Part shown: one piece after another, positions 1 through 64,000 of the stretch
How the letters are laid out: every line of letters starts with the position of its first letter
Position numbering within the stretch: position 1 is the stretch's first letter
Source of the DNA: a bacterium
GTDB taxonomy: Bacteria > Hinthialibacterota > Hinthialibacteria > Hinthialibacterales > Hinthialibacteraceae
Direction: 5' to 3'
Assembly (NCBI GenBank): GCA_963662285.2
Contig: CAXXMV010000006.1
Span: 928,001 to 992,000 of the forward strand
Length of the DNA stretch: 64,000 nt
Made by a program: the position numbers and the translations under genes
Notes under the pieces: model-generated
Seen by the model: the letters and a program-made list of their open reading frames with translations, nothing else
Database searches by the model: none
What the model was told of the DNA's origin: nothing

Positions 1-2
1 GA

Positions 3-476
3 CGGGTATCTCAGGAAGAACTTACCGAGAGACACCACGAATGCGCTAACAATTATATGGCGTGCACCAATTATTTTGAGAACATCGGCGACACTCTGGA
101 AATTAATCTGTGCACCATGGCCCGCGACCGCCTTAAACTGGGCGTGGTAATTGGAGATAAAGAACTGGATATCCTGCTGCCTATTGTAGGGAAAGTTAAA
201 GAATGTTTGTATAAAGTGGTTCGCGGCATCACTGATTCAGATGCTGATATTATGGAATCAGTTGTCAATGAAAAACATCTACTACGTCAACTGGTCAACG
301 ACGCCAAAGCGCAATTAATCGAAAATATGACCGGACACGACAAACATAGCGTTCATACTTACCGGATTCTGCTGGAAGCGGTTGAGAACCTGCGGCGGTG
401 TTACTACTTCACCAAGAAAATTGCTAAATCTGAACTTAAATACATCTCTCCTGAACGGGAAAAAGCGGTTGAATAG
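3..476 (+). CDS. C-terminal part of a Na/Pi cotransporter or PhoU-domain protein (5' truncated by window edge)
   Basis: Frame is open from position 3. Helical PhoU-like sequence (NYFENIGD...ENLRRCYYFTKKIAK). Confidence 0.65.
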   Translation, partial: RVSQEELTERHHECANNYMACTNYFENIGDTLEINLCTMARDRLKLGVVIGDKELDILLPIVGKVKECLYKVVRGITDSDADIMESVVNEKHLLRQLVNDAKAQLIENMTGHDKHSVHTYRILLEAVENLRRCYYFTKKIAKSELKYISPEREKAVE

Positions 477-638
477 TGGATAGTGTTTTTTTTTATTTTC
501 ATCATCACACTAAATGGCGGGATATTATATTGTCAAAATTTTGTTGTCAATATAGAATACTCCATGTGGTAATAGATTAATTAAATCTGGTCAGATTATC
601 GTTTCATTTGGGTAATCTCGAAATAAGGGAGTTTTGTA

Positions 639-1784
639 ATGAGACATTTTATTGTTGTTGCATTCTTTTTAGTATTGGCCATTGCCGGGAGTTCTTACTC
701 TCAAGAAGATCAGGTTCTTCAAGTAACTGATTTTGAAGATGAACTGGAATGGGTGTATAGCGGCGGGTCAATCATGTACTCATTTGTAGAATATCAACCC
801 TTTTATGATGATACCATCACCCCTCATAGTGGGGAAGCATCATTGTTGGTTGAGTACGACAATACGGGGGGGGAATGGCAGTGGTCGCAAATTAATTTTC
901 CCGGTGAACTCGGAGCGGTTGATGCAACGGGGATGACCGAACTGCATATCTTTGTCTATGTTGTTCCAGGAAGCACGGGGTATTCTGATACTGGATTTGA
1001 AATGCGCATTGAAGCGGGTGGGGCTAACCTCGGTTTTCAATCTACGGATGTTACCGGCGAATGGGTGGAACTGGTCTGGCCGATTGATACATTGACCTCA
1101 ACCGGTAATCTGGGCGCATTGACCTACTTTGGAGGATTTATTGCTCCCCGTGGTGACATTTCCGGGCAGGTTTATATTGATGATATATATTTCACCCGTC
1201 CTGCTGATGTCCCTGAAGTAGAAATAGTGACTATTTACGGATTCAATGAAGAGGATCCTGATACACTTTTAACAGCTGGTTGGATTTCGGATGATGCCGG
1301 TCTTTCGGTTCCACTATTAGGTGAGGGTGAAGTTGAACCTTCCGAAGGATCCAACTATATGGCGTTTACGCTTGGCGAAGGATGGACCAATGTCATCCGC
1401 ACCGAAAGCGCATTAGAAGACTTTGACCGCTGGGGTGATGTCAAGGAAATCATGGTTGACGCCCGTATGAGTGAAGCGGTTGTCGGGTGGGGCGCCCAGT
1501 CTGCATTAGTTATCCAAACCGGCAGTGGGGGTTGGGATCAGTATGCAGAGGCGTCTTATAGGTATGCGGTAGATGAGTGGCAAACGCTGGTTTGGGTTGT
1601 GGATATGGAAAAACATGCTGCTGCTTTTGTTGAACCTGCTGAAGGGGAAGATGCTCCCTGGATGATTATTCGTTTCTCAACCAATAACGGAAGTGAGGAT
1701 GCCGGGAAATTGGTATTCTTCGATAATTTCCGGGTTGTCGTTACTAAGCAGGCGGCTGCTGTTCAAGAGTGGAGTTTATATTAG
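639..1784 (+). CDS. Secreted acidic protein with two CBM-like (galactose-binding fold) repeats and C-terminal tail AAVQEWSLY
   Basis: Signal peptide; repeated ...YIDDI.../...FFDNF... motifs; RBS AAGGGAG. Confidence 0.7.
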   Translation: MRHFIVVAFFLVLAIAGSSYSQEDQVLQVTDFEDELEWVYSGGSIMYSFVEYQPFYDDTITPHSGEASLLVEYDNTGGEWQWSQINFPGELGAVDATGMTELHIFVYVVPGSTGYSDTGFEMRIEAGGANLGFQSTDVTGEWVELVWPIDTLTSTGNLGALTYFGGFIAPRGDISGQVYIDDIYFTRPADVPEVEIVTIYGFNEEDPDTLLTAGWISDDAGLSVPLLGEGEVEPSEGSNYMAFTLGEGWTNVIRTESALEDFDRWGDVKEIMVDARMSEAVVGWGAQSALVIQTGSGGWDQYAEASYRYAVDEWQTLVWVVDMEKHAAAFVEPAEGEDAPWMIIRFSTNNGSEDAGKLVFFDNFRVVVTKQAAAVQEWSLY

Positions 1785-1885
1785 TAGAAATTTCACAAAA
1801 TAGATGCCTTTATTATTAATGCGGAAATACACTACCCTTGGCGCCCGAGTGGTAATGTCTAAACCTGCATGTAGAAAGAATCCCA

Positions 1886-1916
1886 TTGACATATTATCGT
1901 AAAATTACGATAATAT
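1886..1916 (+). promoter_or_regulatory. Sigma70 promoter overlapped by a palindromic operator (toxin-antitoxin autoregulation)
   Basis: TTGACA(1886)-17 bp-GATAAT(1909); inverted repeat ATATTATCGTAA-aa-TTACGATAATAT at 1891-1916. Confidence 0.75.
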
Positions 1917-1940
1917 AGAAAGAAGAAGTTAATTTGTTAT

Positions 1941-1977
1941 ATGCCGAAGTTCGAGGTTTTCTTCTATCAGGAGGGTC
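1941..1977 (+). pseudogene. N-terminal remnant of a RelE/HigB(Gp49)-like toxin
   Basis: ATG at 1941 reads MPKFEVFFYQE, resembling RelE/Gp49 toxin N-termini, then runs directly into the antitoxin RBS. Confidence 0.5.
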
Positions 1978-2295
1978 ATGATAATGGCGGCAAAAGGACG
2001 AAACGCGGTTTCGCTTATCAAGGAATTAGTGAAGGATGATGCTGGATTTGAGCAATATCATCAGGAAGCGCATGTTAACGTAACGGTCGCTCAAATGATC
2101 TATGACGCCCGTAAGGAAGCCGGATTAACTCAAACTGAATTAGCCAAAATGGTTGGAACAACGCAATCTGTGATTTCTCAGTTAGAGGATGCGGACTATG
2201 AAGGACACTCTTTGACCATGTTGCAAAGGGTTGCGGTGGTTCTTCATAAAAAAGTAGATGTTCGTTTGGTTCCAGAGCCGATGCTCAAATCTTAA
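1978..2295 (+). CDS. XRE/HigA-type HTH antitoxin
   Basis: ARKEAGLTQTELAKMVGTTQSVISQLEDADYEGHSL HTH_3 motif. Confidence 0.85.
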   Translation: MIMAAKGRNAVSLIKELVKDDAGFEQYHQEAHVNVTVAQMIYDARKEAGLTQTELAKMVGTTQSVISQLEDADYEGHSLTMLQRVAVVLHKKVDVRLVPEPMLKS

Positions 2296-2312
2296 TAATC
2301 TCAACCTACTTT

Positions 2313-3965
2313 TTAGATTTGCAATTCTCCTCTTGAATTCGCCGCGCCAATTTTTTTAATCAACATATCTGCCTCTTTTAAATCATTATCTGTTTTAAAG
2401 GGAGGTAAATTATCTAGTATATGCTGAGCTTTTTTATTCTGATTAATATCTATCAGGCATCGAGCCATTGTTAAATAGGGTTGGAGAGTTTCACTTTTTT
2501 TCTCTTGCTTCTGAAATATATCAAAAATGTTTTGAGCCAAGTCCGGGTCATCTGATTTGAATGAATATTCAATTATTTGGCTCGCAATTGCGCCTGAGCC
2601 GGGTTGTTTTTCAATAACTTTATGAAGATGCGAAATCGCTATAGATTTTTTTCCTGCAGCCCACAAATGAGCTGACTCACGTATAGCATGAAGCGCTTGA
2701 TAACGTGGATGAACGGGCAGTTTAACTCTAAAGTAGGTGCGGTCTTCATCGAAATCAAATATTGCCTGCGGGGAACCGTTTTCTTTCATAATTCTTATTA
2801 TTTTAGGTATACCGGTTCCCCTTCTTTCAGCCAATCTCAATTCTTTGAGAAATTCACCTATACGTCGATTTCTGGCAGGTACCGGAGGAACTGAATTATC
2901 GGAATCAAAATGCTCTAGTTTGATTCCCGGCATAGGTCCGGGATAACTGATGATTTCCATTCTATCCGGATATAAATAAACTTTGGTTGGTTCGGGAGGG
3001 AAATCATATCCTCTATGGTATATTGCATTTACAATAGCTTCTTCCATAGCCTGGTATGGGTATGGAAATGTTCTTTCGACTTCAGCTCGACCAGGTATTT
3101 TCTGTAATAAACTTCCACCAAGTCCTTCAAGATAATTAAGGCATGATTTTATCTGTTGAGCTAGTGGACCTACGAATTTTCTTTCTTCAATTAAATCACC
3201 GCCAGCATCATCGCCAAATTGAACAACTTCGATAAAGGCGCCTTCAAAAAACATCTCGGGCGATTCATTAAAAAAAAGCAAGGCGACATTTCGTGGAACT
3301 TCATGGTTATTAATTGGAATGGTTAGATGTAATTTTCTATAAGTGTCATGCGCTTCAATCGATAGATCGTTGTTGGCTAAATAACTTCTGATATCGATCA
3401 GGAATTGTTTGACCAAAGGTAGAGAAATATCTTCCACTTTACTATTTAAGTTCCGTCTTGAATCATAAGGAATCTTAGCGGCTTGTTCGAGTAATTGACG
3501 TTTCAAATCACCGGTTGCTTCAATTGAAGATGATCCGGAACGTATGTAGTATGTTGTCCCTGTCCTATCGCGTTTTGGCGCCTCGTAAGGTCGATTATCA
3601 CCAGCTGGCGCCCATATTATAACAATACTTTGGCCTTGAAATTCCTCTATTTGAACAATGGGTATATATTCAGGAGAAATAAAACCTTTACTATTTCCTA
3701 CAATCTCTCTTTGGATTTTATCAAGGTCGCAGTTGTTTAAGCCTGTTGGTGGTAAAATAGCATTGCCATTCTGATCTGTTTTTACGCCAATAATAATGTA
3801 ACCTCCATTGAGGTTTAGAAAATCATTGGCATATGCGCAGATCGTATTTATGGTAGATTTCTTTACTACTTCATTCCAAGACTCTTTAAATTCAAGCCGG
3901 GTCTGCTCAATAGATTTTTGGTGTAGTAAATCTGATATATTCAATGGGATTGCTTTGTCCGCCAT
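2313..3965 (-). CDS. Schlafen/AlbA_2 + HATPase_c_4 (RecG-C-like) protein with a C-terminal TPR-like extension
   Basis: LEFKESW, ICAYAN..GGYIIIGV, EEAIVNAIYHRGY, RNRRI, ERRGTGI motifs; AT-rich. Confidence 0.8.
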   Translation of the reverse strand: MADKAIPLNISDLLHQKSIEQTRLEFKESWNEVVKKSTINTICAYANDFLNLNGGYIIIGVKTDQNGNAILPPTGLNNCDLDKIQREIVGNSKGFISPEYIPIVQIEEFQGQSIVIIWAPAGDNRPYEAPKRDRTGTTYYIRSGSSSIEATGDLKRQLLEQAAKIPYDSRRNLNSKVEDISLPLVKQFLIDIRSYLANNDLSIEAHDTYRKLHLTIPINNHEVPRNVALLFFNESPEMFFEGAFIEVVQFGDDAGGDLIEERKFVGPLAQQIKSCLNYLEGLGGSLLQKIPGRAEVERTFPYPYQAMEEAIVNAIYHRGYDFPPEPTKVYLYPDRMEIISYPGPMPGIKLEHFDSDNSVPPVPARNRRIGEFLKELRLAERRGTGIPKIIRIMKENGSPQAIFDFDEDRTYFRVKLPVHPRYQALHAIRESAHLWAAGKKSIAISHLHKVIEKQPGSGAIASQIIEYSFKSDDPDLAQNIFDIFQKQEKKSETLQPYLTMARCLIDINQNKKAQHILDNLPPFKTDNDLKEADMLIKKIGAANSRGELQI

Positions 3966-4073
3966 AAGTAATAATCACCGTAGTTGAGTAGTTTTCATAA
4001 TAAACGAAAATGGTTATTAGAACCGCTCAAGTTATTTTATCGAATACATTATAATGAAGTTATTCTCATTATC

Positions 4074-4106
4074 AAAAAAAAAGCCCGAATACGTTCGGGC
4101 TTTTTT
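4074..4106. terminator. Bidirectional intrinsic terminator downstream of leuB
   Basis: A-run-GCCCGAA-tacg-TTCGGGC-T-run. Confidence 0.85.
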
Positions 4107-4124
4107 AGAATATATTCACATTAC

Positions 4125-5210
4125 TTACATATCCTGAACGCGTTGGGCGATGGCGTCGCCGATTTTGGTTGTGGAGTATCCCGCTTCCTGGATGTCTTTG
4201 ACGCTTAGGCCGGGGAGTTCGCCGCTGCCGAGGAAATCGGAGATGGCTTGATCGAGCATCTTGGCTGCTTTGTCTTCGCCCAGGTGTTCGAGCATCATCT
4301 GTCCGGCGCTGATGCAGGCGATGGGGTTGATGACGTTCTGGTTGGTGTATTTAGGCGCTGAACCGCCGATGGGTTCGAACATGGATGTTCCGCCTTCATC
4401 GGGATTGATGTTGCCGCCGGCTGCAACGCCCATGCCGCCCTGAACCATAGCGCCCAGGTCGGTAATGATGTCGCCGAACATATTACCGGTAACGATGACG
4501 TCGAACCATTCAGGATTCTTGACGAACCACATGGTGGTGGCGTCGATGTGAGCATAGTCGCGTTTGATGCCGGGATAGGATTTCTTGCCCATATCGTGGA
4601 AAGCGCGTTCCCATAGATCGAAAACATAGGTTAGTACATTAGTTTTTCCACAGAGGGTTAGAGTGTTGGTTTTGTTGCGTTTTTTGGTGTATTCATAAGC
4701 GTATTTCAAGCAACGGTCAACTTCGAAACGAGTATAAACCATTTCTTGAATAGCCACTTCGTTAGGAGTGTCTTTTTTGATGATGCCGCCGCTGCCGGTG
4801 TAGATGCCGGCGCTGTTTTCGCGTATAACGACAAAATCAATATCTTCCGGACCTTTGTCTTTAATCGGAGTCCAAACGCCGGGATAGAGTTTAACTGGAC
4901 GAAGATTGATATATTGATCTAATTCAAAGCGAAGGCGAAGCAGAATGCCTTTTTCTAGGATGCCCGGTTTAACGTCGGGGTGTCCAATAGCGCCGAGATA
5001 AATAGCATGGAACTTACTCAGTTCCTCGGATGCGCTGTCGGGAAGCACTTCGTTGGTCTTCATGTAGCGGTCGCCGCCGAAGTCGAAATCCTGGTATTCA
5101 CACTTGAAACCAGCTTTTTCTTCTAATACTTTAAGAACTTTTACGCCTTCCCGGATTACTTCCGGTCCTGTTCCGTCGCCGCCCATGACGGCAATCTTAT
5201 AGGTATTCAT
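4125..5210 (-). CDS. leuB: 3-isopropylmalate dehydrogenase
   Basis: [41 protein letters not shown] motifs; ATG at 5210 with GGAGG RBS. Confidence 0.9.
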
Positions 5211-5396
5211 TGAAACCTCCAAAGAACTTACGATTCGAAATTAAAACATGAGTTGTAAATAATACTTGCCGGAGGATGATTCTAGAAGTGATGCGAATTT
5301 TTTTATTGTAATTTGTGCAGGCAATTAGAGATTGTTTTTTATACGAGAGGACGGGAAAAAATCATATTGCACTGATTGTCATTAAATTATTATTAA

Positions 5397-6017
5397 TTAC
5401 AGATCGTTGACATTGCCGGGTTGTCCGGCGAATCCCTGACCGAGGATGCCTTTGTCGCAGGTCATGATATCGCCAATGCTAATTAGACCATTGGATGAAT
5501 CATAGGCCATCCATCCCATAAGGCGTTGGGGTGATTGGATATACCATCGATCCGGTCCGGGGCTGCGTGCGACGTAGCGTGCGGTTGGATCGGCGTTGGA
5601 GGCGGCGCCCTGGTTATTGACTTGCCGCATATAGGCGATATTGCGGTAATGGTAGACTCCATCCATTACCGCTTCCCAGGCGGCGCTGTTTGGACCGGGG
5701 TTCTCTATGGGTACGAATGGATCGAAAAAAGCGCTGGAAGAGATATAAGAGTTAGGTGTGGTAAGCGATCCCCATACCCGGAATCCCCGTTGATATACTC
5801 CGGCGTTAGCCCATTCGTTGGGATCAAGAATGCTGCGGTTATGATCCAGGGAATACATTTCCAGCGCAGTTCGTATGCTGCGTAGATCCGCCAGGGATCG
5901 GGATATTTTGGCGCGCACCTGAGCGTTTAAGAAATTTGGAACTGCGATAGCCGCCAGGATGCCGATGATGGCGACAACGATCAACAGTTCGATCAAAGTA
6001 AAGGCTTTTGGTTTCAT
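5397..6017 (-). CDS. Prepilin-type N-terminal cleavage/methylation protein (GspG-like)
   Basis: KAFTLIELLIVVAIIGILAAIAVPNF; C-terminal SPGPD...YDSSNG..S.GDI. Confidence 0.9.
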   Translation of the reverse strand: MKPKAFTLIELLIVVAIIGILAAIAVPNFLNAQVRAKISRSLADLRSIRTALEMYSLDHNRSILDPNEWANAGVYQRGFRVWGSLTTPNSYISSSAFFDPFVPIENPGPNSAAWEAVMDGVYHYRNIAYMRQVNNQGAASNADPTARYVARSPGPDRWYIQSPQRLMGWMAYDSSNGLISIGDIMTCDKGILGQGFAGQPGNVNDL

Positions 6018-6212
6018 TTTTATTTCCTACTACTAGAAAATGCATAACTAATTCAAATTGATTTTCACATATTGATTGAGTTGATGTCAATACAATTCTT
6101 GAGGAGATTAAAGATTGTTCAGGTTTAATCCCGTTTCGGCTAGCGCTTTTACGATGCATTGGTTATAGTGTTTTCTTCGCATATTTTATTTAATTTCTAG
6201 GGTGATCAGGCT

Positions 6213-8369
6213 ATGATGCTTTGGAATGCCAAGATAACAAATAACAAATATTATTGCGCAATTTGTTCCTTGATTGCGCTAATTGCTTTGATATCGGTAC
6301 CGGAAGCATATTCAGTTCAAGTCGGGACGACTGCGCTTTATGGATTATTCGAGACTCCTTTCTCCGTCTCTCTGCCGTATGAAAATCCCTTCGACGCCTC
6401 TGATATTAAAGTAGATGCTGAAATAAAAAGAGATGGCGGGAGTCCGTCCACGGTTCCCTGTTTTAATGATGGTGATGTCTGGAAACTGCGTTATACGCCT
6501 TCGCAAGCGGGTGAATATACCTACCAAATCAAAGCTGAAACTGCGACTGATTCAGAAATATGCGCCCAAGGTAGTTTTACAGTTGAAGAAGCCCAACACC
6601 GGGGATTTCTCCGTATAGGTGAACATTCAAAGCGCCATTTTGTATTTGAAAATGGTGAATCTTATTTCGCTTTGGGCGAGAATATGGGTTGGGTGCAATG
6701 GAGTAACAGTGCGCAATTGGATATCTGGATTGGATACCTGGATGAATGTGAAGAAGCGGGAATCAATTGGATCCGCATCTGGATGTGCCCCTGGGGTAAA
6801 ACCGAATTGACATGGACGCCCAAAGACGGGCGGTATCATGGATATAAACAATATGATTTAGAAAATGCACGGGCCATAGACGGAATCTTTCGTGAAGCGC
6901 AAAAGCGCGGTATATACATCCAGTGGGTTATAAATCACCACGGGCAGTATTCCATCGATACTAATCCCGAATGGCAGAATAATCCTTTCAATACCCAAAA
7001 TGGCGGATTTCTGGAAAATCCGTGGGAATTTTTTACTAATGAAGAAGCCAAACGTCACTACCGCAACCGTTTGCGATATCTGGCGGCGCGATGGGGGTAT
7101 AGCACGCATTTATTATCGTGGGAATTCTGGAATGAAGTCAATTTGACAACCAATTATGATTTTCCGGTTGTTAAAGCATGGCATGAGGAAATGGCTGATT
7201 ATCTGCGGGGAATTGATCCTTATGACCATCTCCTAAGCACCAGTACCAGCCGTGATTTTGATCCCATGTTTCAAACAAAGGGCATGGATTTCATCCAGTC
7301 GCACGCATATACCAGCGGTTTGATTGAAAAATTGGAATTAATTTCAAAAAAATGCGTCGATGAATATCCCGATATTCCACACTTTTTTTCAGAGATGGCC
7401 TATGATTGGCGAGGTCCGACCAAGGGTGATGACACAGGAATCAGTCTGCATAATCAACTGTGGGCTTCGGTTCATGCTACAGCTGATGCAGGAACGGCGA
7501 TGACCTGGTGGTGGGATAACTGGGTTCGACCCAAGAACCTATATTATCATTTCAGGGCGTTGGCCAATTATGTTGAAGGTATTGATTGGGATAAGGAAAA
7601 TCTGCTTCCCATGCAATACAGTGTTGAATATAAAGAAGAAAACAGCGAAGACTTTTTCTTTAAGCCTCCGGTTGATTGGGGCAATTCACGCCGTACGAGG
7701 TTTACAATCAAAGAAAATGGTGAAGTGGAAGGTCTGGAAGAATGCACCAGTTTTGTTCATGGCCTCAATCACCGTGATATGGCGCCAAACCCGATATTTG
7801 CTATTAATACCAATGAATCGATAGAATTTGGATTGCAGATTGACCGTGTTTCAATGAATGGCGCGTCGTGTATTATTGAGCTAGATGGTGAACAAGTCTT
7901 TCAGCGGGTATTCGCTTCAGGGGAAAATGATTCTACAATGAGCGAAGATGGGAAAGTCTCCATTACGGTTCCCCCTGGACGACATAACATATTTGTTAAA
8001 AATACAGGACGGGATTGGTTTGAAGTGAAATATTATTGGGTAGGGGATTTTATCCAAAGACCCAAAGCATATATTCGCGGAAATAAAGATCGAATTTTAG
8101 TATGGGTTCATGATCGGTTGCATCAACTGGCGTATCTTTCATCTAATGAAAAGCCGGAACCTATAGTTGCAACGAGTTTAACGTTGCCGGAAATTCGTGA
8201 AGGAGAGTACCAGGTAGAACCTTTTGATCCCTATACCGGGGAAGCCGGACAGATAAAATCGGTCTTCGCCGGAGATAGTGGTCTGGTTGTTTACATCCCA
8301 TCGTTTGAAAAAGATTTGGCGTTCCGTATTCGTCGTACACCAACGGCGGTCGGGATTCCTCTCCGATAA
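6213..8369 (+). CDS. Secreted glycoside hydrolase (DUF5060 Ig-like N-domain + GH5/clan-A-like TIM barrel)
   Basis: NPFD...WKLRYTP N-domain; YLAARWGYS..WEFWNE acid/base motif; FSE nucleophile region. Confidence 0.8.
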   Translation: MMLWNAKITNNKYYCAICSLIALIALISVPEAYSVQVGTTALYGLFETPFSVSLPYENPFDASDIKVDAEIKRDGGSPSTVPCFNDGDVWKLRYTPSQAGEYTYQIKAETATDSEICAQGSFTVEEAQHRGFLRIGEHSKRHFVFENGESYFALGENMGWVQWSNSAQLDIWIGYLDECEEAGINWIRIWMCPWGKTELTWTPKDGRYHGYKQYDLENARAIDGIFREAQKRGIYIQWVINHHGQYSIDTNPEWQNNPFNTQNGGFLENPWEFFTNEEAKRHYRNRLRYLAARWGYSTHLLSWEFWNEVNLTTNYDFPVVKAWHEEMADYLRGIDPYDHLLSTSTSRDFDPMFQTKGMDFIQSHAYTSGLIEKLELISKKCVDEYPDIPHFFSEMAYDWRGPTKGDDTGISLHNQLWASVHATADAGTAMTWWWDNWVRPKNLYYHFRALANYVEGIDWDKENLLPMQYSVEYKEENSEDFFFKPPVDWGNSRRTRFTIKENGEVEGLEECTSFVHGLNHRDMAPNPIFAINTNESIEFGLQIDRVSMNGASCIIELDGEQVFQRVFASGENDSTMSEDGKVSITVPPGRHNIFVKNTGRDWFEVKYYWVGDFIQRPKAYIRGNKDRILVWVHDRLHQLAYLSSNEKPEPIVATSLTLPEIREGEYQVEPFDPYTGEAGQIKSVFAGDSGLVVYIPSFEKDLAFRIRRTPTAVGIPLR

Positions 8370-8413
8370 ACTCAAAACGGTCTCCACGAAGAGACCTAGG
8401 AGGATTCGTTTCC

Positions 8414-11389
8414 ATGTTTGAATGGATGAATAAGCACAAGAAAGACATCATGGCCTACACATTGTGGTTGGTCATACCCTCGTTTATTGTTTTGTATGGT
8501 TATGGGGAGTGCCAAAGCCCTCAGCGCTTTGAATGGGTGGCTAAGGTTAATGGAGAGAAGATCAATGAGATTGTATGGTCTCAATGGTTGAATAATATCC
8601 AGGACCGCTATCGCCAGTATGGCCAGGAAATTGACCAGGATAAACTGCAAGCGCAAGCCTTGGATGCATTGATTACAATGTCGCTCAATAAGCAGAAGGC
8701 CGATAAGTTTGGCATTGCCACTATCGACCAGGAAGTGGCGGAGGCTATTACAGCCTTACCTTATTTCAAAGATAAGGGCGGCAACTTCGATGTTAATATG
8801 TTCCGGGGAATTCTATCGCAATTTGATAAGAATCCCATCCAATTTGAAGAAGAACAGCGCGAACAACTCACTCGAACCAAAGTTCGTTCTTTAATCTCAA
8901 ATTCCATCTTCCCCGCAGCCAGCACCGTTAAACGCACTGAAGAACGGGAAAAGCAGAAGGTCGAGGTTGATTACCTGGTCTTTGAGCCTTCACAGTATGT
9001 TGATGATGTTGCGCCTGATGCAGACCAGATGAAGACTTTCTTCGAGAAAAACGTGGAAGATTATCGCATCTCCGAACAGCGTGATGTCGAATACGCCCGT
9101 TTTTATCCTGCTCAGTTTGTCAGGGAAGCTACTTATACGGAATACCAATTAACTCGCTTCTTTGAAGAGAATCGCGAAAAGTATCGCATTTCTGATTCTG
9201 TCATGGTGGAGTATTTGACCTACCGCACCGCAGATTTCTCTGACAAAGCGGAAGTCGACGAAGCCAAAATCGAGCAGCATTTCGAGGCTCATAAGTCGTC
9301 TTATAATCATCCTGAGCAAGTCAAAATCCGTTATATCGTGCAACCGATGGAAGATTTGCTTGGTACGCAAGACGTCTCAGAAGAAGAGATCAAAAAATTC
9401 TACGACGAGAACATCCAGCGTTATACACATAAAGAACAGGTTGAAGCCAGCCATATTCTTTTGAAAGTGGCGCCCGACGCCAGCGCGGACGATGATGAAG
9501 CGGTCAAAAACCGCATTCTGGAAATCCGTGATGAAATTGCCAAAGGTTTGTCGTTTGAAGATGCGGCTATCAAGTATTCAGAAGGTCCCAGCGCGCCTAA
9601 AGGCGGAGAACTGGGAACATTTGGCCGTGGCCGGATGGTTCCGCCATTCGAGAAAGCGGCTTTTGAATTGCCTCTCGGGCAAGTATCCGAACCGGTAAAA
9701 ACCCGTTTCGGGTATCACCTGATCAAAGTATCTGACCGTAAAGAAGAAGGCATCGATGCGCTGGAAACAGTCAGTGATGACATCGCAAAATTAGTTAAGA
9801 GAAGAAAAGCGATTGATGCGTTCCGTCTGGAGATGGAAGCATTGGATTCGCTTGATTCGCTTGAAGGACGATACGAGATTAAATCCACCGATTGGATTGC
9901 GCGCGGTGGAGACATTGAAGGTTTGACCTCCGGCGAGCGGTCGATGGTGAGTACGGTTGCCTTCAGCGCAAATAAAGAGAAAAAAATATTAGTCGCTGGT
10001 TATCATACCAACGATAACGTTTTTGCCGTTGAGCGTGTAGGACGGATGGAAAAACGGGCCATGACGTTAGAAGAGGCTCGTGAAAAAGTTGTTGAAGAAG
10101 CAAAAGTTGCTGTTGCCGAAGAACTGGCCAAAGCAGCCGCTCAAGCGGATATTGCTCGAATCAAGAGCGCTTCATTGGCGTTGGATGTTATTGCTTCTGA
10201 ACGCAACTTGACTTTGGAAACCACAGATTACTTCAGCAGAGACGCCGCATCGGTTAAAGGTTTCGGCGCCAGGCCTACCGAGTTGATGAGCATCGCCTTC
10301 ACATTGAACGAAGGCGAATCAGGCGGCCCGGTTAAAATATCATCCGGTTATAATATCTTTCGCCTGGTGGCTCGTAATCCTGAACATATTCCAGAGATTA
10401 ATGAAGTTATTCAGGATGTTCAGAGAGATTGTTTGCAGAAGGAATCTGAACAACTGGCTCGTTTGGCTGCACAAAAATTTGGCGATGACCTTTATAACAG
10501 CCAGTCATCAATTGATAAGATTGCGGCTGCGCAAAAAATTGATTGGGGAACAACGGGATTGTTTACCATGCAGGATCCTATTCCCGGCATCGGTCAGCAA
10601 ATGGTATTGAATTATAACGCATTCCAGTTAGAAGGCGTTGGAGAGATTTCCGATCCACTACCAGTCACTCCCCGTCAGTCCTATGGTCAAAATGATAAGC
10701 AGCCCGTGCAGGCTTATTACATTCTACGCTTGACCGAGATCAAGGAATCCTATCTTCCAGAGATGTCCGAAGTGGCAGAGGATGTTGAAAAAGATTACCG
10801 CTTGCTGTTGGCTGAGGACGTTGCTGAAAAACATGCCGCTGAAGCGCTTGATCAGATCAAGCAGAAGATTTCATCTGCATCACCACTATCAGCGACTAAG
10901 GCTGTAGAATTGAAAGAGTTTGAAGATGTTGATAACGCAAAGACTATAGCCAAGGGCGGAAAATATCGCGATTCAACTTCCATCACTGGAAATGGCTACG
11001 TCGCCGGTATTGGCGGCAAACCGTGGTCTTTCACAAAAACCGCACTTGCTTTGAAAGCAGGTCAGGTTTCCGGTCTGGTTAAGTGTTATAGAGATAAAAA
11101 AGATAAAGATGGCGCCCGTGTTCAGGGACCATTGCTGGGCGTGTATATTCTGCAAGTTCTAGGTAAATCCGCTGTGGATGAAACAAGCGCTCCAAGCAAG
11201 GTCAGCGAACAATTGCAGAACAGCTTCAAGTCCATAGCTTTTGACGCCTGGATCGATGAAGTCAGCGCCGAAGCTACTGCCAATATCGAATACAACCGCA
11301 AGTTCTTGTATCCTGAAGAAGATGAAGATGCAGTTGTGGATGAAGAAGGTATGGAAGAAAAAAGTGCATCGGATGCTTCCACTTCTTAA
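8414..11389 (+). CDS. PpiD/SurA-like periplasmic chaperone with parvulin (rotamase) domain, extended
   Basis: PpiD-type N-terminal anchor; ASHILLK...SEGPSAPKGGELG..MVPPFEKAAF..KTRFGYHLIK. Confidence 0.85.
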   Translation: MFEWMNKHKKDIMAYTLWLVIPSFIVLYGYGECQSPQRFEWVAKVNGEKINEIVWSQWLNNIQDRYRQYGQEIDQDKLQAQALDALITMSLNKQKADKFGIATIDQEVAEAITALPYFKDKGGNFDVNMFRGILSQFDKNPIQFEEEQREQLTRTKVRSLISNSIFPAASTVKRTEEREKQKVEVDYLVFEPSQYVDDVAPDADQMKTFFEKNVEDYRISEQRDVEYARFYPAQFVREATYTEYQLTRFFEENREKYRISDSVMVEYLTYRTADFSDKAEVDEAKIEQHFEAHKSSYNHPEQVKIRYIVQPMEDLLGTQDVSEEEIKKFYDENIQRYTHKEQVEASHILLKVAPDASADDDEAVKNRILEIRDEIAKGLSFEDAAIKYSEGPSAPKGGELGTFGRGRMVPPFEKAAFELPLGQVSEPVKTRFGYHLIKVSDRKEEGIDALETVSDDIAKLVKRRKAIDAFRLEMEALDSLDSLEGRYEIKSTDWIARGGDIEGLTSGERSMVSTVAFSANKEKKILVAGYHTNDNVFAVERVGRMEKRAMTLEEAREKVVEEAKVAVAEELAKAAAQADIARIKSASLALDVIASERNLTLETTDYFSRDAASVKGFGARPTELMSIAFTLNEGESGGPVKISSGYNIFRLVARNPEHIPEINEVIQDVQRDCLQKESEQLARLAAQKFGDDLYNSQSSIDKIAAAQKIDWGTTGLFTMQDPIPGIGQQMVLNYNAFQLEGVGEISDPLPVTPRQSYGQNDKQPVQAYYILRLTEIKESYLPEMSEVAEDVEKDYRLLLAEDVAEKHAAEALDQIKQKISSASPLSATKAVELKEFEDVDNAKTIAKGGKYRDSTSITGNGYVAGIGGKPWSFTKTALALKAGQVSGLVKCYRDKKDKDGARVQGPLLGVYILQVLGKSAVDETSAPSKVSEQLQNSFKSIAFDAWIDEVSAEATANIEYNRKFLYPEEDEDAVVDEEGMEEKSASDASTS

Positions 11390-11430
11390 GTAAATCTGGT
11401 TAGTATTATTCATTACAGCATAAAAATTAT

Positions 11431-11466
11431 TTCCCTGTTTGCTTTGGCGGACAGGGAATTTTTTTT
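11431..11466 (+). terminator. Intrinsic terminator
   Basis: TTCCCTGTTTGC...GCGGACAGGGAA hairpin followed by a T-run. Confidence 0.75.
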
Positions 11467-11567
11467 ACGTGCTTTTAGATTCTTATTACTTTGGGAGGGG
11501 CTGTTCCCAAATCTCAAAATAAATACAATATAATATCCATATATCAACGGGAAAGATTAAGACGCTA

Positions 11568-12293
11568 ATGAACGGATTCTTTATCACCGGTACTGATACA
11601 GAAATCGGCAAGACGCTGATAACCGCATTATTGACGCTTGGCCTGAGAAGACGGGGCGTTGATGTTGGTCCGGTAAAGCCTATTGCATCCGGTGGGATTG
11701 AGGTGGATGGCGTATTGGCATCTCCTGATGCGCTGGTATATAAGAAATTTTCAGGGATCGACGAAACGGTTCATAATCTTTGTCCTGTATGCTTCAAACA
11801 TCCCGCCTCGCCTCATCTGGCTGCGGAAATGGAAGGCCAGGTTATTGATCCTCAAATAGCGATTGAAGCGCTGCAAATTTTACATGAGAAATATCAGGCG
11901 CTTATGGTTGAAGGCATCGGCGGATGGCTGGTTCCCATAACCTATGATTATTCGATTGCTGATTTCGCAGTCGACCTGAATATGCCGGTAATTTTAGTAT
12001 CCGCCAATAAGTTAGGGACGCTTAATCATACGTTACTGACCATCGAATCGATTCGTAAAAGGGGATTGAAACTGGCTGGCGTTATCATAACCCATCCCGC
12101 ACCGCCTGCGGATCAGCATATTGCGCTTAATAATATTGAAACAATTGAACGTATTGGAAAAACCAAAATCCTGGGTAATATTCCTTACCTGGGTCAGGAT
12201 ATAGAACAGAAAGAGAACGCGGCTTCATTATGGCCGCAGATTAAGGATGCATTTCAGTGGCAGACAATTCACCAACTACTCAACATTCAATAG
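11568..12293 (+). CDS. bioD: Dethiobiotin synthase
   Basis: FITGTDTEIGKT, VEGIGG, LGTLNHTLLT. Confidence 0.95.
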   Translation: MNGFFITGTDTEIGKTLITALLTLGLRRRGVDVGPVKPIASGGIEVDGVLASPDALVYKKFSGIDETVHNLCPVCFKHPASPHLAAEMEGQVIDPQIAIEALQILHEKYQALMVEGIGGWLVPITYDYSIADFAVDLNMPVILVSANKLGTLNHTLLTIESIRKRGLKLAGVIITHPAPPADQHIALNNIETIERIGKTKILGNIPYLGQDIEQKENAASLWPQIKDAFQWQTIHQLLNIQ

Positions 12294-13639
12294 AAAAAAT
12301 CAAGCAATGGAGAGAATGGGATCAGCAATACGTATGGCATCCATTCACTCAGATGAAAGAATATGCTCAAGAACCGCCGCTTATCATTTCGCATGGTGAG
12401 GGGGCTTATCTTTATGACATCAACGGCGACTGTTATTTCGACGGCAACTCGTCATTATGGGTTAACCTGCACGGCCACGCCCGTGTGGAGATTACCGAAG
12501 CCATTACATCACAAGCGGAGAAGATCGCCCACTCAACCCTGTTGGGTCAGGGTAACATTCCCTCTATCGAGTTCGCCAAACGCTTGATCGATATTGCGCC
12601 GGATGGTTTGGCCAAGGTCTTTTATTCCGACAATGGATCGACCGCCAATGAAGTGGCGCTCAAAATGGCTTTCCAATATTGGCGGCAAAATGACCAGCAT
12701 CAAAAGAGCAAATTCATCACCTTCGATAACGCCTATCATGGCGACACTATCGGCAGCGTCAGCCTGGGCGGAATTAATCTGTTCCACCATATCTTCGGTG
12801 ATTTACTGTTTGAGCGGTACAGCATCCCATACCCGGTTTATTCCAAATATACTGCGACGGAATCTCCTGAGACGGTCGCTCAACCCTCGCTGGATGCCTG
12901 TGAGAAACTGCTCAAAGAACATAGCGGACAGATGGCGGCTTTGATTGTCGAACCGCTGATCCAGGGGGCTTCGGGCATCCGAACGGCGCCTCCAGGCTTC
13001 CATAAGTCTCTGCGTGAATTATGCACCAGGTATGATGTGCTGATGATATGCGATGAAGTATTCGTCGGCTTTGGACGCACCGGAACTATGTTCGCCTGCC
13101 AGCAGGAAAACGTCTCTCCCGATTTCATGTGTCTGGCCAAGGGAATCAGCGGCGGCTATCTGCCATTGGCGGCGACTTTGACCACTCAGCGGGTGTTTGA
13201 TGGCTTCTTAGGCGACTACTCGGAATACAGAACCTTTTTCCACGGCCATAGTTATACCGGAAATCAATTGGGCTGTGCGGCAGCGTTGGCCAGTCTGGAT
13301 ATCTTTGAAAAGGATGATACGCTTAACACTGTCAAGCCGGTGTATGAACATCTGGAGAAACGGCTCGATGCGCTCTATGCATCCAGCGACCATGTCGGCG
13401 ACATTCATCAACGCGGCCCATCGGCTGGCGTGGATATCGTCCGCAGCCGCAGCCGGAATGAAGAGTATGCATTGGAAGAGAAGACCGGCGCCAAACTCTG
13501 CTATGCCTTACGTAGGCATAAAATCTGGCTGCGTCCATTAGGAAACACCCTGGTTATCATCCCGCCGCTGATAACCACCATAAAACAGATCGACTATCTG
13601 ATGGACGCCATAGAAAAATGTTTAGAGGATGTGTTGTGA
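12257..13639 (+). CDS. bioA: Adenosylmethionine-8-amino-7-oxononanoate aminotransferase
   Basis: [58 protein letters not shown]; adjacent to bioD. Confidence 0.95.
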
Positions 13640-13725
13640 TTCCTCTCCCAAGATTGGGAGAGGTTAGGTGAGGGTTGATAACGGGCCAATGTCATTAAGT
13701 TAACCGTGTTGTACCCTCTCCCGCC

Positions 13726-14175
13726 GGGCTACTCTCCGTACACAAATCAAAAGAGGAGAATGAAACGGGGAGCATCATAGAATGGGGAGCATCGGCTTCT
13801 AGCCGGTGTGTCAAATAGAATAGAATGAGTCCTATTACGCATAATCATTTCCATGGAGATAGGAGGATGAAAAAGGAATAACCGATTTGTGTTGTGATGC
13901 CGGATCACGTGCACATCCTCCTTACGCTATTGGAAATTCCAAACCTTGGATATCATTCGATCACAACAATACTTCATAGCATTAAAAGTTATTCATCAAT
14001 AGAAGCAAACCAGTTAGGAAGGGATTGGGCTACCGGCTAGAAGCCGATGCTCCCCTTTTTGATGTTCCCCTTTTTGATGCTCTCTGGTTATTGATAGAGT
14101 GTTTTTTTCAGTTGATCAGAGGTAGGCGTGTTGCCACTGCTTCAATTTCACAACAATGTGTACGGAGAGTAGTCC
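13726..14175 (+). mobile_element. MITE with GGGCTACTCTCCGTACACA TIRs carrying a REP-flanked RAYT remnant (copy 1)
   Basis: 19-bp TIR with 1 mismatch, inserted in the loop of a CCCTCTCCC-nnn-GGGAGAGGG hairpin; near-identical inverted copy at 43228-43730. Confidence 0.85.
13882..14040 (+). pseudogene. Internally deleted REP-associated tyrosine transposase (RAYT, Y1 HUH) remnant
   Basis: Translates ICVVMPDHVHILLTLLE...ILHSIKSYSSIEAN (HUH motif); flanked by inverted GGGGAGCATCGGCTTCTAGCCGGT at 13784-13807 and 14032-14055. Confidence 0.8.
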
Positions 14176-14310
14176 GCAGGAAAGGTTAGGGTGAGGGGGA
14201 TGTACAAAACAACTTAAGTTAATAACATTGGATAACGGGCGCCCCCGCAAACGCCATACTGTTAGATAGAGCTGTAAGCAAAATATATCAAAAAAGAGGG
14301 TTATAAAATC

Positions 14311-14697
14311 ATGACAAAACGTTTATTCGCGCCAAAAGACGGACCTGCCCCGGTTGGTCCATATTCACCTGCCGTAGCAGCTAATGGATTCCTGTTTGTA
14401 TCCGGTCAAATTCCTTTGAATCCCGCCACTGGAGAACTGGTGACTGATTCTTTTGAGAATCAGGTTCGACAGACTTTAGATAACTTAAAGAGCGTAGTCG
14501 AATCAGCGGGAATCACGCTGAATGAAGTAGTCAAAGTAACCATTTTTGTGGTTGACCTGGCTAATTTCGGCGAACTAAACCAGATATATGAGGAATACTT
14601 CAGCCAGAGCAAACCAGCCCGCGCCTGCGTCCAGGCCGCCGCTCTGCCCAAGGGAGTAGATGTAGAAATCGAAGCGGTTGCTTATTTGCCTGAGTAA
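14311..14697 (+). CDS. RidA/YjgF family reactive intermediate deaminase
   Basis: PAPVGPYSPA, VSGQIP, PARACVQAAALPKGVDVEIEAVA. Confidence 0.92.
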   Translation: MTKRLFAPKDGPAPVGPYSPAVAANGFLFVSGQIPLNPATGELVTDSFENQVRQTLDNLKSVVESAGITLNEVVKVTIFVVDLANFGELNQIYEEYFSQSKPARACVQAAALPKGVDVEIEAVAYLPE

Positions 14698-14724
14698 TAA
14701 ATTGTTAATAAAAAAGGGGCGTGT

Positions 14725-15228
14725 GGGCGCCAAGGGCAATATCCTTTCTGCCCTTGACTGACAACAATGACGAAAAGTAATCAAACCTATGATCCTATAA
14801 ACGGCGGTTAATTTTGACAATGTAGAAGTAAGTCATTTTCAATCAGCTAGATAAGAGATTATTATTAATTTATCCGCATAACCCGGAAGGTGAAATTACT
14901 ATAGTGGAGATTTGTTTGCGCGAGCGCCTTCTATCAACCCTCACCTAACCTCTCCCAATCTTGGGAGAGGGATGTATAACCAAAGTGTTTTGAATAACTA
15001 AGTCTAAACGATCTAAACGCTTATATCCAAAATCCCTCTCCCCCAAGTTTGGGGGAGAATTCAAGAGGGGGTTGTTTTCTATAACTAGAGATTTTCCAAT
15101 TAACTTTAGAATGATAATCTAACCGCCGTTTTCAGATTCTGTTTTCCGTGTGGATCGTTGGTGGGAATTATTGTTATAAAAAGAAGTGGACTAAATCAAG
15201 GGCAGAAAATACACTGCCCTTGGCACCC
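14725..15228. repeat. Paired inverted REP (family C) element with a nested MITE
   Basis: GGGCGCCAAGGGCA..TGCCCTTGA (14725-14757) and TCAAGGGCAG..CTGCCCTTGGCACCC (15196-15228); homologous pairs at 33078-33334 and 51920-52139. Confidence 0.8.
14795..15135. mobile_element. Putative MITE (TIR CTRWAAACGGCGGTTA) carrying two family-A REPs
   Basis: CTATAAACGGCGGTTA / TAACCGCCGTTTTCAG (14/16 match); flanks ATC/ATT; the homologous site in the 33078-33334 copy is empty (TGATTCTATTTTC). Confidence 0.6.
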
Positions 15229-15366
15229 GACGCTACTTTTCCAAGGGAGTAGATGTAGAAATCGAAGCGGTTGCTTATATACCGGAGTAATTAATCGATT
15301 GGTTAGTCAAACAAAAAAGGGGCGCGAATGTTCGCGCCCCTCAGCATTATAAGTAATAGTGTAAAA

Positions 15367-16440
15367 TCAGAATTTAACTTCAACCGATTTCAGCATTTTA
15401 TCGATGCTGGCTTCATCTTGAGTTATGGGTTCAATCTTCATCAGTTTCCATCGCTCGCGGTGAGAAGTCATGTCGCCCGGTTTTAGTTGGGTTAGAGGAC
15501 CAATCGACTCGACTTCCATCATCTCATTATTGGTGAAAATCTCGACGGAGCAGCCCATGTCGGGATATTCGGCGCCTTCGAAATAATCCAGATTCTTGAC
15601 GAAGAGCATTTCGTCCAGGGCGTAAGCCACCCAATTCTGGGTGTATGATAATCCTAACTTGAACTTAACGCTGTTGTTCTTATCTTGTTTGATGGTGATG
15701 TATTTATTCATCAGTTTCAAACGGGGATCGACCATATCAGTGTAACTCCAGGTCACTAAAGCCCGTTCCGGCAGCCAATGCTCCGGGCCATGCGGGGCGT
15801 ATTTGGGGTTGGGAGAGACGCAAATTCCGCCAGTTTCCATAACAGTCAGCACCCACGGAGCAAGTTTATAAGTTTTTAATCCACAGTTGGTTAGACGATG
15901 CATCAGAGTTATCTCGCCATTCTCCTCCATCGTAATTTCCATTTGCTTGCGAAAGCGGAGTATCTTACGGAATTCAGGATCATTGGCTTTCTTTTCGATA
16001 TCCTCGAAAGACATCGATTTACGCAGTGAATCATCCAGAATCTCGATAGGAGAAGTCAGCAAAAGAGTATTACCATCGATCTTGGCGTCGATTTCGTAAT
16101 TATCCTGATAGTAAGTGATATCGGCGGTTTCCGGTGCGACCCATAAACGATGACCGCCAAAACTATTCCACTCATCTCCGCCCACCACGCCAGCGGTTTC
16201 TTCAGTGATGCATAGCAGATTTTTTCCACCGACAAAACCATAGCGTAGCAAACGGGGACCGATATCAGCCACTGCGATCAGTTCCACTTCACCATTGCTA
16301 ATACGATAACACTTGTCCCATCCTTTGAATGATATCTTTTCAATTTTCACTGTTCCTGCTCCTGAAGGCAATGCCATAATCATTAGTAATACTACGCATA
16401 ACAACATGCCAAGCACGTTACGGATATTAATTCTCTTCAT
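15367..16440 (-). CDS. Secreted galactose-mutarotase-fold (DUF4380-like) protein
   Basis: Signal peptide; DIGPRLL, GGHRLWVAPE, YPDMGCSVEIF, EVESIGPL..L.PG...H.E.W. Confidence 0.65.
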   Translation of the reverse strand: MKRINIRNVLGMLLCVVLLMIMALPSGAGTVKIEKISFKGWDKCYRISNGEVELIAVADIGPRLLRYGFVGGKNLLCITEETAGVVGGDEWNSFGGHRLWVAPETADITYYQDNYEIDAKIDGNTLLLTSPIEILDDSLRKSMSFEDIEKKANDPEFRKILRFRKQMEITMEENGEITLMHRLTNCGLKTYKLAPWVLTVMETGGICVSPNPKYAPHGPEHWLPERALVTWSYTDMVDPRLKLMNKYITIKQDKNNSVKFKLGLSYTQNWVAYALDEMLFVKNLDYFEGAEYPDMGCSVEIFTNNEMMEVESIGPLTQLKPGDMTSHRERWKLMKIEPITQDEASIDKMLKSVEVKF

Positions 16441-16589
16441 AATGAACCTCCTGAGTGATTACATACTATCGCTCATTAAGCGACTTTAGAATTGTCTCAT
16501 ATTTTTTACCAGCTTTCGACTGCCACAGGCTTTTTTGCATTAACTTTTGATTTTTACATGCTTGCTGTTCTCTAATAAAACGCGCTAAG

Positions 16590-18637
16590 ATGTTAAGCAT
16601 CAAAATAATGGGGAAATTCATGCGCTATTTTACTCGTTTAGGTCTATTACTAATCCCGGCTATGGTATTAATATCAGGGTGTTCCAAGAATAAGGATCGT
16701 CCCAATATCCTGCTGTTTACTCTGGATACTTTGCGATCCGATGCAGTCGGCTGCTATGGGAACGCTCAAATCAAAACTCCCAATCTTGATAAATTGGCTC
16801 ATGAAGGCGTAATCTTCCAAGACGCCATGTGCCAGATTCCCGCAACTCTTACTTCTCATACCGCCATAATGACTGGTCGCAATCCCAAAACCACTGGCGT
16901 CCGATTCAGAACTGGACATGTACCCGCTTTTGAAGAGACCCTGGCGGAACGCTTTAAGTCTTGCGGGTATCAGACGGCGGCCTTTATCAGCAGTTCAGTG
17001 TTAGCGCCTGAATATGGTTTGAATCAGGGATTCGACCAATATGAAATGGGAAGGTTAGCAAAGCAAGAAGAGAAATCCAGTTTTGAACGTAAAGCGCAAG
17101 AGACCATTGATCAGGCTATTTCATATATTACTAAAAATAAGAATAATAAGCCTTTTTTTATCTGGGTACACTTATATGATCCCCACAGCGCCCTACTCAG
17201 CGCCAGCGCCTTATTCGACTATGTATGACCCTGAATATCAAGGCTTTATGCGCGGCGGCGTTAAAGAAATTACCCGTCTACATGCATCTAAAGGCAAAGG
17301 CGCGTCATCGCGGGACTTGCGTCATATACGTGCGCTCTATGATGGTGAAGTGGCTTACATGGATCACCAGATCGGGCGTTTGATCGCCGTCTTGCAAGAG
17401 ATGAATATACTCGATAAAACTGTTATAGCAGCTATGGCGGATCATGGAGAAAACCTTGGGGAAAGCGGTCGTTTCTTCCATGGCGACGACCTTTATCAGC
17501 CATCCACTCATATTCCCTTCATCATGCGCTATCCAGAACAAATAATCCAAGGCGCTAAAATAGATCAACTGGTCCAAAGCATCGACCTGTTTCCCACCCT
17601 GATGGAAATAACTGATATCCCTATGATTGCAGGCATCGAAGGAACCTCTCTGCTGCCGTTAATTGCCCCTGAAGCTCAAACTGCGCAGGATATGAAACCG
17701 GGATTTCTCGAAACTGAAACCGATCCATCAGTGAATGGCAATAAACTATACGGGTTTACGGACTGAAACGCATAAATACATTTATAATTCAGCCAAGCGC
17801 CGTTCTGATGTCCCGTTGGGCGTTTTTTGCGAAATTCCTCTAACAGGGCCTTCATTGGTTATGCTGCGCATCAAGGGCGACCCATCGGTTCGCTTGATGG
17901 CGCATATCCGCTATCGCACTAAAGCGCTCTATCAAAGCCGGGATTTTCAGGCGCTGGCTGAGTTGAATACCACAATGGTTCACGCCGAAACGCCGGGAGT
18001 GGAAGCGTTGCAAAAAGAGGCCTTGAAACAGAAGAACTTTCTGCCCACGCCTGATGGCTGGCGTTTGCAAATGACGCCTGATATTTACCGCATCGCCCGT
18101 AATTATGGCATAACCAATGGCTGGCCGGTGGACTGGATGGTTTTAGAGGGAGTCGGCGTTGACGCTTCGTTGCCGTTTAATCAGAAAAGCGGATCATTCA
18201 CTATCGATCAGATCGAACTCTATGCCCCCAAATTGAGTTTTCGTAAATCTCCACGATACCGCAACCCATTCTGGGTGTTGGAGGATTTCGAAGGTAGTTC
18301 ACAAGGACTGCAAGATGCAAGACAGGGCGCCCCTCATTCTCTGAAGACGCAATGGCCGCATGAAGACCTTTTCGTAGGTAGACGTCAGCAAAATATCACC
18401 ATTACTTTCAACGATTCACCCGATGAGATCGATGAGTTATATAACCTTAAATCCGATGCTGCGGAACAGCAAAATCTTGTTAGAACCAAGCCCGTTAGTG
18501 AACCGGATCAGCAAATTATCTTTAATTCACGGTCTCTGTTGGATGCATGGATCAAACGTGAATCCGGTGATATTGACATCATGGAACTTGACTCTTCACA
18601 ACTGGAAGCGCTGGAAGCATTGGGATATACCAAATAA
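16590..18637 (+). pseudogene. Sulfatase-family lipoprotein split by two +1 frameshifts (probably one gene)
   Basis: PNILLFTLDTLRSD, HLYDPH|PY, LYDGEVAYMD, ADHGE, ELYNLKSD, LEALGY are spread over ORFs 16590-17228, 17083-17766 and 17735-18637. Confidence 0.8.
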
Positions 18638-18875
18638 CAATACTAATGATTGATTGCATGTTCTTTTCATTCTTTTGATAACTACTTATTAATAACTACT
18701 TATTAATAACTGCTTAATAATTTTATGTTCAAAATCTCTTCCTGAAAACAAAATATTAAAAAAAATCACTAAGCTAAGCAGTTGATTTAACTTGCCTAAT
18801 GGTAATTATGTGTAAAATTATTTATACGTATATTTGACTTTTGATATTAAACTTACCAATATATAGATATATATA

Positions 18876-18899
18876 AGACTAGATGATATCATCTAGTCT
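18876..18899. promoter_or_regulatory. Perfect 24-bp palindrome just upstream of an RBS
   Basis: AGACTAGATGAT-ATCATCTAGTCT. Confidence 0.55.
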
Positions 18900-18920
18900 A
18901 TTTCTGAAAGGAGTTTTCTT

Positions 18921-19967
18921 ATGAGAAAACTATTTGGTTTTTTGGTTTTGGCTGCTCTTGTTGCAGCTCCAGTAATCGGTTTTGCGCAAGGCACTAATTC
19001 AGGCGCAACCATAACAGTACCTTTTGTTGCTAATACGCCAGTTATCGATGGTCAGATTTCTGATGGCGAATGGGCTATGGTTGGCGTTGCCGAAGGTACA
19101 TGGTCTTCGCATGATAGTGATGCTGTTGCTACTATGGCTACTACAGTTAAAGTATGCTATAGCGTTGATGCTGTTTATTTTCTTTATGAATGTGAAGATG
19201 AACTGGTACAATCCATAGCTACTGGTACTGAGCGTTTACAGGGAATGACTGATGTTGACGGTCAAATGGATGGTACTTTTCCATGGCAAGGCGAGACTGA
19301 TTATGTAGCTCTTTACGTTGATCCATCCAACTATGCTGATGATGCTCCTGATGCTGAATTATACAGTTACGCCATCCAGTGGGAACCTTCAATCACTGCC
19401 AAGAATGAAAAAGATGCTGCTGGCAATAGTTATTTTTACACCGAATCCGGTAAATGGGGCGGTTTCAGAGCTCTCTTAAATCCTCCAGTTGTTGATGCTA
19501 ATGGCGCAACTCATTTTTGGGGTGGCGGCGGAGCATGGGACGGCCAAGGCATCGAAATCGTTGATGGCGCTACAGCTGATGGATTTATTTGTGAAGTTAA
19601 AGTTCCCTGGGCAAGTTTCAATGGTTATTGGAGACGCTCAATGGAAAGTGGCATAGATTTAGGCGATAATTTGTACGAAGCTTTCATCAATGGTGGTGAT
19701 ACTGATCCTTACCTGTCAGAGTGGGGCGGTATGAAAGTGCTTAATATTGCTGCAGACGATACAGTGACGCCTGTTGGATCAGGTATCGTATCAGGCATGC
19801 CAATGGAAGGAACTACCTGGAAAGTACAATTCTGCCGTTTCTCGAATGGCGCATTGGGTTATGTAAACTGGGTTGGCGACACTGGCGGATTCGTAAGCCG
19901 TCCATTCGGAAACCTGGTATTTGGACCTGCCTCCGGCAGCGCTGTTGAAAATGCAATGCTTCACTAG
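18921..19967 (+). CDS. Secreted CBM9/DOMON-like sugar-binding protein with C-terminal tail SAVENAMLH
   Basis: Signal peptide; PVIDGQISDGEW, FICEVKVPW, FGNLVF. Confidence 0.7.
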   Translation: MRKLFGFLVLAALVAAPVIGFAQGTNSGATITVPFVANTPVIDGQISDGEWAMVGVAEGTWSSHDSDAVATMATTVKVCYSVDAVYFLYECEDELVQSIATGTERLQGMTDVDGQMDGTFPWQGETDYVALYVDPSNYADDAPDAELYSYAIQWEPSITAKNEKDAAGNSYFYTESGKWGGFRALLNPPVVDANGATHFWGGGGAWDGQGIEIVDGATADGFICEVKVPWASFNGYWRRSMESGIDLGDNLYEAFINGGDTDPYLSEWGGMKVLNIAADDTVTPVGSGIVSGMPMEGTTWKVQFCRFSNGALGYVNWVGDTGGFVSRPFGNLVFGPASGSAVENAMLH

Positions 19968-20001
19968 AATTAATTGCTTAGTACTTATGATTAAAAACAA
20001 G

Positions 20002-20038
20002 AGAACGGTATGCCTTAGGGCATACCGTTCATTTTTTT
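20002..20038 (+). terminator. Intrinsic terminator between convergent genes
   Basis: GAACGGTATGCC-ttag-GGCATACCGTTC followed by a T-run. Confidence 0.85.
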
Positions 20039-20058
20039 CAATATTAATCACAGATACT

Positions 20059-21297
20059 TTATTGATGATCAACGTTTTTCTTAAAACGGGGCAGTTTACG
20101 GGAATACAAAAAGAGTTGCATCATCATGAGGGATGATGCGAGCATCATGACGGCTAGGATATAGAAGGTGGCGTGGAATCCCAACCAGCGGTACAGGCCA
20201 TATCCTAACATGGGAGCGATTATTCCCCGGATTCCCCAATTTACGTGATGGATGCTGGTGTAAACCGGGGCGTCATCATCAGTCTTGCAGAAGAACAGGC
20301 AACCCAGCATAAAGTTCATCTTGCCGCCAGCGAATAGAAATCCGATCAATGCGGAAGCGATGTATACCAGTTTCATATCCCAGGCGAAAGCGTATAGCAA
20401 TGGATGAAGAATCCAGATGCCATGCAGCACCATGCGCTGCCACATTGGATTGGGCTGCCGGTCGATTGTACGCCCCCACCAACGCAGCGTCAGGACTCCG
20501 ACGATATTGTGAATAACTCCGGCGGTCAGCGCAATTTGAAGATAATTGGCTTGCAGCACATCGACGACGTATAGTACGTATATCGGCGTTCCCGCCAGAT
20601 TGGCCAATCCCCCGATGAAAAAAGCAATCTCATAACGGATGAAGAGATTGTCTGATTTCAGGGTTGATATTATTTCTTTATATGAAACTAAGGTTTTGCG
20701 CTTGGCGCCAAGTTCTGAAATCTTTTCGTTGATTCGGGAAAGACAATAGGCGCCCAGCAATCCGCAAATAGCGGCAAAGGGAAAGATGTAGCGATAATAG
20801 TATGGATTAATATCCAGCAGTTTGCCCGCCGCCAGCGAAGTGAACACCGTTGCGATAAGCGCATAGGAACGAACATGTCCGGTTATGGTTCCACGGTGGG
20901 AATCGGGGTAAACGTTCTTAAGCAAGGCGGCGTACATCGGTACGTGCATAAATATGAAAAATAGCCCGGTGGCGGCGATGCAGCAAAAAACCAAAGGACT
21001 GAATCCCCAGGCCAGCAGGATAAAAATCATTTTGCAGGGGATCGACATGCATAGGATATAGGAAATATTGCGGCGCGTCCTGATCAGGTGGGGCATAGCG
21101 AAACTGAATAATGGCCCGATATGAACAAAAACCATGATCAGCACTAATTGGAATTCAGATATGCCGATAGTTTTACGCGCCACAAATCCCAGCATGTCGT
21201 AACAAATGCCGATAAAGATTCCTTCCAGCATCATGTAACGGACGTCCCAAAAATAAGCGGATTGGGCGCGCCGGGGCAGCGAAGCAACAAAGGACAT
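20059..21297 (-). CDS. MFS transporter
   Basis: About 12 hydrophobic segments; YPDSHRG, WWGRTIDR; start taken at MSFVASL (21297). Confidence 0.8.
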   Translation of the reverse strand: MSFVASLPRRAQSAYFWDVRYMMLEGIFIGICYDMLGFVARKTIGISEFQLVLIMVFVHIGPLFSFAMPHLIRTRRNISYILCMSIPCKMIFILLAWGFSPLVFCCIAATGLFFIFMHVPMYAALLKNVYPDSHRGTITGHVRSYALIATVFTSLAAGKLLDINPYYYRYIFPFAAICGLLGAYCLSRINEKISELGAKRKTLVSYKEIISTLKSDNLFIRYEIAFFIGGLANLAGTPIYVLYVVDVLQANYLQIALTAGVIHNIVGVLTLRWWGRTIDRQPNPMWQRMVLHGIWILHPLLYAFAWDMKLVYIASALIGFLFAGGKMNFMLGCLFFCKTDDDAPVYTSIHHVNWGIRGIIAPMLGYGLYRWLGFHATFYILAVMMLASSLMMMQLFLYSRKLPRFKKNVDHQ

Positions 21298-21734
21298 GCC
21301 GGTTTTTCCAGTTCTTAAAGCATAATAATATAATAATAAAATATAGAATACGAGCAGGTAGAGGAAAACCAAACCCTCATGCCATGAAGATATCTCTTTG
21401 CGCCATAACATCAAACGTCATGTAATATTTCTTCAATATTCTTCGTTTTCAGCTTCTTGTTCTATCAGTTTAGCGGATCAATATAATATGGTGATTATGA
21501 TAAACTATTGGATTCATAAAAGGGAAGCACCCTGGTATTAATTACTGATAATGATAAGGTTAACCCAACCTTACAATGAATCCGCATCTCAGTTAATATC
21601 GATGATTAGCACAATTTAATAATATAAGGAGGTGCTTTTGGAAAAATAATATATATTTATCCTGTATTGGTTTACTAATTGAAAACAAAAAATTTATAAT
21701 GTTGAAATATTTTAATGAAAAAGGAGAGTAAAAA

Positions 21735-23294
21735 ATGAAACGAGTTTTATTCGTGTTGTGCGGCATTGCGCTGATTGCAGCGCCTTCGTTCGCCACAACA
21801 AAAACAGTTGGAAAATCCGGCGCCGACTTCACGAGCATTCAGGCGGCTATCGATTCATTTACTGAAGCGGAAGTTACTGATGGAACTCCTGATGTTGTCG
21901 AAATCATTGACGGCGAAATGTATGATGAACAGGTTATTATCGGAAATTTGATACCTGATCCTGATGGTTTATCGGAAGGATATCTGGATGATGCCATTGA
22001 TCTGGCCCTGAGAAGCGATTCATTTACACTTAAGGGAGCCGATCCTGAAAATCGTCCCAGCATCAATCCAATAGAAGCTGAATTTGCCTCTTATGGCGTT
22101 TTCACCAATGATTCGGGCGATAATTTCGTCGCCACTTTGTCTTTTATGGGAAAAGATATCAATATCGAAAATATTGAAATTCTTCAGGCATCTGAAATCA
22201 ACGATGATCAGTATGGCATGAATGGCCAGGCTGGCAACATGGTCTTCAAGAATGTACTGTTCGCCCATTCCGGCGCCAAGGCGCCTGGCGAAGCCTTCGT
22301 CAACTTGAATAATGACATCTATATCGCTGATAAAGGTTTTGATAACTCTTATACATTCATTGACTGCACTTTTGATGCTGCAGTTGACGGCGCGAGAAAC
22401 GACAACGTCGATACATTCTACTTCCACGGTTACGGTCAGGGAGATGCTGATGAAGCAGGTATCAACATAGAAGATGTCAGCGTTAATGTAGTATTCGAAG
22501 GATGCTCCTTTTTAAATAGCGATACAATAACCGCTATTCGCGGTAATGCCCAAGCCAACCATGTTTCGTTTAGCAATTGCTTTATTTCCAACAACAAGCA
22601 AGGTTTGATAGGTTCAGGTAAGGGAACATTTACGGTTGATAGCAGCATCTTTTACAACAACCAGCAGAATGGCGGTGATGCGGATAATGACTATACCTGT
22701 TTAGGAACTACCGGACGTAGTGGATTTACTCCAGCATTGACAGTTACAAACTCACTGTTCGTCGATAACTTATCCGCAGATGCAGATAGTCTGGCAGGTC
22801 TCCTCGGTTTTGAATTCCGCGCGGCAGCCATCCGTATTAAAAATGATGGAACCGACCCGGATATCACTATAGAAAATTGCACGTTTGTGAACAATCCTAT
22901 TGCGATTCGTTTTACTGATGGCAGTGGACGTCCTCGAAGCGCTTCCGTAAACAATAACATTTTCCAGAATTGCAATTCTTCCATTCTAACGGCGGATGAC
23001 GCCGCCGACAGTTATTTCAATTCAGTAGCAGACGGCGATCCAGTTACTGCACTGGTTGTTAGCGGCGCTAATAACGTTTTTGACGGCAACAACGCCGTTG
23101 TAGAAGACGCAGCGTTATTGCCAAACGTTTCGCTCGAAGGAACTGAAGCATCAGTGACATTCAATAATCCTTCAATTGATCCCAGCGATCCATTCTCCGG
23201 ACCTCCATACACCGTCGCATCAGGCGCGCCAGCCGATGTAGGCGCTAACCTGGGTGGAACTACAGCTGTTAGTGAATTTATGATTTTTGAATAA
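21735..23294 (+). CDS. Secreted right-handed beta-helix (pectin-lyase fold) protein with C-terminal tail TAVSEFMIFE
   Basis: Signal peptide; ADFTSIQAAID; repeated NCTF.NN / NNIF motifs. Confidence 0.75.
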   Translation: MKRVLFVLCGIALIAAPSFATTKTVGKSGADFTSIQAAIDSFTEAEVTDGTPDVVEIIDGEMYDEQVIIGNLIPDPDGLSEGYLDDAIDLALRSDSFTLKGADPENRPSINPIEAEFASYGVFTNDSGDNFVATLSFMGKDINIENIEILQASEINDDQYGMNGQAGNMVFKNVLFAHSGAKAPGEAFVNLNNDIYIADKGFDNSYTFIDCTFDAAVDGARNDNVDTFYFHGYGQGDADEAGINIEDVSVNVVFEGCSFLNSDTITAIRGNAQANHVSFSNCFISNNKQGLIGSGKGTFTVDSSIFYNNQQNGGDADNDYTCLGTTGRSGFTPALTVTNSLFVDNLSADADSLAGLLGFEFRAAAIRIKNDGTDPDITIENCTFVNNPIAIRFTDGSGRPRSASVNNNIFQNCNSSILTADDAADSYFNSVADGDPVTALVVSGANNVFDGNNAVVEDAALLPNVSLEGTEASVTFNNPSIDPSDPFSGPPYTVASGAPADVGANLGGTTAVSEFMIFE

Positions 23295-23317
23295 GCCTGA
23301 TATTAGTAGTTATAATC

Positions 23318-23352
23318 AAGCCCGCCTTCGGTTTTGTTGGCGGGCTTTTTTT
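23318..23352 (+). terminator. Intrinsic terminator
   Basis: AAGCCCGCC...GGCGGGCTT followed by a T-run. Confidence 0.8.
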
Positions 23353-23380
23353 ATGCTAAAAAATAAATTACAAAAAAAGA

Positions 23381-23413
23381 TTGACATGCTGTATATATCG
23401 TAGTACGATATAT
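23381..23413 (+). promoter_or_regulatory. Sigma70 promoter with palindromic operator (likely PadR autoregulation)
   Basis: TTGACA(23381)-17 bp-TACGAT(23404); inverted repeat ATATATCGTA-g-TACGATATAT at 23393-23413. Confidence 0.75.
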
Positions 23414-23443
23414 CGGGTAGCGTCATAAAGAGGTGAACCAGAG

Positions 23444-23824
23444 ATGAAAAAAAAACAAGAGAAGACCAATATTCCACTGAATCATACTGATTTTCATATC
23501 CTGGTCTCACTGGCTGATGAAGAGCGCCACGGATATGGAATAATGCAGGAAGTTCAAAACCGTACCGATGGGAGCATACGACTAGGACCGGGCACGCTCT
23601 ATGGCGCCATCAAGCGGTTGCTCGATTTAAAATATATTGAAGAATCCGATCAGCGCCCTGATGCGGAGAACGACGATGAACGCCGCCGATGTTACTACCG
23701 TCTAACCGGACTTGGTCGAGATGTTGCGATACTCGAAGCCGAACGCTTGTCTTCAGTAGTGAAGCAGGCTCAAGCGAAACGGTTGATCGGTCTAAGAGCA
23801 TTGAAACCGGAAAATGCATCATGA
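23444..23824 (+). CDS. PadR family transcriptional regulator
   Basis: ERHGYGIMQEV...GPGTLYGAIKRL...RRRCYYRLT..G. Confidence 0.92.
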   Translation: MKKKQEKTNIPLNHTDFHILVSLADEERHGYGIMQEVQNRTDGSIRLGPGTLYGAIKRLLDLKYIEESDQRPDAENDDERRRCYYRLTGLGRDVAILEAERLSSVVKQAQAKRLIGLRALKPENAS

Positions 23825-24276
23825 AAACAACCAGTATCCATACAAAACTCTATCGGTGTTTGATGAAATTGTATCCATACCAGTTTCGTGATTCATTTGG
23901 CGATGAAATGGAAATGGTTTTTTGCGATATGATTCGTGACCGCAATCATGAGGGTAAGGGGAAATTGCTGCTATGGTTAGAGATCATCCCGGATGTTCTT
24001 CTATCCGTGATCGAGCAGCATTGGAATAAACCTAAGAGAAGGGAAGGGAAAATGAGTTTGACTTTTACCAGTATCTTATCAGCAGAAAAAATCGGACAAC
24101 TAATGTTGGAAATGGCCGCAGTTCTATTGGTAGCTGCTTTGATGACGAAACCCGATCCAGTATCGCAAATCATGGTGGCGGTTCCCGCGTTTATTTTATG
24201 TCAAATCGTTTTTTGGTGGATGTCCAAATCTCGTAAACCTATTTTTCGCAAAAAATCGAAAGGAGATTCAAAATGA
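23821..24276 (+). CDS. PadR-associated membrane protein (LYR.L..LYP..FR..FG.EM domain) with a TatC-like C-terminal hairpin
   Basis: ATGA overlap with the padR stop; AALMTKPDPVSQIMVAVP. Confidence 0.7.
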   Translation: MKTTSIHTKLYRCLMKLYPYQFRDSFGDEMEMVFCDMIRDRNHEGKGKLLLWLEIIPDVLLSVIEQHWNKPKRREGKMSLTFTSILSAEKIGQLMLEMAAVLLVAALMTKPDPVSQIMVAVPAFILCQIVFWWMSKSRKPIFRKKSKGDSK

Positions 24277-24500
24277 TACCCATCGGCCCCATTGAGATTC
24301 TTGTCATATTATGTATTGCGTTACCTGGAATTTTTGTATACCGCCGGACTCAAGCCAGAACAATTCCGGTAGGTTCTTCCTGTGAATCTGGTAGTTTAAC
24401 TGCACGGCGTCATCTGTATATTAAAATTGTTCAAATCATAGTCGTAGTCTTTATAGTATATTGTCTGGAGAAAAGTATTTTTCCTGAATTTATCTTATGA
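24273..24500 (+). CDS. Small membrane protein with a TatA-like N-terminus
   Basis: ATGA overlap, GGAG RBS; MIPIGPIEILVILCIAL plus a second TM segment. Confidence 0.55.
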   Translation: MIPIGPIEILVILCIALPGIFVYRRTQARTIPVGSSCESGSLTARRHLYIKIVQIIVVVFIVYCLEKSIFPEFIL

Positions 24501-24580
24501 TTTTAAAACTCTTTCATGGGATGCGAAATGAGGAATAATCTATTTCGTATCCCGTGAATCGAACTGTATAAGAAAAATAA

Positions 24581-27500
24581 TCAGGAGATTTTTGTAGAAA
24601 TGATATGCTGAAGAATTTGGTTAAGTTCTTCCATGTGATATGGTTTAGTTACAACGCCGCAAAAACCATAATCTTGATAATTAGCCATTATGGGGTCGCT
24701 GGAATAACCACTGGAAACAAGAGCTTTAACATCAGGATCAATTTTCAAAAGTTGCCCAACTGCTTCCTCCCCTCCCATACCGCCAGGTATGGTTAAATCC
24801 ATGATTACAACATCAAACTTGTTATCTGTTTTTAATGCTTCCGTATAAGATTTAGTGGCTTCCACTCCATCATTTGCGCACTCAACTTCATAGCCAATGT
24901 TTTGAAGTATGTCCCTGGTAACATCCAGGATCAATTGCTCATCATCCATAATCAGAATATGTCCCTGTCCGGTAAATTCCTTGATTGCATTCACTTTTGT
25001 AGATTTTTCAATTTTGTTTGAGGAAGCAGGAAGATAAATTGTAAATACGGTTCCTTTTTCAGGGGAATGAGCGAAAATTGTTCCACCATGTTTACTGATT
25101 ATAGAAAAAGAAGTTGCTAATCCCAGGCCGCTGCCTTTTTCTTTGGTGGTAAAATATGGATCAAATATCTTTGACAAATGCTCTTTCGCAATTCCAATTC
25201 CTTGATCGTGGATTGAAAGCCTGACATAATCTCCGGCTAGTAAATTTAGCGTATGTTCATCTCTATCATCTTTAAGGGTTACGTTTTCACCTTTGATGAT
25301 GATTTCACCGCCTTTCGGCATCGCTTGGATCGCATTAATAATTAAATTTTGAATTACTTGACTTAATTGCCCTTTATCGACTTCTACAAGCAACAAATCA
25401 TCGACAAAATCATATTTACAACGCACTTTTGAACCACTAAGCGTAAACGAACAGGTTTTTCTGACAATTTCTTCGATGGAAGCAGTTTTTTTAACTGGAT
25501 CGCCTCCTTTGGAGAAGGTCAATAATTGCTGGGTTAAATCTTTGGCTCTCAGTGAAGCCAGTTCTGCTTGTGATAAACGCTTAAAGATTTCACTACTTGG
25601 ATCCAGTAGATATTTAGCAAGAGAGATATTTCCTATAATGGATGTTAAAAGATTATTGAAATCATGCGCAATCCCACCTGCGAGAATGCCAACGGATTCT
25701 AATTTTTTAACTTTTAATAATTCTTCTTCAATTTGTTTTCTTTCAGTAATATCACGGTCAATTCCCCGGTAACCAACAAATTTGCCATCGCTGTCATAGA
25801 AGGGTAATCCACATGATTCGAGGATAACTTTATGGTTATCTTTATGGAGACTAACATTAATCAAATGATTAAAAGGTTTTTCAGCTTTAACATATTCATT
25901 CAATCTTGAAGCGATTTTTGGCGCTTCATCAGTAGGCATGAGATCAAATATAGAATTCCCCAGTAATTCTTCCGGATCATAGCCTAAAACATTTTTAACC
26001 TGTGGACTAACATAGGTAAAAAGCGAATTTATATCTGTTTCCCAAATCCAATCAGATGTGGTTTCAACCAAAGAGCGAAAACGCTCTTCACTTTTCTTCA
26101 ATTCAGATTCCACATGAATTTTTTCTGTTATATCTTCAATTAAACCATCATAATAGATAATCTTACCGGATTGATCTTTGACTACATTGGCTGAAACTGA
26201 TCCCCAAATAGTTGTTCCATCTTTCTTTGTAAATTGAAATTGTTCATCAATAACTTGACCTTGTGATAATAGTTTGTCTGAAAACTTAGCCCGCATACTT
26301 GGATTAATATAAAGGTCAGATACGTTAATTTGCAAAAAATCCTCAACAGATTCATAACCAAACATTTTTGCGATGGCATGATTGGCGGTAATAAAACGAC
26401 CTTTTGGGCCAGGCGTGTTTCGATATAATCCAATGGGAATGTTAGAAATTAAGCTGCGGTAACGTTCTTCGCTTTCTTGCAATTCGCTTTCAAACCGTTT
26501 TCTTTCTGATATATCATTTTGTAAATCATCCAACGTATCGCTTAATATATTCGCCATATCATTGAAGGAAATGGCAAGTTCACCGATTTCATCGTTGCTC
26601 TTGATGCTGGCTCGATGTTTTAGATTGCCTGAGCGAATTTCTTTAGTGGCTCTGGTTAGAGTCTTGATGGGAGAAATCACATAAATCCAAATAAGCAAAA
26701 CAATCACTAAAAATAAAACTAAGCTAATAAAAACTGCACCCAAAATAAAATTCCTTTGAAATTCCGGCAGCATTTTAACAATTTCATTATGGGGAACAAC
26801 AATCGCAAAATACCAATCCTGAAAATCAAGATCATAAGCGAATAAATAGTTTAATTCATCATTTTCGTGGAATGATTCGATATGGATTTTCTTATTGGAC
26901 GGTTCTTTATTTACAATTCCAGAAATAACATGGGCGAGTTCCAGATTGCTTAATTCTGTAAAATGTAAGGCCGAACCCATTTTAGCCGTTTTTTGCAGTC
27001 GATTTAAATGATTAGGATGAATGACAATGTTTTTCTTTTTATCAAAAATAAATCCATAACCGGTGTTATAATATTTTTTACTCAGAATCTCTTTATAGAT
27101 ATCATCTAAAATAACATCATGGCCCACAATTCCCAGAAATGCGCCACCAATGTAAATAGGAGTAATTAAACTGGTCATCCAATGTTTCCAAATGGAATCA
27201 TAATAAGGAGCAGTCCATCGAGTTGATTGATCAGGATTGTTGATCGGTTCGGCAATATTGTAAAAAATATCTTGGGTAAAATCATGATCCGGTTCGATTT
27301 CCATAGCCCAGTCGTGTTTGTAAATCCGGATAAGTTGATGTCTGGTGATTAGGTACATATTAAATACGAAAGAGGAAATCCCCCTAGCGTATTCTTCAAA
27401 GCAAGATTCAGTTGATATGATTATCTGCTTAATCTCATCATTGAGTTCTGATTTTGACGACAAGAAAATAGCTGAAATATCATCATCTGGATATGCGTTT

Positions 27501-27844
27501 AAGTTTGTTCTGAGGGCGCCGTTGATATGTTGGAATTTTCTGTCGAAGTCCTGTAATTCGAGTTGAGTCGGCGTATGGGATAACCACTTTTTTATACGGT
27601 CTCGAGATTTGACGCCCAAGTTCTCAATTTTGCCGAAATGCTCCTGGATATCTTCTCCTTCATCAATAGCAAGAACGCTAATTGATTCATGCATATTGCT
27701 AACGACTTGTTTTTCAAGGATTTTTTGTGCAATAAAACCGACCAGCAGGAAAAATAGCAAAAATACTAGGGCGAAAACAAAGATCAATTTTTGCGTTAGA
27801 TTAAAAGTGAAACCTTGATTTAAGTTTTTTTGAGATAAATTCAT
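24581..27844 (-). CDS. Hybrid sensor histidine kinase (Cache-HAMP-PAS-PAS-HisKA-HATPase-REC)
   Basis: WTAPYYD, DEIGELA, GGIAHDFNNLL, FTTK.KGSGLGL, ILIMDDE, MDLTIPGGMGG. Confidence 0.92.
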   Translation of the reverse strand: MNLSQKNLNQGFTFNLTQKLIFVFALVFLLFFLLVGFIAQKILEKQVVSNMHESISVLAIDEGEDIQEHFGKIENLGVKSRDRIKKWLSHTPTQLELQDFDRKFQHINGALRTNLNAYPDDDISAIFLSSKSELNDEIKQIIISTESCFEEYARGISSFVFNMYLITRHQLIRIYKHDWAMEIEPDHDFTQDIFYNIAEPINNPDQSTRWTAPYYDSIWKHWMTSLITPIYIGGAFLGIVGHDVILDDIYKEILSKKYYNTGYGFIFDKKKNIVIHPNHLNRLQKTAKMGSALHFTELSNLELAHVISGIVNKEPSNKKIHIESFHENDELNYLFAYDLDFQDWYFAIVVPHNEIVKMLPEFQRNFILGAVFISLVLFLVIVLLIWIYVISPIKTLTRATKEIRSGNLKHRASIKSNDEIGELAISFNDMANILSDTLDDLQNDISERKRFESELQESEERYRSLISNIPIGLYRNTPGPKGRFITANHAIAKMFGYESVEDFLQINVSDLYINPSMRAKFSDKLLSQGQVIDEQFQFTKKDGTTIWGSVSANVVKDQSGKIIYYDGLIEDITEKIHVESELKKSEERFRSLVETTSDWIWETDINSLFTYVSPQVKNVLGYDPEELLGNSIFDLMPTDEAPKIASRLNEYVKAEKPFNHLINVSLHKDNHKVILESCGLPFYDSDGKFVGYRGIDRDITERKQIEEELLKVKKLESVGILAGGIAHDFNNLLTSIIGNISLAKYLLDPSSEIFKRLSQAELASLRAKDLTQQLLTFSKGGDPVKKTASIEEIVRKTCSFTLSGSKVRCKYDFVDDLLLVEVDKGQLSQVIQNLIINAIQAMPKGGEIIIKGENVTLKDDRDEHTLNLLAGDYVRLSIHDQGIGIAKEHLSKIFDPYFTTKEKGSGLGLATSFSIISKHGGTIFAHSPEKGTVFTIYLPASSNKIEKSTKVNAIKEFTGQGHILIMDDEQLILDVTRDILQNIGYEVECANDGVEATKSYTEALKTDNKFDVVIMDLTIPGGMGGEEAVGQLLKIDPDVKALVSSGYSSDPIMANYQDYGFCGVVTKPYHMEELNQILQHIISTKIS

Positions 27845-28051
27845 ATTTTGGATATTTCAATTTTTTGTTATATATCTCCTGTTTATTCAACATGACTGAT
27901 AGTACAGGATATCAGTTAATTGTATATGTTTGGAGGCAATATAGAACTTATTGTTTACTAATTATTTTATTTAATGTATATATCGTCTTAAGTTTGGTAT
28001 ACATACTTATATATATTTTTATTTATATATAAGCGTTAGCGTGATAAATCA

Positions 28052-28600
28052 TTAAGTTGCAGGCGATATTACATCAGATGCGGCGGTTTTAGGTTTGGGA
28101 GGATTGTCGCTATTGAAATAGTTATTGGAGGTGAACACGAAAAGAAATTCTTTATCCTTTATCTTTATCCCTGCAATATTCCGGTGGAAGGGATCATTCT
28201 CTTCTGATACATTGCAGAGGATTATTACTGACTCGAGAGGTTTAGTGGATTTATAGGATAGCTGCATAACCACAAATGATTCTTCATCTTCTTCGGTTTC
28301 ATGTGACATTTTTAAAAGATCAAATTTCAACTGACGCCCGCCAGACAGAACCTTTATCTTGTTTGAAAGATAATAATACATCAGTGGTTTAATCGCATCG
28401 AGTTCCTTTTGGGTTAGGATCAGATCGCCGTCAGGATCGGCGTTGAACAGTTCCAGGGTGCAAATCAGCGTAAAGCGCAATTCTATATTAATTTCGTTTT
28501 CGCTTATATCGATAGATGAATATGAGAAACTATTCAAATGCGCCGAGGCAAGCGCCGTGAATAAAGCAAGCGATAATAATATCCCCAGACATCGTTTCAT
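28052..28600 (-). CDS. Exported hypothetical protein (resembles the N-domain of HupE/UreJ-associated proteins)
   Basis: Signal peptide ending ASAH; D.DGD..L EF-like motif; HRNI. Confidence 0.55.
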   Translation of the reverse strand: MKRCLGILLSLALFTALASAHLNSFSYSSIDISENEINIELRFTLICTLELFNADPDGDLILTQKELDAIKPLMYYYLSNKIKVLSGGRQLKFDLLKMSHETEEDEESFVVMQLSYKSTKPLESVIILCNVSEENDPFHRNIAGIKIKDKEFLFVFTSNNYFNSDNPPKPKTAASDVISPAT

Positions 28601-28648
28601 GATAAACGCCTTTTGGTTAGAGAGGTTAGTAATATCTCTGTTTATGTG

Positions 28649-28921
28649 ATTCCTACCCCAGGCTTGGGGGAGGTTAGGAGGGGGTTGCGCACCCCCCCCT
28701 CTGACTCCAATGTCATTAAGTTAAGCAATTTTGACCATACAATAGGTGGTTTGATCAAGGGCTGACCGCAATGCGGTCTTGCCCTTGGCACCCAGTAATG
28801 TTATTAACTTAAGTTATTTGAATGTCCCTCTCACACTAACCCTCTCCCGGCGGGAGAGGGGACAACACTTTTAACTTAATGACATTGCCCTCTAACTCCC
28901 CCCAGGCTTGGGGGGAGAATT
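28649..28921. repeat. Family-A REP doublet interrupted by a composite MITE
   Basis: Same doublet as the uninterrupted copy at 30491-30572. Confidence 0.8.
28708..28887. mobile_element. Composite IS4-like MITE with 11-bp TSD
   Basis: Perfect 17-bp TIR CAATGTCATTAAGTTAA; TSD CCCTCTGACTC (28697-28707) / CCCTCTAACTC (28888-28898); a third internal TIR at 28796; contains family-C and family-B hairpins. Confidence 0.85.
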
Positions 28922-28944
28922 GGTATTAATCAAGCATTTTTATC

Positions 28945-29289
28945 TTATTGCTTGGAGCCATGTTCAACCGAGACGGTTGTGGTGATTCCACCACGGGCGC
29001 TGAAATGTCCTTCTACTCTCATCCATCGTGGTTGGCAGGCTTCGACCAGGTCATCCAGAATTGTGTTGGTGACCATTTCGTAGAAGATTCCCTCATTACG
29101 GAAATCTAACATATAGTATTTCAGCGCTTTGAGTTCTATGCACTTCTTGTCGGGAGTATATTCAATGATGATGGTTCCAAAATCGGGCAATCCGGTTTTG
29201 GGGCAAACCGAGGTGAATTCCGGGCATTCAATTCTGATATTATAATCCCGGTTGGGAAAGGCGTTATCGAAAGTTTCAAGTTTACTCAT
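28945..29289 (-). CDS. queF: NADPH-dependent 7-cyano-7-deazaguanine reductase
   Basis: [30 protein letters not shown]. Confidence 0.95.
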
Positions 29290-29296
29290 ACTTCTC

Positions 29297-30424
29297 TCAC
29301 TTCTTTATTTTATCCCATAGCGGGGATAGATTGGCGATGCGGGCGGCGCGATCGGGCAGCGGGGGCTTGTTCTGATTAATGCCCAGCTGATACCAATAGG
29401 CTACGCTGCACCAGTCATCGGAACGCTCGTATAGTCCCTTGTTCCACCCGATCTGTTGGATCGTCAGTTTCTGCAAACGCTTAAAGCGAATAGGGTCAGT
29501 TACGTGCCAGCGATACAATGATATGTAGTTTGTATTATCATCGACGTTTTCAATCAAGGTGCAGCCGTGATAGAGATGCTGATATTTCCCCAGCCCCCAG
29601 GCGGAGCAGTAGTAATCTTCGGTCCCTGTACCGCAGATGGTGGGGAATTCTTTATCATCATTAATATAGAACTTCATCTCGCCTTCGCCCCACCAATGCG
29701 GCCCCAGGGTGCGTACGCCGATCATGGTTCCGATATAGACTCCCGGCGCATCGATGTTGTCGAGAATGATGTAGTCCTGCAATTCAACCGTAGGGTTTTG
29801 CCGACGCCATTGGGCATGGAACCGTCCGGTGTTATGGGGTAGTTTTTTCAATAAATCATAATCGATCTGGTAAAAGACTGATCCGATATTACTTTCACTA
29901 TCATTCTCCAGAGTAATTTTGGCGCCCTTTGCAAATGGCATGGCGAAGAAGAAATTGAAGCCGCGTCCTTCGGTCATGGATGTTAGTGATGAATAGACCG
30001 GCTGACTGACGCCATGCGCCTGACCTACGAAATCAAGAATGGGAACCTCGACGCTGGGGATATCGGAACCATCCCAATACATGCGCAGAATGGCGTTGCG
30101 GTAATGGTCGTTATTGGGACGAATGGTTATCCAGATATGATTGATCACTCCACAGTCCGGTATATCCATCAGGGTGAGGGTTTCTCCAGGCTTCAGGTTA
30201 TTAAAACAGGGCGCCCCTTTGCGTCCGGCTTTGGCTTGTCCGCCCACTCCCGGCAACCCTTGGGGATTCTCCATAGTTATGGCGCGCGACTCTGCATCAG
30301 TGATTAACGGCAGACTGGATGCCGTCCCCATCGCCAATGGATTTGATACCTGGGATGTCTGACATGAGGTTAAACTAAATAATCCAACGATTATTATTAT
30401 TGTTACAACGGATTTTTTCACCAT
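29297..30424 (-). CDS. DUF2961 / GH172-family lipoprotein
   Basis: Lipobox LTSC; [40 protein letters not shown]. Confidence 0.85.
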
Positions 30425-30481
30425 CTTCAATTCTCTCCTTTTATGATATGATGACGTGTTACGTATTGATTTAGTCGATTG

Positions 30482-30586
30482 AAGCATCAGATCCCTACCC
30501 CAAGCCTGGGGGAGGTTGGGAGGGGGTTGCGCAACCCCCCTCTAACTCCCCCGAGGCTTGGGGGGAGAATTTGCTTCTCAATACTT
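30482..30586. repeat. Uninterrupted family-A REP doublet bounded by AAGCAT.../...TCAATACTT
   Basis: Two CCCC-loop-GGGG hairpins joined by GGGGGTTGCGCAACCCCC; related copies at 33552-33596, 37443-37496 and 49579-49684. Confidence 0.8.
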
Positions 30587-30746
30587 TGTGTTATGCAAAG
30601 TTTATATCTGATCGATTCATATGACTAAACTATTACCTAGTCACAATGGTATGAAAGAATAATGTCGATGTGAAGGCTGCGTTTCCAATTGCTGCAATTA
30701 TTGGTGATTAAACAAAATACAATACAAATAGATTGAATGCTAACCT

Positions 30747-33002
30747 ATGATTTTTAATGACTTAAGTAAAACGGAACTAGAATCCCGTTTAAGAGCAGAA
30801 CTGAATCCTCCGCAGTATGAAGCAGTGACTCATACCGGAAGTCCGTTGTTGGTGCTGGCTGGCGCCGGAAGCGGTAAGACGCGGGTTATCACCTACCGCA
30901 TCGCTTATCTCATGGCGGTCGAGGGATTGTCGCCCTGGAATATTCTGGCGGTCACTTTCACCAACAAAGCGGCTAAAGAGATGCGCGACCGGGTCAGCAA
31001 ACTAACCGGCGGCGCTATGCGTGGAACCTGGATCGGAACATTCCATTCCATCTGCACCAGGATATTGCGTCAAGATGGAAAGATTGACGGCATCGATCCG
31101 AACTTCAGCATCTATGACCGCGCCGATCAGACCACTGCCGTCAAACAGGCTAAATCAAAATGCAACTTGGGTGACGACAAAATCCTGAAACCCAATTCGG
31201 TTCTCAACGCAATTTCAAGAGCCAAAAACATGTTCCTCTGGCCTCAAAAATATCAGGAACAAGCCAACAGCCTTTATGAAGAGAACATCGCCAAAATTTA
31301 TAAAGAATATCAAACCATCCTGCGTAATAACAACGCTCTCGATTTTGATGATCTGATAATGAATACCGTACGGCTGCTGGTGCAATATAAAGATGTCGGC
31401 GATGTTTACCGTAAGCGCTTCAAGCATATTATGGTCGACGAGTATCAGGATACCAATCATCCCCAATATTTGTTTATCAAAGAGTTAGCCAAAGAGCATC
31501 ATCAAATATGCGCAGTGGGAGATGACGACCAATCGATCTACCGTTGGCGGGGCGCCAATGTTGAGAATATCCTCAATTTTGAGAAAGATTATCCATCAAT
31601 TCACACAGTGAAATTAGAACAGAATTACCGCTCCACCAAAAATATCCTGTCCGCCGCATCCAGCGTGATACAAATAAATTCGTATCGTCATGAGAAAAAA
31701 CTTTGGACTGACAACACGGATGGAGACAAAGCGGGAATCGTCAATCTGCCTGATGAAGAATCGGAAGCCTTCTGGATTGTCGAAAAAATTCAAAAACTGC
31801 ACAATGATGATAAGGTTCCATTGGGCGACATCGCCGTCTTCTACCGGATCAACGCCCAATCCCGCTTATTTGAAGAGGAATGCATTCGACGAAGCCTGGC
31901 CTATTCTTTGGTCGGCTCAACTGCCTTTTATCAGCGCAAAGAGATCAAAGACGTTATGTCCTACGCGCGGCTGATGATTAACCCGGCTGACTATGCGTCA
32001 TTTGAGCGGATCATCAATATTCCCAAACGTAAACTGGGAAAGGTATCTCTACAGAAACTGGTCGATTTCGCTGAACGCGCTAAACTGCCCATTCTGGAAG
32101 CGGCGCTGAAAGCCCAGGAAGCGGGGGAGGGATCAGGCCTTGCCCTGGCGACGCGCAAGGCCTTCCATCAATTCGCATCGCTTTACCAGCGGTGGGCGGA
32201 TGAAGCCAATGATATATCACTGGTTAAATTGTTTGATCACATTACCCGGCAATCGGGCTATATGAAAGTTCTGGAAGATAGCATGGATATCCAGGATCAG
32301 ACTAGAATCGAGAATATCAAAGAATTAATCAACGCCGCAGGACAGTATGAAGATGAAATTGAAGCAAATCAGGGAGAAGAAACCGCAGCTCCTACTACTA
32401 CCCTGCTGACTTTGCAGGGATTTATGGAGAACGCTGCTCTGGTTTCTGAAGTAGATAATCTCAAGGATTCAGATGACGCCCTGGTTCTGATGACCATTCA
32501 CAGCGCCAAGGGATTGGAATTTCCCTATGTATTTATGGCTGGTATGGAAGAGAACCTGTTTCCCCATAAACGCTCTGTTGAATCTGATGCTTTAGAAGAT
32601 ATGGAAGAAGAACGCCGCCTATGTTATGTCGGAATTACACGGGCTAAAAAGCAGGTTTATCTGACTCACGCCTGCTCGCGGAGGCTTTATCAATTCCGGG
32701 AAGTGGCCGAACCAAGCCGGTTTCTGAAAGAAATCCCTGATCAATTCAAAGAAACCATCAACTGGAGCACCTTCAAAGATGATTCGGAAGAAGGGGAACT
32801 TCTTCAAAGCAGCAGGAAAGCAGCGCGAAAAAACCTAGAAACCAATTTCACTGAAAACGACTGTGTTACGCACCGCACCTTCGGGTTGGGCGTGATTATC
32901 GAAATTGATGGAGAAGGACCTAAAGCGCATATAACAGTTGATTTTCAATCAGTCGGCAAGAAAACCCTGGTCCAGCAATTCGCCCGGTTAACCAAGGTAT
33001 AG
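30747..33002 (+). CDS. pcrA: ATP-dependent DNA helicase PcrA/UvrD
   Basis: AGAGSGKT, VDEYQDTN, VGDDDQSIY.WRGA, LEQNYRS, MTIHSAKGLEFP, EERRLCYVGITRA; C-terminal Tudor-like domain. Confidence 0.93.
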   Translation: MIFNDLSKTELESRLRAELNPPQYEAVTHTGSPLLVLAGAGSGKTRVITYRIAYLMAVEGLSPWNILAVTFTNKAAKEMRDRVSKLTGGAMRGTWIGTFHSICTRILRQDGKIDGIDPNFSIYDRADQTTAVKQAKSKCNLGDDKILKPNSVLNAISRAKNMFLWPQKYQEQANSLYEENIAKIYKEYQTILRNNNALDFDDLIMNTVRLLVQYKDVGDVYRKRFKHIMVDEYQDTNHPQYLFIKELAKEHHQICAVGDDDQSIYRWRGANVENILNFEKDYPSIHTVKLEQNYRSTKNILSAASSVIQINSYRHEKKLWTDNTDGDKAGIVNLPDEESEAFWIVEKIQKLHNDDKVPLGDIAVFYRINAQSRLFEEECIRRSLAYSLVGSTAFYQRKEIKDVMSYARLMINPADYASFERIINIPKRKLGKVSLQKLVDFAERAKLPILEAALKAQEAGEGSGLALATRKAFHQFASLYQRWADEANDISLVKLFDHITRQSGYMKVLEDSMDIQDQTRIENIKELINAAGQYEDEIEANQGEETAAPTTTLLTLQGFMENAALVSEVDNLKDSDDALVLMTIHSAKGLEFPYVFMAGMEENLFPHKRSVESDALEDMEEERRLCYVGITRAKKQVYLTHACSRRLYQFREVAEPSRFLKEIPDQFKETINWSTFKDDSEEGELLQSSRKAARKNLETNFTENDCVTHRTFGLGVIIEIDGEGPKAHITVDFQSVGKKTLVQQFARLTKV

Positions 33003-33009
33003 TATCGTT

Positions 33010-33596
33010 CCCTCTCCCGCCGGGAGAGGGCAAGGGTGAGGGGGATGTTAAAACAACTTTGATGGGTGGTAAGAGGCGGGTGCCAAGGGCAGTGTTCTTT
33101 CTGCCCTTGACTGTAAACTATGGATAAACGGAATAATTTCTATTTTTATTCACTCTTATATAATGAATTTGGTTCAATTTTCAAACGCATATTGAATTAT
33201 TGAAACATGAATCATACGATCGAAACTATAAAGTTAATCATGATTCTATTTTCTGAGTGGAACATTGAAAAACATTATAGAAATTAAAAAGGTGAACTGA
33301 ATCAAGGGCAGAAAATACACTGCCCTTGGCGCCCAATATTGTCATATCTTCAGTTAATAGAATTTCTTATATTCTCCTATATTGATATTTGCGGGTAATA
33401 ATTAGACCCAAACTTGGGGGAGAATTTTGTTTCACGATGGGGTGGCAAGGGCAAGACCGCAATGCGGTCAGCCCTTGATCAAGCCACCTAATATAGAATG
33501 TAAGTCACTTAAGTAAATGACATTTGGTTAGAAGGGGATTGATCCTTCGAAGCGCAACCCCCCTCTAACTCCCCCCAAACTTGGGGGGAGAATTTT
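33010..33596. repeat. Mosaic of REP/MITE fragments between pcrA and nurA
   Basis: Family-B hairpin 33010-33047; family-C pair 33078-33334; GGGCTGATC-MITE right end to 33408; family-C hairpin plus IS4-like TIR 33441-33525; family-A REP 33552-33596. Confidence 0.8.
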
Positions 33597-33636
33597 GACT
33601 TACGCAATTTTTGTGAGATTCTTCAGGAGAAAGAAG

Positions 33637-34794
33637 ATGCATGATTGGGTATCCATCCAACAACAGATTGAAGGATGCGTTGAAAAACGGATTGATATGC
33701 AGCAACGGTTTTTTGAAGCTATCAGGAAAAAGGTTGATATCTTCGAAGGCGAATTGAGCGCCAACTGGGAACAATGGAAAGCCATTGCTCTTCAAACAAC
33801 CAGGCATCTGGCGCCGGATTTCGACGAAGCGCCTTCGACCACTTATCCGGTTGATGCAAATCCTGATCCGGGAGTAATGATCGCAACTGACGGGTCGCAG
33901 ATTTTCCCGAGTAAACACGAAATCTCTCCCCTGGCATTGATTACCGTCAGCCGCATCAAGATCGACTATAAGAATTATCAGGACATGCCTTTGATGGACA
34001 GCAAAGCATGGGTTCTAATGAGTGAGGACTTGCGCGAGAATCTCGAAAAAGAGCGCGAGATATCAATGGAAGATCTGGTATCCGACCGGCGCACTCTATT
34101 GGAAATGGATATCCTGGCTGAAATAGCTGAAGAGCAAGCCAAAGTAGAAAACTCACCGCCCATCATCGCCTTGTGCGACGGCAGCCTGATTCTATGGCGC
34201 CTGGCGGAACGTTTTGAAAAGAAATATGAGGAAGCCATTGTTGACGATTTCGTCAAGCATCTACAACGTCTGCAAAACTGCGGCGCCCTGGCGGCGGGTT
34301 ATATAAGCGGATCGAACAGCCGTGAAGTGATGAACCTGATCCAGCTGGTTGAAGAATCATTTGAGCCTGACCTGTTCGATGAAATGGCCGATGATCCCAT
34401 TGTGATCGATACGGTGTTATTCGGTAGAATATTAAAACCGGGGCAACGCTCCACCCTTTTTCACTCACAATCAAGAATCCTGCAAGAGAAATATGGCGAG
34501 CAACGGATTTCGTATTTCTACATGAATGTCGATGATGAAATCGCCAAGGTAGAGATTCCACAATGGATCGCTCAAGACAAAAAACTGGTAGACCAAATCG
34601 CCGCACATTGCCTGAGGCAGGCTAAACTCGGCGGTGGGTATCCGGTAGTGCTGGCGGAATCGCACGAACACGCCGTAGTGCGCGGCCCCGACCGGGAGAC
34701 GTTTTACGCCCTGGTCGAAGAGTCGCTCAGAAGAAAACAACTCGATCCCCATTCCTCAGCCAAACAAATGCGCAAACGCACGGCGATATTGTGA
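33637..34794 (+). CDS. nurA: NurA-family nuclease
   Basis: IATDGSQI, LCDGSL, KVEIPQW, GYPVVLAESHEHAVV. Confidence 0.85.
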   Translation: MHDWVSIQQQIEGCVEKRIDMQQRFFEAIRKKVDIFEGELSANWEQWKAIALQTTRHLAPDFDEAPSTTYPVDANPDPGVMIATDGSQIFPSKHEISPLALITVSRIKIDYKNYQDMPLMDSKAWVLMSEDLRENLEKEREISMEDLVSDRRTLLEMDILAEIAEEQAKVENSPPIIALCDGSLILWRLAERFEKKYEEAIVDDFVKHLQRLQNCGALAAGYISGSNSREVMNLIQLVEESFEPDLFDEMADDPIVIDTVLFGRILKPGQRSTLFHSQSRILQEKYGEQRISYFYMNVDDEIAKVEIPQWIAQDKKLVDQIAAHCLRQAKLGGGYPVVLAESHEHAVVRGPDRETFYALVEESLRRKQLDPHSSAKQMRKRTAIL

Positions 34795-34808
34795 AACCAT
34801 AATAATTC

Positions 34809-35042
34809 TCATTCCATATACTCCCGAAAATCATCCAAGGGAGCATCGAAATCGTCTTCCATCTGAATCAAGCCGCGGGCGTTGCCAAATCTAGGACTTG
34901 GTTTGTTGGAAGGCAAAGAAACTAGTTGTACCTTCTGGTTTTTATCGTGCAGAATGAAAACTTCTTCACCGGCAATCGCAGCAGAGATTAAATCCGGCAA
35001 TCTGGATTTTGCTTCTTCTAATTTGATCTGAAGCATTATCAT
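34809..35042 (-). CDS. Phd/YefM-DUF2281-type antitoxin, orphan
   Basis: EAKSRLPDLI.AA.AGEEV.I and FG.ARGLI.M.DDFDAPLDDF.EYM. Confidence 0.85.
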   Translation of the reverse strand: MIMLQIKLEEAKSRLPDLISAAIAGEEVFILHDKNQKVQLVSLPSNKPSPRFGNARGLIQMEDDFDAPLDDFREYME

Positions 35043-35194
35043 TCTCTTATCGAAGCATCTATCATGATTATAACATTAATAAGAATAAAATGAGGCTTGT
35101 ATTTGCTTTACTCTTGATATAATCACCTTAGATTCCTCAAAATCCCCTCTACTATCTGGATAAAACCATGGTGAAGGGGATATTGAACATACTA

Positions 35195-36514
35195 CTATTC
35201 CAGATAATCCAACAACCGACCGGCGTTGCGTACAAAGACGCCTGATTGAATTATTCCAATTCCATCGGGATCGCCGATATTATCCTGGTACTGTTTTTGA
35301 GCGCTTGATTCCATTTGGCTGATCCACCGCCCCTGTTTATCAAGTGATTCCAAATATGGTTCAACTTCTTTCAAGGCAACTCTACGTTTGATGGTTTTGG
35401 GTTTATCGGGAGATTTAGCAGAACCACTGAGCAACTCTTTATAAGTCTTTTCCAGACTTGGACTAAAGTAATTGCCTTGCCAGCTGTATCCCGGCCGTGC
35501 TAAGGCGACATCAAAAACAATCTCGCCTTCTGGCGTGCAATAAAGCGGGCGGTTTGATTTCAGTTCATAGAAACGCGCCCATTTGCCGTTAGGTAATTTT
35601 GAGTTATGCAGCCATTCAAACGCCGCCTGTCCTACGCCTAGATATTTGAGATCATTGGTCTCTTTATAAACATCAAGCATGACGTTAAGTACGCCAATAG
35701 ATTCAGCGGATGACAGCGCAATCGGTTCAAAGCGCCGCGCCGGGGCGGGCGTTCCATTGACCTCATACTGTTGCGCCCAGCCTCCCTGGGGTGATTTCCC
35801 CTGTAAAGCGATCAGGCAAATCGCTCCACGAAGGGCGGCGTCATAGTACCGCTTATCGCCGAATTGGTGATAACAGAGGAATAGCGTCCGCATAACATCC
35901 ATCATGGCTCTATCGTTCAAAGTAATATATCTGGAATAACCTTTACTCAGCGGGAAGGCCTGGGGCCAGCCTCCATTGGGGTATTGCGAATCGAGCATGA
36001 ACTGAGCGCAACGCCGGGCTGCTTTTGCAAATCGTTCTTCGCCGCTCACGTTGAATAGGTCAATCAGGAAACGGGTCGCGCCTTGGGTGACGTCATCGTC
36101 AAATGTCCCTGATTTATTTTTCTTATCTCCAGGCACGAATTCATGCGGAAAACCGCCGCAATCCAATTGACCGTCAATCAGCGCATCTCCAGCTGCTACA
36201 GCGATTTTCAAATAGGCTGGATCATGGAGCACTTGAGAAGCCCGCAGGAACAATCCTCCAACTCCCGGAGTGGCTGGCGGTTGTACGGTAATGATTTCAC
36301 GGGGACGCAGAGCATGTTCGCCCCAGGTCAATTTTAAATCAGAAGACCATTGCGTAGCCCAGCCGCCGTTTTGTTGAAGGCTATTCATATAGGACAAAGC
36401 TTTTCTTAAATCCTGCTCAACTTTTTTTCTATCAGCGTCTTGATCTGCAATGACATTAATTGAGATTAACCATAAGCATAATATCCCCAACGCCACGCTT
36501 CGAAACAATTTCAT
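35195..36514 (-). CDS. Pectate lyase, PL10/PelA-like
   Basis: TFDDDVT, SQYPNGGWPQ, YITLND, WAQQY...PAPARRFEP, WARFYEL. Confidence 0.85.
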   Translation of the reverse strand: MKLFRSVALGILCLWLISINVIADQDADRKKVEQDLRKALSYMNSLQQNGGWATQWSSDLKLTWGEHALRPREIITVQPPATPGVGGLFLRASQVLHDPAYLKIAVAAGDALIDGQLDCGGFPHEFVPGDKKNKSGTFDDDVTQGATRFLIDLFNVSGEERFAKAARRCAQFMLDSQYPNGGWPQAFPLSKGYSRYITLNDRAMMDVMRTLFLCYHQFGDKRYYDAALRGAICLIALQGKSPQGGWAQQYEVNGTPAPARRFEPIALSSAESIGVLNVMLDVYKETNDLKYLGVGQAAFEWLHNSKLPNGKWARFYELKSNRPLYCTPEGEIVFDVALARPGYSWQGNYFSPSLEKTYKELLSGSAKSPDKPKTIKRRVALKEVEPYLESLDKQGRWISQMESSAQKQYQDNIGDPDGIGIIQSGVFVRNAGRLLDYLE

Positions 36515-36842
36515 TAGAAGCCTCCATAAGAATTTTTTCCATGATAATCATTAAGTTATAGCTTAACACATTATTAATACCATAAAACATTCGGTTTTCC
36601 AATTTCGACACACCACTATTATGAAATTGTCCAGAACTGGAACAGTTATTTTTGAAATCAAAATTTAAATATAGATAAGAAAATTAGATATTAAAGAAGG
36701 TATTATTTTAATTTGGTTAAAGCCTCTCAAAATATCTTTGCCATATAAGCCTGTAACATGCTGTATGTTAAATACTTATCCATTTTTAATCAAAGAATCG
36801 ATTGTCTGCCTTACGTACCTTATATTTAGTTTTTTCCTGTGG

Positions 36843-36859
36843 TTGGTATGCATATTGCT
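36843..36859 (+). promoter_or_regulatory. Sigma54 (-24/-12) promoter
   Basis: TTGGTATGCATATTGCT, GG-N10-GC. Confidence 0.6.
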
Positions 36860-36963
36860 TTATATAAATATCAAGTAGGGATTAAAAAATTATCAGGAGG
36901 ATTAAATTAATATCAACGTTTATTCGTATTTGTTGGTAGAAGGGCCAAGAAGGAGTAATTATT

Positions 36964-37254
36964 ATGGATTCAATATTTAACACAATGACGGTCCCGGGGG
37001 TTGCAGCTAATTTGCTGTATATCAGCGTTTTCGGAATCATTACGGTTAGTCTGGTTATTTGGTGTGCTCGCATGATGCAAAAAAAATATCAGACCATACC
37101 CGTTAGTTTCTACCAACGACGCATTTGTCAATTGACAAACAAACATCGCCTTAGTCCTAAGGATCTGGAAATTCTGCGTGATTTCTCAAGAATGGAAAAA
37201 TCACGGAGGCAGGAGTATTACAATTACTTGAATAGAAACTCAGGATATTTTTAA
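36964..37254 (+). CDS. Small single-TM hypothetical protein
   Basis: AAGGAG RBS, one TM segment, terminator at 37321-37357. Confidence 0.6.
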   Translation: MDSIFNTMTVPGVAANLLYISVFGIITVSLVIWCARMMQKKYQTIPVSFYQRRICQLTNKHRLSPKDLEILRDFSRMEKSRRQEYYNYLNRNSGYF

Positions 37255-37574
37255 CATATAGCCTTTTCAAATAGTTCAATTTGAACAAAAGTCTTTTTTC
37301 ATATACCTCCTCCCCAATTGAAATAGCCGTTCGTTGGTTTCCAGCGAGCGGCTATTTCTATCTAAAAGTATCTGCTTCTTCCATGCATAAGAAATCATTG
37401 TAGAATGCTTATCTCAAAAAAAGAATATATTTTATTTGATTTAAGCATCTGATCCCTCCCCCCAGGCTTGGGGGGAGAATTTGATCATCAATGCTTTTCT
37501 TATAGTATTGTTTTAATCTTATTACTTTATATGGCTGAACTGCTGCATAAAAAGGAAACAACAAGAAATATTAA

Positions 37575-38228
37575 ATGTGCGCAAAAACGATTTATGAATA
37601 TCCCATAGAGATGGACCGGTTTCTAATCGCTCCAGGCAGCATCGATGAGTATCTTGATTTTGAAGCCATTTTTGGAAACAAGAATCCTGTCGAGATAGAA
37701 ATTGGATCAGGCAAAGGCCGGTTTATCCTGATCGAATCTCTCAAGCGTCCGGATGTTAATTTCATCGCAATAGAACGTTCGCAAAAATTTTTGCGGATAG
37801 GATTGCTGCGTGCGGCCAAAAATCCACGCCCTAATCTACAGTTTCTCTGTTGGAACGCAGATTTTATTTTGAAACTGCTGCTCCGCCCGAAAACCGTGCA
37901 AGCCTATCATGTCTACTTCCCAGATCCCTGGCCTAAAGGGCGTCATCAAAAAAGGCGTTTATTTAATCCCCGGTTGATTGAGAAAATGTCTGAGACTTTG
38001 ATTGATGATGGCGTACTGCGTCTGAGGACTGACCACGAAGAATACTTCGAAGATACCCACGCCCGCATCCTGGATAGCAACCTTTTTGAACTAGTAGAAG
38101 AAGACGTGTCCCAGGAAGCGCTCCAGAATTTTGAGGATGCAGAAGAAGCCGCCACGCATTACGAAATCAAGTGGCGCAAAGAATTCCGCAAAATATTTTC
38201 TGTTAGGTATAAAGTTTCTCGTCAGTAA
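37575..38228 (+). CDS. trmB: tRNA (guanine-N7)-methyltransferase
   Basis: EIEIGSGKG, FPDPWPK.RH.KRRL, RTDH, T.YE.K. Confidence 0.93.
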   Translation: MCAKTIYEYPIEMDRFLIAPGSIDEYLDFEAIFGNKNPVEIEIGSGKGRFILIESLKRPDVNFIAIERSQKFLRIGLLRAAKNPRPNLQFLCWNADFILKLLLRPKTVQAYHVYFPDPWPKGRHQKRRLFNPRLIEKMSETLIDDGVLRLRTDHEEYFEDTHARILDSNLFELVEEDVSQEALQNFEDAEEAATHYEIKWRKEFRKIFSVRYKVSRQ

Positions 38229-38270
38229 CCGATAATACATAATAAGAATTAATTTATTTTATATTGTTGA

Positions 38271-38690
38271 ATGGGCGATGAAATCATGGATAAAGTATTC
38301 TCTTCAAGAGTTTGGAACCCCGCTGCAATTTCTCCGGAAGCAATGATTATTGGAGCTATTGTTCTAATTGGAATCTTCTTTCTGTTCCCGTATATTCTCC
38401 GGAAATACTACCAGTACCTGGAATCAATGCGTTTTATGGAAGAGGTCTATGCGATGGCGCTGGAGGGAGAAGACTCCAGCATACTCAGGAACCTGGTTAA
38501 GCGCTATACGCTTAATGATCCTGTAAAGATTTTTTACTCTCTTCCTTTATTTGACGAACTTGTTCAAAAAGAGATGATGCGCGTTCTGCGAAATCCATAT
38601 TCGTCAAATACAAAAATGAAATACATAGATCATCTCTACGACCTGCGCCAAAAAATGTATTTCGAGCATGCGCATCAATATAACTCATAA
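38271..38690 (+). CDS. Single-TM hypothetical protein
   Basis: 139-aa ORF with an N-terminal TM helix. Confidence 0.6.
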   Translation: MGDEIMDKVFSSRVWNPAAISPEAMIIGAIVLIGIFFLFPYILRKYYQYLESMRFMEEVYAMALEGEDSSILRNLVKRYTLNDPVKIFYSLPLFDELVQKEMMRVLRNPYSSNTKMKYIDHLYDLRQKMYFEHAHQYNS

Positions 38691-38827
38691 ACCGAATTTA
38701 AGAAATTTATAAAAAAACAGTTACACTCCAGTCTTTATTATCCGCCCTCATTCAGGGCGTTTTTTTTATGTGGTATCCTGTATGCGTCGAATCGATAAAG
38801 GGATTGAGCAATTGAGGGGAAATTCCA

Positions 38828-40144
38828 TTGATAGAAAAGATCAAAGTTCAAATCGCAGCGTTGTTTGCTTCTGATATTTCTAAATGGGCTATCCTGTTGT
38901 TTATGCTGGCATTGATTCCCCGGATACTGTGGGCTGTGACTGATCATCCCCGGCCTTTTTCCGATATGGAAGATTACTATTATTGCGCAATTAATCTGCT
39001 TAAAGGAGATTATCTGGCTCAGGCGCCCGACCGTCTTGCCTATCGCGCTCCCATGTATCCTTTGTTTCTTGCCGCTGTTATCCAAATATTTCCATCAAAT
39101 CCATTGGCCGCTATAAGAATTGTGCAATCAGTGCTTGGCTCGATATCAGCAGTACTGGTTTTCTTCATTACCAAATCATTGTTATATCAAAGTAAACGTT
39201 TGAAATTAGTTCATTTAGTTAATATCGCCTCATTCATCACCGGCCTGGCCTACGCCTGGATGGCTTATCCCATTTTTTTCAGTTCGGTGCTAATGACGGA
39301 AACCCTTTTCATCGTTATGTTGCTGATATGGATGCTATGGGGTATGCATTTAAACGAAGGTTCGAGCAATTGGAGCAAAACCGGCTTCTCAATCTTATTG
39401 GGTTTAATGGCTCTGGTTCGTCCCATTGCGCTGTTTTTTCTGCCCATCGCCTTATGGAGGATATACTCAATACTTCCAAAGAAAGACAATTCTTTCAAAT
39501 ATTTCGCAAATTATGCAGCCTTTGCGGCTTGGCTGCTGCCCATTCTGCCCTGGATGATCCGCAACATATTGGTTTTTAACACATTTGTTTTTATCACGAC
39601 AAATTCTGGAGTTAATCTATTTTTGGGCAATAATCCCACTTTCGGGTATTACGCCAGCGGCTATAAAGAAGAGATACGTAAAGAATTCATTGAAATTCAT
39701 GGCGCCGACGAAGCTGCTGAAGACCGCTTGTTTCTACGTTTGGGGGCCGATTACATTGCTCAACATCCAGCCGAAGCCCTGAAGCGATGCTGGTATAAGT
39801 TTTATTTTCTGAACCTGTTAGATAAAGAACCCTGGCCTTGGGAGGAATACAATAAAGGTCAGGGATTAAAATTCGCCTTCAATATAAACTGGCCTACCTT
39901 TCGATGGACGCCCTGGTTTCTTGTTTTGGCTCTCATCGGCATAATCAATGCGTCTATTTATAAATGTCGACATGCAATTATGCTGCAAGTTATTCTATGC
40001 TATACGCTTGCCTGCTTGATCTTCTTCGCCCGGACGAGGTTCCGGCTGCCATTGGAGCCAATACTGACGATCTATATGGGAGTGGGCGTCATGGCGCTTG
40101 TTGAGCAATTTCTTTGGGGCTATCGTAATCTTCTTAAAAAATAG
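38828..40144 (+). CDS. GT-C (ArnT/PMT, family 39-like) membrane glycosyltransferase
   Basis: D...Y...A.NL, RAPMYP, TETLF, PWMIRN, G.NL..GNNP, RFRLP. Confidence 0.8.
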   Translation: MIEKIKVQIAALFASDISKWAILLFMLALIPRILWAVTDHPRPFSDMEDYYYCAINLLKGDYLAQAPDRLAYRAPMYPLFLAAVIQIFPSNPLAAIRIVQSVLGSISAVLVFFITKSLLYQSKRLKLVHLVNIASFITGLAYAWMAYPIFFSSVLMTETLFIVMLLIWMLWGMHLNEGSSNWSKTGFSILLGLMALVRPIALFFLPIALWRIYSILPKKDNSFKYFANYAAFAAWLLPILPWMIRNILVFNTFVFITTNSGVNLFLGNNPTFGYYASGYKEEIRKEFIEIHGADEAAEDRLFLRLGADYIAQHPAEALKRCWYKFYFLNLLDKEPWPWEEYNKGQGLKFAFNINWPTFRWTPWFLVLALIGIINASIYKCRHAIMLQVILCYTLACLIFFARTRFRLPLEPILTIYMGVGVMALVEQFLWGYRNLLKK

Positions 40145-40181
40145 TGGATAATTTAGAAATATCAATATTTGAATAATCAGT

Positions 40182-40886
40182 TTGGAAGGATGCCGAATAA
40201 TGATCACTGGTCCCCGCGATTTGTATATACCCGCTGATAGTTGGAAAGAAATGGTGCGGATGGCAGCTCCTAATCCACAAGGAATGGATGTAGGATTCGC
40301 CAAAGCCCTGGATCAATTTGAGCGCTACTCTGCTACCATCGGCGGTGAAATTGGCGATTCCATCCAGCGCTGCCATGATCACCTGCAACGTTTCCTTGCC
40401 ACTGCGCAGGAAGTAATAAGCGCGGAATCCGGAGAAAATCCAGCAAGATTAGGAAGACCGCGTAATTTCGACTACGGCGACAAAGAACTTGTTTTTCAAG
40501 TATTCAACTACCAGGATAAAGATACGGTATCCATCCGGGAGGATCGATTCGCAACTATCCTGACCAATTACGACAGATTCCGGGATACTATGCATTTTAT
40601 GGAAAGAAAAGTCAAAGAAGGTAATCTGGGAATATTACAAAACACCTTCCTGTTTATCCATAAACCTCTAGAACAGGCGGCCCTGAATTTTGATAAAGCT
40701 ATAAATAAAACGCCGTTAGTTCACACAACTATAATCGGACAAGAAGCAGATCCTACTTATGTCCATATTTCAGGGACGGAGCCATCAAAAGAGGTCGATC
40801 CAGGTTTAATATGTAGAGTACTAAAACCAGGATACGCCTTTGAAGGCCGTGAAATTCAAGAGGGCGTTGTTATTGTTGCAGAATAA
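40182..40886 (+). CDS. Hypothetical protein with a GrpE-like C-terminal beta domain
   Basis: DPTYVHI...RVLKPGYAFEGREIQEGVVIV. Confidence 0.55.
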   Translation: MEGCRIMITGPRDLYIPADSWKEMVRMAAPNPQGMDVGFAKALDQFERYSATIGGEIGDSIQRCHDHLQRFLATAQEVISAESGENPARLGRPRNFDYGDKELVFQVFNYQDKDTVSIREDRFATILTNYDRFRDTMHFMERKVKEGNLGILQNTFLFIHKPLEQAALNFDKAINKTPLVHTTIIGQEADPTYVHISGTEPSKEVDPGLICRVLKPGYAFEGREIQEGVVIVAE

Positions 40887-41089
40887 TTTCAAGTTAAGCG
40901 GTCTATTGAGGTCGCTTTTTTCCATATTATACCTACCAGCAGGCAATTTTTACCGCCTGCTTTTTTATTGCTTAAATTAATCCCATAAATTTCAGGCAAA
41001 AATACTGGAAATATAAGATAAGTAATTTCAGTGTATTATATAGCACATCCCAACTTTTTTTTATAAAAATGAACCATAATATGTTTGGA

Positions 41090-41105
41090 TGGCACGTAGA
41101 TTGAT
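41090..41105 (+). promoter_or_regulatory. Sigma54 promoter
   Basis: TGGCACG-TAGA-TTGAT: perfect -24 box, -12 box TTGA instead of TTGC; predicted +1 near 41116. Confidence 0.65.
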
Positions 41106-41115
41106 ATAAGAGAGA

Positions 41116-41293
41116 GTGGGTGCTGTAGCGGAGGTTGTATTAGAACTTCGACAGGGAATTTCGAGTGAACTGCCGAGGTACCGAACAACCTTCGAGGGTC
41201 GAAGGTTTCAACAAAGTTGGTGGCGGAGCTACCCTAACCTTCGGTACACTGAAAAGACCGGATACAAGCGGAGCTTGATACCGGTCTTTTTTC
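41116..41293 (+). ncRNA. Putative structured sigma54-dependent small RNA
   Basis: GC-rich island in an AT-rich spacer; multiple complementary segments; ends in the terminator AAAAGACCGG...CCGGTCTTTTTT. Confidence 0.55.
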
Positions 41294-41507
41294 TTTTAAA
41301 TTTTTTGTATTGATTTTATTAGTATTATGTTAGAAATATATTAAAGAGCTTTAAGTTACTCTTCTATTAATAATAAATCCGCCCTATTCTCTCAAAGTAT
41401 ATGTCCAAATAGATATCCAATTGAGTTCAAAAAGGTGACTTGGCGCCTAAACGTTTTATCTCAATATCAAGCAAATTGCATAAGGTATGGAAGGTTATTA
41501 ATAAATC

Positions 41508-43097
41508 ATGACCATTGATTCTCCAATGTTCATTTATATTACAGGTAGTTTATCGGTATTAATGCTCATCTGGTTAACTATTGAAGTTGGTAGAAATGAT
41601 GCGGCTAATATTGTTAATGCGGTTTTCGGCGCGCGGGTTCTTCGGCGTAAAACAGCAGTTAGAATTGCAGCGCTCACAGTCATTATTGGCGCCTGGGCAT
41701 CATCGCCAGTCATGGAAACTGCCCGTAAAGGCATTTTCGACCCCGCATCGATTCCTGTGCAAGATGCTCTTTGCATCTACCTGGCTGTATATCTGGTAGA
41801 TACAGTTCTTCTCTTTTCATTCTCCTCTTTTGGAATGCCAATATCAACTACCGCATGTCTGGTCTTTTCGCTTCTAGGTGGAGGTTTCGCTTTAGGCGGG
41901 GCGGATACAATTCAATGGGACACAAGTATTAAGGTTATTTTCGCCATTATATGTTCAATATTCATCAGCGGCGCACTGGGTTTTCTTATCCAACGAGCAT
42001 TCCGGGGGGCAATCGGACAGGAATGTGAAGACCCTGTCAAAGTACGACTGCACGGCCCATGGATCGCAGGCGCCTTGCTGACAGGTTTAGTCTATTTCAT
42101 CCTGATGAAAGGCATGAAAAAACATTCTTCTAATTGTTTCTTTACGTCAGATGACTATTGATATTCTCGGCGCCCCGACAGTTCTTCTATTGGTTTGGAT
42201 TTTCCTATCCTTTATTATTTGGATTATTATTTACATTTGGAAAGACAAAGTATCCCGCAAGCTTTTTGCAGCCATGGCGATAATCGGAATGCTTGCCATC
42301 GCCATTGCCTTTGGACAAAACGATCTTGCCAATTGCGCCTCACCAGGGGTAGCTTCATGGATGATCCTGGAAAATGGATTAGAAAATGCCCATCTAGCCC
42401 ATGAATATCCAGTACGTCCCGAACTGTTGTTAATCTGTGGATGTTTACTTGCATTTGGCATGATGAGTAAAACAGCGCAGCGCGTGACTCGTTCGGCGGT
42501 TAATACCGGGAGTCAGGGTGACGTCGTCCGGCTTTATGCTCCTGAATGGTGCGTTAAAATTGCGAAATTTATTACTCCCCCGGCAAGATCATGACGAATC
42601 TCTGGCGCCTGAACCTGAATATACTCCAAAACATAAACTTCAGCATTACGATGCCCTTCGCGCTGCCGTTATTACATCAGTTTCTGCCAGCGTTATTGCA
42701 TTCGCTTCTGGCATGGGGCTTCCAGTATCTACTACTTACGTTGCGTTTGCAGCAGTTATTTCAACCGGATGGGCGGATAGAATATTCCAGCGCGGAGATG
42801 CTCAGTTAAAACTGGGACGGACTATCTGGGTTGTGTTCTGCTGGTTTTTTTCCGCTTTTGTAGCGGCGATATTTAGCGGCGTCACTGCCAAAACTATTAA
42901 TTTAATGGGAACTTTTTGGCATCATCCTCGTTCTGGTAATTAACTTGTATGTACGTTGGTATTTCAAAAATAAATCAGATCAACAGGAAGAAAGACTTCA
43001 AAAGGAAGCGGATGAACGTCGACAACAAATAGTTGATGATTCTTACGACTCAACACAGATGCTTTTCGATTGTGATATCGATTCTGAAGAAGAGTAG
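41508..43097 (+). pseudogene. PiT/PHO4 inorganic phosphate transporter split by three +1 frameshifts
   Basis: GRNDAAN, GMPISTT, FGQNDLAN, GLPVSTTYV; the shifted frame continues to TAG at 43095-43097. Confidence 0.8.
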
Positions 43098-43227
43098 TAT
43101 TAAGCGCATTCATGGGAGTGTGGTTTATTCTTGGCTCTTCACCCAAATCTTATTCGGGTCGGGGGGGGGGGGCATTGTAATTAACTTAGGTTGTTTTAAC
43201 ATCCCCCTCACCCTGCCTTCTCCCGAA

Positions 43228-43730
43228 GGGCTACTCTCCGTACACATTGTTGTGAAATTGAAGCAGTGGCAACACGCCTACCTCTGATAAACTGAAAAAA
43301 ACACTCTATCAATAACCAGAGAGCATCAAAAAGGGGAGCATCGGCTTCTAGCCGGTACGCCAATCCCGTCGGTTCTCTTCACACAAAAAAGAATACTTTT
43401 CCACGATTTCAACCAATCCCATCCTAACCGTTTGCTTCTTTTGATGAAAAACTTTTAATGCTATGAAGTATTGTTGTGATCGAATGATATCCAAGGTTTG
43501 AAATTTCCAATAGCGTAAGGAGGATGTGCACGTGATCCCGCATCACAACACAAATCGGTTATTCATTTTTCATCCCCCTATTTCCATGGAAATGATTATG
43601 CGTAAAGGGGCTCATTCTATTCTATTTGACACACCGGCTAGAAGCCGATGCTCCCCGATCTATGATGCTCCCCGATCTATGATGTTCCCGTTTCATTCTC
43701 CTCTTTTGATTTGTGTACGGAGAGTAGCCC
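43228..43730 (-). mobile_element. GGGCTACTCTCCGTACACA-TIR MITE with REP-flanked RAYT remnant (copy 2)
   Basis: Perfect 19-bp TIR; REP pair at 43333-43356 and 43633-43656; minus strand reads CVVMRDHVHILL...IKSFSSKEAN; sits in a family-B hairpin within degenerate IS4-like ends (about 43173-43761). Confidence 0.85.
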
Positions 43731-43761
43731 GATGAGAGAGGGGGCATGGTTAAACTACATT

Positions 43762-44874
43762 TCAGGAACGTCTGGATAGAAATTTTCTGGCTAAACTTTC
43801 ACCTTTTTTATCTCCGCCTTTTTTAGTTATTGAATCAATTAAAGACTGAGGATGACGCATGTGCATTTCCGCTTCCTCTCTGGTAATAAGTCCACGCTCA
43901 TAAAGACTGATTAACGAAGCGTCCATAGTTATCATGCCATCTTTGGCCCCGGTCTCAATTACGCTATAAAGTTGATGAGTTTTTCCTTCTCGAATAAGCG
44001 ATGCGGAGGCGTGAACGTTGCGCAGAATTTCGACGCTCAGTACGCGTCCATTACCAGAGGCTTTGGGGATTAAGCGTTGAGAAAACACCGACAGTAAACA
44101 CAATGACAACTGCACCCGCACCTGTTGCTGTTGGCGTTCTGGAAATACATCAATGACGCGGTCGATGGTTTGCACTGCGTCGTTGGTATGCAATGTGGCC
44201 AAAACCAGGTGTCCGGTCTCCGCAGCAGTCAAAGCGGCGGAAATTGTATCAAGGTCCCGCATCTCGCCTACCAGAATAACGTCGGGGTCCTGGCGTAAAC
44301 AATACTTGAGAGCAGTTGAAAATGAATGTGTATCTCCACCCAATTCACGTTGATCAATCACGCTGCTTTTATGATGATGAATATATTCAATCGGGTCTTC
44401 AACCGAAATTATATGGCAGCACTTGTTGGTGTTGATCAGATCAATCATGGAGGCCATAGTGGTTGATTTACCATGACCAGTCGGACCGGTGATGAGGATC
44501 AAACCCTGAGGCGCAAAGGAAAGATCATAAACCAGCGGCGGCAGGCCTAAAGTCTTTAATTTGGGGATATCACTTGAAATCGGGCGAAAAGCGGCAGCCA
44601 CGCAGCCTTTTTGTAAATAAATATTGACGCGAAAGCGATGTTCGATTCCCATACCCAGAGAAAGATCAAGTTCCTTTTCTTCCTCGAATCTCATACGTTG
44701 CTGCTCATTAAGAAGACTATATACCAAGCGCTTCACTTCTTTAGGAGACAAAACGGGAAAATCCATTTGCCTAAAGGTTCCGTCAACCCGGTTCATGGGA
44801 GGCGCTCCGGCAGTCAATAACAAATCAGAGGCGCCAATGCGGGTAGTTATTTCAAACAGGTCAGATATTTCCAT
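43762..44874 (-). CDS. pilT: Type IV pilus retraction ATPase
   Basis: GPTGHGKSTT, EDPIEY, LRQDPDVILVGEMRD, AAETGHLV.ATLHT. Confidence 0.93.
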   Translation of the reverse strand: MEISDLFEITTRIGASDLLLTAGAPPMNRVDGTFRQMDFPVLSPKEVKRLVYSLLNEQQRMRFEEEKELDLSLGMGIEHRFRVNIYLQKGCVAAAFRPISSDIPKLKTLGLPPLVYDLSFAPQGLILITGPTGHGKSTTMASMIDLINTNKCCHIISVEDPIEYIHHHKSSVIDQRELGGDTHSFSTALKYCLRQDPDVILVGEMRDLDTISAALTAAETGHLVLATLHTNDAVQTIDRVIDVFPERQQQQVRVQLSLCLLSVFSQRLIPKASGNGRVLSVEILRNVHASASLIREGKTHQLYSVIETGAKDGMITMDASLISLYERGLITREEAEMHMRHPQSLIDSITKKGGDKKGESLARKFLSRRS

Positions 44875-45182
44875 GCCGTAATGCTCCTTGATCTAATAAG
44901 GTTATATCATTAATAGTAATCATAACTTGATATATTGTCGATAAAATATTGTTTGATTTAGAGCGATTCTCAAAACAAAATGCGTCAATGCGCATATATT
45001 TTTGTTAACCGCTCTAGATTGGTTTTCATAATAATATTCTGATTCACGACGATCGCTCTAACCCAATGAACGATACATCAATACATAAGGTTTAGAGTAG
45101 TTCATAAAAATAAATAAAAAAACCTCCAAGAATGACTGTGGAAATTCCAGGAGGTTTCTATTTATGTTCAAGGTTATAAAGT

Positions 45183-46358
45183 TTACGGCTTGAAAGTCAC
45201 GCTTTTTTGAACTACCGGAGACCAGATGCCAGCTTTATTTTGAGCAGCCACCATGAAATAGTATTCCTGGTATACCGGCGGTTTTAAGAAAGGGATGCTG
45301 ATAAAGTTCTTTTTGACGTCAATCTTTCTCTGAAAAGGTTTGCGTCTATCCTGGGTAAAAAAGCAGGCGTATCCTTCGATGTCGGCAATATCATCCTGAG
45401 ACTCTGTCCATCTCCAATCTATGCTGATCGGTTTTAATTCATATTTCAGGTCAGTTGGCGCAGAGGGTGGAGTTTCATCAATTGTCGTCGCAATGAAATC
45501 ACGGTTTTTCCATAAACGAACCGCATCGATTCGCATCAAATAGTCTTGAGTCAGGTCGATTTGATGAATCGGTTTAATAAAAGCCAGTGTTTGAATATCC
45601 TGGCGGTTTTCCGGTTCGCCCAGGAATTCATTCAGGTCAACGATAATGGAATGCCATTGGTTGATTTTATCACTATCCTCAGCAAAACGGGTAATGGGTG
45701 AGCGGACTCCAACTTTTGAAGATTCAATCCATAATTCCATACCATCAGGAATATTGCCGAAATAATAAAATTCCAAATAACGATAAGAAGACCAATCACG
45801 GGCAGCGATATCTTTAGTAAAACGAAGCCCGATCAATGCATCCAGGGGTATTTTATCTTTATCTTCATTTGCATAATGAGAACTGAAAGAGAACTGAAAG
45901 CAACCTTTCCCTTGAATCGCTGCATTCTGGTGCAATTGCACTGATCGCCTGAAGCCTCCGACTGAAACAACCGGAGCAATGCTAGATCCCTTGCCAGAGA
46001 AATCGAAATCGGCCAGTTCTATCATTTCTCCGCCTCCAGAAGAAAAAGCCGCTGATCGAAACTCCACTTTCTGACCGTGAGTTCCTTGATAGTATCCTTG
46101 GGTGGCTGAGGTTAATTCCAAACCAGATATTTTTTCCCAAGGGCCTGGTTTATCTTCTGTGATCAAACGATGATAAATAGAATAAGAGACATCGTGGACT
46201 GTTTCATCACAGCCCCATTGCAATAATAAATTATTCGGAGAATATGGCGAAATAGGTTTAATAGTTGAAGACGGAGCGGCGGCCAATACTGGCGAGACTC
46301 CAAGAAATAAGATTGATATGCAGAATCCGAAGGCGAGAAGGCTTCTCATCGATAACAT
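45183..46358 (-). CDS. Secreted protein with CBM-like and fibronectin-III-like domains
   Basis: Signal peptide; DWSSYRYL.F, IDAVRL, DETPPSAP..., AAQNKAGIWS. Confidence 0.6.
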   Translation of the reverse strand: MLSMRSLLAFGFCISILFLGVSPVLAAAPSSTIKPISPYSPNNLLLQWGCDETVHDVSYSIYHRLITEDKPGPWEKISGLELTSATQGYYQGTHGQKVEFRSAAFSSGGGEMIELADFDFSGKGSSIAPVVSVGGFRRSVQLHQNAAIQGKGCFQFSFSSHYANEDKDKIPLDALIGLRFTKDIAARDWSSYRYLEFYYFGNIPDGMELWIESSKVGVRSPITRFAEDSDKINQWHSIIVDLNEFLGEPENRQDIQTLAFIKPIHQIDLTQDYLMRIDAVRLWKNRDFIATTIDETPPSAPTDLKYELKPISIDWRWTESQDDIADIEGYACFFTQDRRKPFQRKIDVKKNFISIPFLKPPVYQEYYFMVAAQNKAGIWSPVVQKSVTFKP

Positions 46359-46578
46359 CCATCCTTTGACTAATATTTACACAAGAATACGGGATTAAAC
46401 ATTATAAGTAACGACGCAGTTTGAATCAAAGCCATTGGAATATCTATTCTCACTTAAAAATCTGGAAAAGATTGGCTTTTTGGGAATTTCGATGCGATAA
46501 TACGTGGATATATCGTTGATAATTGTTTTACTATCAAAATTGTTGTATAAATTTATTTAATTCCACAGGAGGATAGCA

Positions 46579-47103
46579 ATGAACTTTACCGAATTATTGA
46601 AATCAGAAATGGTATTAGCCTACAAAACAACCGAAAACCTGATGGATTTGGTTGATGCAGACCAACTGGATTGGAAACCATCCCAGGAGAATAACTGGAT
46701 GACGATGGGGCAATTGCTCAGGCATATCTCAGATGCCTGCGGCGGAGGCTTCAAAGGCTTTGTGACCGGTGATTGGGGAATGCCTAAAGATGTTGACGTC
46801 AGCAAACTTTCTCCTGAGGAGATGCTGCCGCCAGCGGAAAAATTTCCGTCGGTCGATAGCCTGGATCAAGCCAGGAAAATGCTGGCCGATGATAAGCAAC
46901 TGGCTTATGAAATGCTAGAGAAATGTAACGAAGATGACCTGAATAACAAGATCATAACCGCCCCCTGGGATCCGACGGAGAAAATCATGGGCAGCCAAAT
47001 GCTGATGATCGTAACCCACTTGACTCAGCATAAGTGCCAATTATTCTATTATCTGAAATTACAAGGCAAGCCAGTTAATACCGGGCATTTATGGGGTATG
47101 TAA
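46579..47103 (+). CDS. DinB/YfiT family protein
   Basis: LDWKP....TMGQLLRH; HLTQHKCQL..YLK..G. Confidence 0.85.
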   Translation: MNFTELLKSEMVLAYKTTENLMDLVDADQLDWKPSQENNWMTMGQLLRHISDACGGGFKGFVTGDWGMPKDVDVSKLSPEEMLPPAEKFPSVDSLDQARKMLADDKQLAYEMLEKCNEDDLNNKIITAPWDPTEKIMGSQMLMIVTHLTQHKCQLFYYLKLQGKPVNTGHLWGM

Positions 47104-47181
47104 TAACATTACTTGATGTCTATGGAAGGGAGATAGGTGATGAGCGCCTTCTCCCTTCTTGGATTTGAGTAAGAAAATTTA

Positions 47182-47928
47182 GTGAATAAGGAAAATTTGG
47201 GAATGAAATCAGAAGACATGAATATTAAGAATACTCCCTTTTCACGTTTGGTTGTTGAAGATGAGGATCTTTCCCTCGCTCGCAGTGAGTATGCATCATT
47301 ATCAGATAGGGAAAGATGGTCTGCGGCTGATTATCAATATCATTCCAGCATCGCATCCGATATGTTTAATCAGGCGATAGGAATGATTAATGATGAGGAG
47401 GTGGAGTTGTACTATGGTGAACTGCTGGCCTTGGCAATTGATCCCAAATATGCTCCTGCTCTTTTATCTGTGGGGACGATTGAATATTACTATGGAAGGC
47501 CTGAGGAAGGCATGAAATATTTATGTGAACTCGCAGCCTTGCCGCCCGATACTGAAGATATTGCTGAAATAATTGATAAGGCGGGCGATTTTCTAACTGG
47601 AAACCAGGATTATGAAGGCGCCTTAATATTGTATGAGGCTGCATCTAACAAAAATCCTGATGAACCAATATACCACGATGGCTTGAGCTATTGCCGTGGT
47701 AAATTAGGACAATACCAACTAGCAGTAGATGAAGCCCGGATTACTGTTGATCTTGAACCTGATAACCATATTTACTTATCAAATCTGGGTTGGTCGCTTG
47801 TAGAAGCAGAAGAATACGATGAAGCGCAATCTGTCCTTGAGCGGGCTGTCGAATTGTCGCCTTCAGATTATGATATGGCTCAAGCAAACCTTGATGAATT
47901 ACTCAAAAGAAAAAAGAAGAAACGATAA
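47182..47928 (+). CDS. Tetratricopeptide repeat protein
   Basis: Repeated A..L.P..., YLSNLG...A...LE.A..L.P motifs. Confidence 0.8.
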   Translation: MNKENLGMKSEDMNIKNTPFSRLVVEDEDLSLARSEYASLSDRERWSAADYQYHSSIASDMFNQAIGMINDEEVELYYGELLALAIDPKYAPALLSVGTIEYYYGRPEEGMKYLCELAALPPDTEDIAEIIDKAGDFLTGNQDYEGALILYEAASNKNPDEPIYHDGLSYCRGKLGQYQLAVDEARITVDLEPDNHIYLSNLGWSLVEAEEYDEAQSVLERAVELSPSDYDMAQANLDELLKRKKKKR

Positions 47929-47968
47929 AGTTGTTGACAATATTGTATTCCAATCACCAAACCACTCA

Positions 47969-49516
47969 TCAAATAATCCGCGCATATTCATCCAAGGATA
48001 GTTTCCATACTTTTTCGCCACAGAATCTTTCTCCTTCGGGGCAGATGGGTTTTTGGTGAGCCATTGATCTGAGGGTGCATGGGGGTAGGAGATATTGGCC
48101 TATTTTGGGATTTACTTTTGATATCTGTTTGGCTTCATCAAGCGAGGCATTCCATATCTCTTCCTGAGCGTTGTAGCATAGGCGCATGGCGTGTTTGTGG
48201 CGCAGGTTTAGCAGGTCGGATGATTCGGTGTAGCGTATCGAGACGGCGTTGGGCAGCAGGTATTGCGTGAATTGCTGATCGACGCCTAATGCACGCAATT
48301 GTTCGATGGCTTCCCAACTGCGGATCATGGCTGCCTTATATTGGCTGAGGGCGTCGTCATCCAACTTGATCAACTCAGGCGTTATGTAATCCGGTTGGTT
48401 GGTCAGGTGTCCGGCCAGAATGGGACGTGATGCGGGGGTCATGCGGTGGCGTTGATCCTGCGAATCAGCGGTATGGCTGATTTTACGGCGGAAGGTATAA
48501 GAAGGATGAAACAGGCAGCGCGATAGTTTTGCGATAGTGGTCAAATTGAGCGACTCGCCTAACAGGCGGTTGCGTCCGGGATCAAGAGCTAACGAGATGG
48601 CTTCCTCATCGGAGAGAGCGGCTTGCGGCAAACCCAGAGTCTCTCTGACCGAAGCGGCCAGGACTGTTTCGTTATTGGTTTTCCAATCGATCAATTTGGA
48701 TACCTTGCCATCAAGGCTTTGGTCGAATTCATCAATGAATGTTCTGGTATGATCATGGCCTTGGTGCAGGGAAGAGAACAATTCAACTTCGGGAATGGCG
48801 TCAGACTCAAGCGGTTCTTCCAGAATTACTTTGAACTTGGGTTCGGCTTCCAGCAGCAGGCGCACCATTTTGCCGATAACCAGTGATTGTTCCAGGGGCA
48901 GGTCATGTTGCTGGCAGAGGCGGTAATAGCGCAGCAGGGTTATGCCGCTAACGGTATGATATAAATATGCGAAAGTAGCCACCGGGAGCACGTATCGGGC
49001 GGTCTCCTGGGCTTTCTTCTTAACCTCATCCTGGAATTTCTTGGTATCTGTTGGACGTTGGGGGAACCTGTTGTGTAGTTCTCTTTGAACCAGGGGGGCT
49101 AACTTTTCGCATAGGGAGCGGTATTGATCCATCTGATAGGCCAGGGTGGAGTTATAAATCTCCAGGGCTTTGCCCTCTAAGGGAGGGATAACAGCGGCGC
49201 CCGGTTTTACTGCTACATAACGCTGGCTGACCTGCTCGGAATTATAGTATGGGTGGCTGTGCAGAAACGACCATAGAAAATGGCGCGAGACATTGTCAAT
49301 GCTGAACTGAAAATGCGCATGTTGCAAGGTCGTATGGTGTCCCGCTTTGTACAGGCTATTGGCGAGGAAATCCCATTTTTCGGTGATATCTTCTTCATGG
49401 ATAATGCCGCGCGATGAATAACAGGTGCGGGCCGTTGCCAGAAAGTTGTTGTATGCTCCATCAAACCGTTTGACAAGAGTTACTTGCGGCTCGTTGGATA
49501 GAAAAGTTTTATTCAT
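47969..49516 (-). CDS. thyX: FAD-dependent thymidylate synthase with tandem Thy1 domains
   Basis: GH.T.L.H, SQRYV, ARYVLP in domain 1; QDQRHR, QYLLPNA, R.C..AQ.EI in domain 2. Confidence 0.8.
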   Translation of the reverse strand: MNKTFLSNEPQVTLVKRFDGAYNNFLATARTCYSSRGIIHEEDITEKWDFLANSLYKAGHHTTLQHAHFQFSIDNVSRHFLWSFLHSHPYYNSEQVSQRYVAVKPGAAVIPPLEGKALEIYNSTLAYQMDQYRSLCEKLAPLVQRELHNRFPQRPTDTKKFQDEVKKKAQETARYVLPVATFAYLYHTVSGITLLRYYRLCQQHDLPLEQSLVIGKMVRLLLEAEPKFKVILEEPLESDAIPEVELFSSLHQGHDHTRTFIDEFDQSLDGKVSKLIDWKTNNETVLAASVRETLGLPQAALSDEEAISLALDPGRNRLLGESLNLTTIAKLSRCLFHPSYTFRRKISHTADSQDQRHRMTPASRPILAGHLTNQPDYITPELIKLDDDALSQYKAAMIRSWEAIEQLRALGVDQQFTQYLLPNAVSIRYTESSDLLNLRHKHAMRLCYNAQEEIWNASLDEAKQISKVNPKIGQYLLPPCTLRSMAHQKPICPEGERFCGEKVWKLSLDEYARII

Positions 49517-49675
49517 TCCTCAACCTTTGTATGCATTATTCAGTAGGACTATTCATATTTTGGCAGATTGATATGTTTGATCCTTTCCTCAAGTTTGGGG
49601 GAGTTAGAGGGGAGTTGAACAGTCAAAGCGCAACCCCCCTCTAACTCCCCCCAGGCTTGGGGGGAGAATTTTATA

Positions 49676-49945
49676 TCAATGCTTTGCATCGAGCATAGTT
49701 TTTCTTTGAGGATATAGATATCCACGCAGATCGTCTAGAGATGGTTTGGGATCAGTTTTAGACGATATCTGCTCTTGAGACGGTTTTTTCGTTTGATTCG
49801 GCGCTGTTTTCTTTACTGGAGTCGTTGAGCATGCCGATATAAATAACAATATTATCGCGCATAGAAAGTAATGCTTCGTTCGATTGATTAAATCCATCAT
49901 ATTTGTTCCTAAACCGCGCTTCCCAATCATTGTTGAAACGCTCAT
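49676..49945 (-). CDS. Small lipoprotein
   Basis: LFISAC lipobox followed by a low-complexity tail; real start probably downstream. Confidence 0.5.
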   Translation of the reverse strand: MSVSTMIGKRGLGTNMMDLINRTKHYFLCAIILLFISACSTTPVKKTAPNQTKKPSQEQISSKTDPKPSLDDLRGYLYPQRKTMLDAKH

Positions 49946-49963
49946 AATCTATTAATAATTTTA

Positions 49964-50614
49964 ATGTTGAAAGGAAAACCGAATATGTGTTTCAACCGTT
50001 TATGGTGGAGACTGTTTTCCGTTACTATTTTTTTTATATCTGTTGCGCCTTATTATAGTTATGCCGCAGTTGTTAATACTAATAAGGGCTCGATTTCCGG
50101 CCGGGTAATCGTCCGTGAAGCTCCAGACCGGCTGGTTGTTACTATCTTGACGCAAGATAAGCGTCTTTTCCAGTTTTACGCTAGAGATGTTCTATGTGTA
50201 ACGGCTGCAAAAAAAGTTTTAATTGGACATGCTGCTCCCATAGTCAGTGAACCGGATATTTCTTTAGCTACATCTTTTGTTCTCCCCAAAGGTATGGAGA
50301 TTATAATTATTGAAGAAAAAACAGTTAAGAACAATGAATCCGGCAAGAAAGAGGATTCATCTGATTCAAATACAAAAAGCTCATCGGCAAACGAAATTGA
50401 CCAAAAATGGGTCAAGGTCAGAGCATGGGGAAATGTTGAAGGATGGATTCTTAGCAATGTGTTAAGTGATAGCATCGTTTTTACTCCACAGGAACAGGCT
50501 ATCCCGCTGAAAAAAACAAATATTAAACAAGATACAGCCTCTTCTGATGATACTGAATCTGACGTTGCCGAAAGCGCTGTTTCTGCAACATATACTAACA
50601 CACTGGAAAAATAG
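49964..50614 (+). CDS. Exported SH3-like domain protein
   Basis: Signal peptide; KWVKVR..NVEGWI. Confidence 0.6.
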   Translation: MLKGKPNMCFNRLWWRLFSVTIFFISVAPYYSYAAVVNTNKGSISGRVIVREAPDRLVVTILTQDKRLFQFYARDVLCVTAAKKVLIGHAAPIVSEPDISLATSFVLPKGMEIIIIEEKTVKNNESGKKEDSSDSNTKSSSANEIDQKWVKVRAWGNVEGWILSNVLSDSIVFTPQEQAIPLKKTNIKQDTASSDDTESDVAESAVSATYTNTLEK

Positions 50615-50651
50615 GAGTTCAATCATTAATAATTCTACTTAGTATAATGCA

Positions 50652-50770
50652 ATATGCACAAGTTATCCACAGGTTGTACCAGATTGGATATAGTTCTATA
50701 GAACTTTTACTAAACTGTTTTAATAGGTTATTAATATTTTAATAACAAGTTATCCACAGCTTGTGGATAG
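50652..50770. promoter_or_regulatory. DnaA-box cluster (candidate oriC or datA-like site)
   Basis: TTATCCACA at 50663-50671 and 50750-50758; TGTGGATAG at 50762-50770; ATATGCACA at 50652-50660; AT-rich context. Confidence 0.6.
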
Positions 50771-50821
50771 TTTACAACTTTGAAAAAACTCAGATAATTA
50801 TAGGTTCAAGGGGAGCGCGAA

Positions 50822-51814
50822 ATGGATTATCGTAGATTTGGAAAATTGGATTGGAATGTTTCAGAGATTGGTTTTGGAGCATGGGCCATTGGTGGATGGT
50901 GGGGCGATCAGAGTGATGATGAATCGCTGCAAGCTCTTCATAAATATCTAGATAAGGGCGGTAACCTGATCGATACGGCGCAAGCCTATGGCGAGGGACG
51001 CAGTGAGCGTTTGATCGGTGAAGTGCTTAAAGAACGCAGCGAAAGAATCTATGTGGCAACCAAATTACCGCCCAAAGATGGAGTCTGGAGTCCACCATCC
51101 TGGACGCCGTATACCAATACTTTTCCGGTTGATTATATTACCGGAGGAGTTGAAACCAGTCTGAAAAATCTTAAGGTGGACTGCCTGGATATTTACCAAC
51201 TGCATACATGGTGTGAAACATGGAATACGGTTGATGAAATATTCGAGACTGCTGAGAGATTGAAAAAAGAAGGTAAAATCAAAGCCTTTGGCATCTCTAC
51301 TACTGAGAGTTATCCCGAATGCGTTATCGGGGCGGTAAAAACCGGCGTGATCGATTCAGTGCAATTGATCTTTAATCTGTTTGAACAACACCCCAGGGAG
51401 ACTTTGCTGCCTATTTGCCAGGAATATGATGTGGCGACGATTATACGGGTTCCTTTTGATGAAGGCGCTTTGACTGGAAAATATAAGGGAGATGAGAGTT
51501 TTCCGCAGGATGATTTCCGTTCAATTTACTTCCGTAAAGATAATCTAAAAGCGTCAGTGCAGCGGGTGGAGAAAATCCGGCAGTGGGCGGATCAAGCCTT
51601 GCCGGATATGGCAATGGCTGAATTGGCCTTGCGCTGGGTGCTGAGTCATGAAGACGTCAACACGGTGATTCCAGGCATCAGGAATATCCGGCAGGCTGAA
51701 TTGAATACCGCCCCATCGGACGGGAATAAACTTAACCAGGATCAGTTGAAGGCTTTGAAGCAATTCGCCTGGAGGCGCAATCCCTGGAGTGAAGACCTTC
51801 CTCTTTTGGGATGA
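50822..51814 (+). CDS. Aldo/keto reductase
   Basis: VSEIGFGAWAIGG, DTAQAYG.G.SE, YQLH, GKIKAFGIS, VIPG. Confidence 0.92.
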   Translation: MDYRRFGKLDWNVSEIGFGAWAIGGWWGDQSDDESLQALHKYLDKGGNLIDTAQAYGEGRSERLIGEVLKERSERIYVATKLPPKDGVWSPPSWTPYTNTFPVDYITGGVETSLKNLKVDCLDIYQLHTWCETWNTVDEIFETAERLKKEGKIKAFGISTTESYPECVIGAVKTGVIDSVQLIFNLFEQHPRETLLPICQEYDVATIIRVPFDEGALTGKYKGDESFPQDDFRSIYFRKDNLKASVQRVEKIRQWADQALPDMAMAELALRWVLSHEDVNTVIPGIRNIRQAELNTAPSDGNKLNQDQLKALKQFAWRRNPWSEDLPLLG

Positions 51815-51862
51815 TGCGTCTTAAAAGTATATGTAACGCCCTTACCCTAACCCTCTCCCGTG

Positions 51863-52213
51863 GGGCTGATCTTTACATATAAGTTTTGTTATTATTTATG
51901 GCTATTAAGAGATCAATACGGGTGCCAAGGGCAGTGTTCTTTCTGCCCTTGACGTTAACTATAGACTAACTGAAAACTATGATTATTTATTTTTTTATAG
52001 AATTATTAACATATGGCTCCTACTGCTAAAACTTTAAAGTTAATAATTTTTCTGTTTATCGGGTGGAACAGTGATCAAATTATCGAAAAATAAGAGGTGA
52101 ACTAAATCAAGGGCAGGAAATACACTGCCCTTGGCACCCTATATTGTTCTATATTCAGCCAATAGTATTTCTCATAATCTCCCATCTTGATATTTGTGGG
52201 TAAAGATCAGCCC
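51863..52213. mobile_element. MITE with GGGCTGATCTTTAC TIRs carrying a family-C REP pair
   Basis: Perfect 14-bp TIR; inserted as CCCTCTCCC-GTG|element|GAG-GGGAGAGG. Confidence 0.85.
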
Positions 52214-52265
52214 GAGGGGAGAGGAGACTGGTTTTTATTATTGATCAGAAAGCAATTATTAATTT

Positions 52266-53501
52266 ATGAATCGTTCAAGCCGAATCGCCATAATATTTTT
52301 TCTTGCGCCCATTATTGCGGCTTTGCTCTATACATGGTATTACCGGCAGAGCCGCATATCGTTGATGGAACGACTGGTGGATTCCGGAGTGATCGCCATT
52401 TTCAATGGCGGCATCATCACGCGGGATGATCTGCGCGACTATTTTCAATATCCTCCTATTCAAGAAAATTCCATTATCCGCTCTTTAGAACTTAATCCAG
52501 ACGAAGTTAAGGATATTGGCCTACACGAAAAAGACCGGGAACTTTTTCAGGAACAAGCTGGACAACTTTTGTTGAATCAAGTCATCAAGCATCTGGCTTT
52601 GATTAAATACCTGGTTCCCAAATGTGATGCAGAATCACAAAAGAGTTTGGAAGGCGAAATAAAAAATTATCGTGAAACTTTGATGTTAGCCGATATGGAA
52701 ATTGATCTGGCCCGAATTTCTCCAGTTGTGACGCAGGAAGAATTACTGTCGTATTATATTGAACATCCTGTTGAATTTCACCGGACAGGCAAGCGTTACG
52801 CCCGGCATATTATGTTATATAAAAACAACGAGCCGACCAATGAAGACAATCCATTTTCGGTTACACCGCAACAAATATGGACCCGGTTGCAGAGTGGAGA
52901 GGATTTTCATGCACTTATTATCGAAACGCGTTCTGATAACTCAACTAATGAAGGAATGCTGGGTTGGCTGCCGAGAGGTACGTTGCATCACTCGTTTGAA
53001 AAAGCCCTATGGGCGCTTGAAATTGGTGAAGTGACCGGGCCGATTTATGTGGATTCGACGGTGCATTTTATTCAGTTGTTAGATGAACAACCGGATGGTC
53101 TGATTTCTTTTGAAGAATGCAGTTCACGCATCAGATCAATAATTAAAGATAAGAAGCGTGTGCAGCATAGATATAAGCTCTTGGGATTTGATCCGGATAC
53201 TTTCTCTGAAGGCAGCGAACTGACTGATGAATACCGCCAGAGACTGCTGGAAGCGGCTTATGCCCGTGGGTGGGATAAGAATATGGATATCGTTCGTAAA
53301 ACCAATGCTTTTAACCGGTATGCTATCGCCAATTATATGTTTAAAGAGACAATGCAACAACATCGGACAAATCAATATTCAACCCAGAACGATGATTCGT
53401 CATGGATCTTAGAAAACAAAACCGCGCTTCGTTTGCTGGAAGATATGGATTTCCGTCTTCTAATTAAACTTGATCTTCCCAACGAGGAAGTTTTAAATTA
53501 G
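52266..53501 (+). CDS. Membrane-anchored parvulin-type peptidyl-prolyl isomerase
   Basis: ARHIML, GEDF, EGMLGW..RG, FEKA..AL..GEV.GPI....HFIQL. Confidence 0.8.
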   Translation: MNRSSRIAIIFFLAPIIAALLYTWYYRQSRISLMERLVDSGVIAIFNGGIITRDDLRDYFQYPPIQENSIIRSLELNPDEVKDIGLHEKDRELFQEQAGQLLLNQVIKHLALIKYLVPKCDAESQKSLEGEIKNYRETLMLADMEIDLARISPVVTQEELLSYYIEHPVEFHRTGKRYARHIMLYKNNEPTNEDNPFSVTPQQIWTRLQSGEDFHALIIETRSDNSTNEGMLGWLPRGTLHHSFEKALWALEIGEVTGPIYVDSTVHFIQLLDEQPDGLISFEECSSRIRSIIKDKKRVQHRYKLLGFDPDTFSEGSELTDEYRQRLLEAAYARGWDKNMDIVRKTNAFNRYAIANYMFKETMQQHRTNQYSTQNDDSSWILENKTALRLLEDMDFRLLIKLDLPNEEVLN

Positions 53502-53532
53502 GTGATTCGCAGAAATAACAATCAAACCAATA

Positions 53533-54687
53533 TTATACTCCATCTCGAAACTGATTCTTGATTTGATGAAATGCATATTCGGATTCTAAAAAAGCGTCCA
53601 CGATATCGGGGGCGAAGTGTTTGTCTTTGCCTTCAGTAATTATTGCAGTACTTTTTTCATGTGAAAATGCTGGTTTGTAACATCGTCGAGTAGTGAGCGC
53701 ATCATAGACATCCGCTAAGGCGAGAATTCGCGCTGATAAAGGAATAGACTTATTTTCTTTGCCGTTGGGATATCCTGAGCCATCCCATTTTTCATGATGG
53801 CTTTCGGCGATTTCGATTCCTATACGGATAAAAAGATTGTCGGGGTGCTTCTGGTTGACTTTCCGCAACGTATTGGCGCCGACTGTGGTGTGTTTTTTCA
53901 TAGTTGAAAATTCTTCATCGGTGAGTTTGCCTTTTTTTTGAAGGACATTATCAGGTATTCCTATTTTCCCGATATCATGCAGTGGACTGGCAATATATAT
54001 ACTCTCGATGTATTGATCGGTTATTTCGGATTGATATTTTTTATCCATTTGAAGAATCTGGCAGAGTTGTTTGCAGTATTCCCTGATCCGTTCGAGATGA
54101 TCTCCCGTATCCGTATCTCTCGATTCAGCCAATTGTGACATGGCGAAAATGGTTCCCAGATGTGATTGAGATATCTCTTCGACTTGTTTTTTAACGCGAC
54201 GCTCCAGGATTTCGTTGAAATCGGTAACTAAATCATAGTATTTTTCTAATCGATTGTGAGTTTGTCTCATTTCTATTGAGGCCTGTATTCTTGCTTGCAG
54301 CAGAATACGGTCGAATGGTTTTACTAGATAATCTTTAGCGCCGATGCGGATGCAGGCGGCGATGCTTTCTAACTTTTCTACGCTGGATATGACGATTACC
54401 GGCAATTCATCCAGTAAACCTTTGGATTTAAGAACCTTTAGCACCTGGAAACCATTCATTTCAGGCATCATTAAATCAAGCAGGATCATATCAGGTTTAT
54501 CATTGTCGACATGTTTAAGCACATCATTGCCATTGCTGACAGTGGTTGGAATATGTCCGAGAGAGACGACTACATCTTTAAGCAGTTCTTGATTAATGAG
54601 ATTATCGTCGGCTATCAAAATGGACGCCGGTTCAATTTTTTTTGACCGGAAAATGGATGGATTATGGGAAGCATTTTGCGTGGGCAT
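53533..54687 (-). CDS. Response regulator with HD-GYP phosphodiesterase domain
   Basis: ILIADD, DLMMP, KPF; HDIGKIGIPD, HHEKWDGSGYP, ADVYDAL. Confidence 0.93.
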   Translation of the reverse strand: MPTQNASHNPSIFRSKKIEPASILIADDNLINQELLKDVVVSLGHIPTTVSNGNDVLKHVDNDKPDMILLDLMMPEMNGFQVLKVLKSKGLLDELPVIVISSVEKLESIAACIRIGAKDYLVKPFDRILLQARIQASIEMRQTHNRLEKYYDLVTDFNEILERRVKKQVEEISQSHLGTIFAMSQLAESRDTDTGDHLERIREYCKQLCQILQMDKKYQSEITDQYIESIYIASPLHDIGKIGIPDNVLQKKGKLTDEEFSTMKKHTTVGANTLRKVNQKHPDNLFIRIGIEIAESHHEKWDGSGYPNGKENKSIPLSARILALADVYDALTTRRCYKPAFSHEKSTAIITEGKDKHFAPDIVDAFLESEYAFHQIKNQFRDGV

Positions 54688-54929
54688 ATTATTATATTAT
54701 ATATCACTACAGAATAATAATCCGTTAGTAAATGATCTATGATGAACTATCCGTCCTGGCGGAGCAATTATCCATCATATTCAATATAATCAATTATAAT
54801 TGTATTTCCTTAAAGAACCAGACTATATATAAAAAACATGCTATCGTATGGCGAATTTATCAGAAGGGATATTTAATAAGCCCTGCGCCGCGCAAGCGGA
54901 AAAAAACATTAAAGGACAAATCATAATAA

Positions 54930-55505
54930 ATGATCAAGCGCCTGAAACAAATATTATCTTCATTGAATGGTTGGCATTTTCTGCCTGGACCGGTCACAGT
55001 ATTGCTGATTGTCTTCGCCGACGCCGTCGGATGGGATTTTTTACTTTCGAAATCCTTTCATGAATATTTAGCGCTGCTATTGACCGGAATTGCGGTTTTG
55101 CTTTGTATTGCGCATTATAAAATCCATGGCGGTTATTTATTTATCATTCTTACGTTTTTTACGGTTAACCTGTTTTGCCGGGAGATTCACTTCTCTGGTA
55201 CGGATATCACCATATATCTCGCCCTGTTTATAACGCCGGTCTGGGCCTGGTTGTGGTTGGATCGTATAGGGGAAGTTTTTGAAGATAAGCCCTTCTTGTC
55301 GATTTTTACGGCGACGTTATTCACCTACTTCTTATCCCAGTTAATCGCCCGTCGCGTGTTCCGGGGAATCCCCGGTGAGGACATCCTGCATGTTCCTTTG
55401 GAGGAAGCCGTAGAGACAACCGCCCATATCTTGTTGATTATTTCTTATTCAATCGCCTCATGGAAACTCTCCACAAATGGTGCCAATAAAGAAATAGAAA
55501 ATTGA
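54930..55505 (+). CDS. Membrane protein, hypothetical
   Basis: Several TM segments; REIHF and EE..E motifs. Confidence 0.65.
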   Translation: MIKRLKQILSSLNGWHFLPGPVTVLLIVFADAVGWDFLLSKSFHEYLALLLTGIAVLLCIAHYKIHGGYLFIILTFFTVNLFCREIHFSGTDITIYLALFITPVWAWLWLDRIGEVFEDKPFLSIFTATLFTYFLSQLIARRVFRGIPGEDILHVPLEEAVETTAHILLIISYSIASWKLSTNGANKEIEN

Positions 55506-55579
55506 CAGGCTCTAATTACCAGTTCCCAAAGATAATCTAAAAATAATCATTTTTCAAAATGAACCTGATTTTTACTCAA

Positions 55580-55627
55580 GTGGTTTGATCAAGGTCTGAC
55601 CGGAATGCGGTCTTGCCCTTGCAACCC
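55580..55627 (+). repeat. Isolated family-C hairpin repeat
   Basis: GTGGTTTGATCAAGGTCTGACCGGAATGCGGTCTTGCCCTTGCAACCC matches 28746-28793. Confidence 0.75.
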
Positions 55628-55664
55628 ACCTAACCTTTTAAACAATCTAATAAAAAAGGCAAAT

Positions 55665-55697
55665 AAAAAAAAGGGCGGAATCCGAAGACTCCGCCCT
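55665..55697 (-). terminator. Intrinsic terminator of the putative S-layer gene
   Basis: A-run-GGGCGGA...TCCGCCC. Confidence 0.8.
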
Positions 55698-55721
55698 GGT
55701 ACTCTAAATAATCAGGTTGAA

Positions 55722-57284
55722 TTATAGACCAAGAAGACTTAGGTCGGCGAATTCAGCCTTGTCGTCAACAACGCGTACGCAAATGTCGTCGACTAGTGCG
55801 TCTAGACCTGGAGCAGCTTGGACAACCAAGTAAGCTGTAGTCGCAACGCTAGGTGTAGCAACGCAAACAACTTTTTGCCAATCAGCGCCAAGAGTCAGGA
55901 AAGTGTTAGAGTTCAATGTAGAACCATTGGTAAGTGCAAGAGCAAAAACGCTTTCACCGGCAGCAGCTTTGGCATAGCATTCTGCAACAGCAGAACCTGC
56001 TTCTAGATTAACGACCATCAATGCATTTGATAGACCAGCAGCTCCAGCAAGTTTCATGCAGCCAGCGCCAGCAGCGGCAAAGTTATTGTCGCCATCAGCA
56101 ACAGGAGCGGAACCATCCAACGGAGCCCAGCCATCAATGCTGGCTAGATCGCTTGCAAATGCAGTCGCGTTCGGATTAAGTGCATAATCTACAACAGGAC
56201 CAGCGTTTACAACAGCGATGTTGGAGATAGTGACGCTAGAAGCGCCAGCAGCAGCAGCAACCTGGAAAGCAGGTACAACGGAACCTGTTTTGGTTACTAT
56301 CGAAGCTGATAAGCTTTTGGTTTTGCCTGTTGCCAGGTTTGGACCTGAAACATAAGCAAACGCCAAATTGTTAGGATCAACGCCGCCATCAAACAGAACA
56401 GCAGCAACAATCACATCAGCTGTAGCGTTGTAATCAAATGTCAAAGAAACAGTGTCTCCAGGATTGCCAATAGCAATTGGAGCGCCAAAAGCCAAGGAAC
56501 CTTGACCTGCAGCAACTGTAACCTTACCACCAGCAACTGTACCGCCAGCAAGCGTGCCAGCAGGAATAGCTGTGAAGCCAGCAGGATCAACTGCAACTGC
56601 TTGAGCAGCTAACAGATGAACGGCATCCATGCTGTCGCCTGAAGCTGCGCCCAATGTTACCAACCAAGCGCCTGAGAAGTCCGCATCAGCAGCAACGCTG
56701 TAGGAACCATCGGCGTTCAGAGTAGCATTTAGGCCGCCATCAGCAATAGCGCGGTCTACCATACGTAGGCCTGTGCCGCCAACTGCGATGTCAATCGAAG
56801 CGACTGTAGCAACCAGCGCAGCACCACCAGTGCCGCCGCCAGCTGTTCCATCGCCGCCGCCAGCAGGCAGACCACTCAGATTTACAACTGAGTTAGCCAC
56901 ACCACCAGGAACGAGAGCATTGTAAAATACATTGCCACCGTCTTGTCCGACGATACGATTGTTGTCATCTACTGCAGGACCGTTGCCAATAACGAATGCA
57001 CTCATTACAACTGTGCTTTCGACATCAACGCCGCCCGCAGAGAACGTAGCAGTACCAGCTGCATCCACGGTAGCTACACTACCTGAAACAGCAGCACCAA
57101 CAGCACTGTAGGTTAATTCACCTTCAGCGCTTGCGAAGAAGTCAGCCAAATCAAAGCTGACGCTTCCACCTGAGAGGACGATATCTGGTGTATCGTTAGC
57201 CTCTACTGTGGCAGAATGGACGGGCAAAGCCAACAATCCAAACGCCGCCAGGCAGACCATTGTGAGAACCGGCATTTTTCTCAT
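55722..57284 (-). CDS. Ala/Gly/Val-rich secreted protein, probable S-layer or major surface protein
   Basis: Signal peptide; strong GCT/GTT/GGT codon bias; own consensus promoter, long leader and terminator. Confidence 0.55.
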   Translation of the reverse strand: MRKMPVLTMVCLAAFGLLALPVHSATVEANDTPDIVLSGGSVSFDLADFFASAEGELTYSAVGAAVSGSVATVDAAGTATFSAGGVDVESTVVMSAFVIGNGPAVDDNNRIVGQDGGNVFYNALVPGGVANSVVNLSGLPAGGGDGTAGGGTGGAALVATVASIDIAVGGTGLRMVDRAIADGGLNATLNADGSYSVAADADFSGAWLVTLGAASGDSMDAVHLLAAQAVAVDPAGFTAIPAGTLAGGTVAGGKVTVAAGQGSLAFGAPIAIGNPGDTVSLTFDYNATADVIVAAVLFDGGVDPNNLAFAYVSGPNLATGKTKSLSASIVTKTGSVVPAFQVAAAAGASSVTISNIAVVNAGPVVDYALNPNATAFASDLASIDGWAPLDGSAPVADGDNNFAAAGAGCMKLAGAAGLSNALMVVNLEAGSAVAECYAKAAAGESVFALALTNGSTLNSNTFLTLGADWQKVVCVATPSVATTAYLVVQAAPGLDALVDDICVRVVDDKAEFADLSLLGL

Positions 57285-57477
57285 AAAATTTTTCCCCTTT
57301 CGTAGGGTTAAAGTTTATTCTTGGTGAAAATCACCAAGTTACAGAGGAGCAAATGAGTTAAATGTCGGTCACTCTCCTTTCTAATCCATGTTTGGAGTAC
57401 ATACAGGATCATTTACATCAAGTTTTATTTTGCGTTATATATACGCATACCCGCTCCAACGAGTTTCTTTAATCTAA

Positions 57478-57506
57478 ACTATAAGAAAATCATCCCATAT
57501 TGTCAA
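57478..57506 (-). promoter_or_regulatory. Near-consensus sigma70 promoter
   Basis: Minus strand TTGACA-17 bp-TATAGT; implies a 5'UTR of about 185 nt. Confidence 0.75.
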
Positions 57507-57590
57507 CCCTATTTTACGAATAATGCGCAGCAATATTTTGACTTAAGACTTGGCGAATTATACAAAGCAAAAGGCTAATATTTATCTTTA

Positions 57591-58490
57591 CTATCGATAA
57601 CGTATAAATACAGAATATCTCAGCAAGCATAATAATGATCTAAGGACGTAGATATCCAGGTAATTTAGTAGTGAAAGATAAGGGAATTGTGTACGTATCC
57701 TATTGTAATATCTTATTTTATGCCACCAGGAAATCAGGAAGCGCTTCACTCCCCAGTTCTTTATCAGGAAGTACATACGCAAGCGTTCGGTATAGTAATG
57801 GAATTGCAACTGATCTTGTTTTGTGCGCCCTGGATCGGCGTAATGGTGCAAAATCTTTACTTCGGGATCAACCAATAATTTATAGCCTTTTTTTAATATT
57901 CTTTGGCTAAGGTCTCCATCTTCATAGAGATAGAAATAATATTCATCGAATCCGCCGATTTCGCTCAAAGCCTCATGCCGGTATATCGAGAAGCAAGTTG
58001 ATAATACCTGGGGACTCTCTGTAGGCTGCATCGAAGCGGTTGGATTGAAATATCCTTCCCAATCCATGCATGGCGACCAGCACCAAAGTTTAGTCAGCGC
58101 CTGGTCGGTGTAATAGATACCCGCCGCGCCTGCCGTCAGGGGATTGGCTTCCATGTATTCAATCAGTTTGGATAGCGCTCCTGAGCTGCGTAATTCGGCG
58201 TCGGAATCCATGTAAATAATATACTGGCCGGACGCGATACGGGTTCCCTGGTTACGGGCGGCGGATGCTCCTACGTTTTGGGTGTTTTCTATTAACTTAA
58301 TCCAATCCTGTCCGCGCAGCCAATCGAGAGAACCGTCGGTGGAACCATTATCAACCACTATGATTTCTAGAGATGGATAATTTTGATCCAGCAAAGACTG
58401 AATAGCTTTTTGGAGCAGATCGCACCGGTTCCAGCTGACCAGCACTGCGGAGGTGATTGGAGTTTTCGAAATAGACGAAGTTTGGTTCAT
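57591..58490 (-). CDS. Glycosyltransferase family 2
   Basis: IIVVDNGSTDGS, N.G...ARNQG, MDSD, GGFDE.YF.L.ED.DL. Confidence 0.92.
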   Translation of the reverse strand: MNQTSSISKTPITSAVLVSWNRCDLLQKAIQSLLDQNYPSLEIIVVDNGSTDGSLDWLRGQDWIKLIENTQNVGASAARNQGTRIASGQYIIYMDSDAELRSSGALSKLIEYMEANPLTAGAAGIYYTDQALTKLWCWSPCMDWEGYFNPTASMQPTESPQVLSTCFSIYRHEALSEIGGFDEYYFYLYEDGDLSQRILKKGYKLLVDPEVKILHHYADPGRTKQDQLQFHYYTERLRMYFLIKNWGVKRFLISWWHKIRYYNRIRTQFPYLSLLNYLDIYVLRSLLCLLRYSVFIRYR

Positions 58491-59602
58491 GAATCGATTA
58501 CCGATGTTGACATGTTAGGGCAAGCCGCTTGCTGCTCTTCCCATTCATGCAGACTGGTTAATACAAAACAGGTATGGGCGCAATGACAGCATTTGATTCG
58601 CTCACGGCGCTGATCCGCTATTTGGGATTTCCACAGCCGGTCTAAATCATAATCATATTGATCCAGTTTAGCGAAGGGGGAGGTAAATTCACATGCCGTT
58701 ACGGAGCCATCGCTATAAACCACGCCTAGAGTGCGCCCTGCCGACAGGCAATGAAACGGCGCCGGCTTACCTAGATACATGCCAATCTGGATTTCCAACT
58801 GACGCATGACCTGATCGAAGGCGCGGCCTTCGCGCCGATTAACCTCTTTGATGCGTTCCAGAATAGAAGACAACTGGTCTATGGGAGGCAGGCTGCATTC
58901 GCGTGGGTCTTCCTGCTGCTGAATATCCTGGGGGATATTCCAGGCTGAGAAACTGATACCTCGTACTAAATCATAAGTATGCTCAACGCCCATTTGACCC
59001 CACAGTAGTTCGGCGACCGATTCTATCTGGTGATAATTATTCTTATTGACATTGGTTAAAACCACTACCCGGAAATAGGGGTGTTCTTTGGATAGGGCGA
59101 CCAAGCGTTTGAGATTCTGGACGATTTTCTGGAAACTGCCCGGCGCCCCGCGTAATTGGTCATGAGTATCCTCCAATCCATCCAGGCTGATTTGATAGGT
59201 AAGATGGCGTTTATACTTTAATGCGTAATCATGGCGAACCAGTTCTTCCATACGATCCAGCAATACGCCATTGCTATTGACCTGGATGTGATTGGTTTGG
59301 TTATCGCGGAAGAATATCTCAACGATTTGATCAAGGTCTTTGCGCAGGAACGGCTCGCCTCCGGTAATTGCCAGGGTGCGCAGGGCTGGCGTCGTATGCG
59401 CTATACGCTCTAGTTGTTCGAGAGTCATTTCCTGACCGGGATCATCCACGCGCCTCCAGAACATGCAATGGTCGCAACGCATATTGCAGCGATCCGTCAC
59501 GAAGAGGATCAGATCTTTCAAACTGGGATTTGGATAAGCGCCCTTGGGATCAATCGGTGTTGATCTAATCCATTGTAAAAAACGGGGGAGCCGGATTGCC
59601 AT
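58487..59602 (-). CDS. Radical SAM protein with a SPASM/twitch-like tail
   Basis: CNMRCDHC, TGGEPFL, SLDG...HD..RG; C-terminal Cys cluster. Confidence 0.9.
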   Translation of the reverse strand: MAIRLPRFLQWIRSTPIDPKGAYPNPSLKDLILFVTDRCNMRCDHCMFWRRVDDPGQEMTLEQLERIAHTTPALRTLAITGGEPFLRKDLDQIVEIFFRDNQTNHIQVNSNGVLLDRMEELVRHDYALKYKRHLTYQISLDGLEDTHDQLRGAPGSFQKIVQNLKRLVALSKEHPYFRVVVLTNVNKNNYHQIESVAELLWGQMGVEHTYDLVRGISFSAWNIPQDIQQQEDPRECSLPPIDQLSSILERIKEVNRREGRAFDQVMRQLEIQIGMYLGKPAPFHCLSAGRTLGVVYSDGSVTACEFTSPFAKLDQYDYDLDRLWKSQIADQRRERIKCCHCAHTCFVLTSLHEWEEQQAACPNMSTSVIDS

Positions 59603-59652
59603 TCGTCGTACCTTGCTTTAATGTTGTATAGAGAGATTATGAAAATCTCTCT

Positions 59653-59748
59653 AGTAATGCGTCCAACTTGAGTAATGCGTCCAACTTGTTTTGTCAGATA
59701 GTGTTTCTAATTTCGCCCTCACCCTAGCCCTCTCCCGGGGGGAGAGGG
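59653..59748 (+). repeat. 18-bp tandem duplication plus a family-B REP hairpin
   Basis: AGTAATGCGTCCAACTTG x2 (59653-59688); CCCTCACCCTAGCCCTCTCCC-GGG-GGGAGAGGG (59716-59748). Confidence 0.8.
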
Positions 59749-59839
59749 AATGTTGTTTACCAGACATTTTTATTTGGACAGAGTATATAGATTGGTCTTA
59801 CAAAACTAAACTGAACCGAAGAAATCATAGCAGAGCAAA

Positions 59840-62320
59840 ATGTCAGTGCAAGCGCGTACGATCCAGGATCAATATGATGCGCCTCAATTGCCCCGTCCGT
59901 TGGTCGGCGTGTGCCTGGCATTTCTATGCGGCATCGTCTACGCCCGGTTTTTTCCATGCAGCATTTTTTTAGCTCTGATCGCTCTGCTTATACTATGTCT
60001 GTCGTGGTTTACCATAGTCAGAAAGGGATTAATTAGACCCGATAGCGCGTTTCATTGGCGCATGGTCCTAATGCTGGCTGCTCTAGTGGGCGCAGTTCGT
60101 ATGGAGAGTTTGCTGCAAAGTTGGGATAACCAATTGTCTCTGGTTGCTGAACTATCCCGTATGGGTGATCAGGAGATCACGGGAACGGTTGAAGAGACGC
60201 GCATTTATAATAACCAGACCGGGATTGTTTTTCTGACTAACGTCAAACTGGCCAAATGGAACAGGGAGCGAATTTTACCGGGGAAACTTGAACTGCGAGG
60301 TTCAGCCAATAAACTTGGCGATTTTTATCCCGGCGACGAACTGCGGACTACTGGTCGAATATCACCCATCAGGGGGCCATCGGTTCCAACTGGATTTGAC
60401 TCGCAGACCTACCGCTATTCGCTCAATGTTTTCGCCAGTTCATATCTGGCCAGAGATAGTTCTATCTCTAGAACCGAACCTGAAGGATGGTCTCCCATCA
60501 GGGGTTTCGCTTATGGGGCGATGAATGATATTCAGCGGAAATTATCCCAAGACAAAAGTCTTTCATCTGAATCGATCAAACAATACACGGGCCTTATCGC
60601 GTCAATATGTTATGGTATCAAGTCTTTGACGCCTCAGGAGATTAAAGCCAGTTTATCGCGCTCAGGTTTGGCGCATCTGACCTCAATCAGCGGACTGCAT
60701 GTGAGCATGGTTTTGGTTGTATTGATGCTTTTGTTGAAGCGGATGGGATTAACCAGAAAGCAGGCGGCATGGATTACCGGCGCAGCGGCTATTTTCTATG
60801 TTCTGCTGGTTGGCGCCCGTATCCCGACGTTGCGGGCGGTGTTGATGACCTTCGTAATTTTGGGATCGTATTTTGCGGAGCGGCGCATCGATTCACTCAA
60901 TTCGCTGGCCTTGGCTGCTATTGTGTTATTACTGCTGTATCCGGGAGAGTTATTTCTACCATCGTTTCAGCTATCATTCATGGCGGTATTCACGCTGCTT
61001 TTGATATCTCCGGTTAATTTATATATTCTACGGAATTTTCGGTTCCGACCTTTGCAATGGTTTATGCAGGGGTGCATCACCTCAGCGGCGGTTATAACCG
61101 GGCTGGCGCCATTCACGGTCAGTTATTTTCATCTCTTCAGTTGGGGCGCTATTCCCGGCAACCTTATCGCCATTCCGGTGGTTGCATTTCTGCTGCCTAT
61201 CTCATACGCGTGGTCTTTTAGTATGATGCTGCCATTTTCCTGGTTATCCGGGCTGCTTGAGCAATGCGCGGTTTGGTTGTGCGACCTGCTGTTGGCTACT
61301 ATCAACTATTTTTCCCAAACTGTTTTTTATTATGAGATTCCACATATCCCCGTTGTTTGTACGATATTATTTCTTGGCGCTTTGATATTGATGAGTCGAC
61401 CGAAACTGCAATTGTTGGAAATTTATAGAATTCGGATTCGTGCGTATCATATTTCTCTGGCATTGATTGGATCAATGATTTGGCTGCCGATGGTTTATGC
61501 AAATTTTGAACCATTGCGTATCGATTTTGCTGCGCTCGGACAGGGCGACTGCATCATCATCCGCACGCCTGACAAGCGCACTGCTATCATCGACGGTGGA
61601 CCATCGCTACGTAATCAGAATCCTCTGCAAACGCCAATGCTGGTGAAATATCTGCAATCCGAGGGTATCGACCATATCGATGCCATGTTCGTGACTCATC
61701 CCCAATCAGACCATATCGGAACTTTAGGCGACGTCGCACAACATTTCCCAGTATCAATGTTGATTGAAGGGAGCAGGGAATCGGATATTGAAACATACAA
61801 GAAATTCGAGGATGTCATTGAGCATAACAACATTCCTAGAAAACTGGTGCACCGGGGGGATTATATTAAACTCGGCGAAACAACAACCCTGTGGGTGTTG
61901 CATCCCGAAGAGCAATCATCAAATATAAAACAAGACGTCAACGAACAGTCCATAGTGCTCTTGTTAATGCATCGCGATCTTGAGGCGCTGTTTACCGGAG
62001 ATATCGGCGCCAAGACGGAAAAAATGCTGTGTAAAGAATTTGATAACTGGGATATTGATGTCCTGAAAGTTCCTCATCATGGCAGCCGCTATGCAAGCAG
62101 CGTAGAGTTTCTGGAAGAGACCAAGCCGGAATTCGCCATTATCCAGGTGGGACGCAATACATACGGACACCCGCATGATGAAGCGCGATACCGGCTATTC
62201 GATATCGGCGCGCATGTGCTGCGCAACGATTACGACGGAACTATCCAACTGAGATATTGGAATAATGATATACGCCTCTACGCCACCCGGTCTAATAAGT
62301 TGTATATTTATAAACGGTAG
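59840..62320 (+). CDS. comEC: DNA internalization competence protein ComEC/Rec2
   Basis: GLAHLTSISGLHV, SFQLSF, GQGD, THPQSDHIG, KVPHHGS, YGHP. Confidence 0.93.
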   Translation: MSVQARTIQDQYDAPQLPRPLVGVCLAFLCGIVYARFFPCSIFLALIALLILCLSWFTIVRKGLIRPDSAFHWRMVLMLAALVGAVRMESLLQSWDNQLSLVAELSRMGDQEITGTVEETRIYNNQTGIVFLTNVKLAKWNRERILPGKLELRGSANKLGDFYPGDELRTTGRISPIRGPSVPTGFDSQTYRYSLNVFASSYLARDSSISRTEPEGWSPIRGFAYGAMNDIQRKLSQDKSLSSESIKQYTGLIASICYGIKSLTPQEIKASLSRSGLAHLTSISGLHVSMVLVVLMLLLKRMGLTRKQAAWITGAAAIFYVLLVGARIPTLRAVLMTFVILGSYFAERRIDSLNSLALAAIVLLLLYPGELFLPSFQLSFMAVFTLLLISPVNLYILRNFRFRPLQWFMQGCITSAAVITGLAPFTVSYFHLFSWGAIPGNLIAIPVVAFLLPISYAWSFSMMLPFSWLSGLLEQCAVWLCDLLLATINYFSQTVFYYEIPHIPVVCTILFLGALILMSRPKLQLLEIYRIRIRAYHISLALIGSMIWLPMVYANFEPLRIDFAALGQGDCIIIRTPDKRTAIIDGGPSLRNQNPLQTPMLVKYLQSEGIDHIDAMFVTHPQSDHIGTLGDVAQHFPVSMLIEGSRESDIETYKKFEDVIEHNNIPRKLVHRGDYIKLGETTTLWVLHPEEQSSNIKQDVNEQSIVLLLMHRDLEALFTGDIGAKTEKMLCKEFDNWDIDVLKVPHHGSRYASSVEFLEETKPEFAIIQVGRNTYGHPHDEARYRLFDIGAHVLRNDYDGTIQLRYWNNDIRLYATRSNKLYIYKR

Positions 62321-62337
62321 TAAATAGGAGATTATTA

Positions 62338-63519
62338 ATGAAACGATTTATGTGCATAAATTGGAATCGAATAGGGCTGATACTATCTTTCTCGATAGTT
62401 GGATATACCGCTTTTTGTGCGGATGCATCGCAGGATGCGATTCTCGAAGATGACGCCTTACGGTCCGCTGTGCTTGAGGTATTGGAAAATGAATATGGCG
62501 TCTCAGGAATCGAATTGATCAGCGATGCCATGTGGGAAAGAATTAGCGCTCTTGATGATTACAAAACCTGGAGAAATTCATTAGTCGAAAAACTTGAATC
62601 CGGCAGCCAAATTGCAGAAACCAATTTGGGCGCCATCGAGTACAAAATCCAAGGTTCTGGTCCTATCATCCTGATCTCTCATGGCGGCTTCACTGGGTAT
62701 GATATGTTGAATATCTTGGGAAAATTATCCACCGAAGGATTTACTCTTATCTGTCCTTCACGTCCCGGTTATCTTCGTACGACTTTGACGGAAATGGTAA
62801 CATTCGAGCAAGAAGCTGATATGTTCGCCGCTCTTCTCGATGCCTTGGGCATAGATGAAAAGGTAGTCATATACGGAGCTTCTCTCGGCGGTCCCACGGC
62901 GTTGCAATTCGCGCTTCGATATCCCGAACGTGTATCTGCGGTAATTCTTCAGGATGCCGTGACTACCGATTATACAGCCTTTTCAGGCGAACAATCAGAG
63001 AGTTTATTGATTACGGAATTATTAATAGGTGAAAGCGGACTCGACCAAAGGTCTTGGCTTCAGCGTCTGATATGCGACCGCTGGTTGACTACTCTGTTTT
63101 ATCAGTACATCCAAATTACGAATCACTTTGATGCGGACGCCAACCAGAGCATCGCGTCGCAAGTGATGTCACTTTCCAGTGAACGAGCAAAATTTTCTCA
63201 GCTAATAGATATGTTCGCCCCGTTGAGTATGAGATATCCGGGAACCATGCAAGAAATGGCGCAAACCGCCGACTTACCCGAGTATCCGGTGGAAAAGATA
63301 CAAGTTCCATTCCTTTATACTCAAAGCACGGTGGACAGTGATGTGGAAATACGTCATGCGGAATTCATTCAGGAACGTATTCCCACTGCTAACATTTATA
63401 CATTCGAAGGCATAGGGCATTTCTTCTGGTTCGGCGCTGAATGGGATACTATTCAAAGTGTTATGATAGAATTCCTTAAAACAAACGCCGCCTCCGGATG
63501 TTTTATGCAGTATCGATAG
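62338..63519 (+). CDS. Secreted alpha/beta hydrolase
   Basis: Signal peptide; SHGG, PSRPGY, GASLGG nucleophile elbow, GH. Confidence 0.85.
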   Translation: MKRFMCINWNRIGLILSFSIVGYTAFCADASQDAILEDDALRSAVLEVLENEYGVSGIELISDAMWERISALDDYKTWRNSLVEKLESGSQIAETNLGAIEYKIQGSGPIILISHGGFTGYDMLNILGKLSTEGFTLICPSRPGYLRTTLTEMVTFEQEADMFAALLDALGIDEKVVIYGASLGGPTALQFALRYPERVSAVILQDAVTTDYTAFSGEQSESLLITELLIGESGLDQRSWLQRLICDRWLTTLFYQYIQITNHFDADANQSIASQVMSLSSERAKFSQLIDMFAPLSMRYPGTMQEMAQTADLPEYPVEKIQVPFLYTQSTVDSDVEIRHAEFIQERIPTANIYTFEGIGHFFWFGAEWDTIQSVMIEFLKTNAASGCFMQYR

Positions 63520-63534
63520 ATGACGCAATTTTTG

Positions 63535-63954
63535 TCAATCAGGATAGACGAAATCCATTGTGATCTTGGTATCAGGATGCAGGCTTTGTTTTACAGGACA
63601 AGCCTTGGCGGCCGCTTCTAATTTTTGACGGTCAGTCTTGGAAAATTTTTTGCCTGGAGGCAGAGTTATGGTTACTATTATCTCTCCGATACGGCGTACG
63701 GGATCAGCGGCCATTTCTTTCACCACATGGACTTTGGTTCCGATGATATCCAATTGATTGGTCTGCGCCGTAAGCCCCATGATGGTGACCATGCAACTGC
63801 CCACTGCGGTGGCGACTAGATCGGTGGGGGAGAAGGCGGCGCCTTTGCCGCCATTATCCACAGGGGCGTCAGTTGTCAAGGTATCTCCTGATGGCCCATG
63901 CTTAGCTGAACAACGTAAATCACCTTCATACTGAATATCTATGTTAACTGACAT
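63535..63954 (-). CDS. OsmC family protein
   Basis: TDAPVDNGG.G..FSPTDL....GSC; ACPV..SL. Confidence 0.92.
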   Translation of the reverse strand: MSVNIDIQYEGDLRCSAKHGPSGDTLTTDAPVDNGGKGAAFSPTDLVATAVGSCMVTIMGLTAQTNQLDIIGTKVHVVKEMAADPVRRIGEIIVTITLPPGKKFSKTDRQKLEAAAKACPVKQSLHPDTKITMDFVYPD

Positions 63955-64000
63955 TTTTTATATCCTTTTCGATATAATTTTATGTTATATCAGGCAGGCA

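Follow-up and report, generated by a model that had tools for sequence, protein, structure and literature searches.

The window, by which is meant the whole 64,000-nucleotide stretch of DNA that was analysed, contains a 670-bp spacer between two ordinary genes in which three small dead mobile elements are nested one inside another, and the question raised by this locus is what each of these elements is and how they came to be stacked. The original prediction had described a palindromic repeat, a 544-bp unit, an inner element and a REP-flanked RAYT fragment; all four of these sequence observations were recovered where they had been placed, and the nesting is real. Three insertion events are demonstrable at 13641-14252, and the sequence features involved are far beyond chance, with 38-111 matches per motif in the genome compared to 0 expected from a shuffle.

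The spacer is very probably a fossil pile built up when DDE-type elements of the IS4 family inserted three times, on each occasion at a palindrome centre, with a RAYT gene carried as a passenger in the third level. The anatomy of the pile, the target duplications, the target bias, and the deletions shared between copies, together with homology in the ends and in the transposases associated with them, are direct observations. The levels are numbered here from the outermost (level 1) to the innermost (level 3), and their coordinates are collected in Table 1.

Results

The spacer and its outermost repeat

The stop codon of the upstream aminotransferase gene directly adjoins the repeat pile (13639 vs 13641). 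An orthologous empty site was not found, as the aminotransferase lies within 1.5 kb of ridA in none of 19 relatives, and because the gene pair is adjacent in none of them the empty sites used for comparison are only paralogous. No short-read contig from public runs covers the whole nested locus; two joints in these runs skip 453 and 457 bases (13725>14179 and 13728>14186, each in a single contig, with 90% likeness and 31-39 letters per side), and they are read as paralogous empty MITEs rather than alleles.

Level 1 is a REP-like two-hairpin repeat, designated family A, whose first hairpin spans 13642-13663 (arms 13642-13651 and 13654-13663) and which is interrupted in the loop of its second hairpin. 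The family consensus includes CTCTCCCAAGATTGGGAGAGGTTAGGWGAGGGTTGATA, and 109 copies are present in the genome when a 32-nt core is matched with at most 4 mismatches, compared to 0 in one 1-Mb shuffle scaled to the genome. None of the PF01797 genes of this genome (G000) is flanked by family A, and the three that were read through (L002-L004) have a different REP in their flanks.

Table 1. Features of the nested spacer, its flanking genes and related copies in the window
Feature	Position	Strand	Remarks
Upstream gene, class-III aminotransferase (BioA-like)	12257..13639	+	ORF; Pfam PF00202, E 1.6e-95
Level 1, left part: family-A core with first hairpin and 5' arm/loop of second hairpin	13641..13686	+	
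Left copy of 10-bp duplication, GATAACGGGC, the loop of family A's second hairpin	13677..13686	.	100% direct repeat; family consensus
Level 2, left arm: end 13687-13703, hairpin arm CCCTCTCCC 13714-13722, loop GCC	13687..13728	+	
Level 3: 444-bp non-autonomous Tn5-like element carrying deleted RAYT/REP module	13729..14172	+	
Cargo, left REP (GGGGAGCATCGGCTTCTAGCCGGT), cognate REP of the RAYT	13784..13807	+	
Cargo, RAYT remnant, 48-aa frame reading VVMPDHVHILL	13894..14040	+	HUH motif and ~40 residues kept
Cargo, right REP, inverted copy	14032..14055	-	
Level 2, right arm: 9-bp duplication 14173-14181, decayed hairpin arm, TTAGGGTGAGGGGG, end 14214-14230	14173..14230	+	
Right copy of 10-bp duplication (14231-14240) and family-A tail	14231..14262	+	Compared with empty copy C6:942938
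Downstream gene, RidA/L-PSP family	14311..14697	+	ORF; Pfam PF01042, E 2.7e-43
Uninterrupted family-A copy, paralogous empty site for level 2	14914..14971	-	
Uninterrupted 92-bp level-2 MITE, intact hairpin CCCTCTCCCGGCGGGAGAGGG, paralogous empty site for level 3	28796..28887	+	
Second nested copy: level-3 element 43231-43727 (497 bp) within decayed level-2 MITE	43173..43742	-	

A MITE of IS4-family origin

The level-2 unit that interrupts family A (13687-14230) is 544 bp long with level 3 inside it, the uninterrupted type being 92 bp and carrying a hairpin of the type CCCTCTCCC-NNN-GGGAGAGGG. Its 17-nt ends, CAATGTCATTAAGTTAA and the reverse complement of CAATGTTATTAACTTAA, are alike at 15 of 17 positions and start with 5'-CA, and it is bracketed by an exact 10-bp target duplication, GATAACGGGC, at 13677-13686 and 14231-14240. 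A total of 147 such ends were counted, and the units bracketed by them range from 86 to 544 bp. Three pairs of 10-bp duplications are perfect (10/10), and agreement at 8 or more of the 10 positions is seen in 6 of 23 pairs, compared to 7 of 506 permuted pairs. The usual targets are small hairpins other than family A.

Level 2 is indeed a MITE of IS4-family descent, which bears out the IS4 likeness that had been proposed for it. Duplications of about 10 bp are typical of the IS4 family, of which the IS10 and IS50 subgroups have 5'-NT ends (PMC2266710); the level-2 MITE, with 5'-NA ends and a duplication of about 10 bp, fits the other subgroups. In a related genome (G012:C139), the 214-aa C-terminus of an IS4-type transposase, which has the Y(2)R(3)E(6)K motif YHERWGIEENFKTMK and a PF01609 match of 35.9 bits, runs into an exact copy of the level-2 end, its stop codon overlapping that end. 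An 87% copy of this piece is present at G012:C105, and a decayed transposase relic (41%) adjoins an exact level-2 end at G000:C8:1342613-1342840. An intact element with level-2 ends was not found, the only transposase pieces being these C-terminal ones in G012 and G000; PF13006, the IS4 N-terminal domain, was found in 0/20 genomes of the family, and none of the 8 DDE_Tnp_1 (PF01609) matches in G000 has level-2 or level-3 ends.

A partner from the ISAzo13 family was considered and rejected. An exact level-2 end adjoins an ISAzo13-family transposase in G012:C38 (PF07592, E 1e-143), but the ISAzo13 element is delimited by ends of its own and lies 12 nt into a level-2 element, and other copies of this level-2 arm continue differently. 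Two identical 1294-bp ISAzo13 copies are present in G000.

The inner element and its choice of palindromes

Level 3 interrupts the centre of the level-2 hairpin. The inner element had been predicted to be 450 bp long with 19-bp terminal inverted repeats; its presence is upheld, while its dimensions are refined to 444 bp and 16-nt inverted ends (13729-13744 and 14157-14172; CTACTCTCCGTACACA…TGTGTACGGAGAGTAG), which start with 5'-CT. The longer inverted stretch at 13725-13744 and 14157-14176 is 95% complementary, and its outer GGG/CCC is part of the target duplication, which is 9 bp long and of the type CCC-NNN-GGG, that is, the inner 3 bp of each hairpin arm together with the 3-nt loop. At this locus the two copies, CCCGCCGGG (13720-13728, inside the level-2 left arm) and TCCGCAGGA (14173-14181), are alike at 6/9 positions, the right hairpin arm having decayed.

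Among 15 complete pairs in G000, two agree at 9/9 positions and have different sequences (ACTTGGGGG and CCCGGTAGG), two at 8/9 and four at 7/9, so that 4/15 agree at 8 or more positions compared to 10/210 permuted pairs; the permuted control is high (mode 5/9) because the targets share a consensus, and the case rests on atypical sites. At L007 a 3-bp direct repeat, AGA, lies outside GGGC...GCCC, which places CCAGAGGG on both sides of the element, and at L008 CCCTCTGGG is found on both sides. A reading with a 3-bp duplication and 19-nt ends was replaced by the present one with 9 bp and 16-nt ends because the atypical sites duplicate 9 bp.

The insertion points are biased towards palindromes: 9/15 reconstructed level-3 sites have at least 7/9 arm positions paired, compared to 387/200,000 random positions, and 33/45 level-3 ends abut CCCNNNGGG with at most one mismatch. 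There are 879 CCCNNNGGG sites, of which only 97 have extended arms, and survivorship could inflate the hairpin bias, in that genic insertions would be lost. The further proposal that each layer carries the target of the next holds for level 2 and level 3, since 9 level-2 hairpins in G000 are occupied by level 3 and 24/24 level-3 ends in a relative, G011, lie within ccctctCCC-TCT/AGA-GGGagaggg; it does not hold generally for levels 1 and 2, as the level-2 insertion is present in only 1/109 family-A copies, and no evidence for it was found in the case of the RAYT module.

The RAYT and its REPs as cargo

The inner element and the REP-flanked RAYT fragment, which had been counted as independent tiers, are a single element. 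Matches to the 16-nt ends (at most 3 mismatches) lie within 250 bp of a REP and in the correct orientation in 45/52 cases, distributed over 30 loci, and the remaining 7 are lone matches with 3 mismatches. Full-length copies, at G000:C1 ~404700 and at L007 and L008 in G011, have the order end, REP, intact RAYT, REP, end.

In the window copy the inverted REP arms are 27 nt long (13781-13807 and 14032-14058; 96% complementary), and the N-terminus and tyrosine region of the RAYT have been deleted. The remnant scores E 0.0024 and 18.5 bits against Pfam Y1_Tnp and, owing to its fragmentary state, falls short of the 23-bit cut-off. The prediction that it comes from a RAYT-type Y1 transposase is confirmed by the full-length paralogue at G000:C1, whose 169-aa frame scores 34.3 bits against PF01797 (Y1_Tnp), above the cut-off, and aligns with E. 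coli TnpArep (4er8, the best solved relative; E 1.9e-4), HUH motif included. The REPs that flank the RAYT in L007 and L008 are 28-nt perfect inverted repeats. G000 contains 79 REP copies, 55 of them in loci with DDE-type ends; the other 24 are in 16 loci without such ends, several of which are element fragments. Since 55/79 copies lie inside DDE-ended elements, the REP family has probably spread mainly by means of its carrier.

Relative to the full-length copy, the window element lacks reference positions 142-309, 316-350, 486-591 and 600-652, and deletions are common to copies at different loci (142-309 in 11/15, 316-350 in 13/15, 486-591 in 9/15 and 452-632 in 4/15). Two RAYT-dead subfamilies of level 3 have been amplified, and because the internal deletions that destroy the RAYT are common to other copies, these RAYT-dead copies must have moved in trans. 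The copies in G011 look young, being 98.3% alike with exact ends and many of them at contig ends; the G011 assembly is ~93% complete, and repeats often go unassembled.

Among the distant RAYT relatives, of which 80 were fetched and 37 checked, an inverted repeat of at least 20 nt directly flanks the gene in 29/37, often with a GCTTCCAGC-type centre, and outer 16-nt ends were found in 0/37. Keyword searches of the open-access literature, which are not proof of absence, returned no account of a RAYT lying within ends of the DDE type, and the carriage of a RAYT and its REPs by a DDE element that spreads them appears to be new.

Tn5-like transposases with matching ends

The family of the inner element had been left unassigned; it derives from a Tn5-like element of the IS4 family, is non-autonomous and internally deleted, and has REP-flanked RAYT cargo. 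A 951-bp unit in G014 has perfect copies of the 16-nt ends and no REP, and encodes an internally deleted transposase whose Pfam support alone is below the cut-off; fragments of this protein abut the same 16-nt end in G009 and G010. Its metagenome homologues are full length (440-500 aa), with the same kind of ends and with insertion sites in palindrome centres, and the 36 metagenome copies with both ends and flanks include 7 with a duplication of at least 8/9 and 17 with at least 7/9 arm pairs. PF01609 is above cut-off for two of these homologues (L214 and L251). A third, L217, which is full length and whose ends differ from those of level 3 at 2/16 positions, is homologous to the Tn5 transposase of known structure (1mm8; E 2.1e-26, residues 31-481). 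In these relatives the Tn5-like transposase has YSQRWFIEELFRVIK as its Y(2)R(3)E(6)K motif. The level-3 ends presumably also resemble the published end sequences of Tn5.

Level 3 thus has the 5'-NT ends and the 9-bp duplication of IS50/Tn5-like elements together with a Tn5-homologous transposase, the last in relatives only. An autonomous copy was not found in G000; the G014-related transposase has 0 matches in G000 and G011 (E up to 1e-5), and a full-length autonomous copy with exactly the level-3 ends was found nowhere in the genomes and metagenomes searched. Membership of IS200/IS605 is contradicted by the 16-nt inverted ends and 9-bp duplication. Levels 2 and 3 are both MITEs, in that they are short, have inverted ends and a target duplication, and occur in many copies without a working transposase.

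Discussion

The history of the pile

If the three-insertion history is correct, level 2, with its 5'-CA ends, would have inserted through a staggered cut of 10 bp across the second-hairpin loop of family A, and level 3, with its 5'-CT ends, by way of a 9-bp staggered cut centred on the MITE's hairpin. A Tn5-like transposase dimer supplied in trans may have moved level 3 by cut-and-paste, and the symmetric choice of target would reflect a dimer that reads either a symmetric 9-bp site or an extruded palindrome. The pile is presumably now inert, because no intact transposase of either the level-2 or the level-3 family was found in G000.

A variant to which a tentative probability, somewhat short of even, can be given is that the 544-bp composite of levels 2 and 3 entered family A as one unit by means of the level-2 ends, the inner insertion being older and having taken place elsewhere. 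The perfect outer duplication beside an inner one of 6/9 with decayed hairpin arms points in this direction, although at a divergence of ~15% between copies such a difference is weak evidence. The range of the units bracketed by level-2 ends, which extends to 544 bp, and the recurrence of nested level-2 and level-3 units at ~9 loci of G000 also favour a composite move, but the junctions differ between composites (gcc/gca here; tcc, atc and ggc elsewhere), and therefore the other composites are not copies of the one in the window. In addition, the inner element has its nearest relative at C8:567727 (92%), outside any level-2 MITE.

Four true tiers, in which a unit of RAYT with REPs entered an empty 16-nt-ended MITE by its own Y1 mechanism, are unlikely. 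No REP-free short unit with 16-nt ends was found at 30 loci in G000 or among 24 ends in G011, and the window copy derives by deletion from a full-length cargo element; any such capture happened once in an ancestor and elsewhere than at this locus. What can be said for it is that in other phyla RAYT and REPs form a classical, self-contained module, that the distance from REP to end differs among genera (3 nt in G009, 17 nt in G015, and 37-40 nt or more in G000 and G011), and that the G014 Tn5-like element shares the 16-nt ends but has no REP. It is far less probable again that the RAYT itself moves the 16-nt-ended element, producing the 9-bp duplication by nicking both strands of an extruded palindrome symmetrically. 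The element contains no gene other than the RAYT, searches of G000 and G011 recovered no Tn5-like transposase, and action on hairpins is established for the RAYT E. coli TnpArep; yet inverted ends with a fixed 9-bp duplication are a DDE signature, both features being absent from IS200/IS605-type Y1 elements as these are described in PMC2817692, and the same ends flank Tn5-like transposases, are missing from the 37 distant RAYT relatives checked, and belong to two amplified subfamilies whose RAYT is dead. Chance similarity or assembly collapse is scarcely credible: the absence of a public-run contig spanning the locus would allow a collapse, but the number of matches per motif, the recurrence of this nested order, both at independent loci whose flanks differ and in further genomes, and the presence of unique flanking genes on both sides all speak against it.

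Relation to known systems

The targeting of palindromes (REPs) by insertion sequences is already published. Tobes & Pareja (2006, PMC1525189) report that five insertion-sequence families target REPs, including IS4 (ISRm22, at the palindrome axis), and the REP-targeting elements named there include ISRm22 (IS4), IS1397/ISKpn1 (IS3) and ISPpu9/ISPpu10/IS621 (IS110). The elements studied here resemble ISRm22 and the others in being specific for extragenic palindromes, the choice of target being a property of the transposase (PMC1525189), and they share with ISRm22 an insertion at the palindrome axis with a direct repeat; they differ from ISRm22, which is described in the same source as autonomous with 6-bp repeats, in that they have 9-bp and 10-bp duplications, are non-autonomous and nested, and include a MITE that carries the target palindrome. 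In one genome, two IS4-family lineages and an IS481-like element all use small palindromes.

The likeness of level 3 to Tn5/IS50 comprises the near-whole-length alignment of L217, the Y(2)R(3)E(6)K motif, the 5'-CT ends, the 9-bp duplication and a symmetric target with G/C ends, Tn5 being reported to favour 9-bp palindromic sites whose outermost pairs are GC (PMC2266710, PMC1525189). The choice of target is far stricter here, being directed at palindrome centres; the clade belongs to environmental bacteria that are uncultured; and the copies studied bear a foreign transposase gene in place of one of their own. In mobile insertion cassettes, or MITEs with passengers, of the MIC231 type, IS4-family ends bracket a passenger gene instead of a transposase and are moved in trans. 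The present case differs in that the passenger is itself an enzyme of mobile DNA, a RAYT with its own REPs, and in that the cassette has decayed into a high-copy MITE.

Published RAYTs, as described by Nunvar (2010, PMC2817692) and Bertels (2017, PMC5581495), are Y1 HUH genes between two inverted cognate REPs and lack the multiplicity of insertion sequences. The RAYT studied here shares with these RAYT/REP(IN) systems both the arrangement and the presence of one intact gene in the genome, but its gene and REPs lie inside DDE-type ends. The IS200/IS605 family has a related Y1 transposase fold (Pfam Y1_Tnp), and is described as lacking terminal inverted repeats and sizeable target duplications (PMC2817692), whereas level 3 has inverted ends and a duplication.

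Implications

The locus provides a clean natural example of small palindromes serving as landing sites, which may let mobile DNA pile up in spacers and not in genes, as the original prediction had proposed, and nested piles of this kind account for puzzling “transposase fragments” that turn up in spacers, as well as for contig breaks in assemblies from metagenomes. The widespread clade of Tn5-like transposases in uncultured bacteria, with its narrow symmetric targets, raises the question of whether sequence or DNA structure is being read.

RAYTs have been described as single-copy, domesticated and immobile, and here a RAYT and its REPs have been multiplied as the passenger of another transposon. 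It is conceivable, if rather improbable, that the RAYT/REP system switched vehicles, having been packaged in palindrome-seeking Tn5-like ends and spread by a DDE mechanism within genomes and perhaps between genera of the family. If so, supposedly sedentary and vertically inherited RAYT/REP systems would gain a route by which to move and to seed new REP populations; the two enzymes might even cooperate, with the hairpin-processing RAYT aiding the formation of hairpins in the target or donor; and every insertion would add new hairpins as landing sites for other elements.

Repeat structure of the spacer

The 670-bp spacer between a class-III aminotransferase gene and a RidA-family gene in the source genome G000 (8 contigs, 7.29 Mb, 44% G+C) holds a pile of repeats, in which all of the sequence features listed in the original prediction, namely the 10-bp repeat, both pairs of inverted ends, the 27-nt arms and the frame that they enclose, were found. 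The window corresponds to positions 928001-992000 of contig C6 in G000. Genome-wide, each motif has between 38 and 111 matches, compared to none in a control in which, for each motif, 1 Mb was shuffled once by mononucleotide and the count scaled to genome size, so that no motif is expected by chance. The structure in the window is real and well explained. It comprises a REP-like repeat of family A (level 1), a MITE with 17-nt ends inside that repeat (level 2), and a 444-bp element with 16-nt ends inside the level-2 hairpin (level 3), which carries a RAYT remnant between inverted REPs.

Features of the locus (window positions) and deletions in level-3 copies (positions in the full-length copy L007 of the relative G011)
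Feature	Position	Remark
Class-III aminotransferase gene	12257-13639	one side of spacer
RidA-family gene	14311-14697	other side of spacer
Exact 10-bp direct repeat GATAACGGGC	13677-13686 and 14231-14240	
Level-2 inverted ends, 17 nt	13687-13703 and 14214-14230	
Second (inner) inverted end pair	13725-13744 and 14157-14176	
Inverted arms, 27 nt	13781-13807 and 14032-14058	enclose frame reading VVMPDHVHILL
Uninterrupted family-A copy	14914-14971	1.2 kb from split copy
Deletion (RAYT start lost)	L007 142-309	11/15 G000 copies
Deletion	L007 316-350	13/15 G000 copies and L008, the other full-length G011 copy
Deletion	L007 486-591	9/15 G000 copies
Deletion	L007 452-632	4/15 G000 copies

Level 3 is a single element with a RAYT as cargo

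The original prediction had separated the level-3 shell from the REP-flanked RAYT remnant as two tiers, but they constitute one element. With up to three mismatches allowed, the 16-nt end CTACTCTCCGTACACA matches G000 at 52 places, 45 of which have the REP GGGGAGCATCGGCTTCTAGCCGGT within 250 bp in matching orientation, the other seven being lone, three-mismatch matches; end and REP occur together at 30 loci of this genome, and the ends alone at none. A full-length copy near G000:C1 404700 consists of an end, a REP, an intact 169-aa frame, an inverted REP and a decayed end; its RAYT spans 148 aa from an MSRR start (Pfam Y1_Tnp, 34.3 bits), and this copy also lies inside a CCCTCTCC...GGAGAGG hairpin. 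Two further full-length copies with exact ends, 776 and 736 bp long and 98.3% alike, were found in G011 by way of L007. When those 15 G000 copies that are complete were aligned to L007, deletions common to many of them were mapped, which indicates that two RAYT-dead subfamilies multiplied after deletion, the first of which includes both the 444-bp window copy and a second window copy at 43231-43727.

More distant RAYT relatives (35-48% identity, from many phyla; 37 checked of 80 loci fetched) have an inverted repeat of at least 20 nt directly flanking the gene in 29 of 37 cases, many of these repeats with a GCTTCCAGC-type centre, while the outer 16-nt ends occur in none of the 37. The inner REPs therefore belong to the RAYT, which is the cargo of the level-3 element, and the Tn5-type shell is lineage-specific. 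Among solved structures, the RAYT is closest to E. coli TnpArep (4er8; E 1.9e-4), and the alignment includes the HUH motif. Since 55 of the 79 REP copies are found in shell-carrying loci, the REP family has probably multiplied mainly as a passenger.

The copy number of a 17-bp unit, GGGGAGCATCATAGAAT, adjoining the left REP varies among copies of the element: the window copy (13766-13800) has one unit before the REP, and at G000:C8:834335-834532 the copy has a 119-bp insertion relative to L007 beside the left REP, with at least six units. A tandem array of three to four units of about 202 bp at G000:C2:1477272-1478011, each comprising a level-2 arm and the left part of level 3 with its REP, is a chimeric fragment amplified in tandem.

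Origin of the level-3 ends in a Tn5-like clade

Level-3 ends are present in several genera of the bacterial family. With at most two mismatches, they number 38 in G000, 37 in G009, 24 in G011, 18 in G007, 8 in G015, 3 in G014 and 2 in G020, and counts elsewhere among the 41 genomes are at background level. In G014, perfect copies of both ends bound a 951-bp unit encoding a 251-aa protein with sub-threshold Pfam matches to Tnp_DNA_bind (17.1 bits) and DDE_Tnp_1 (21 bits). Residues 7-105 of this protein align to the N-terminal region (29-127) and residues 83-245 to the C-terminal region (300-462) of the 496-aa metagenome protein L217, so it is an internally deleted transposase; pieces of it abut the same level-3 end in G009 and G010. 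L217 in turn matches the solved Tn5 transposase over residues 31-481 (E 2.1e-26), the ends of its element differ from those in the window at 2 of 16 positions, and two other metagenome homologues pass the PF01609 cut-off. Members of this clade were not found in G000 or G011. On the metagenome contigs L217, L218, L222 and L265, some full-length Tn5-like copies have near-perfect inverted-repeat flanks extending 20-60 nt past the 16-nt ends; these copies either lie within long palindromic MITEs, as the window copy does, or have true ends that are longer.

Level-3 insertion at palindrome centres

The 19-nt ends originally proposed for level 3 include an outer GGG/CCC that is target sequence; the element proper runs CTAC...GTAG with a 9-bp duplication, boundaries that follow from atypical sites, which duplicate 9 bp (ACTTGGGGG flanks the copy at C2:115727-116206 on either side, and CCCGGTAGG the one at C8:567727-568180). 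The duplication is 8/9 at C1:746699 and C8:821613, and at least 8/9 in 4 of 15 pairs, compared to 10 of 210 permuted pairs, a background that is high because the targets have a common consensus.

CCCNNNGGG (at most one mismatch) abuts 33 of 45 level-3 ends, at least seven of nine further positions are paired in 9 of 15 reconstructed sites compared to 387 of 200,000 random positions, and in G011 all 24 ends lie inside ccctctCCC-TCT-GGGagaggg or its complement, in either orientation. Only 97 of the 879 CCCNNNGGG sites in G000 have five or six of six further arm positions paired, so the bias to full palindromes is strong; loss of gene-hitting insertions may contribute to it. Among the 36 of 62 metagenome loci with both ends and enough flank, 7 have a duplication of at least 8/9 (6 perfect), and in 17, many of them at sites of the form ctctCCC-NNN-GGGagag, the arms pair at 7/9 or better, which makes palindrome-centre targeting a trait of this Tn5-like clade.

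Level-2 hairpins are among the landing sites. By hand count from arm lists, the 29 A-type arms comprise 21 empty hairpins, 5 with a level-3 element and 3 with an IS481-like element or scar; the number of hairpins that hold level 3 rises to about 9 when B-type arms and the window's second copy are included. Outside the window, at G000:C6:673197-674797, a 1.5-kb element occupies this hairpin in a level-2 MITE; its 393-aa frame looks, from its sequence, like an IS481/IS3-type transposase, and the element would be a third lineage on the same landing site. Short remnants of its end, tgtaaaggcctgggacatg, occur in other level-2 hairpins (C8:1557621-1557820, C2:1207963, C2:1487863).

Level 2 and its probable source

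The 17-nt end unites a superfamily of short elements whose inner arms are of at least three kinds (147 ends at no more than two mismatches to a degenerate consensus). In the 92-bp form, as at 28796-28887, TTAGGGTGAGGGGG comes after a central hairpin CCCTCTCCC-NNN-GGGAGAGGG; at 28709-28887 two level-2-type units (a 180-bp span and this MITE) lie adjacent, wedged between GCCCTTGGCACCC-type and CCCCCCAGGCTTGGGGGG-type REPs, so that three or more repeat families make up a mosaic there. Level 2 duplicates 10 bp of its target: 6 of the 23 nearest end pairs match at 8/10 or better (three at 10/10, one at 9/10, two at 8/10), compared to 7 of 506 permuted pairs, and the remaining 17, which show no duplication, have probably aged or recombined. 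Small palindromes serve as its targets: a REP-type motif can be recognised within 24 nt of 57 of the 147 ends compared to 565 of 20,000 random 24-mers; the most frequent layout is GGGCGCC plus 9 nt and then the element, and empty GGGCGCC-N7-9-GGCGCCC hairpins with the same loops also occur (14 strict matches). Four genera of the family carry many copies of the end at no more than one mismatch (G000 80, G015 88, G004 77, G014 42), and it is rare or was not found in the others searched.

The level-2 source is probably an IS4-family element. In G012:C139, a 214-aa transposase C-terminus scores 35.9 bits for PF01609 (cut-off 23) and has the Y(2)R(3)E(6)K motif in the form YHERWGIEENFKTMK, and its stop codon overlaps with an exact level-2 end; G012:C105 holds an 87% copy of this piece, and in G000 a decayed 41% relic (C8:1342613-1342840) adjoins an exact end at 1342850-1342866. 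The passages of PMC2266710 on the IS4 family fit the 5'-CA ends and the duplication of about 10 bp. Neither an intact full-length source element nor PF13006 was found among the 20 family genomes. An ISAzo13-family transposase was rejected as partner, the apparent link being a nested insertion. Two identical 1294-bp elements of that family (G000:C2:87271-88194 and C6:374510-375433; PF07592, E 1.4e-148) look younger than any other insertion sequence seen in G000; their inverted ends are 28 nt long, and no target duplication is visible.

Level 1 and the history of the locus

Family A is a REP-like module of two hairpins (consensus ...CTCTCCCAAGATTGGGAGAGGTTAGGWGAGGGTTGATAnnnnCCACCC...) with 109 copies in G000 at no more than four mismatches in a 32-nt core. 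The level-2 duplication matches the loop of its second hairpin, not its first, and of the 109 copies listed, a single one has that loop interrupted by level 2. Family A flanks none of the Y1-transposase genes of G000; the REP around three classical RAYTs read through in this genome, GGTGCCAAGGGCA...TGCCCTTG, differs from it. These three RAYT genes (G000:C8:1524445, C8:130150 and C8:829561), with frames of 189-196 aa, each lie between inverted REPs of the GGTGCCAAGGGCA...TGCCCTTGA type, a family that also adjoins many level-2 ends.

The locus is probably an inert fossil, in which the outer duplication survives at 10/10 and the inner at 6/9, the RAYT is destroyed, and a matching transposase for level 2 or level 3 was not found in the G000 genome. 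Either the levels were nested in situ at this site, or a pre-nested composite of levels 2 and 3 was moved there by the level-2 ends.

Relation to known systems and consequences

Cassettes in which IS4-family ends surround passenger genes are a known concept. The literature searched yielded no description of a RAYT/REP module inside DDE-type ends, or of a strict Tn5-like clade of the level-3 type. The relevant passages of Nunvar et al. (PMC2817692) describe RAYTs without insertion-sequence-like multiplicity, and other REP-associated transposases as part of bona fide insertion sequences with REPs as targets; those of PMC1525189 report that five insertion-sequence families, IS4 among them, target REPs, and that Tn5 prefers a palindromic 9-bp site.

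In five related genomes (G011, G007, G009, G015 and G004), all of them metagenome-assembled, many contigs begin or end within a level-2 or level-3 element, 20-80 nt from its edge. Such repeats seem to be one of the chief reasons why assemblies break in this bacterial family.

What the first reader, a model, noticed from the sequence alone, without database searches (positions are those of the whole stretch)
41090..41293. Sigma54-driven structured non-coding RNA candidate with alternative pairings
Seen: TGGCACG-N4-TTGA places +1 near 41116, exactly where a GC-rich ~175-nt segment begins, and the segment ends in a strong terminator. GTCGAAGGTT (about 41198-41207) can pair with AACTTCGAC (about 41144), AACCTTCGA (about 41187) or AACCTTCG (about 41236). 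GTACCGAA pairs with TTCGGTAC, and the 5' GGGTGCT matches AGCTACCC. There are five GGA motifs, one in the loop AAGC-GGA-GCTT. I recognise no tRNA, SRP, tmRNA or standard riboswitch consensus. Inference: a novel sRNA (possibly a CsrA sponge or 6S-like) or a switchable attenuator upstream of the phosphate transporter.
Basis: partly seen in the sequence, partly recalled or inferred. Interest (0 to 1): 0.7.

Follow-up and report, generated by a model that had tools for sequence, protein, structure and literature searches.

The report
Sigma-54 small RNA aimed at flagellin
This is a previously undescribed, roughly 175-base non-coding RNA gene with its own sigma-54 promoter, conserved across one order of uncultured bacteria, whose two unchanging unpaired parts exactly match sequences in front of the main flagellin gene, so it most likely ties filament production to the building of the flagellar hook and rod.

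Summary
Window 41116-41292 (+) is a stand-alone structured RNA gene, not a protein gene, not 6S RNA and not a leader of the phosphate transporter.

- **Distribution:** one copy in 23 of 26 genomes of one order, and 0 of 9 in the rest of the phylum as held here.
- **Known families:** no Rfam family matches.
- **Promoter:** all 26 distinct homologues keep a -24/-12 sigma-54 promoter at fixed spacing. 23 of 24 keep an upstream GG[CA]A-N6-[TGA]CC motif, which also precedes the sigma-54 promoters of the hook (fliK-flgD-flgE) and rod operons.
- **Fold:** covariation supports two stem domains plus a terminator.
- **Target, new here:** the invariant 5' end GGGUGCUGUAG and the invariant apical loop UCGAGUGAAC are perfectly complementary to conserved sites in the long leader of the major flagellin gene. 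These sites lie upstream of a CsrA-type hairpin. They are absent from flagellin leaders of sister orders that lack the RNA.

Best reading: a flagellar middle-class, sigma-54-dependent, base-pairing sRNA that acts on flagellin mRNA. The sign of regulation, expression and any CsrA binding by its two invariant GGA loops are untested.

The parts
40942..40954 (+). Candidate enhancer (activator-binding) motif GGCAATTTTTACC, 148 nt upstream of the -24 element
   Evidence: The motif GG[CA]A-N6-[TGA]CC with an A/T-rich spacer lies 120 to 200 nt upstream of TGGCA in 23 of 24 sRNA loci, mostly at 134-161 nt. The same motif lies about 124 and 135 nt upstream of the sigma-54 promoters of the fliK-flgD-flgE and rod operons. 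Its role as a binding site is inferred.
41090..41104 (+). Sigma-54-type promoter: -24 TGGCAC (41090-41095), 5-nt spacer, -12 TTGA (41101-41104)
   Evidence: Sequence. The script found a -24/-12 pair at fixed spacing in 25 of 26 distinct homologues, and the 26th (L058) shows it. The predicted +1 lies 1-3 nt before the invariant GGGUGCU in the 25 scored. No sigma-70-like site lies upstream of the RNA. rpoN is present.
41116..41292 (+). Predicted sRNA transcript, about 177 nt from the predicted +1 to the end of the T run
   Evidence: Covariance-model hit G000:C6:969118-969292, which is window 41118-41292, at 144.9 bits. One copy in the genome. Present in 23 of 26 genomes of the order. The ends are predicted, not measured.
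41118..41128 (+). Invariant unpaired 5' end GGGUGCUGUAG (proposed seed)
   Evidence: Positions 1-7 and 9 are invariant in 26 sequences and unpaired in the consensus structure. It is perfectly complementary to CTACAGCACCC at G000:C2:713409 and 713436. Duplex energy -22.2 kcal/mol, reached by 0 of 3000 random genomic windows.
41130..41193 (+). Domain I: stem P1 (41130-41138 pairs with 41185-41193) enclosing hairpin P2
   Evidence: The P1 core is paired in 94.6% of cells, and 6 of 8 pairs show changes on both sides. Part of that count comes from register shifts. Real compensatory changes were read in L018, L016, L027, L051 and L022.
41146..41178 (+). Hairpin P2 (arms 41146-41154 and 41170-41178) with a large apical loop carrying the invariant CGAGUGAAC (41162-41170)
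   Evidence: P2 is paired in 96.2% of cells, and 4 of 8 pairs show changes on both sides. The loop is complementary to GGTTCACTCGA at G000:C2:713533, which sits in the loop of a conserved hairpin in the flagellin leader. Duplex energy -18.9 kcal/mol, reached by 0 of 3000 random windows.
41199..41244 (+). Domain II: stem P3 (41199-41207 pairs with 41236-41244) enclosing hairpin P4 (41219-41233) with GGA loop 41225-41227
   Evidence: The P3 core is paired in 92.8% of cells, with 3 of 8 pairs changed on both sides. P4 is paired in 98.7% of cells. GCGGAGC is invariant in 26 sequences.
41252..41292 (+). Intrinsic terminator hairpin with invariant loop region GCGGAGC (GGA at 41270-41272) and T run 41287-41292
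   Evidence: Fold. The helix is paired in 94.5% of cells, with 8 of 15 pairs changed on both sides. The loop sequence is invariant although the stem varies.

Best explanation
Window 41116-41292 encodes a stand-alone, trans-acting small RNA of about 175 nt. It is transcribed by sigma-54 RNA polymerase as part of the flagellar 'middle' (hook and rod) gene class. A still unidentified enhancer-binding activator is proposed to bind the conserved GGCAA-N5-TTCC-like motif about 150 nt upstream of the -24/-12 promoter.

The RNA folds into:
- a free 5' end;
- stem domain I, with a large apical loop;
- stem domain II, with a GGA-loop hairpin;
- a terminator hairpin with a second GGA loop.

Its free 5' end (GGGUGCUGUAG) and the domain-I apical loop (UCGAGUGAAC) base-pair with two or three conserved sites in the long leader of the major flagellin mRNA. 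One of these contacts is a loop-loop 'kissing' contact. All sites lie upstream of the leader's CsrA-type hairpin and ribosome-binding site. This couples flagellin mRNA translation or stability to hook and rod gene expression.

**Shown by computation:** conservation, non-coding nature, promoter and motif conservation, fold covariation, and the complementarity together with its phylogenetic co-occurrence.

**Inferred:** transcription, the activator, actual pairing in the cell, and the sign of regulation. On the sign I lean slightly towards damping or tuning of translation together with CsrA (about 50%) over activation (about 35%).
For: **1. Conserved single-copy gene.**
- One copy in the genome.
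- Present in 23 of 26 genomes of the order and 0 of 9 elsewhere in the phylum as held.

**2. Not coding and not a known family.**
- The ORF frame is open in only 5 of 26 homologues.
- No Rfam match.
- 6S RNA lies elsewhere in the genome.

**3. Promoter.**
- TGGCA[CT] or TGGTAC, then N5, then a -12 element, at fixed spacing in 26 of 26 homologues.
- rpoN, about 24 activator genes and hfq are present.

**4. Upstream motif shared with flagellar operons.**
- The motif is present in 23 of 24 sRNA loci.
- The same motif at a like distance precedes the sigma-54 promoters of fliK-flgD-flgE and of a rod operon.

**5. Fold.**
- 92.4% of cells are paired and 24 of 49 pairs change on both sides; 0 of 500 shuffles reach this.
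- The minimum-energy fold has this topology in 22 of 26 sequences.

**6. Target in the own genome.**
- The 11-mer complement of the 5' end occurs 3 times in 7.3 Mb: twice in the flagellin leader and once as the sRNA gene's own antisense strand.
- The loop complement lies about 100 nt further on, in a hairpin loop.
- 0 of 3000 random windows reach either duplex energy.

**7. Target sites are conserved.**
- AGCACCC occurs in 16 of 25 best-orthologue flagellin leaders, against a mean of 1.1 for permuted motifs.
- CACTCGA occurs in 17 of 25, against a mean of 0.7 (alignment).
- In the second family the sites sit on another flagellin paralogue.

**8. Co-occurrence.** 0 of 7 flagellin leaders in 5 sister-order genomes without the sRNA carry the sites, though they keep the CsrA-type hairpin.

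**9. Few other site clusters.** Genome-wide there are only 6 clusters of such sites. They include two flagellin leaders and a sigma-54-driven gene.
Against: - **No expression data.** No RNA run holds the locus, so the transcript, its ends and sigma-54 dependence are all predictions.
- **Weak -12 element.** In this genome it is TTGA, and in 19 of 26 homologues TTGT, rather than the canonical TTGC that other sigma-54-like sites in this genome use.
- **Flagellin mRNA start unknown.** I found no shared promoter motif upstream of the first site, so the sites may not all lie in the mRNA.
- **Sites missing in some leaders.** They are absent from 8-9 of 25 best-orthologue leaders.
- **One mismatch in co-occurrence.** G021 has no sRNA hit yet shows partial sites.
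- **No seed/target covariation.** I saw none between the seed and its sites, because both are nearly invariant.
- **Non-independence.** The genomes are kin, so the counts are not independent.
- **Alignment bias.** Alignment A4 was fitted to the tested structure, and some 'double changes' in P1 are register shifts.
- **Incomplete model.** Pairing does not explain why domain II and the two GCGGAGC loops are invariant.
- **Motif link is thin.** The enhancer motif was found upstream of 9 of 185 promoter-like sites, against 3 in the control window. The flagellar link rests on two operons.
Confidence: 0.62

Rival explanations
1. The RNA works mainly by binding CsrA: either as a decoy, or as a tethered decoy or recruiter that docks on the flagellin leader. 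One CsrA dimer would be held by the two invariant GCGGAGC hairpin loops, about 45 nt apart.
For: - Two hairpin loops with an invariant GGA, one of them in a terminator loop that would otherwise be free to vary.
- csrA is present.
- The target leader carries a hairpin with an ACGGAU loop and an ACGGAGG ribosome-binding site, which look like CsrA sites.
- Per its abstract in the listing, CsrA can promote an sRNA-mRNA complex in Bacillus subtilis (PMC6546359).
Against: - Only two GGA sites are invariant; the other GGA motifs are not kept (read).
- The loops are GGA triloops closed by C-G, unlike the A(N)GGA loops of known sites (recalled).
- csrA lies beside fliW. In such systems FliW, not an sRNA, is the known antagonist (abstracts of PMC4894983, and of the listing).
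- No Rfam CsrB- or Rsm-type match.
- Binding cannot be tested with these tools.
Confidence: 0.15
2. The RNA is a base-pairing sRNA whose main targets lie elsewhere. The flagellin leader then acts as a sponge for it, or is one minor target among many.
For: - The leader carries up to three seed-matching sites, as expected of a sponge.
- A second candidate target exists: a sigma-54-driven gene for a 390-aa protein with no Pfam match. It has a site at the start of its leader and one at codons 5-7. The exact site is kept in 6 of 17 orthologues.
Against: - No other target was found with sites for both the seed and the loop.
- The flagellin sites are the best conserved.
- I ran no genome-wide thermodynamic target search with comparative support.
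Confidence: 0.12
3. The element is a cis-acting leader or attenuator that controls the downstream phosphate transporter (PiT) gene through its alternative pairings.
For: - A PiT-family gene (PF01384) follows on the same strand in 10 of 22 distinct loci.
- Four repeat-like segments can pair in two ways, and the alternative is the minimum-energy fold in this genome by 1.6 kcal/mol.
Against: - The spacer to PiT is 144-732 nt and unconserved.
- Other families have nagB, TrkH or an opposite-strand gene downstream.
- Neither alternative pairing involves the terminator.
- The alternative arrangement shows no covariation: 3 pairs change on both sides, and 384 of 500 shuffles do as well.
Confidence: 0.03
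4. The segment encodes the 65-aa protein of ORF 41116-41313.
For: The ORF exists in this genome.
Against: - The frame has early stops in 21 of 26 homologues.
- The lengths of homologues differ by amounts that are not multiples of three.
- Conservation follows base pairs rather than codons.
Confidence: 0.01

Closest known systems
CJnc230 (FlmE) of Campylobacter jejuni (PMC11187230; abstract read)
   Same: A small RNA tied to the RpoN-dependent middle class of flagellar genes. It feeds forward on late gene (flagellin) output by base-pairing.
   Different: - FlmE is processed from the flgE mRNA, and its direct targets are flgM and a flagella-interaction regulator.
- The RNA here has its own promoter and terminator, is not next to flgE, and matches the flagellin leader itself.
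- No sequence relation was seen: nothing in Rfam matched. Whether FlmE has an Rfam model was not checked.
FlaX of Vibrio cholerae (PMC11879080; abstract read)
   Same: [quoted passage not shown]
   Different: [quoted passage not shown]
- The RNA here is a sigma-54 gene of its own. One contact is a predicted loop-loop contact, and the sites lie 100-280 nt upstream of the start codon.
- The mechanism and sign of regulation here are unknown.
Sigma-54-dependent sRNA genes with their own enhancer: Qrr1-5, plus GlmY and CrcZ
   Same: A stand-alone sRNA gene with a -24/-12 promoter, an upstream activator site and an intrinsic terminator.
   Different: - Basis: Qrr dependence on LuxO and RpoN comes from abstracts in the listing. 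GlmY and CrcZ are recalled, not read.
- There is no sequence or structure match.
- The phylum is different and the proposed regulon is flagellar.
CsrB/RsmZ-type CsrA-sequestering RNAs
   Same: GGA displayed in hairpin loops, in a genome that encodes CsrA.
   Different: - Only two invariant GGA loops, against many in known sponges (13-22 in CsrB/CsrC, per the listing abstract of PMC6546359).
- No Rfam match.
- The CsrA here is of the FliW-paired kind.
6S RNA (RF00013)
   Same: Similar length (about 180 nt), highly structured and conserved.
   Different: There is no match at this locus. A canonical 6S RNA is found at G000:C2:1539357-1539540 with 66.3 bits. The fold here is two stem domains rather than one long helix with a central bubble.

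Membership tests
Sigma-54-dependent promoter | GG at -24/-25 within TGGCAC | tested here: met
   TGGCAC lies at 41090-41095. The script found TGGCAC 20 times, TGGCAT 4 times and TGGTAC once. L058 has TGGCAT.
Sigma-54-dependent promoter | GC at -12/-13 (TTGC) exactly 5 nt after TGGCAC | tested here: inconclusive
   The spacing is kept in 26 of 26 homologues. The -12 element itself is TTGA in this genome. Among homologues, one search found TTGT 18 times, TTGC 4, CTGC 1 and CCGC 1, and L058 has TTGT. The G is kept; the C often is not.
Sigma-54-dependent promoter | rpoN and enhancer-binding activators encoded, and an upstream activator site present | tested here: met
   rpoN is present, together with about 24 strong Sigma54_activat hits. 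A conserved motif lies about 150 nt upstream in 23 of 24 loci. That it binds an activator is inferred.
Sigma-54-dependent promoter | Transcription start at the predicted place, lost without RpoN | not testable with these tools
   No RNA run holds the locus.
Base-pairing (Hfq-type) trans-acting sRNA | Own promoter and intrinsic terminator with a U tail; non-coding | tested here: met
   hfq is present in the genome.
Base-pairing (Hfq-type) trans-acting sRNA | Conserved unpaired seed with a conserved complementary site in a target mRNA | tested here: met
   The 5' end and the P2 loop are invariant. Complementary sites occur in flagellin leaders: 16 of 25 and 17 of 25. They are absent from 7 of 7 leaders outside the order.
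Base-pairing (Hfq-type) trans-acting sRNA | Demonstrated pairing and regulation; chaperone binding | not testable with these tools
   This needs a reporter assay with compensatory mutations, and a binding assay.
CsrB/RsmZ-type CsrA sponge | Many GGA motifs, mostly in hairpin loops | tested here: not met
   Two invariant GGA loops only. There are five GGA in this genome's copy, but the others are not conserved.
CsrB/RsmZ-type CsrA sponge | Match to a known Csr/Rsm RNA family | tested here: not met
   No Rfam match at gathering scores, or up to E=10.
6S RNA | Match to RF00013 | tested here: not met
   There is no hit at this locus. The genome's 6S RNA lies on another contig.
Cis-regulatory leader of the PiT gene | Constant linkage to the regulated gene and a conserved expression platform | tested here: not met
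   PiT lies downstream in 10 of 22 loci. The spacer is unconserved, at 144-732 nt. Other genes follow in other families.
FlmE (CJnc230)-like flagellar sRNA | Processed from the 3' end of the flgE transcript | tested here: not met
   The RNA has its own promoter. flgE lies at G000:C6:1682777-1685815 (L183 278-3316), far from C6:969118.

The most novel reading that the evidence does not exclude
The RNA is an mRNA-tethered CsrA adaptor. It docks on the flagellin leader through its 5' end and a kissing loop. It then uses its two invariant GCGGAGC hairpin loops to capture a CsrA dimer from, or deliver one to, the leader's CsrA sites some 50 nt downstream. That would be the first RNA partner of a FliW-type CsrA system, and a target-specific rather than global way of steering CsrA.
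Probability: 0.2. Interest if true: 0.8.

Novelty: new member of a known kind. Interest (0 to 1): 0.58.

Why it matters
Post-transcriptional control of flagellar assembly by small RNAs is known from only a few cultured proteobacteria and Campylobacter (abstracts). This finding gives a well-supported new sRNA family in an uncultured lineage whose related records are titled Candidatus Omnitrophota.

The family comes with a predicted regulator site, a predicted regulon (hook and rod operons) and a specific, conserved target (the flagellin leader). All of these can be tested in a heterologous host.

It also places a sigma-54 sRNA on the same mRNA leader that carries CsrA-type sites, in a genome with the FliW-CsrA pair. 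That makes the interplay of an sRNA with the FliW-CsrA-flagellin switch directly testable.

My searches of the held library found no paper describing this RNA: (Omnitrophota with small RNA or sigma-54).

Tried and rejected
**Rfam.** The whole window at gathering scores gave 0 hits. The locus up to E=10 gave only chance-level hits, none overlapping the RNA on its own strand. The flagellin leader up to E=1 gave 0 hits.

**Expression.** The look-up of sequencing runs listed no RNA holder, only two runs of one study whose kind is unrecorded ('?'). This says nothing about expression, and read laying was therefore not used.

**Collection scans.**
- Genome contigs: 24 loci, of which 19 are real and 5 are chance matches in unrelated high-GC records (L024, L026, L028, L032, L041).
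- Metagenome contigs: 12 loci, of which 9 are real (one cut off) and 3 are chance.

**Transporter link.** The GAAGGTT before the PiT start codon in this genome looked like a site for the RNA's CAACCUUC segments. It is not conserved.

**Complements of the GGA loops.** GCTCCG or CTCCGC in flagellin leaders is scattered, with no conserved site.

**Exact double-site pattern across the order.** Only G000 and G017 matched. The looser 7-mer count was needed.

**Flagellin promoter.** I found no shared motif upstream of the first site. A sigma-28-like site was seen only before another paralogue.

**Internal partner for the leader sites.** GGGTGCT occurs within the leader in only 4 of 29 leaders, at no fixed place.

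**Nearby activator gene.** None lies within the window.

**Not used.** Complex prediction, structure prediction and the large protein searches, because no protein question was decisive.

**Supplements.** Paper supplements were not consulted. Lists of sRNAs in the cited papers' supplements could bear on novelty.
Full report
**What is in the window.**
TGGCACGTAGATTGA lies at 41090-41104.
- A segment of 46-53% G+C runs from about 41116 to 41292, between flanks of 22-36%.
- It ends in a long hairpin followed by six T.
- The plus strand folds to -65.3 kcal/mol (z = -3.56; 0 of 200 shuffles as low).
- The listed complementary segments and the five GGA motifs are all present.
- No sigma-70-like promoter lies upstream of the segment.

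**Conservation and distribution.**
- The window is G000:C6:928001-992000 of a 7.29-Mb assembly, and the element is single-copy.
- By nucleotide search it is found in 17 of 19 other genomes of the same family and 3 of 4 of a second family, at 69-81% identity.
- A covariance model (R1) finds exactly one copy in 23 of 26 genomes of the order.
- The three misses are G017 and G015 (85-86% complete) and G021 (95% complete).
- It finds none in the other 9 genomes of the class and phylum as held by the tool, which hold 35 genomes in all.
- Named records among the relatives are titled 'Candidatus Omnitrophota bacterium'.
- With two collection scans I gathered 26 distinct sequences.

**Not coding, and not a known RNA family.**
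- The 65-aa frame is interrupted in 21 of 26 homologues.
- Homologue lengths differ by amounts that are not multiples of three.
- Rfam gives no match at gathering scores for the whole window, and only chance-level matches around the locus up to E=10.
- The genome has a canonical 6S RNA elsewhere, at 66.3 bits.

**Promoter and upstream motif.**
- Every distinct homologue keeps TGGCA[CT] (once TGGTAC), five bases, and a -12 element.
- In the 25 homologues scored, the predicted start lies 1-3 nt before the invariant GGGUGCU. The 26th, L058, was read by eye.
- The -12 element is mostly TTGT and is TTGA in this genome. Other sigma-54-like intergenic sites in this genome mostly have TTGC. This is the weakest point of the promoter call.
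- rpoN, about 24 activator genes and hfq are present.
- About 150 nt upstream of the -24 element, 23 of 24 loci carry GG[CA]A-N6-[TGA]CC with an A/T-rich centre. In the window it is GGCAATTTTTACC at 40942-40954.
- In the own genome this motif lies in the window 100-220 nt upstream of 9 of 185 promoter-like sites, against 3 in a control window.
- Two of those nine are the promoters of fliK-flgD-(putative flagellar)-flgE and of a rod-protein operon (Pfam; sequences).
- From this I infer that the RNA gene belongs to the flagellar hook and rod (middle) class and shares its activator.

**Structure.**
- Four segments are near-repeats, in the order a1 GAAGGUUG, b1 CAACCUUC, a2 CGAAGGUUG, b2 CAACCUUCG. 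They can pair either as a1:b1 plus a2:b2, or as a1:b2 plus b1:a2.
- The second arrangement is the minimum-energy fold in this genome (-65.3 against -63.7 kcal/mol).
- Across the family the first arrangement wins on every measure:
  - It is the unconstrained minimum in 22 of 26 sequences (3 show the other arrangement, 1 is mixed).
  - It is lower in 23 of 26, by 6.1 kcal/mol on average.
  - Its duplexes are stronger in 24 of 26.
  - On the same 16 core pairs it has 93.7% of cells paired and 9 pairs changed on both sides (0 of 500 shuffles reach this). The other arrangement has 88.1% and 3 pairs (384 of 500 shuffles).
- The whole model has 49 pairs. 92.4% of cells are paired and 24 pairs change on both sides.
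- Two cautions apply. The alignment was fitted to this model, and some double changes in P1 are register shifts of both strands.
- Real compensatory changes can be read in L018, L016, L027, L051 and L022.
- The resulting picture has five parts:
  - a free 5' end;
  - domain I: P1 enclosing hairpin P2, which has a 16-25-nt apical loop;
  - domain II: P3 enclosing hairpin P4, which has a GGA loop;
  - a short linker;
  - a terminator hairpin with a second GGA loop.
- The invariant stretches are the 5' end GGGUGCU, the loop CGAGUGA-C, and GCGGAGC twice.

**A target.**
- I scanned the own genome for complements of the invariant unpaired parts.
- The 11-mer CTACAGCACCC occurs three times in 7.3 Mb. 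Two copies lie at C2:713409 and C2:713436. The third is the sRNA gene's own antisense strand.
- About 100 nt further on, GGTTCACTCGA sits in the loop of a hairpin with stem CCGGGG/CCCCGG. It is the complement of the P2 loop.
- All three sites lie 130-270 nt upstream of a flagellin gene (Flagellin_N, 3.9e-38).
- The duplex energies are -22.2 and -18.9 kcal/mol. None of 3000 random 310-nt windows of the genome reaches either value.
- The leaders of the best flagellin orthologue in the order share a fixed plan (alignment):
  - site A, CUACAGCACCC;
  - a hairpin showing UCACUCGAC in its loop;
  - often a second site, ACAGCACCC;
  - a hairpin CCGGCACGGAUGCCGG;
  - the ribosome-binding site CACGGAGGA.
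- The last two elements resemble CsrA sites. That reading is recalled from work on flagellin leaders and was not tested here.
- AGCACCC is present in 16 of 25 such leaders and CACTCGA in 17 of 25. Permuted motifs average 1.1 and 0.7; only overlapping shifts of the same sites score high.
- In the second family the sites sit on another flagellin paralogue (L120, L126, L144), and in the third family on L129.
- In five genomes of sister orders without the RNA, 0 of 7 flagellin leaders carry either motif, although they keep the CsrA-type hairpin.
- G017 and G015 gave no RNA hit but do have the sites, which suggests assembly gaps. G021 gave no hit and shows only partial sites.
- In many leaders the hairpin loop lies about 30 nt upstream of the second site. 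In the RNA the seed lies about 40 nt upstream of the loop. One RNA molecule could therefore make both contacts in antiparallel fashion. This is inference.

**Other candidate targets.**
- Only six places in the genome have AGCACCC with another GCACCC within 90 nt.
- Among them are two flagellin leaders and the start of a gene for a 390-aa Q/S/T-rich protein with no Pfam match.
- That gene has a conserved sigma-54 promoter. The exact site is kept at the start of its leader in 6 of 17 orthologues.

**How it most likely works.**
- *Shown by computation:* a conserved non-coding gene; a conserved -24/-12 promoter and upstream motif shared with hook and rod operons; a covarying fold; and conserved, lineage-restricted complementarity of both invariant unpaired parts to the flagellin leader.
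- *Inferred:* when the flagellar activator fires sigma-54 promoters, the RNA is made together with hook and rod proteins. It then pairs with the flagellin leader upstream of the CsrA-type sites and changes translation or stability.
- *Sign:* open. Masking of an unstructured C-rich leader stretch resembles FlaX, which represses flaB in Vibrio cholerae (abstract). The RpoN-dependent FlmE of Campylobacter, by contrast, raises flagellin output (abstract).
- *Unexplained:* pairing alone does not account for the two invariant GGA loops. They may bind CsrA, which is encoded beside fliW.

**Comparison and novelty.**
- This is a new sRNA family of a known kind: a sigma-54-dependent, flagellum-linked, base-pairing sRNA.
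- It is not a member of the 6S, CsrB/Rsm or FlmE families by the features tested.
- My library searches found no description of it.

**Limits.**
- There are no transcript data.
- The flagellin mRNA start is unknown.
- The genomes are kin, so the counts overstate independence.
- Target prediction used exact words and duplex energies, not a full comparative method.

Noticed in passing
window 41508-42943: The phosphate-transporter (PHO4/PiT, PF01384) gene downstream of the RNA is split into three overlapping ORFs of 217, 147 and 141 aa. Relatives have one ORF of 440-540 aa. The cause is either two frameshifts (a decaying gene) or assembly errors.
   Followed up: partly
G000:C2:713400-713673 (outside the window); loci L085-L104: The flagellin leader is a conserved structured element of about 270 nt in its own right. 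It has several hairpins, a CCGGCACGGAUGCCGG hairpin and a CACGGAGGA ribosome-binding site that look like CsrA sites, and no Rfam match. Each genome has 3-8 flagellin paralogues, in open frames of about 850-950 aa, which is unusually long.
   Followed up: partly
G000:C8:237760-238994 (locus L157/L158): A gene for a 390-aa Q/S/T-rich protein with no Pfam match has a conserved sigma-54 promoter (TGGCAC-N5-CTGC). It carries two sites complementary to the sRNA 5' end, one at the start of the leader and one at codons 5-7. The exact site is kept in 6 of 17 orthologues.
   Followed up: partly
G000, about 20 copies, e.g. the plus-strand hits listed at C6 49618, C2 222065 and C6 1369366: A repeat family GCTGCCCTTGGCACCCGTATTGATCT...AAAACTT.TGGGTAAAGATC carries a sigma-54-like TGGCAC-N5-TTGA. 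It accounts for most TTGA-type hits in the genome. Its nature is unknown.
   Followed up: no
G000, at least 10 sites, e.g. the plus-strand hits listed at C3 89895, C6 846210 and C8 20388: A family of very similar sigma-54 promoters, TTGGCAC-N5-TTGCC.TATAACGTTTC, is followed about 40 nt later by AGGAGG and a start codon. This looks like a paralogous set of sigma-54-driven genes. They were not identified.
   Followed up: no
window 40182-40886: A 234-aa protein with only a weak match to the C-terminal part of GrpE (E = 1.1e-6) is the conserved upstream neighbour of the RNA in 11 of 22 distinct loci.
   Followed up: partly
loci L022, L036, L043 (second family) and L027: In the second family the RNA gene is followed by glucosamine-6-phosphate deaminase and a sugar nucleotidyltransferase. 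In L027 it is followed by a 117-aa ORF with no Pfam match and then a TrkH transporter. The neighbourhood is therefore not fixed across the order.
   Followed up: partly
G000:C6:248725-254640: A sigma-54 activator gene lies about 5 kb upstream of flgB-flgC, which have their own TGGTAT-N5-TTGC site. It is a candidate flagellar activator for the sRNA promoter.
   Followed up: no
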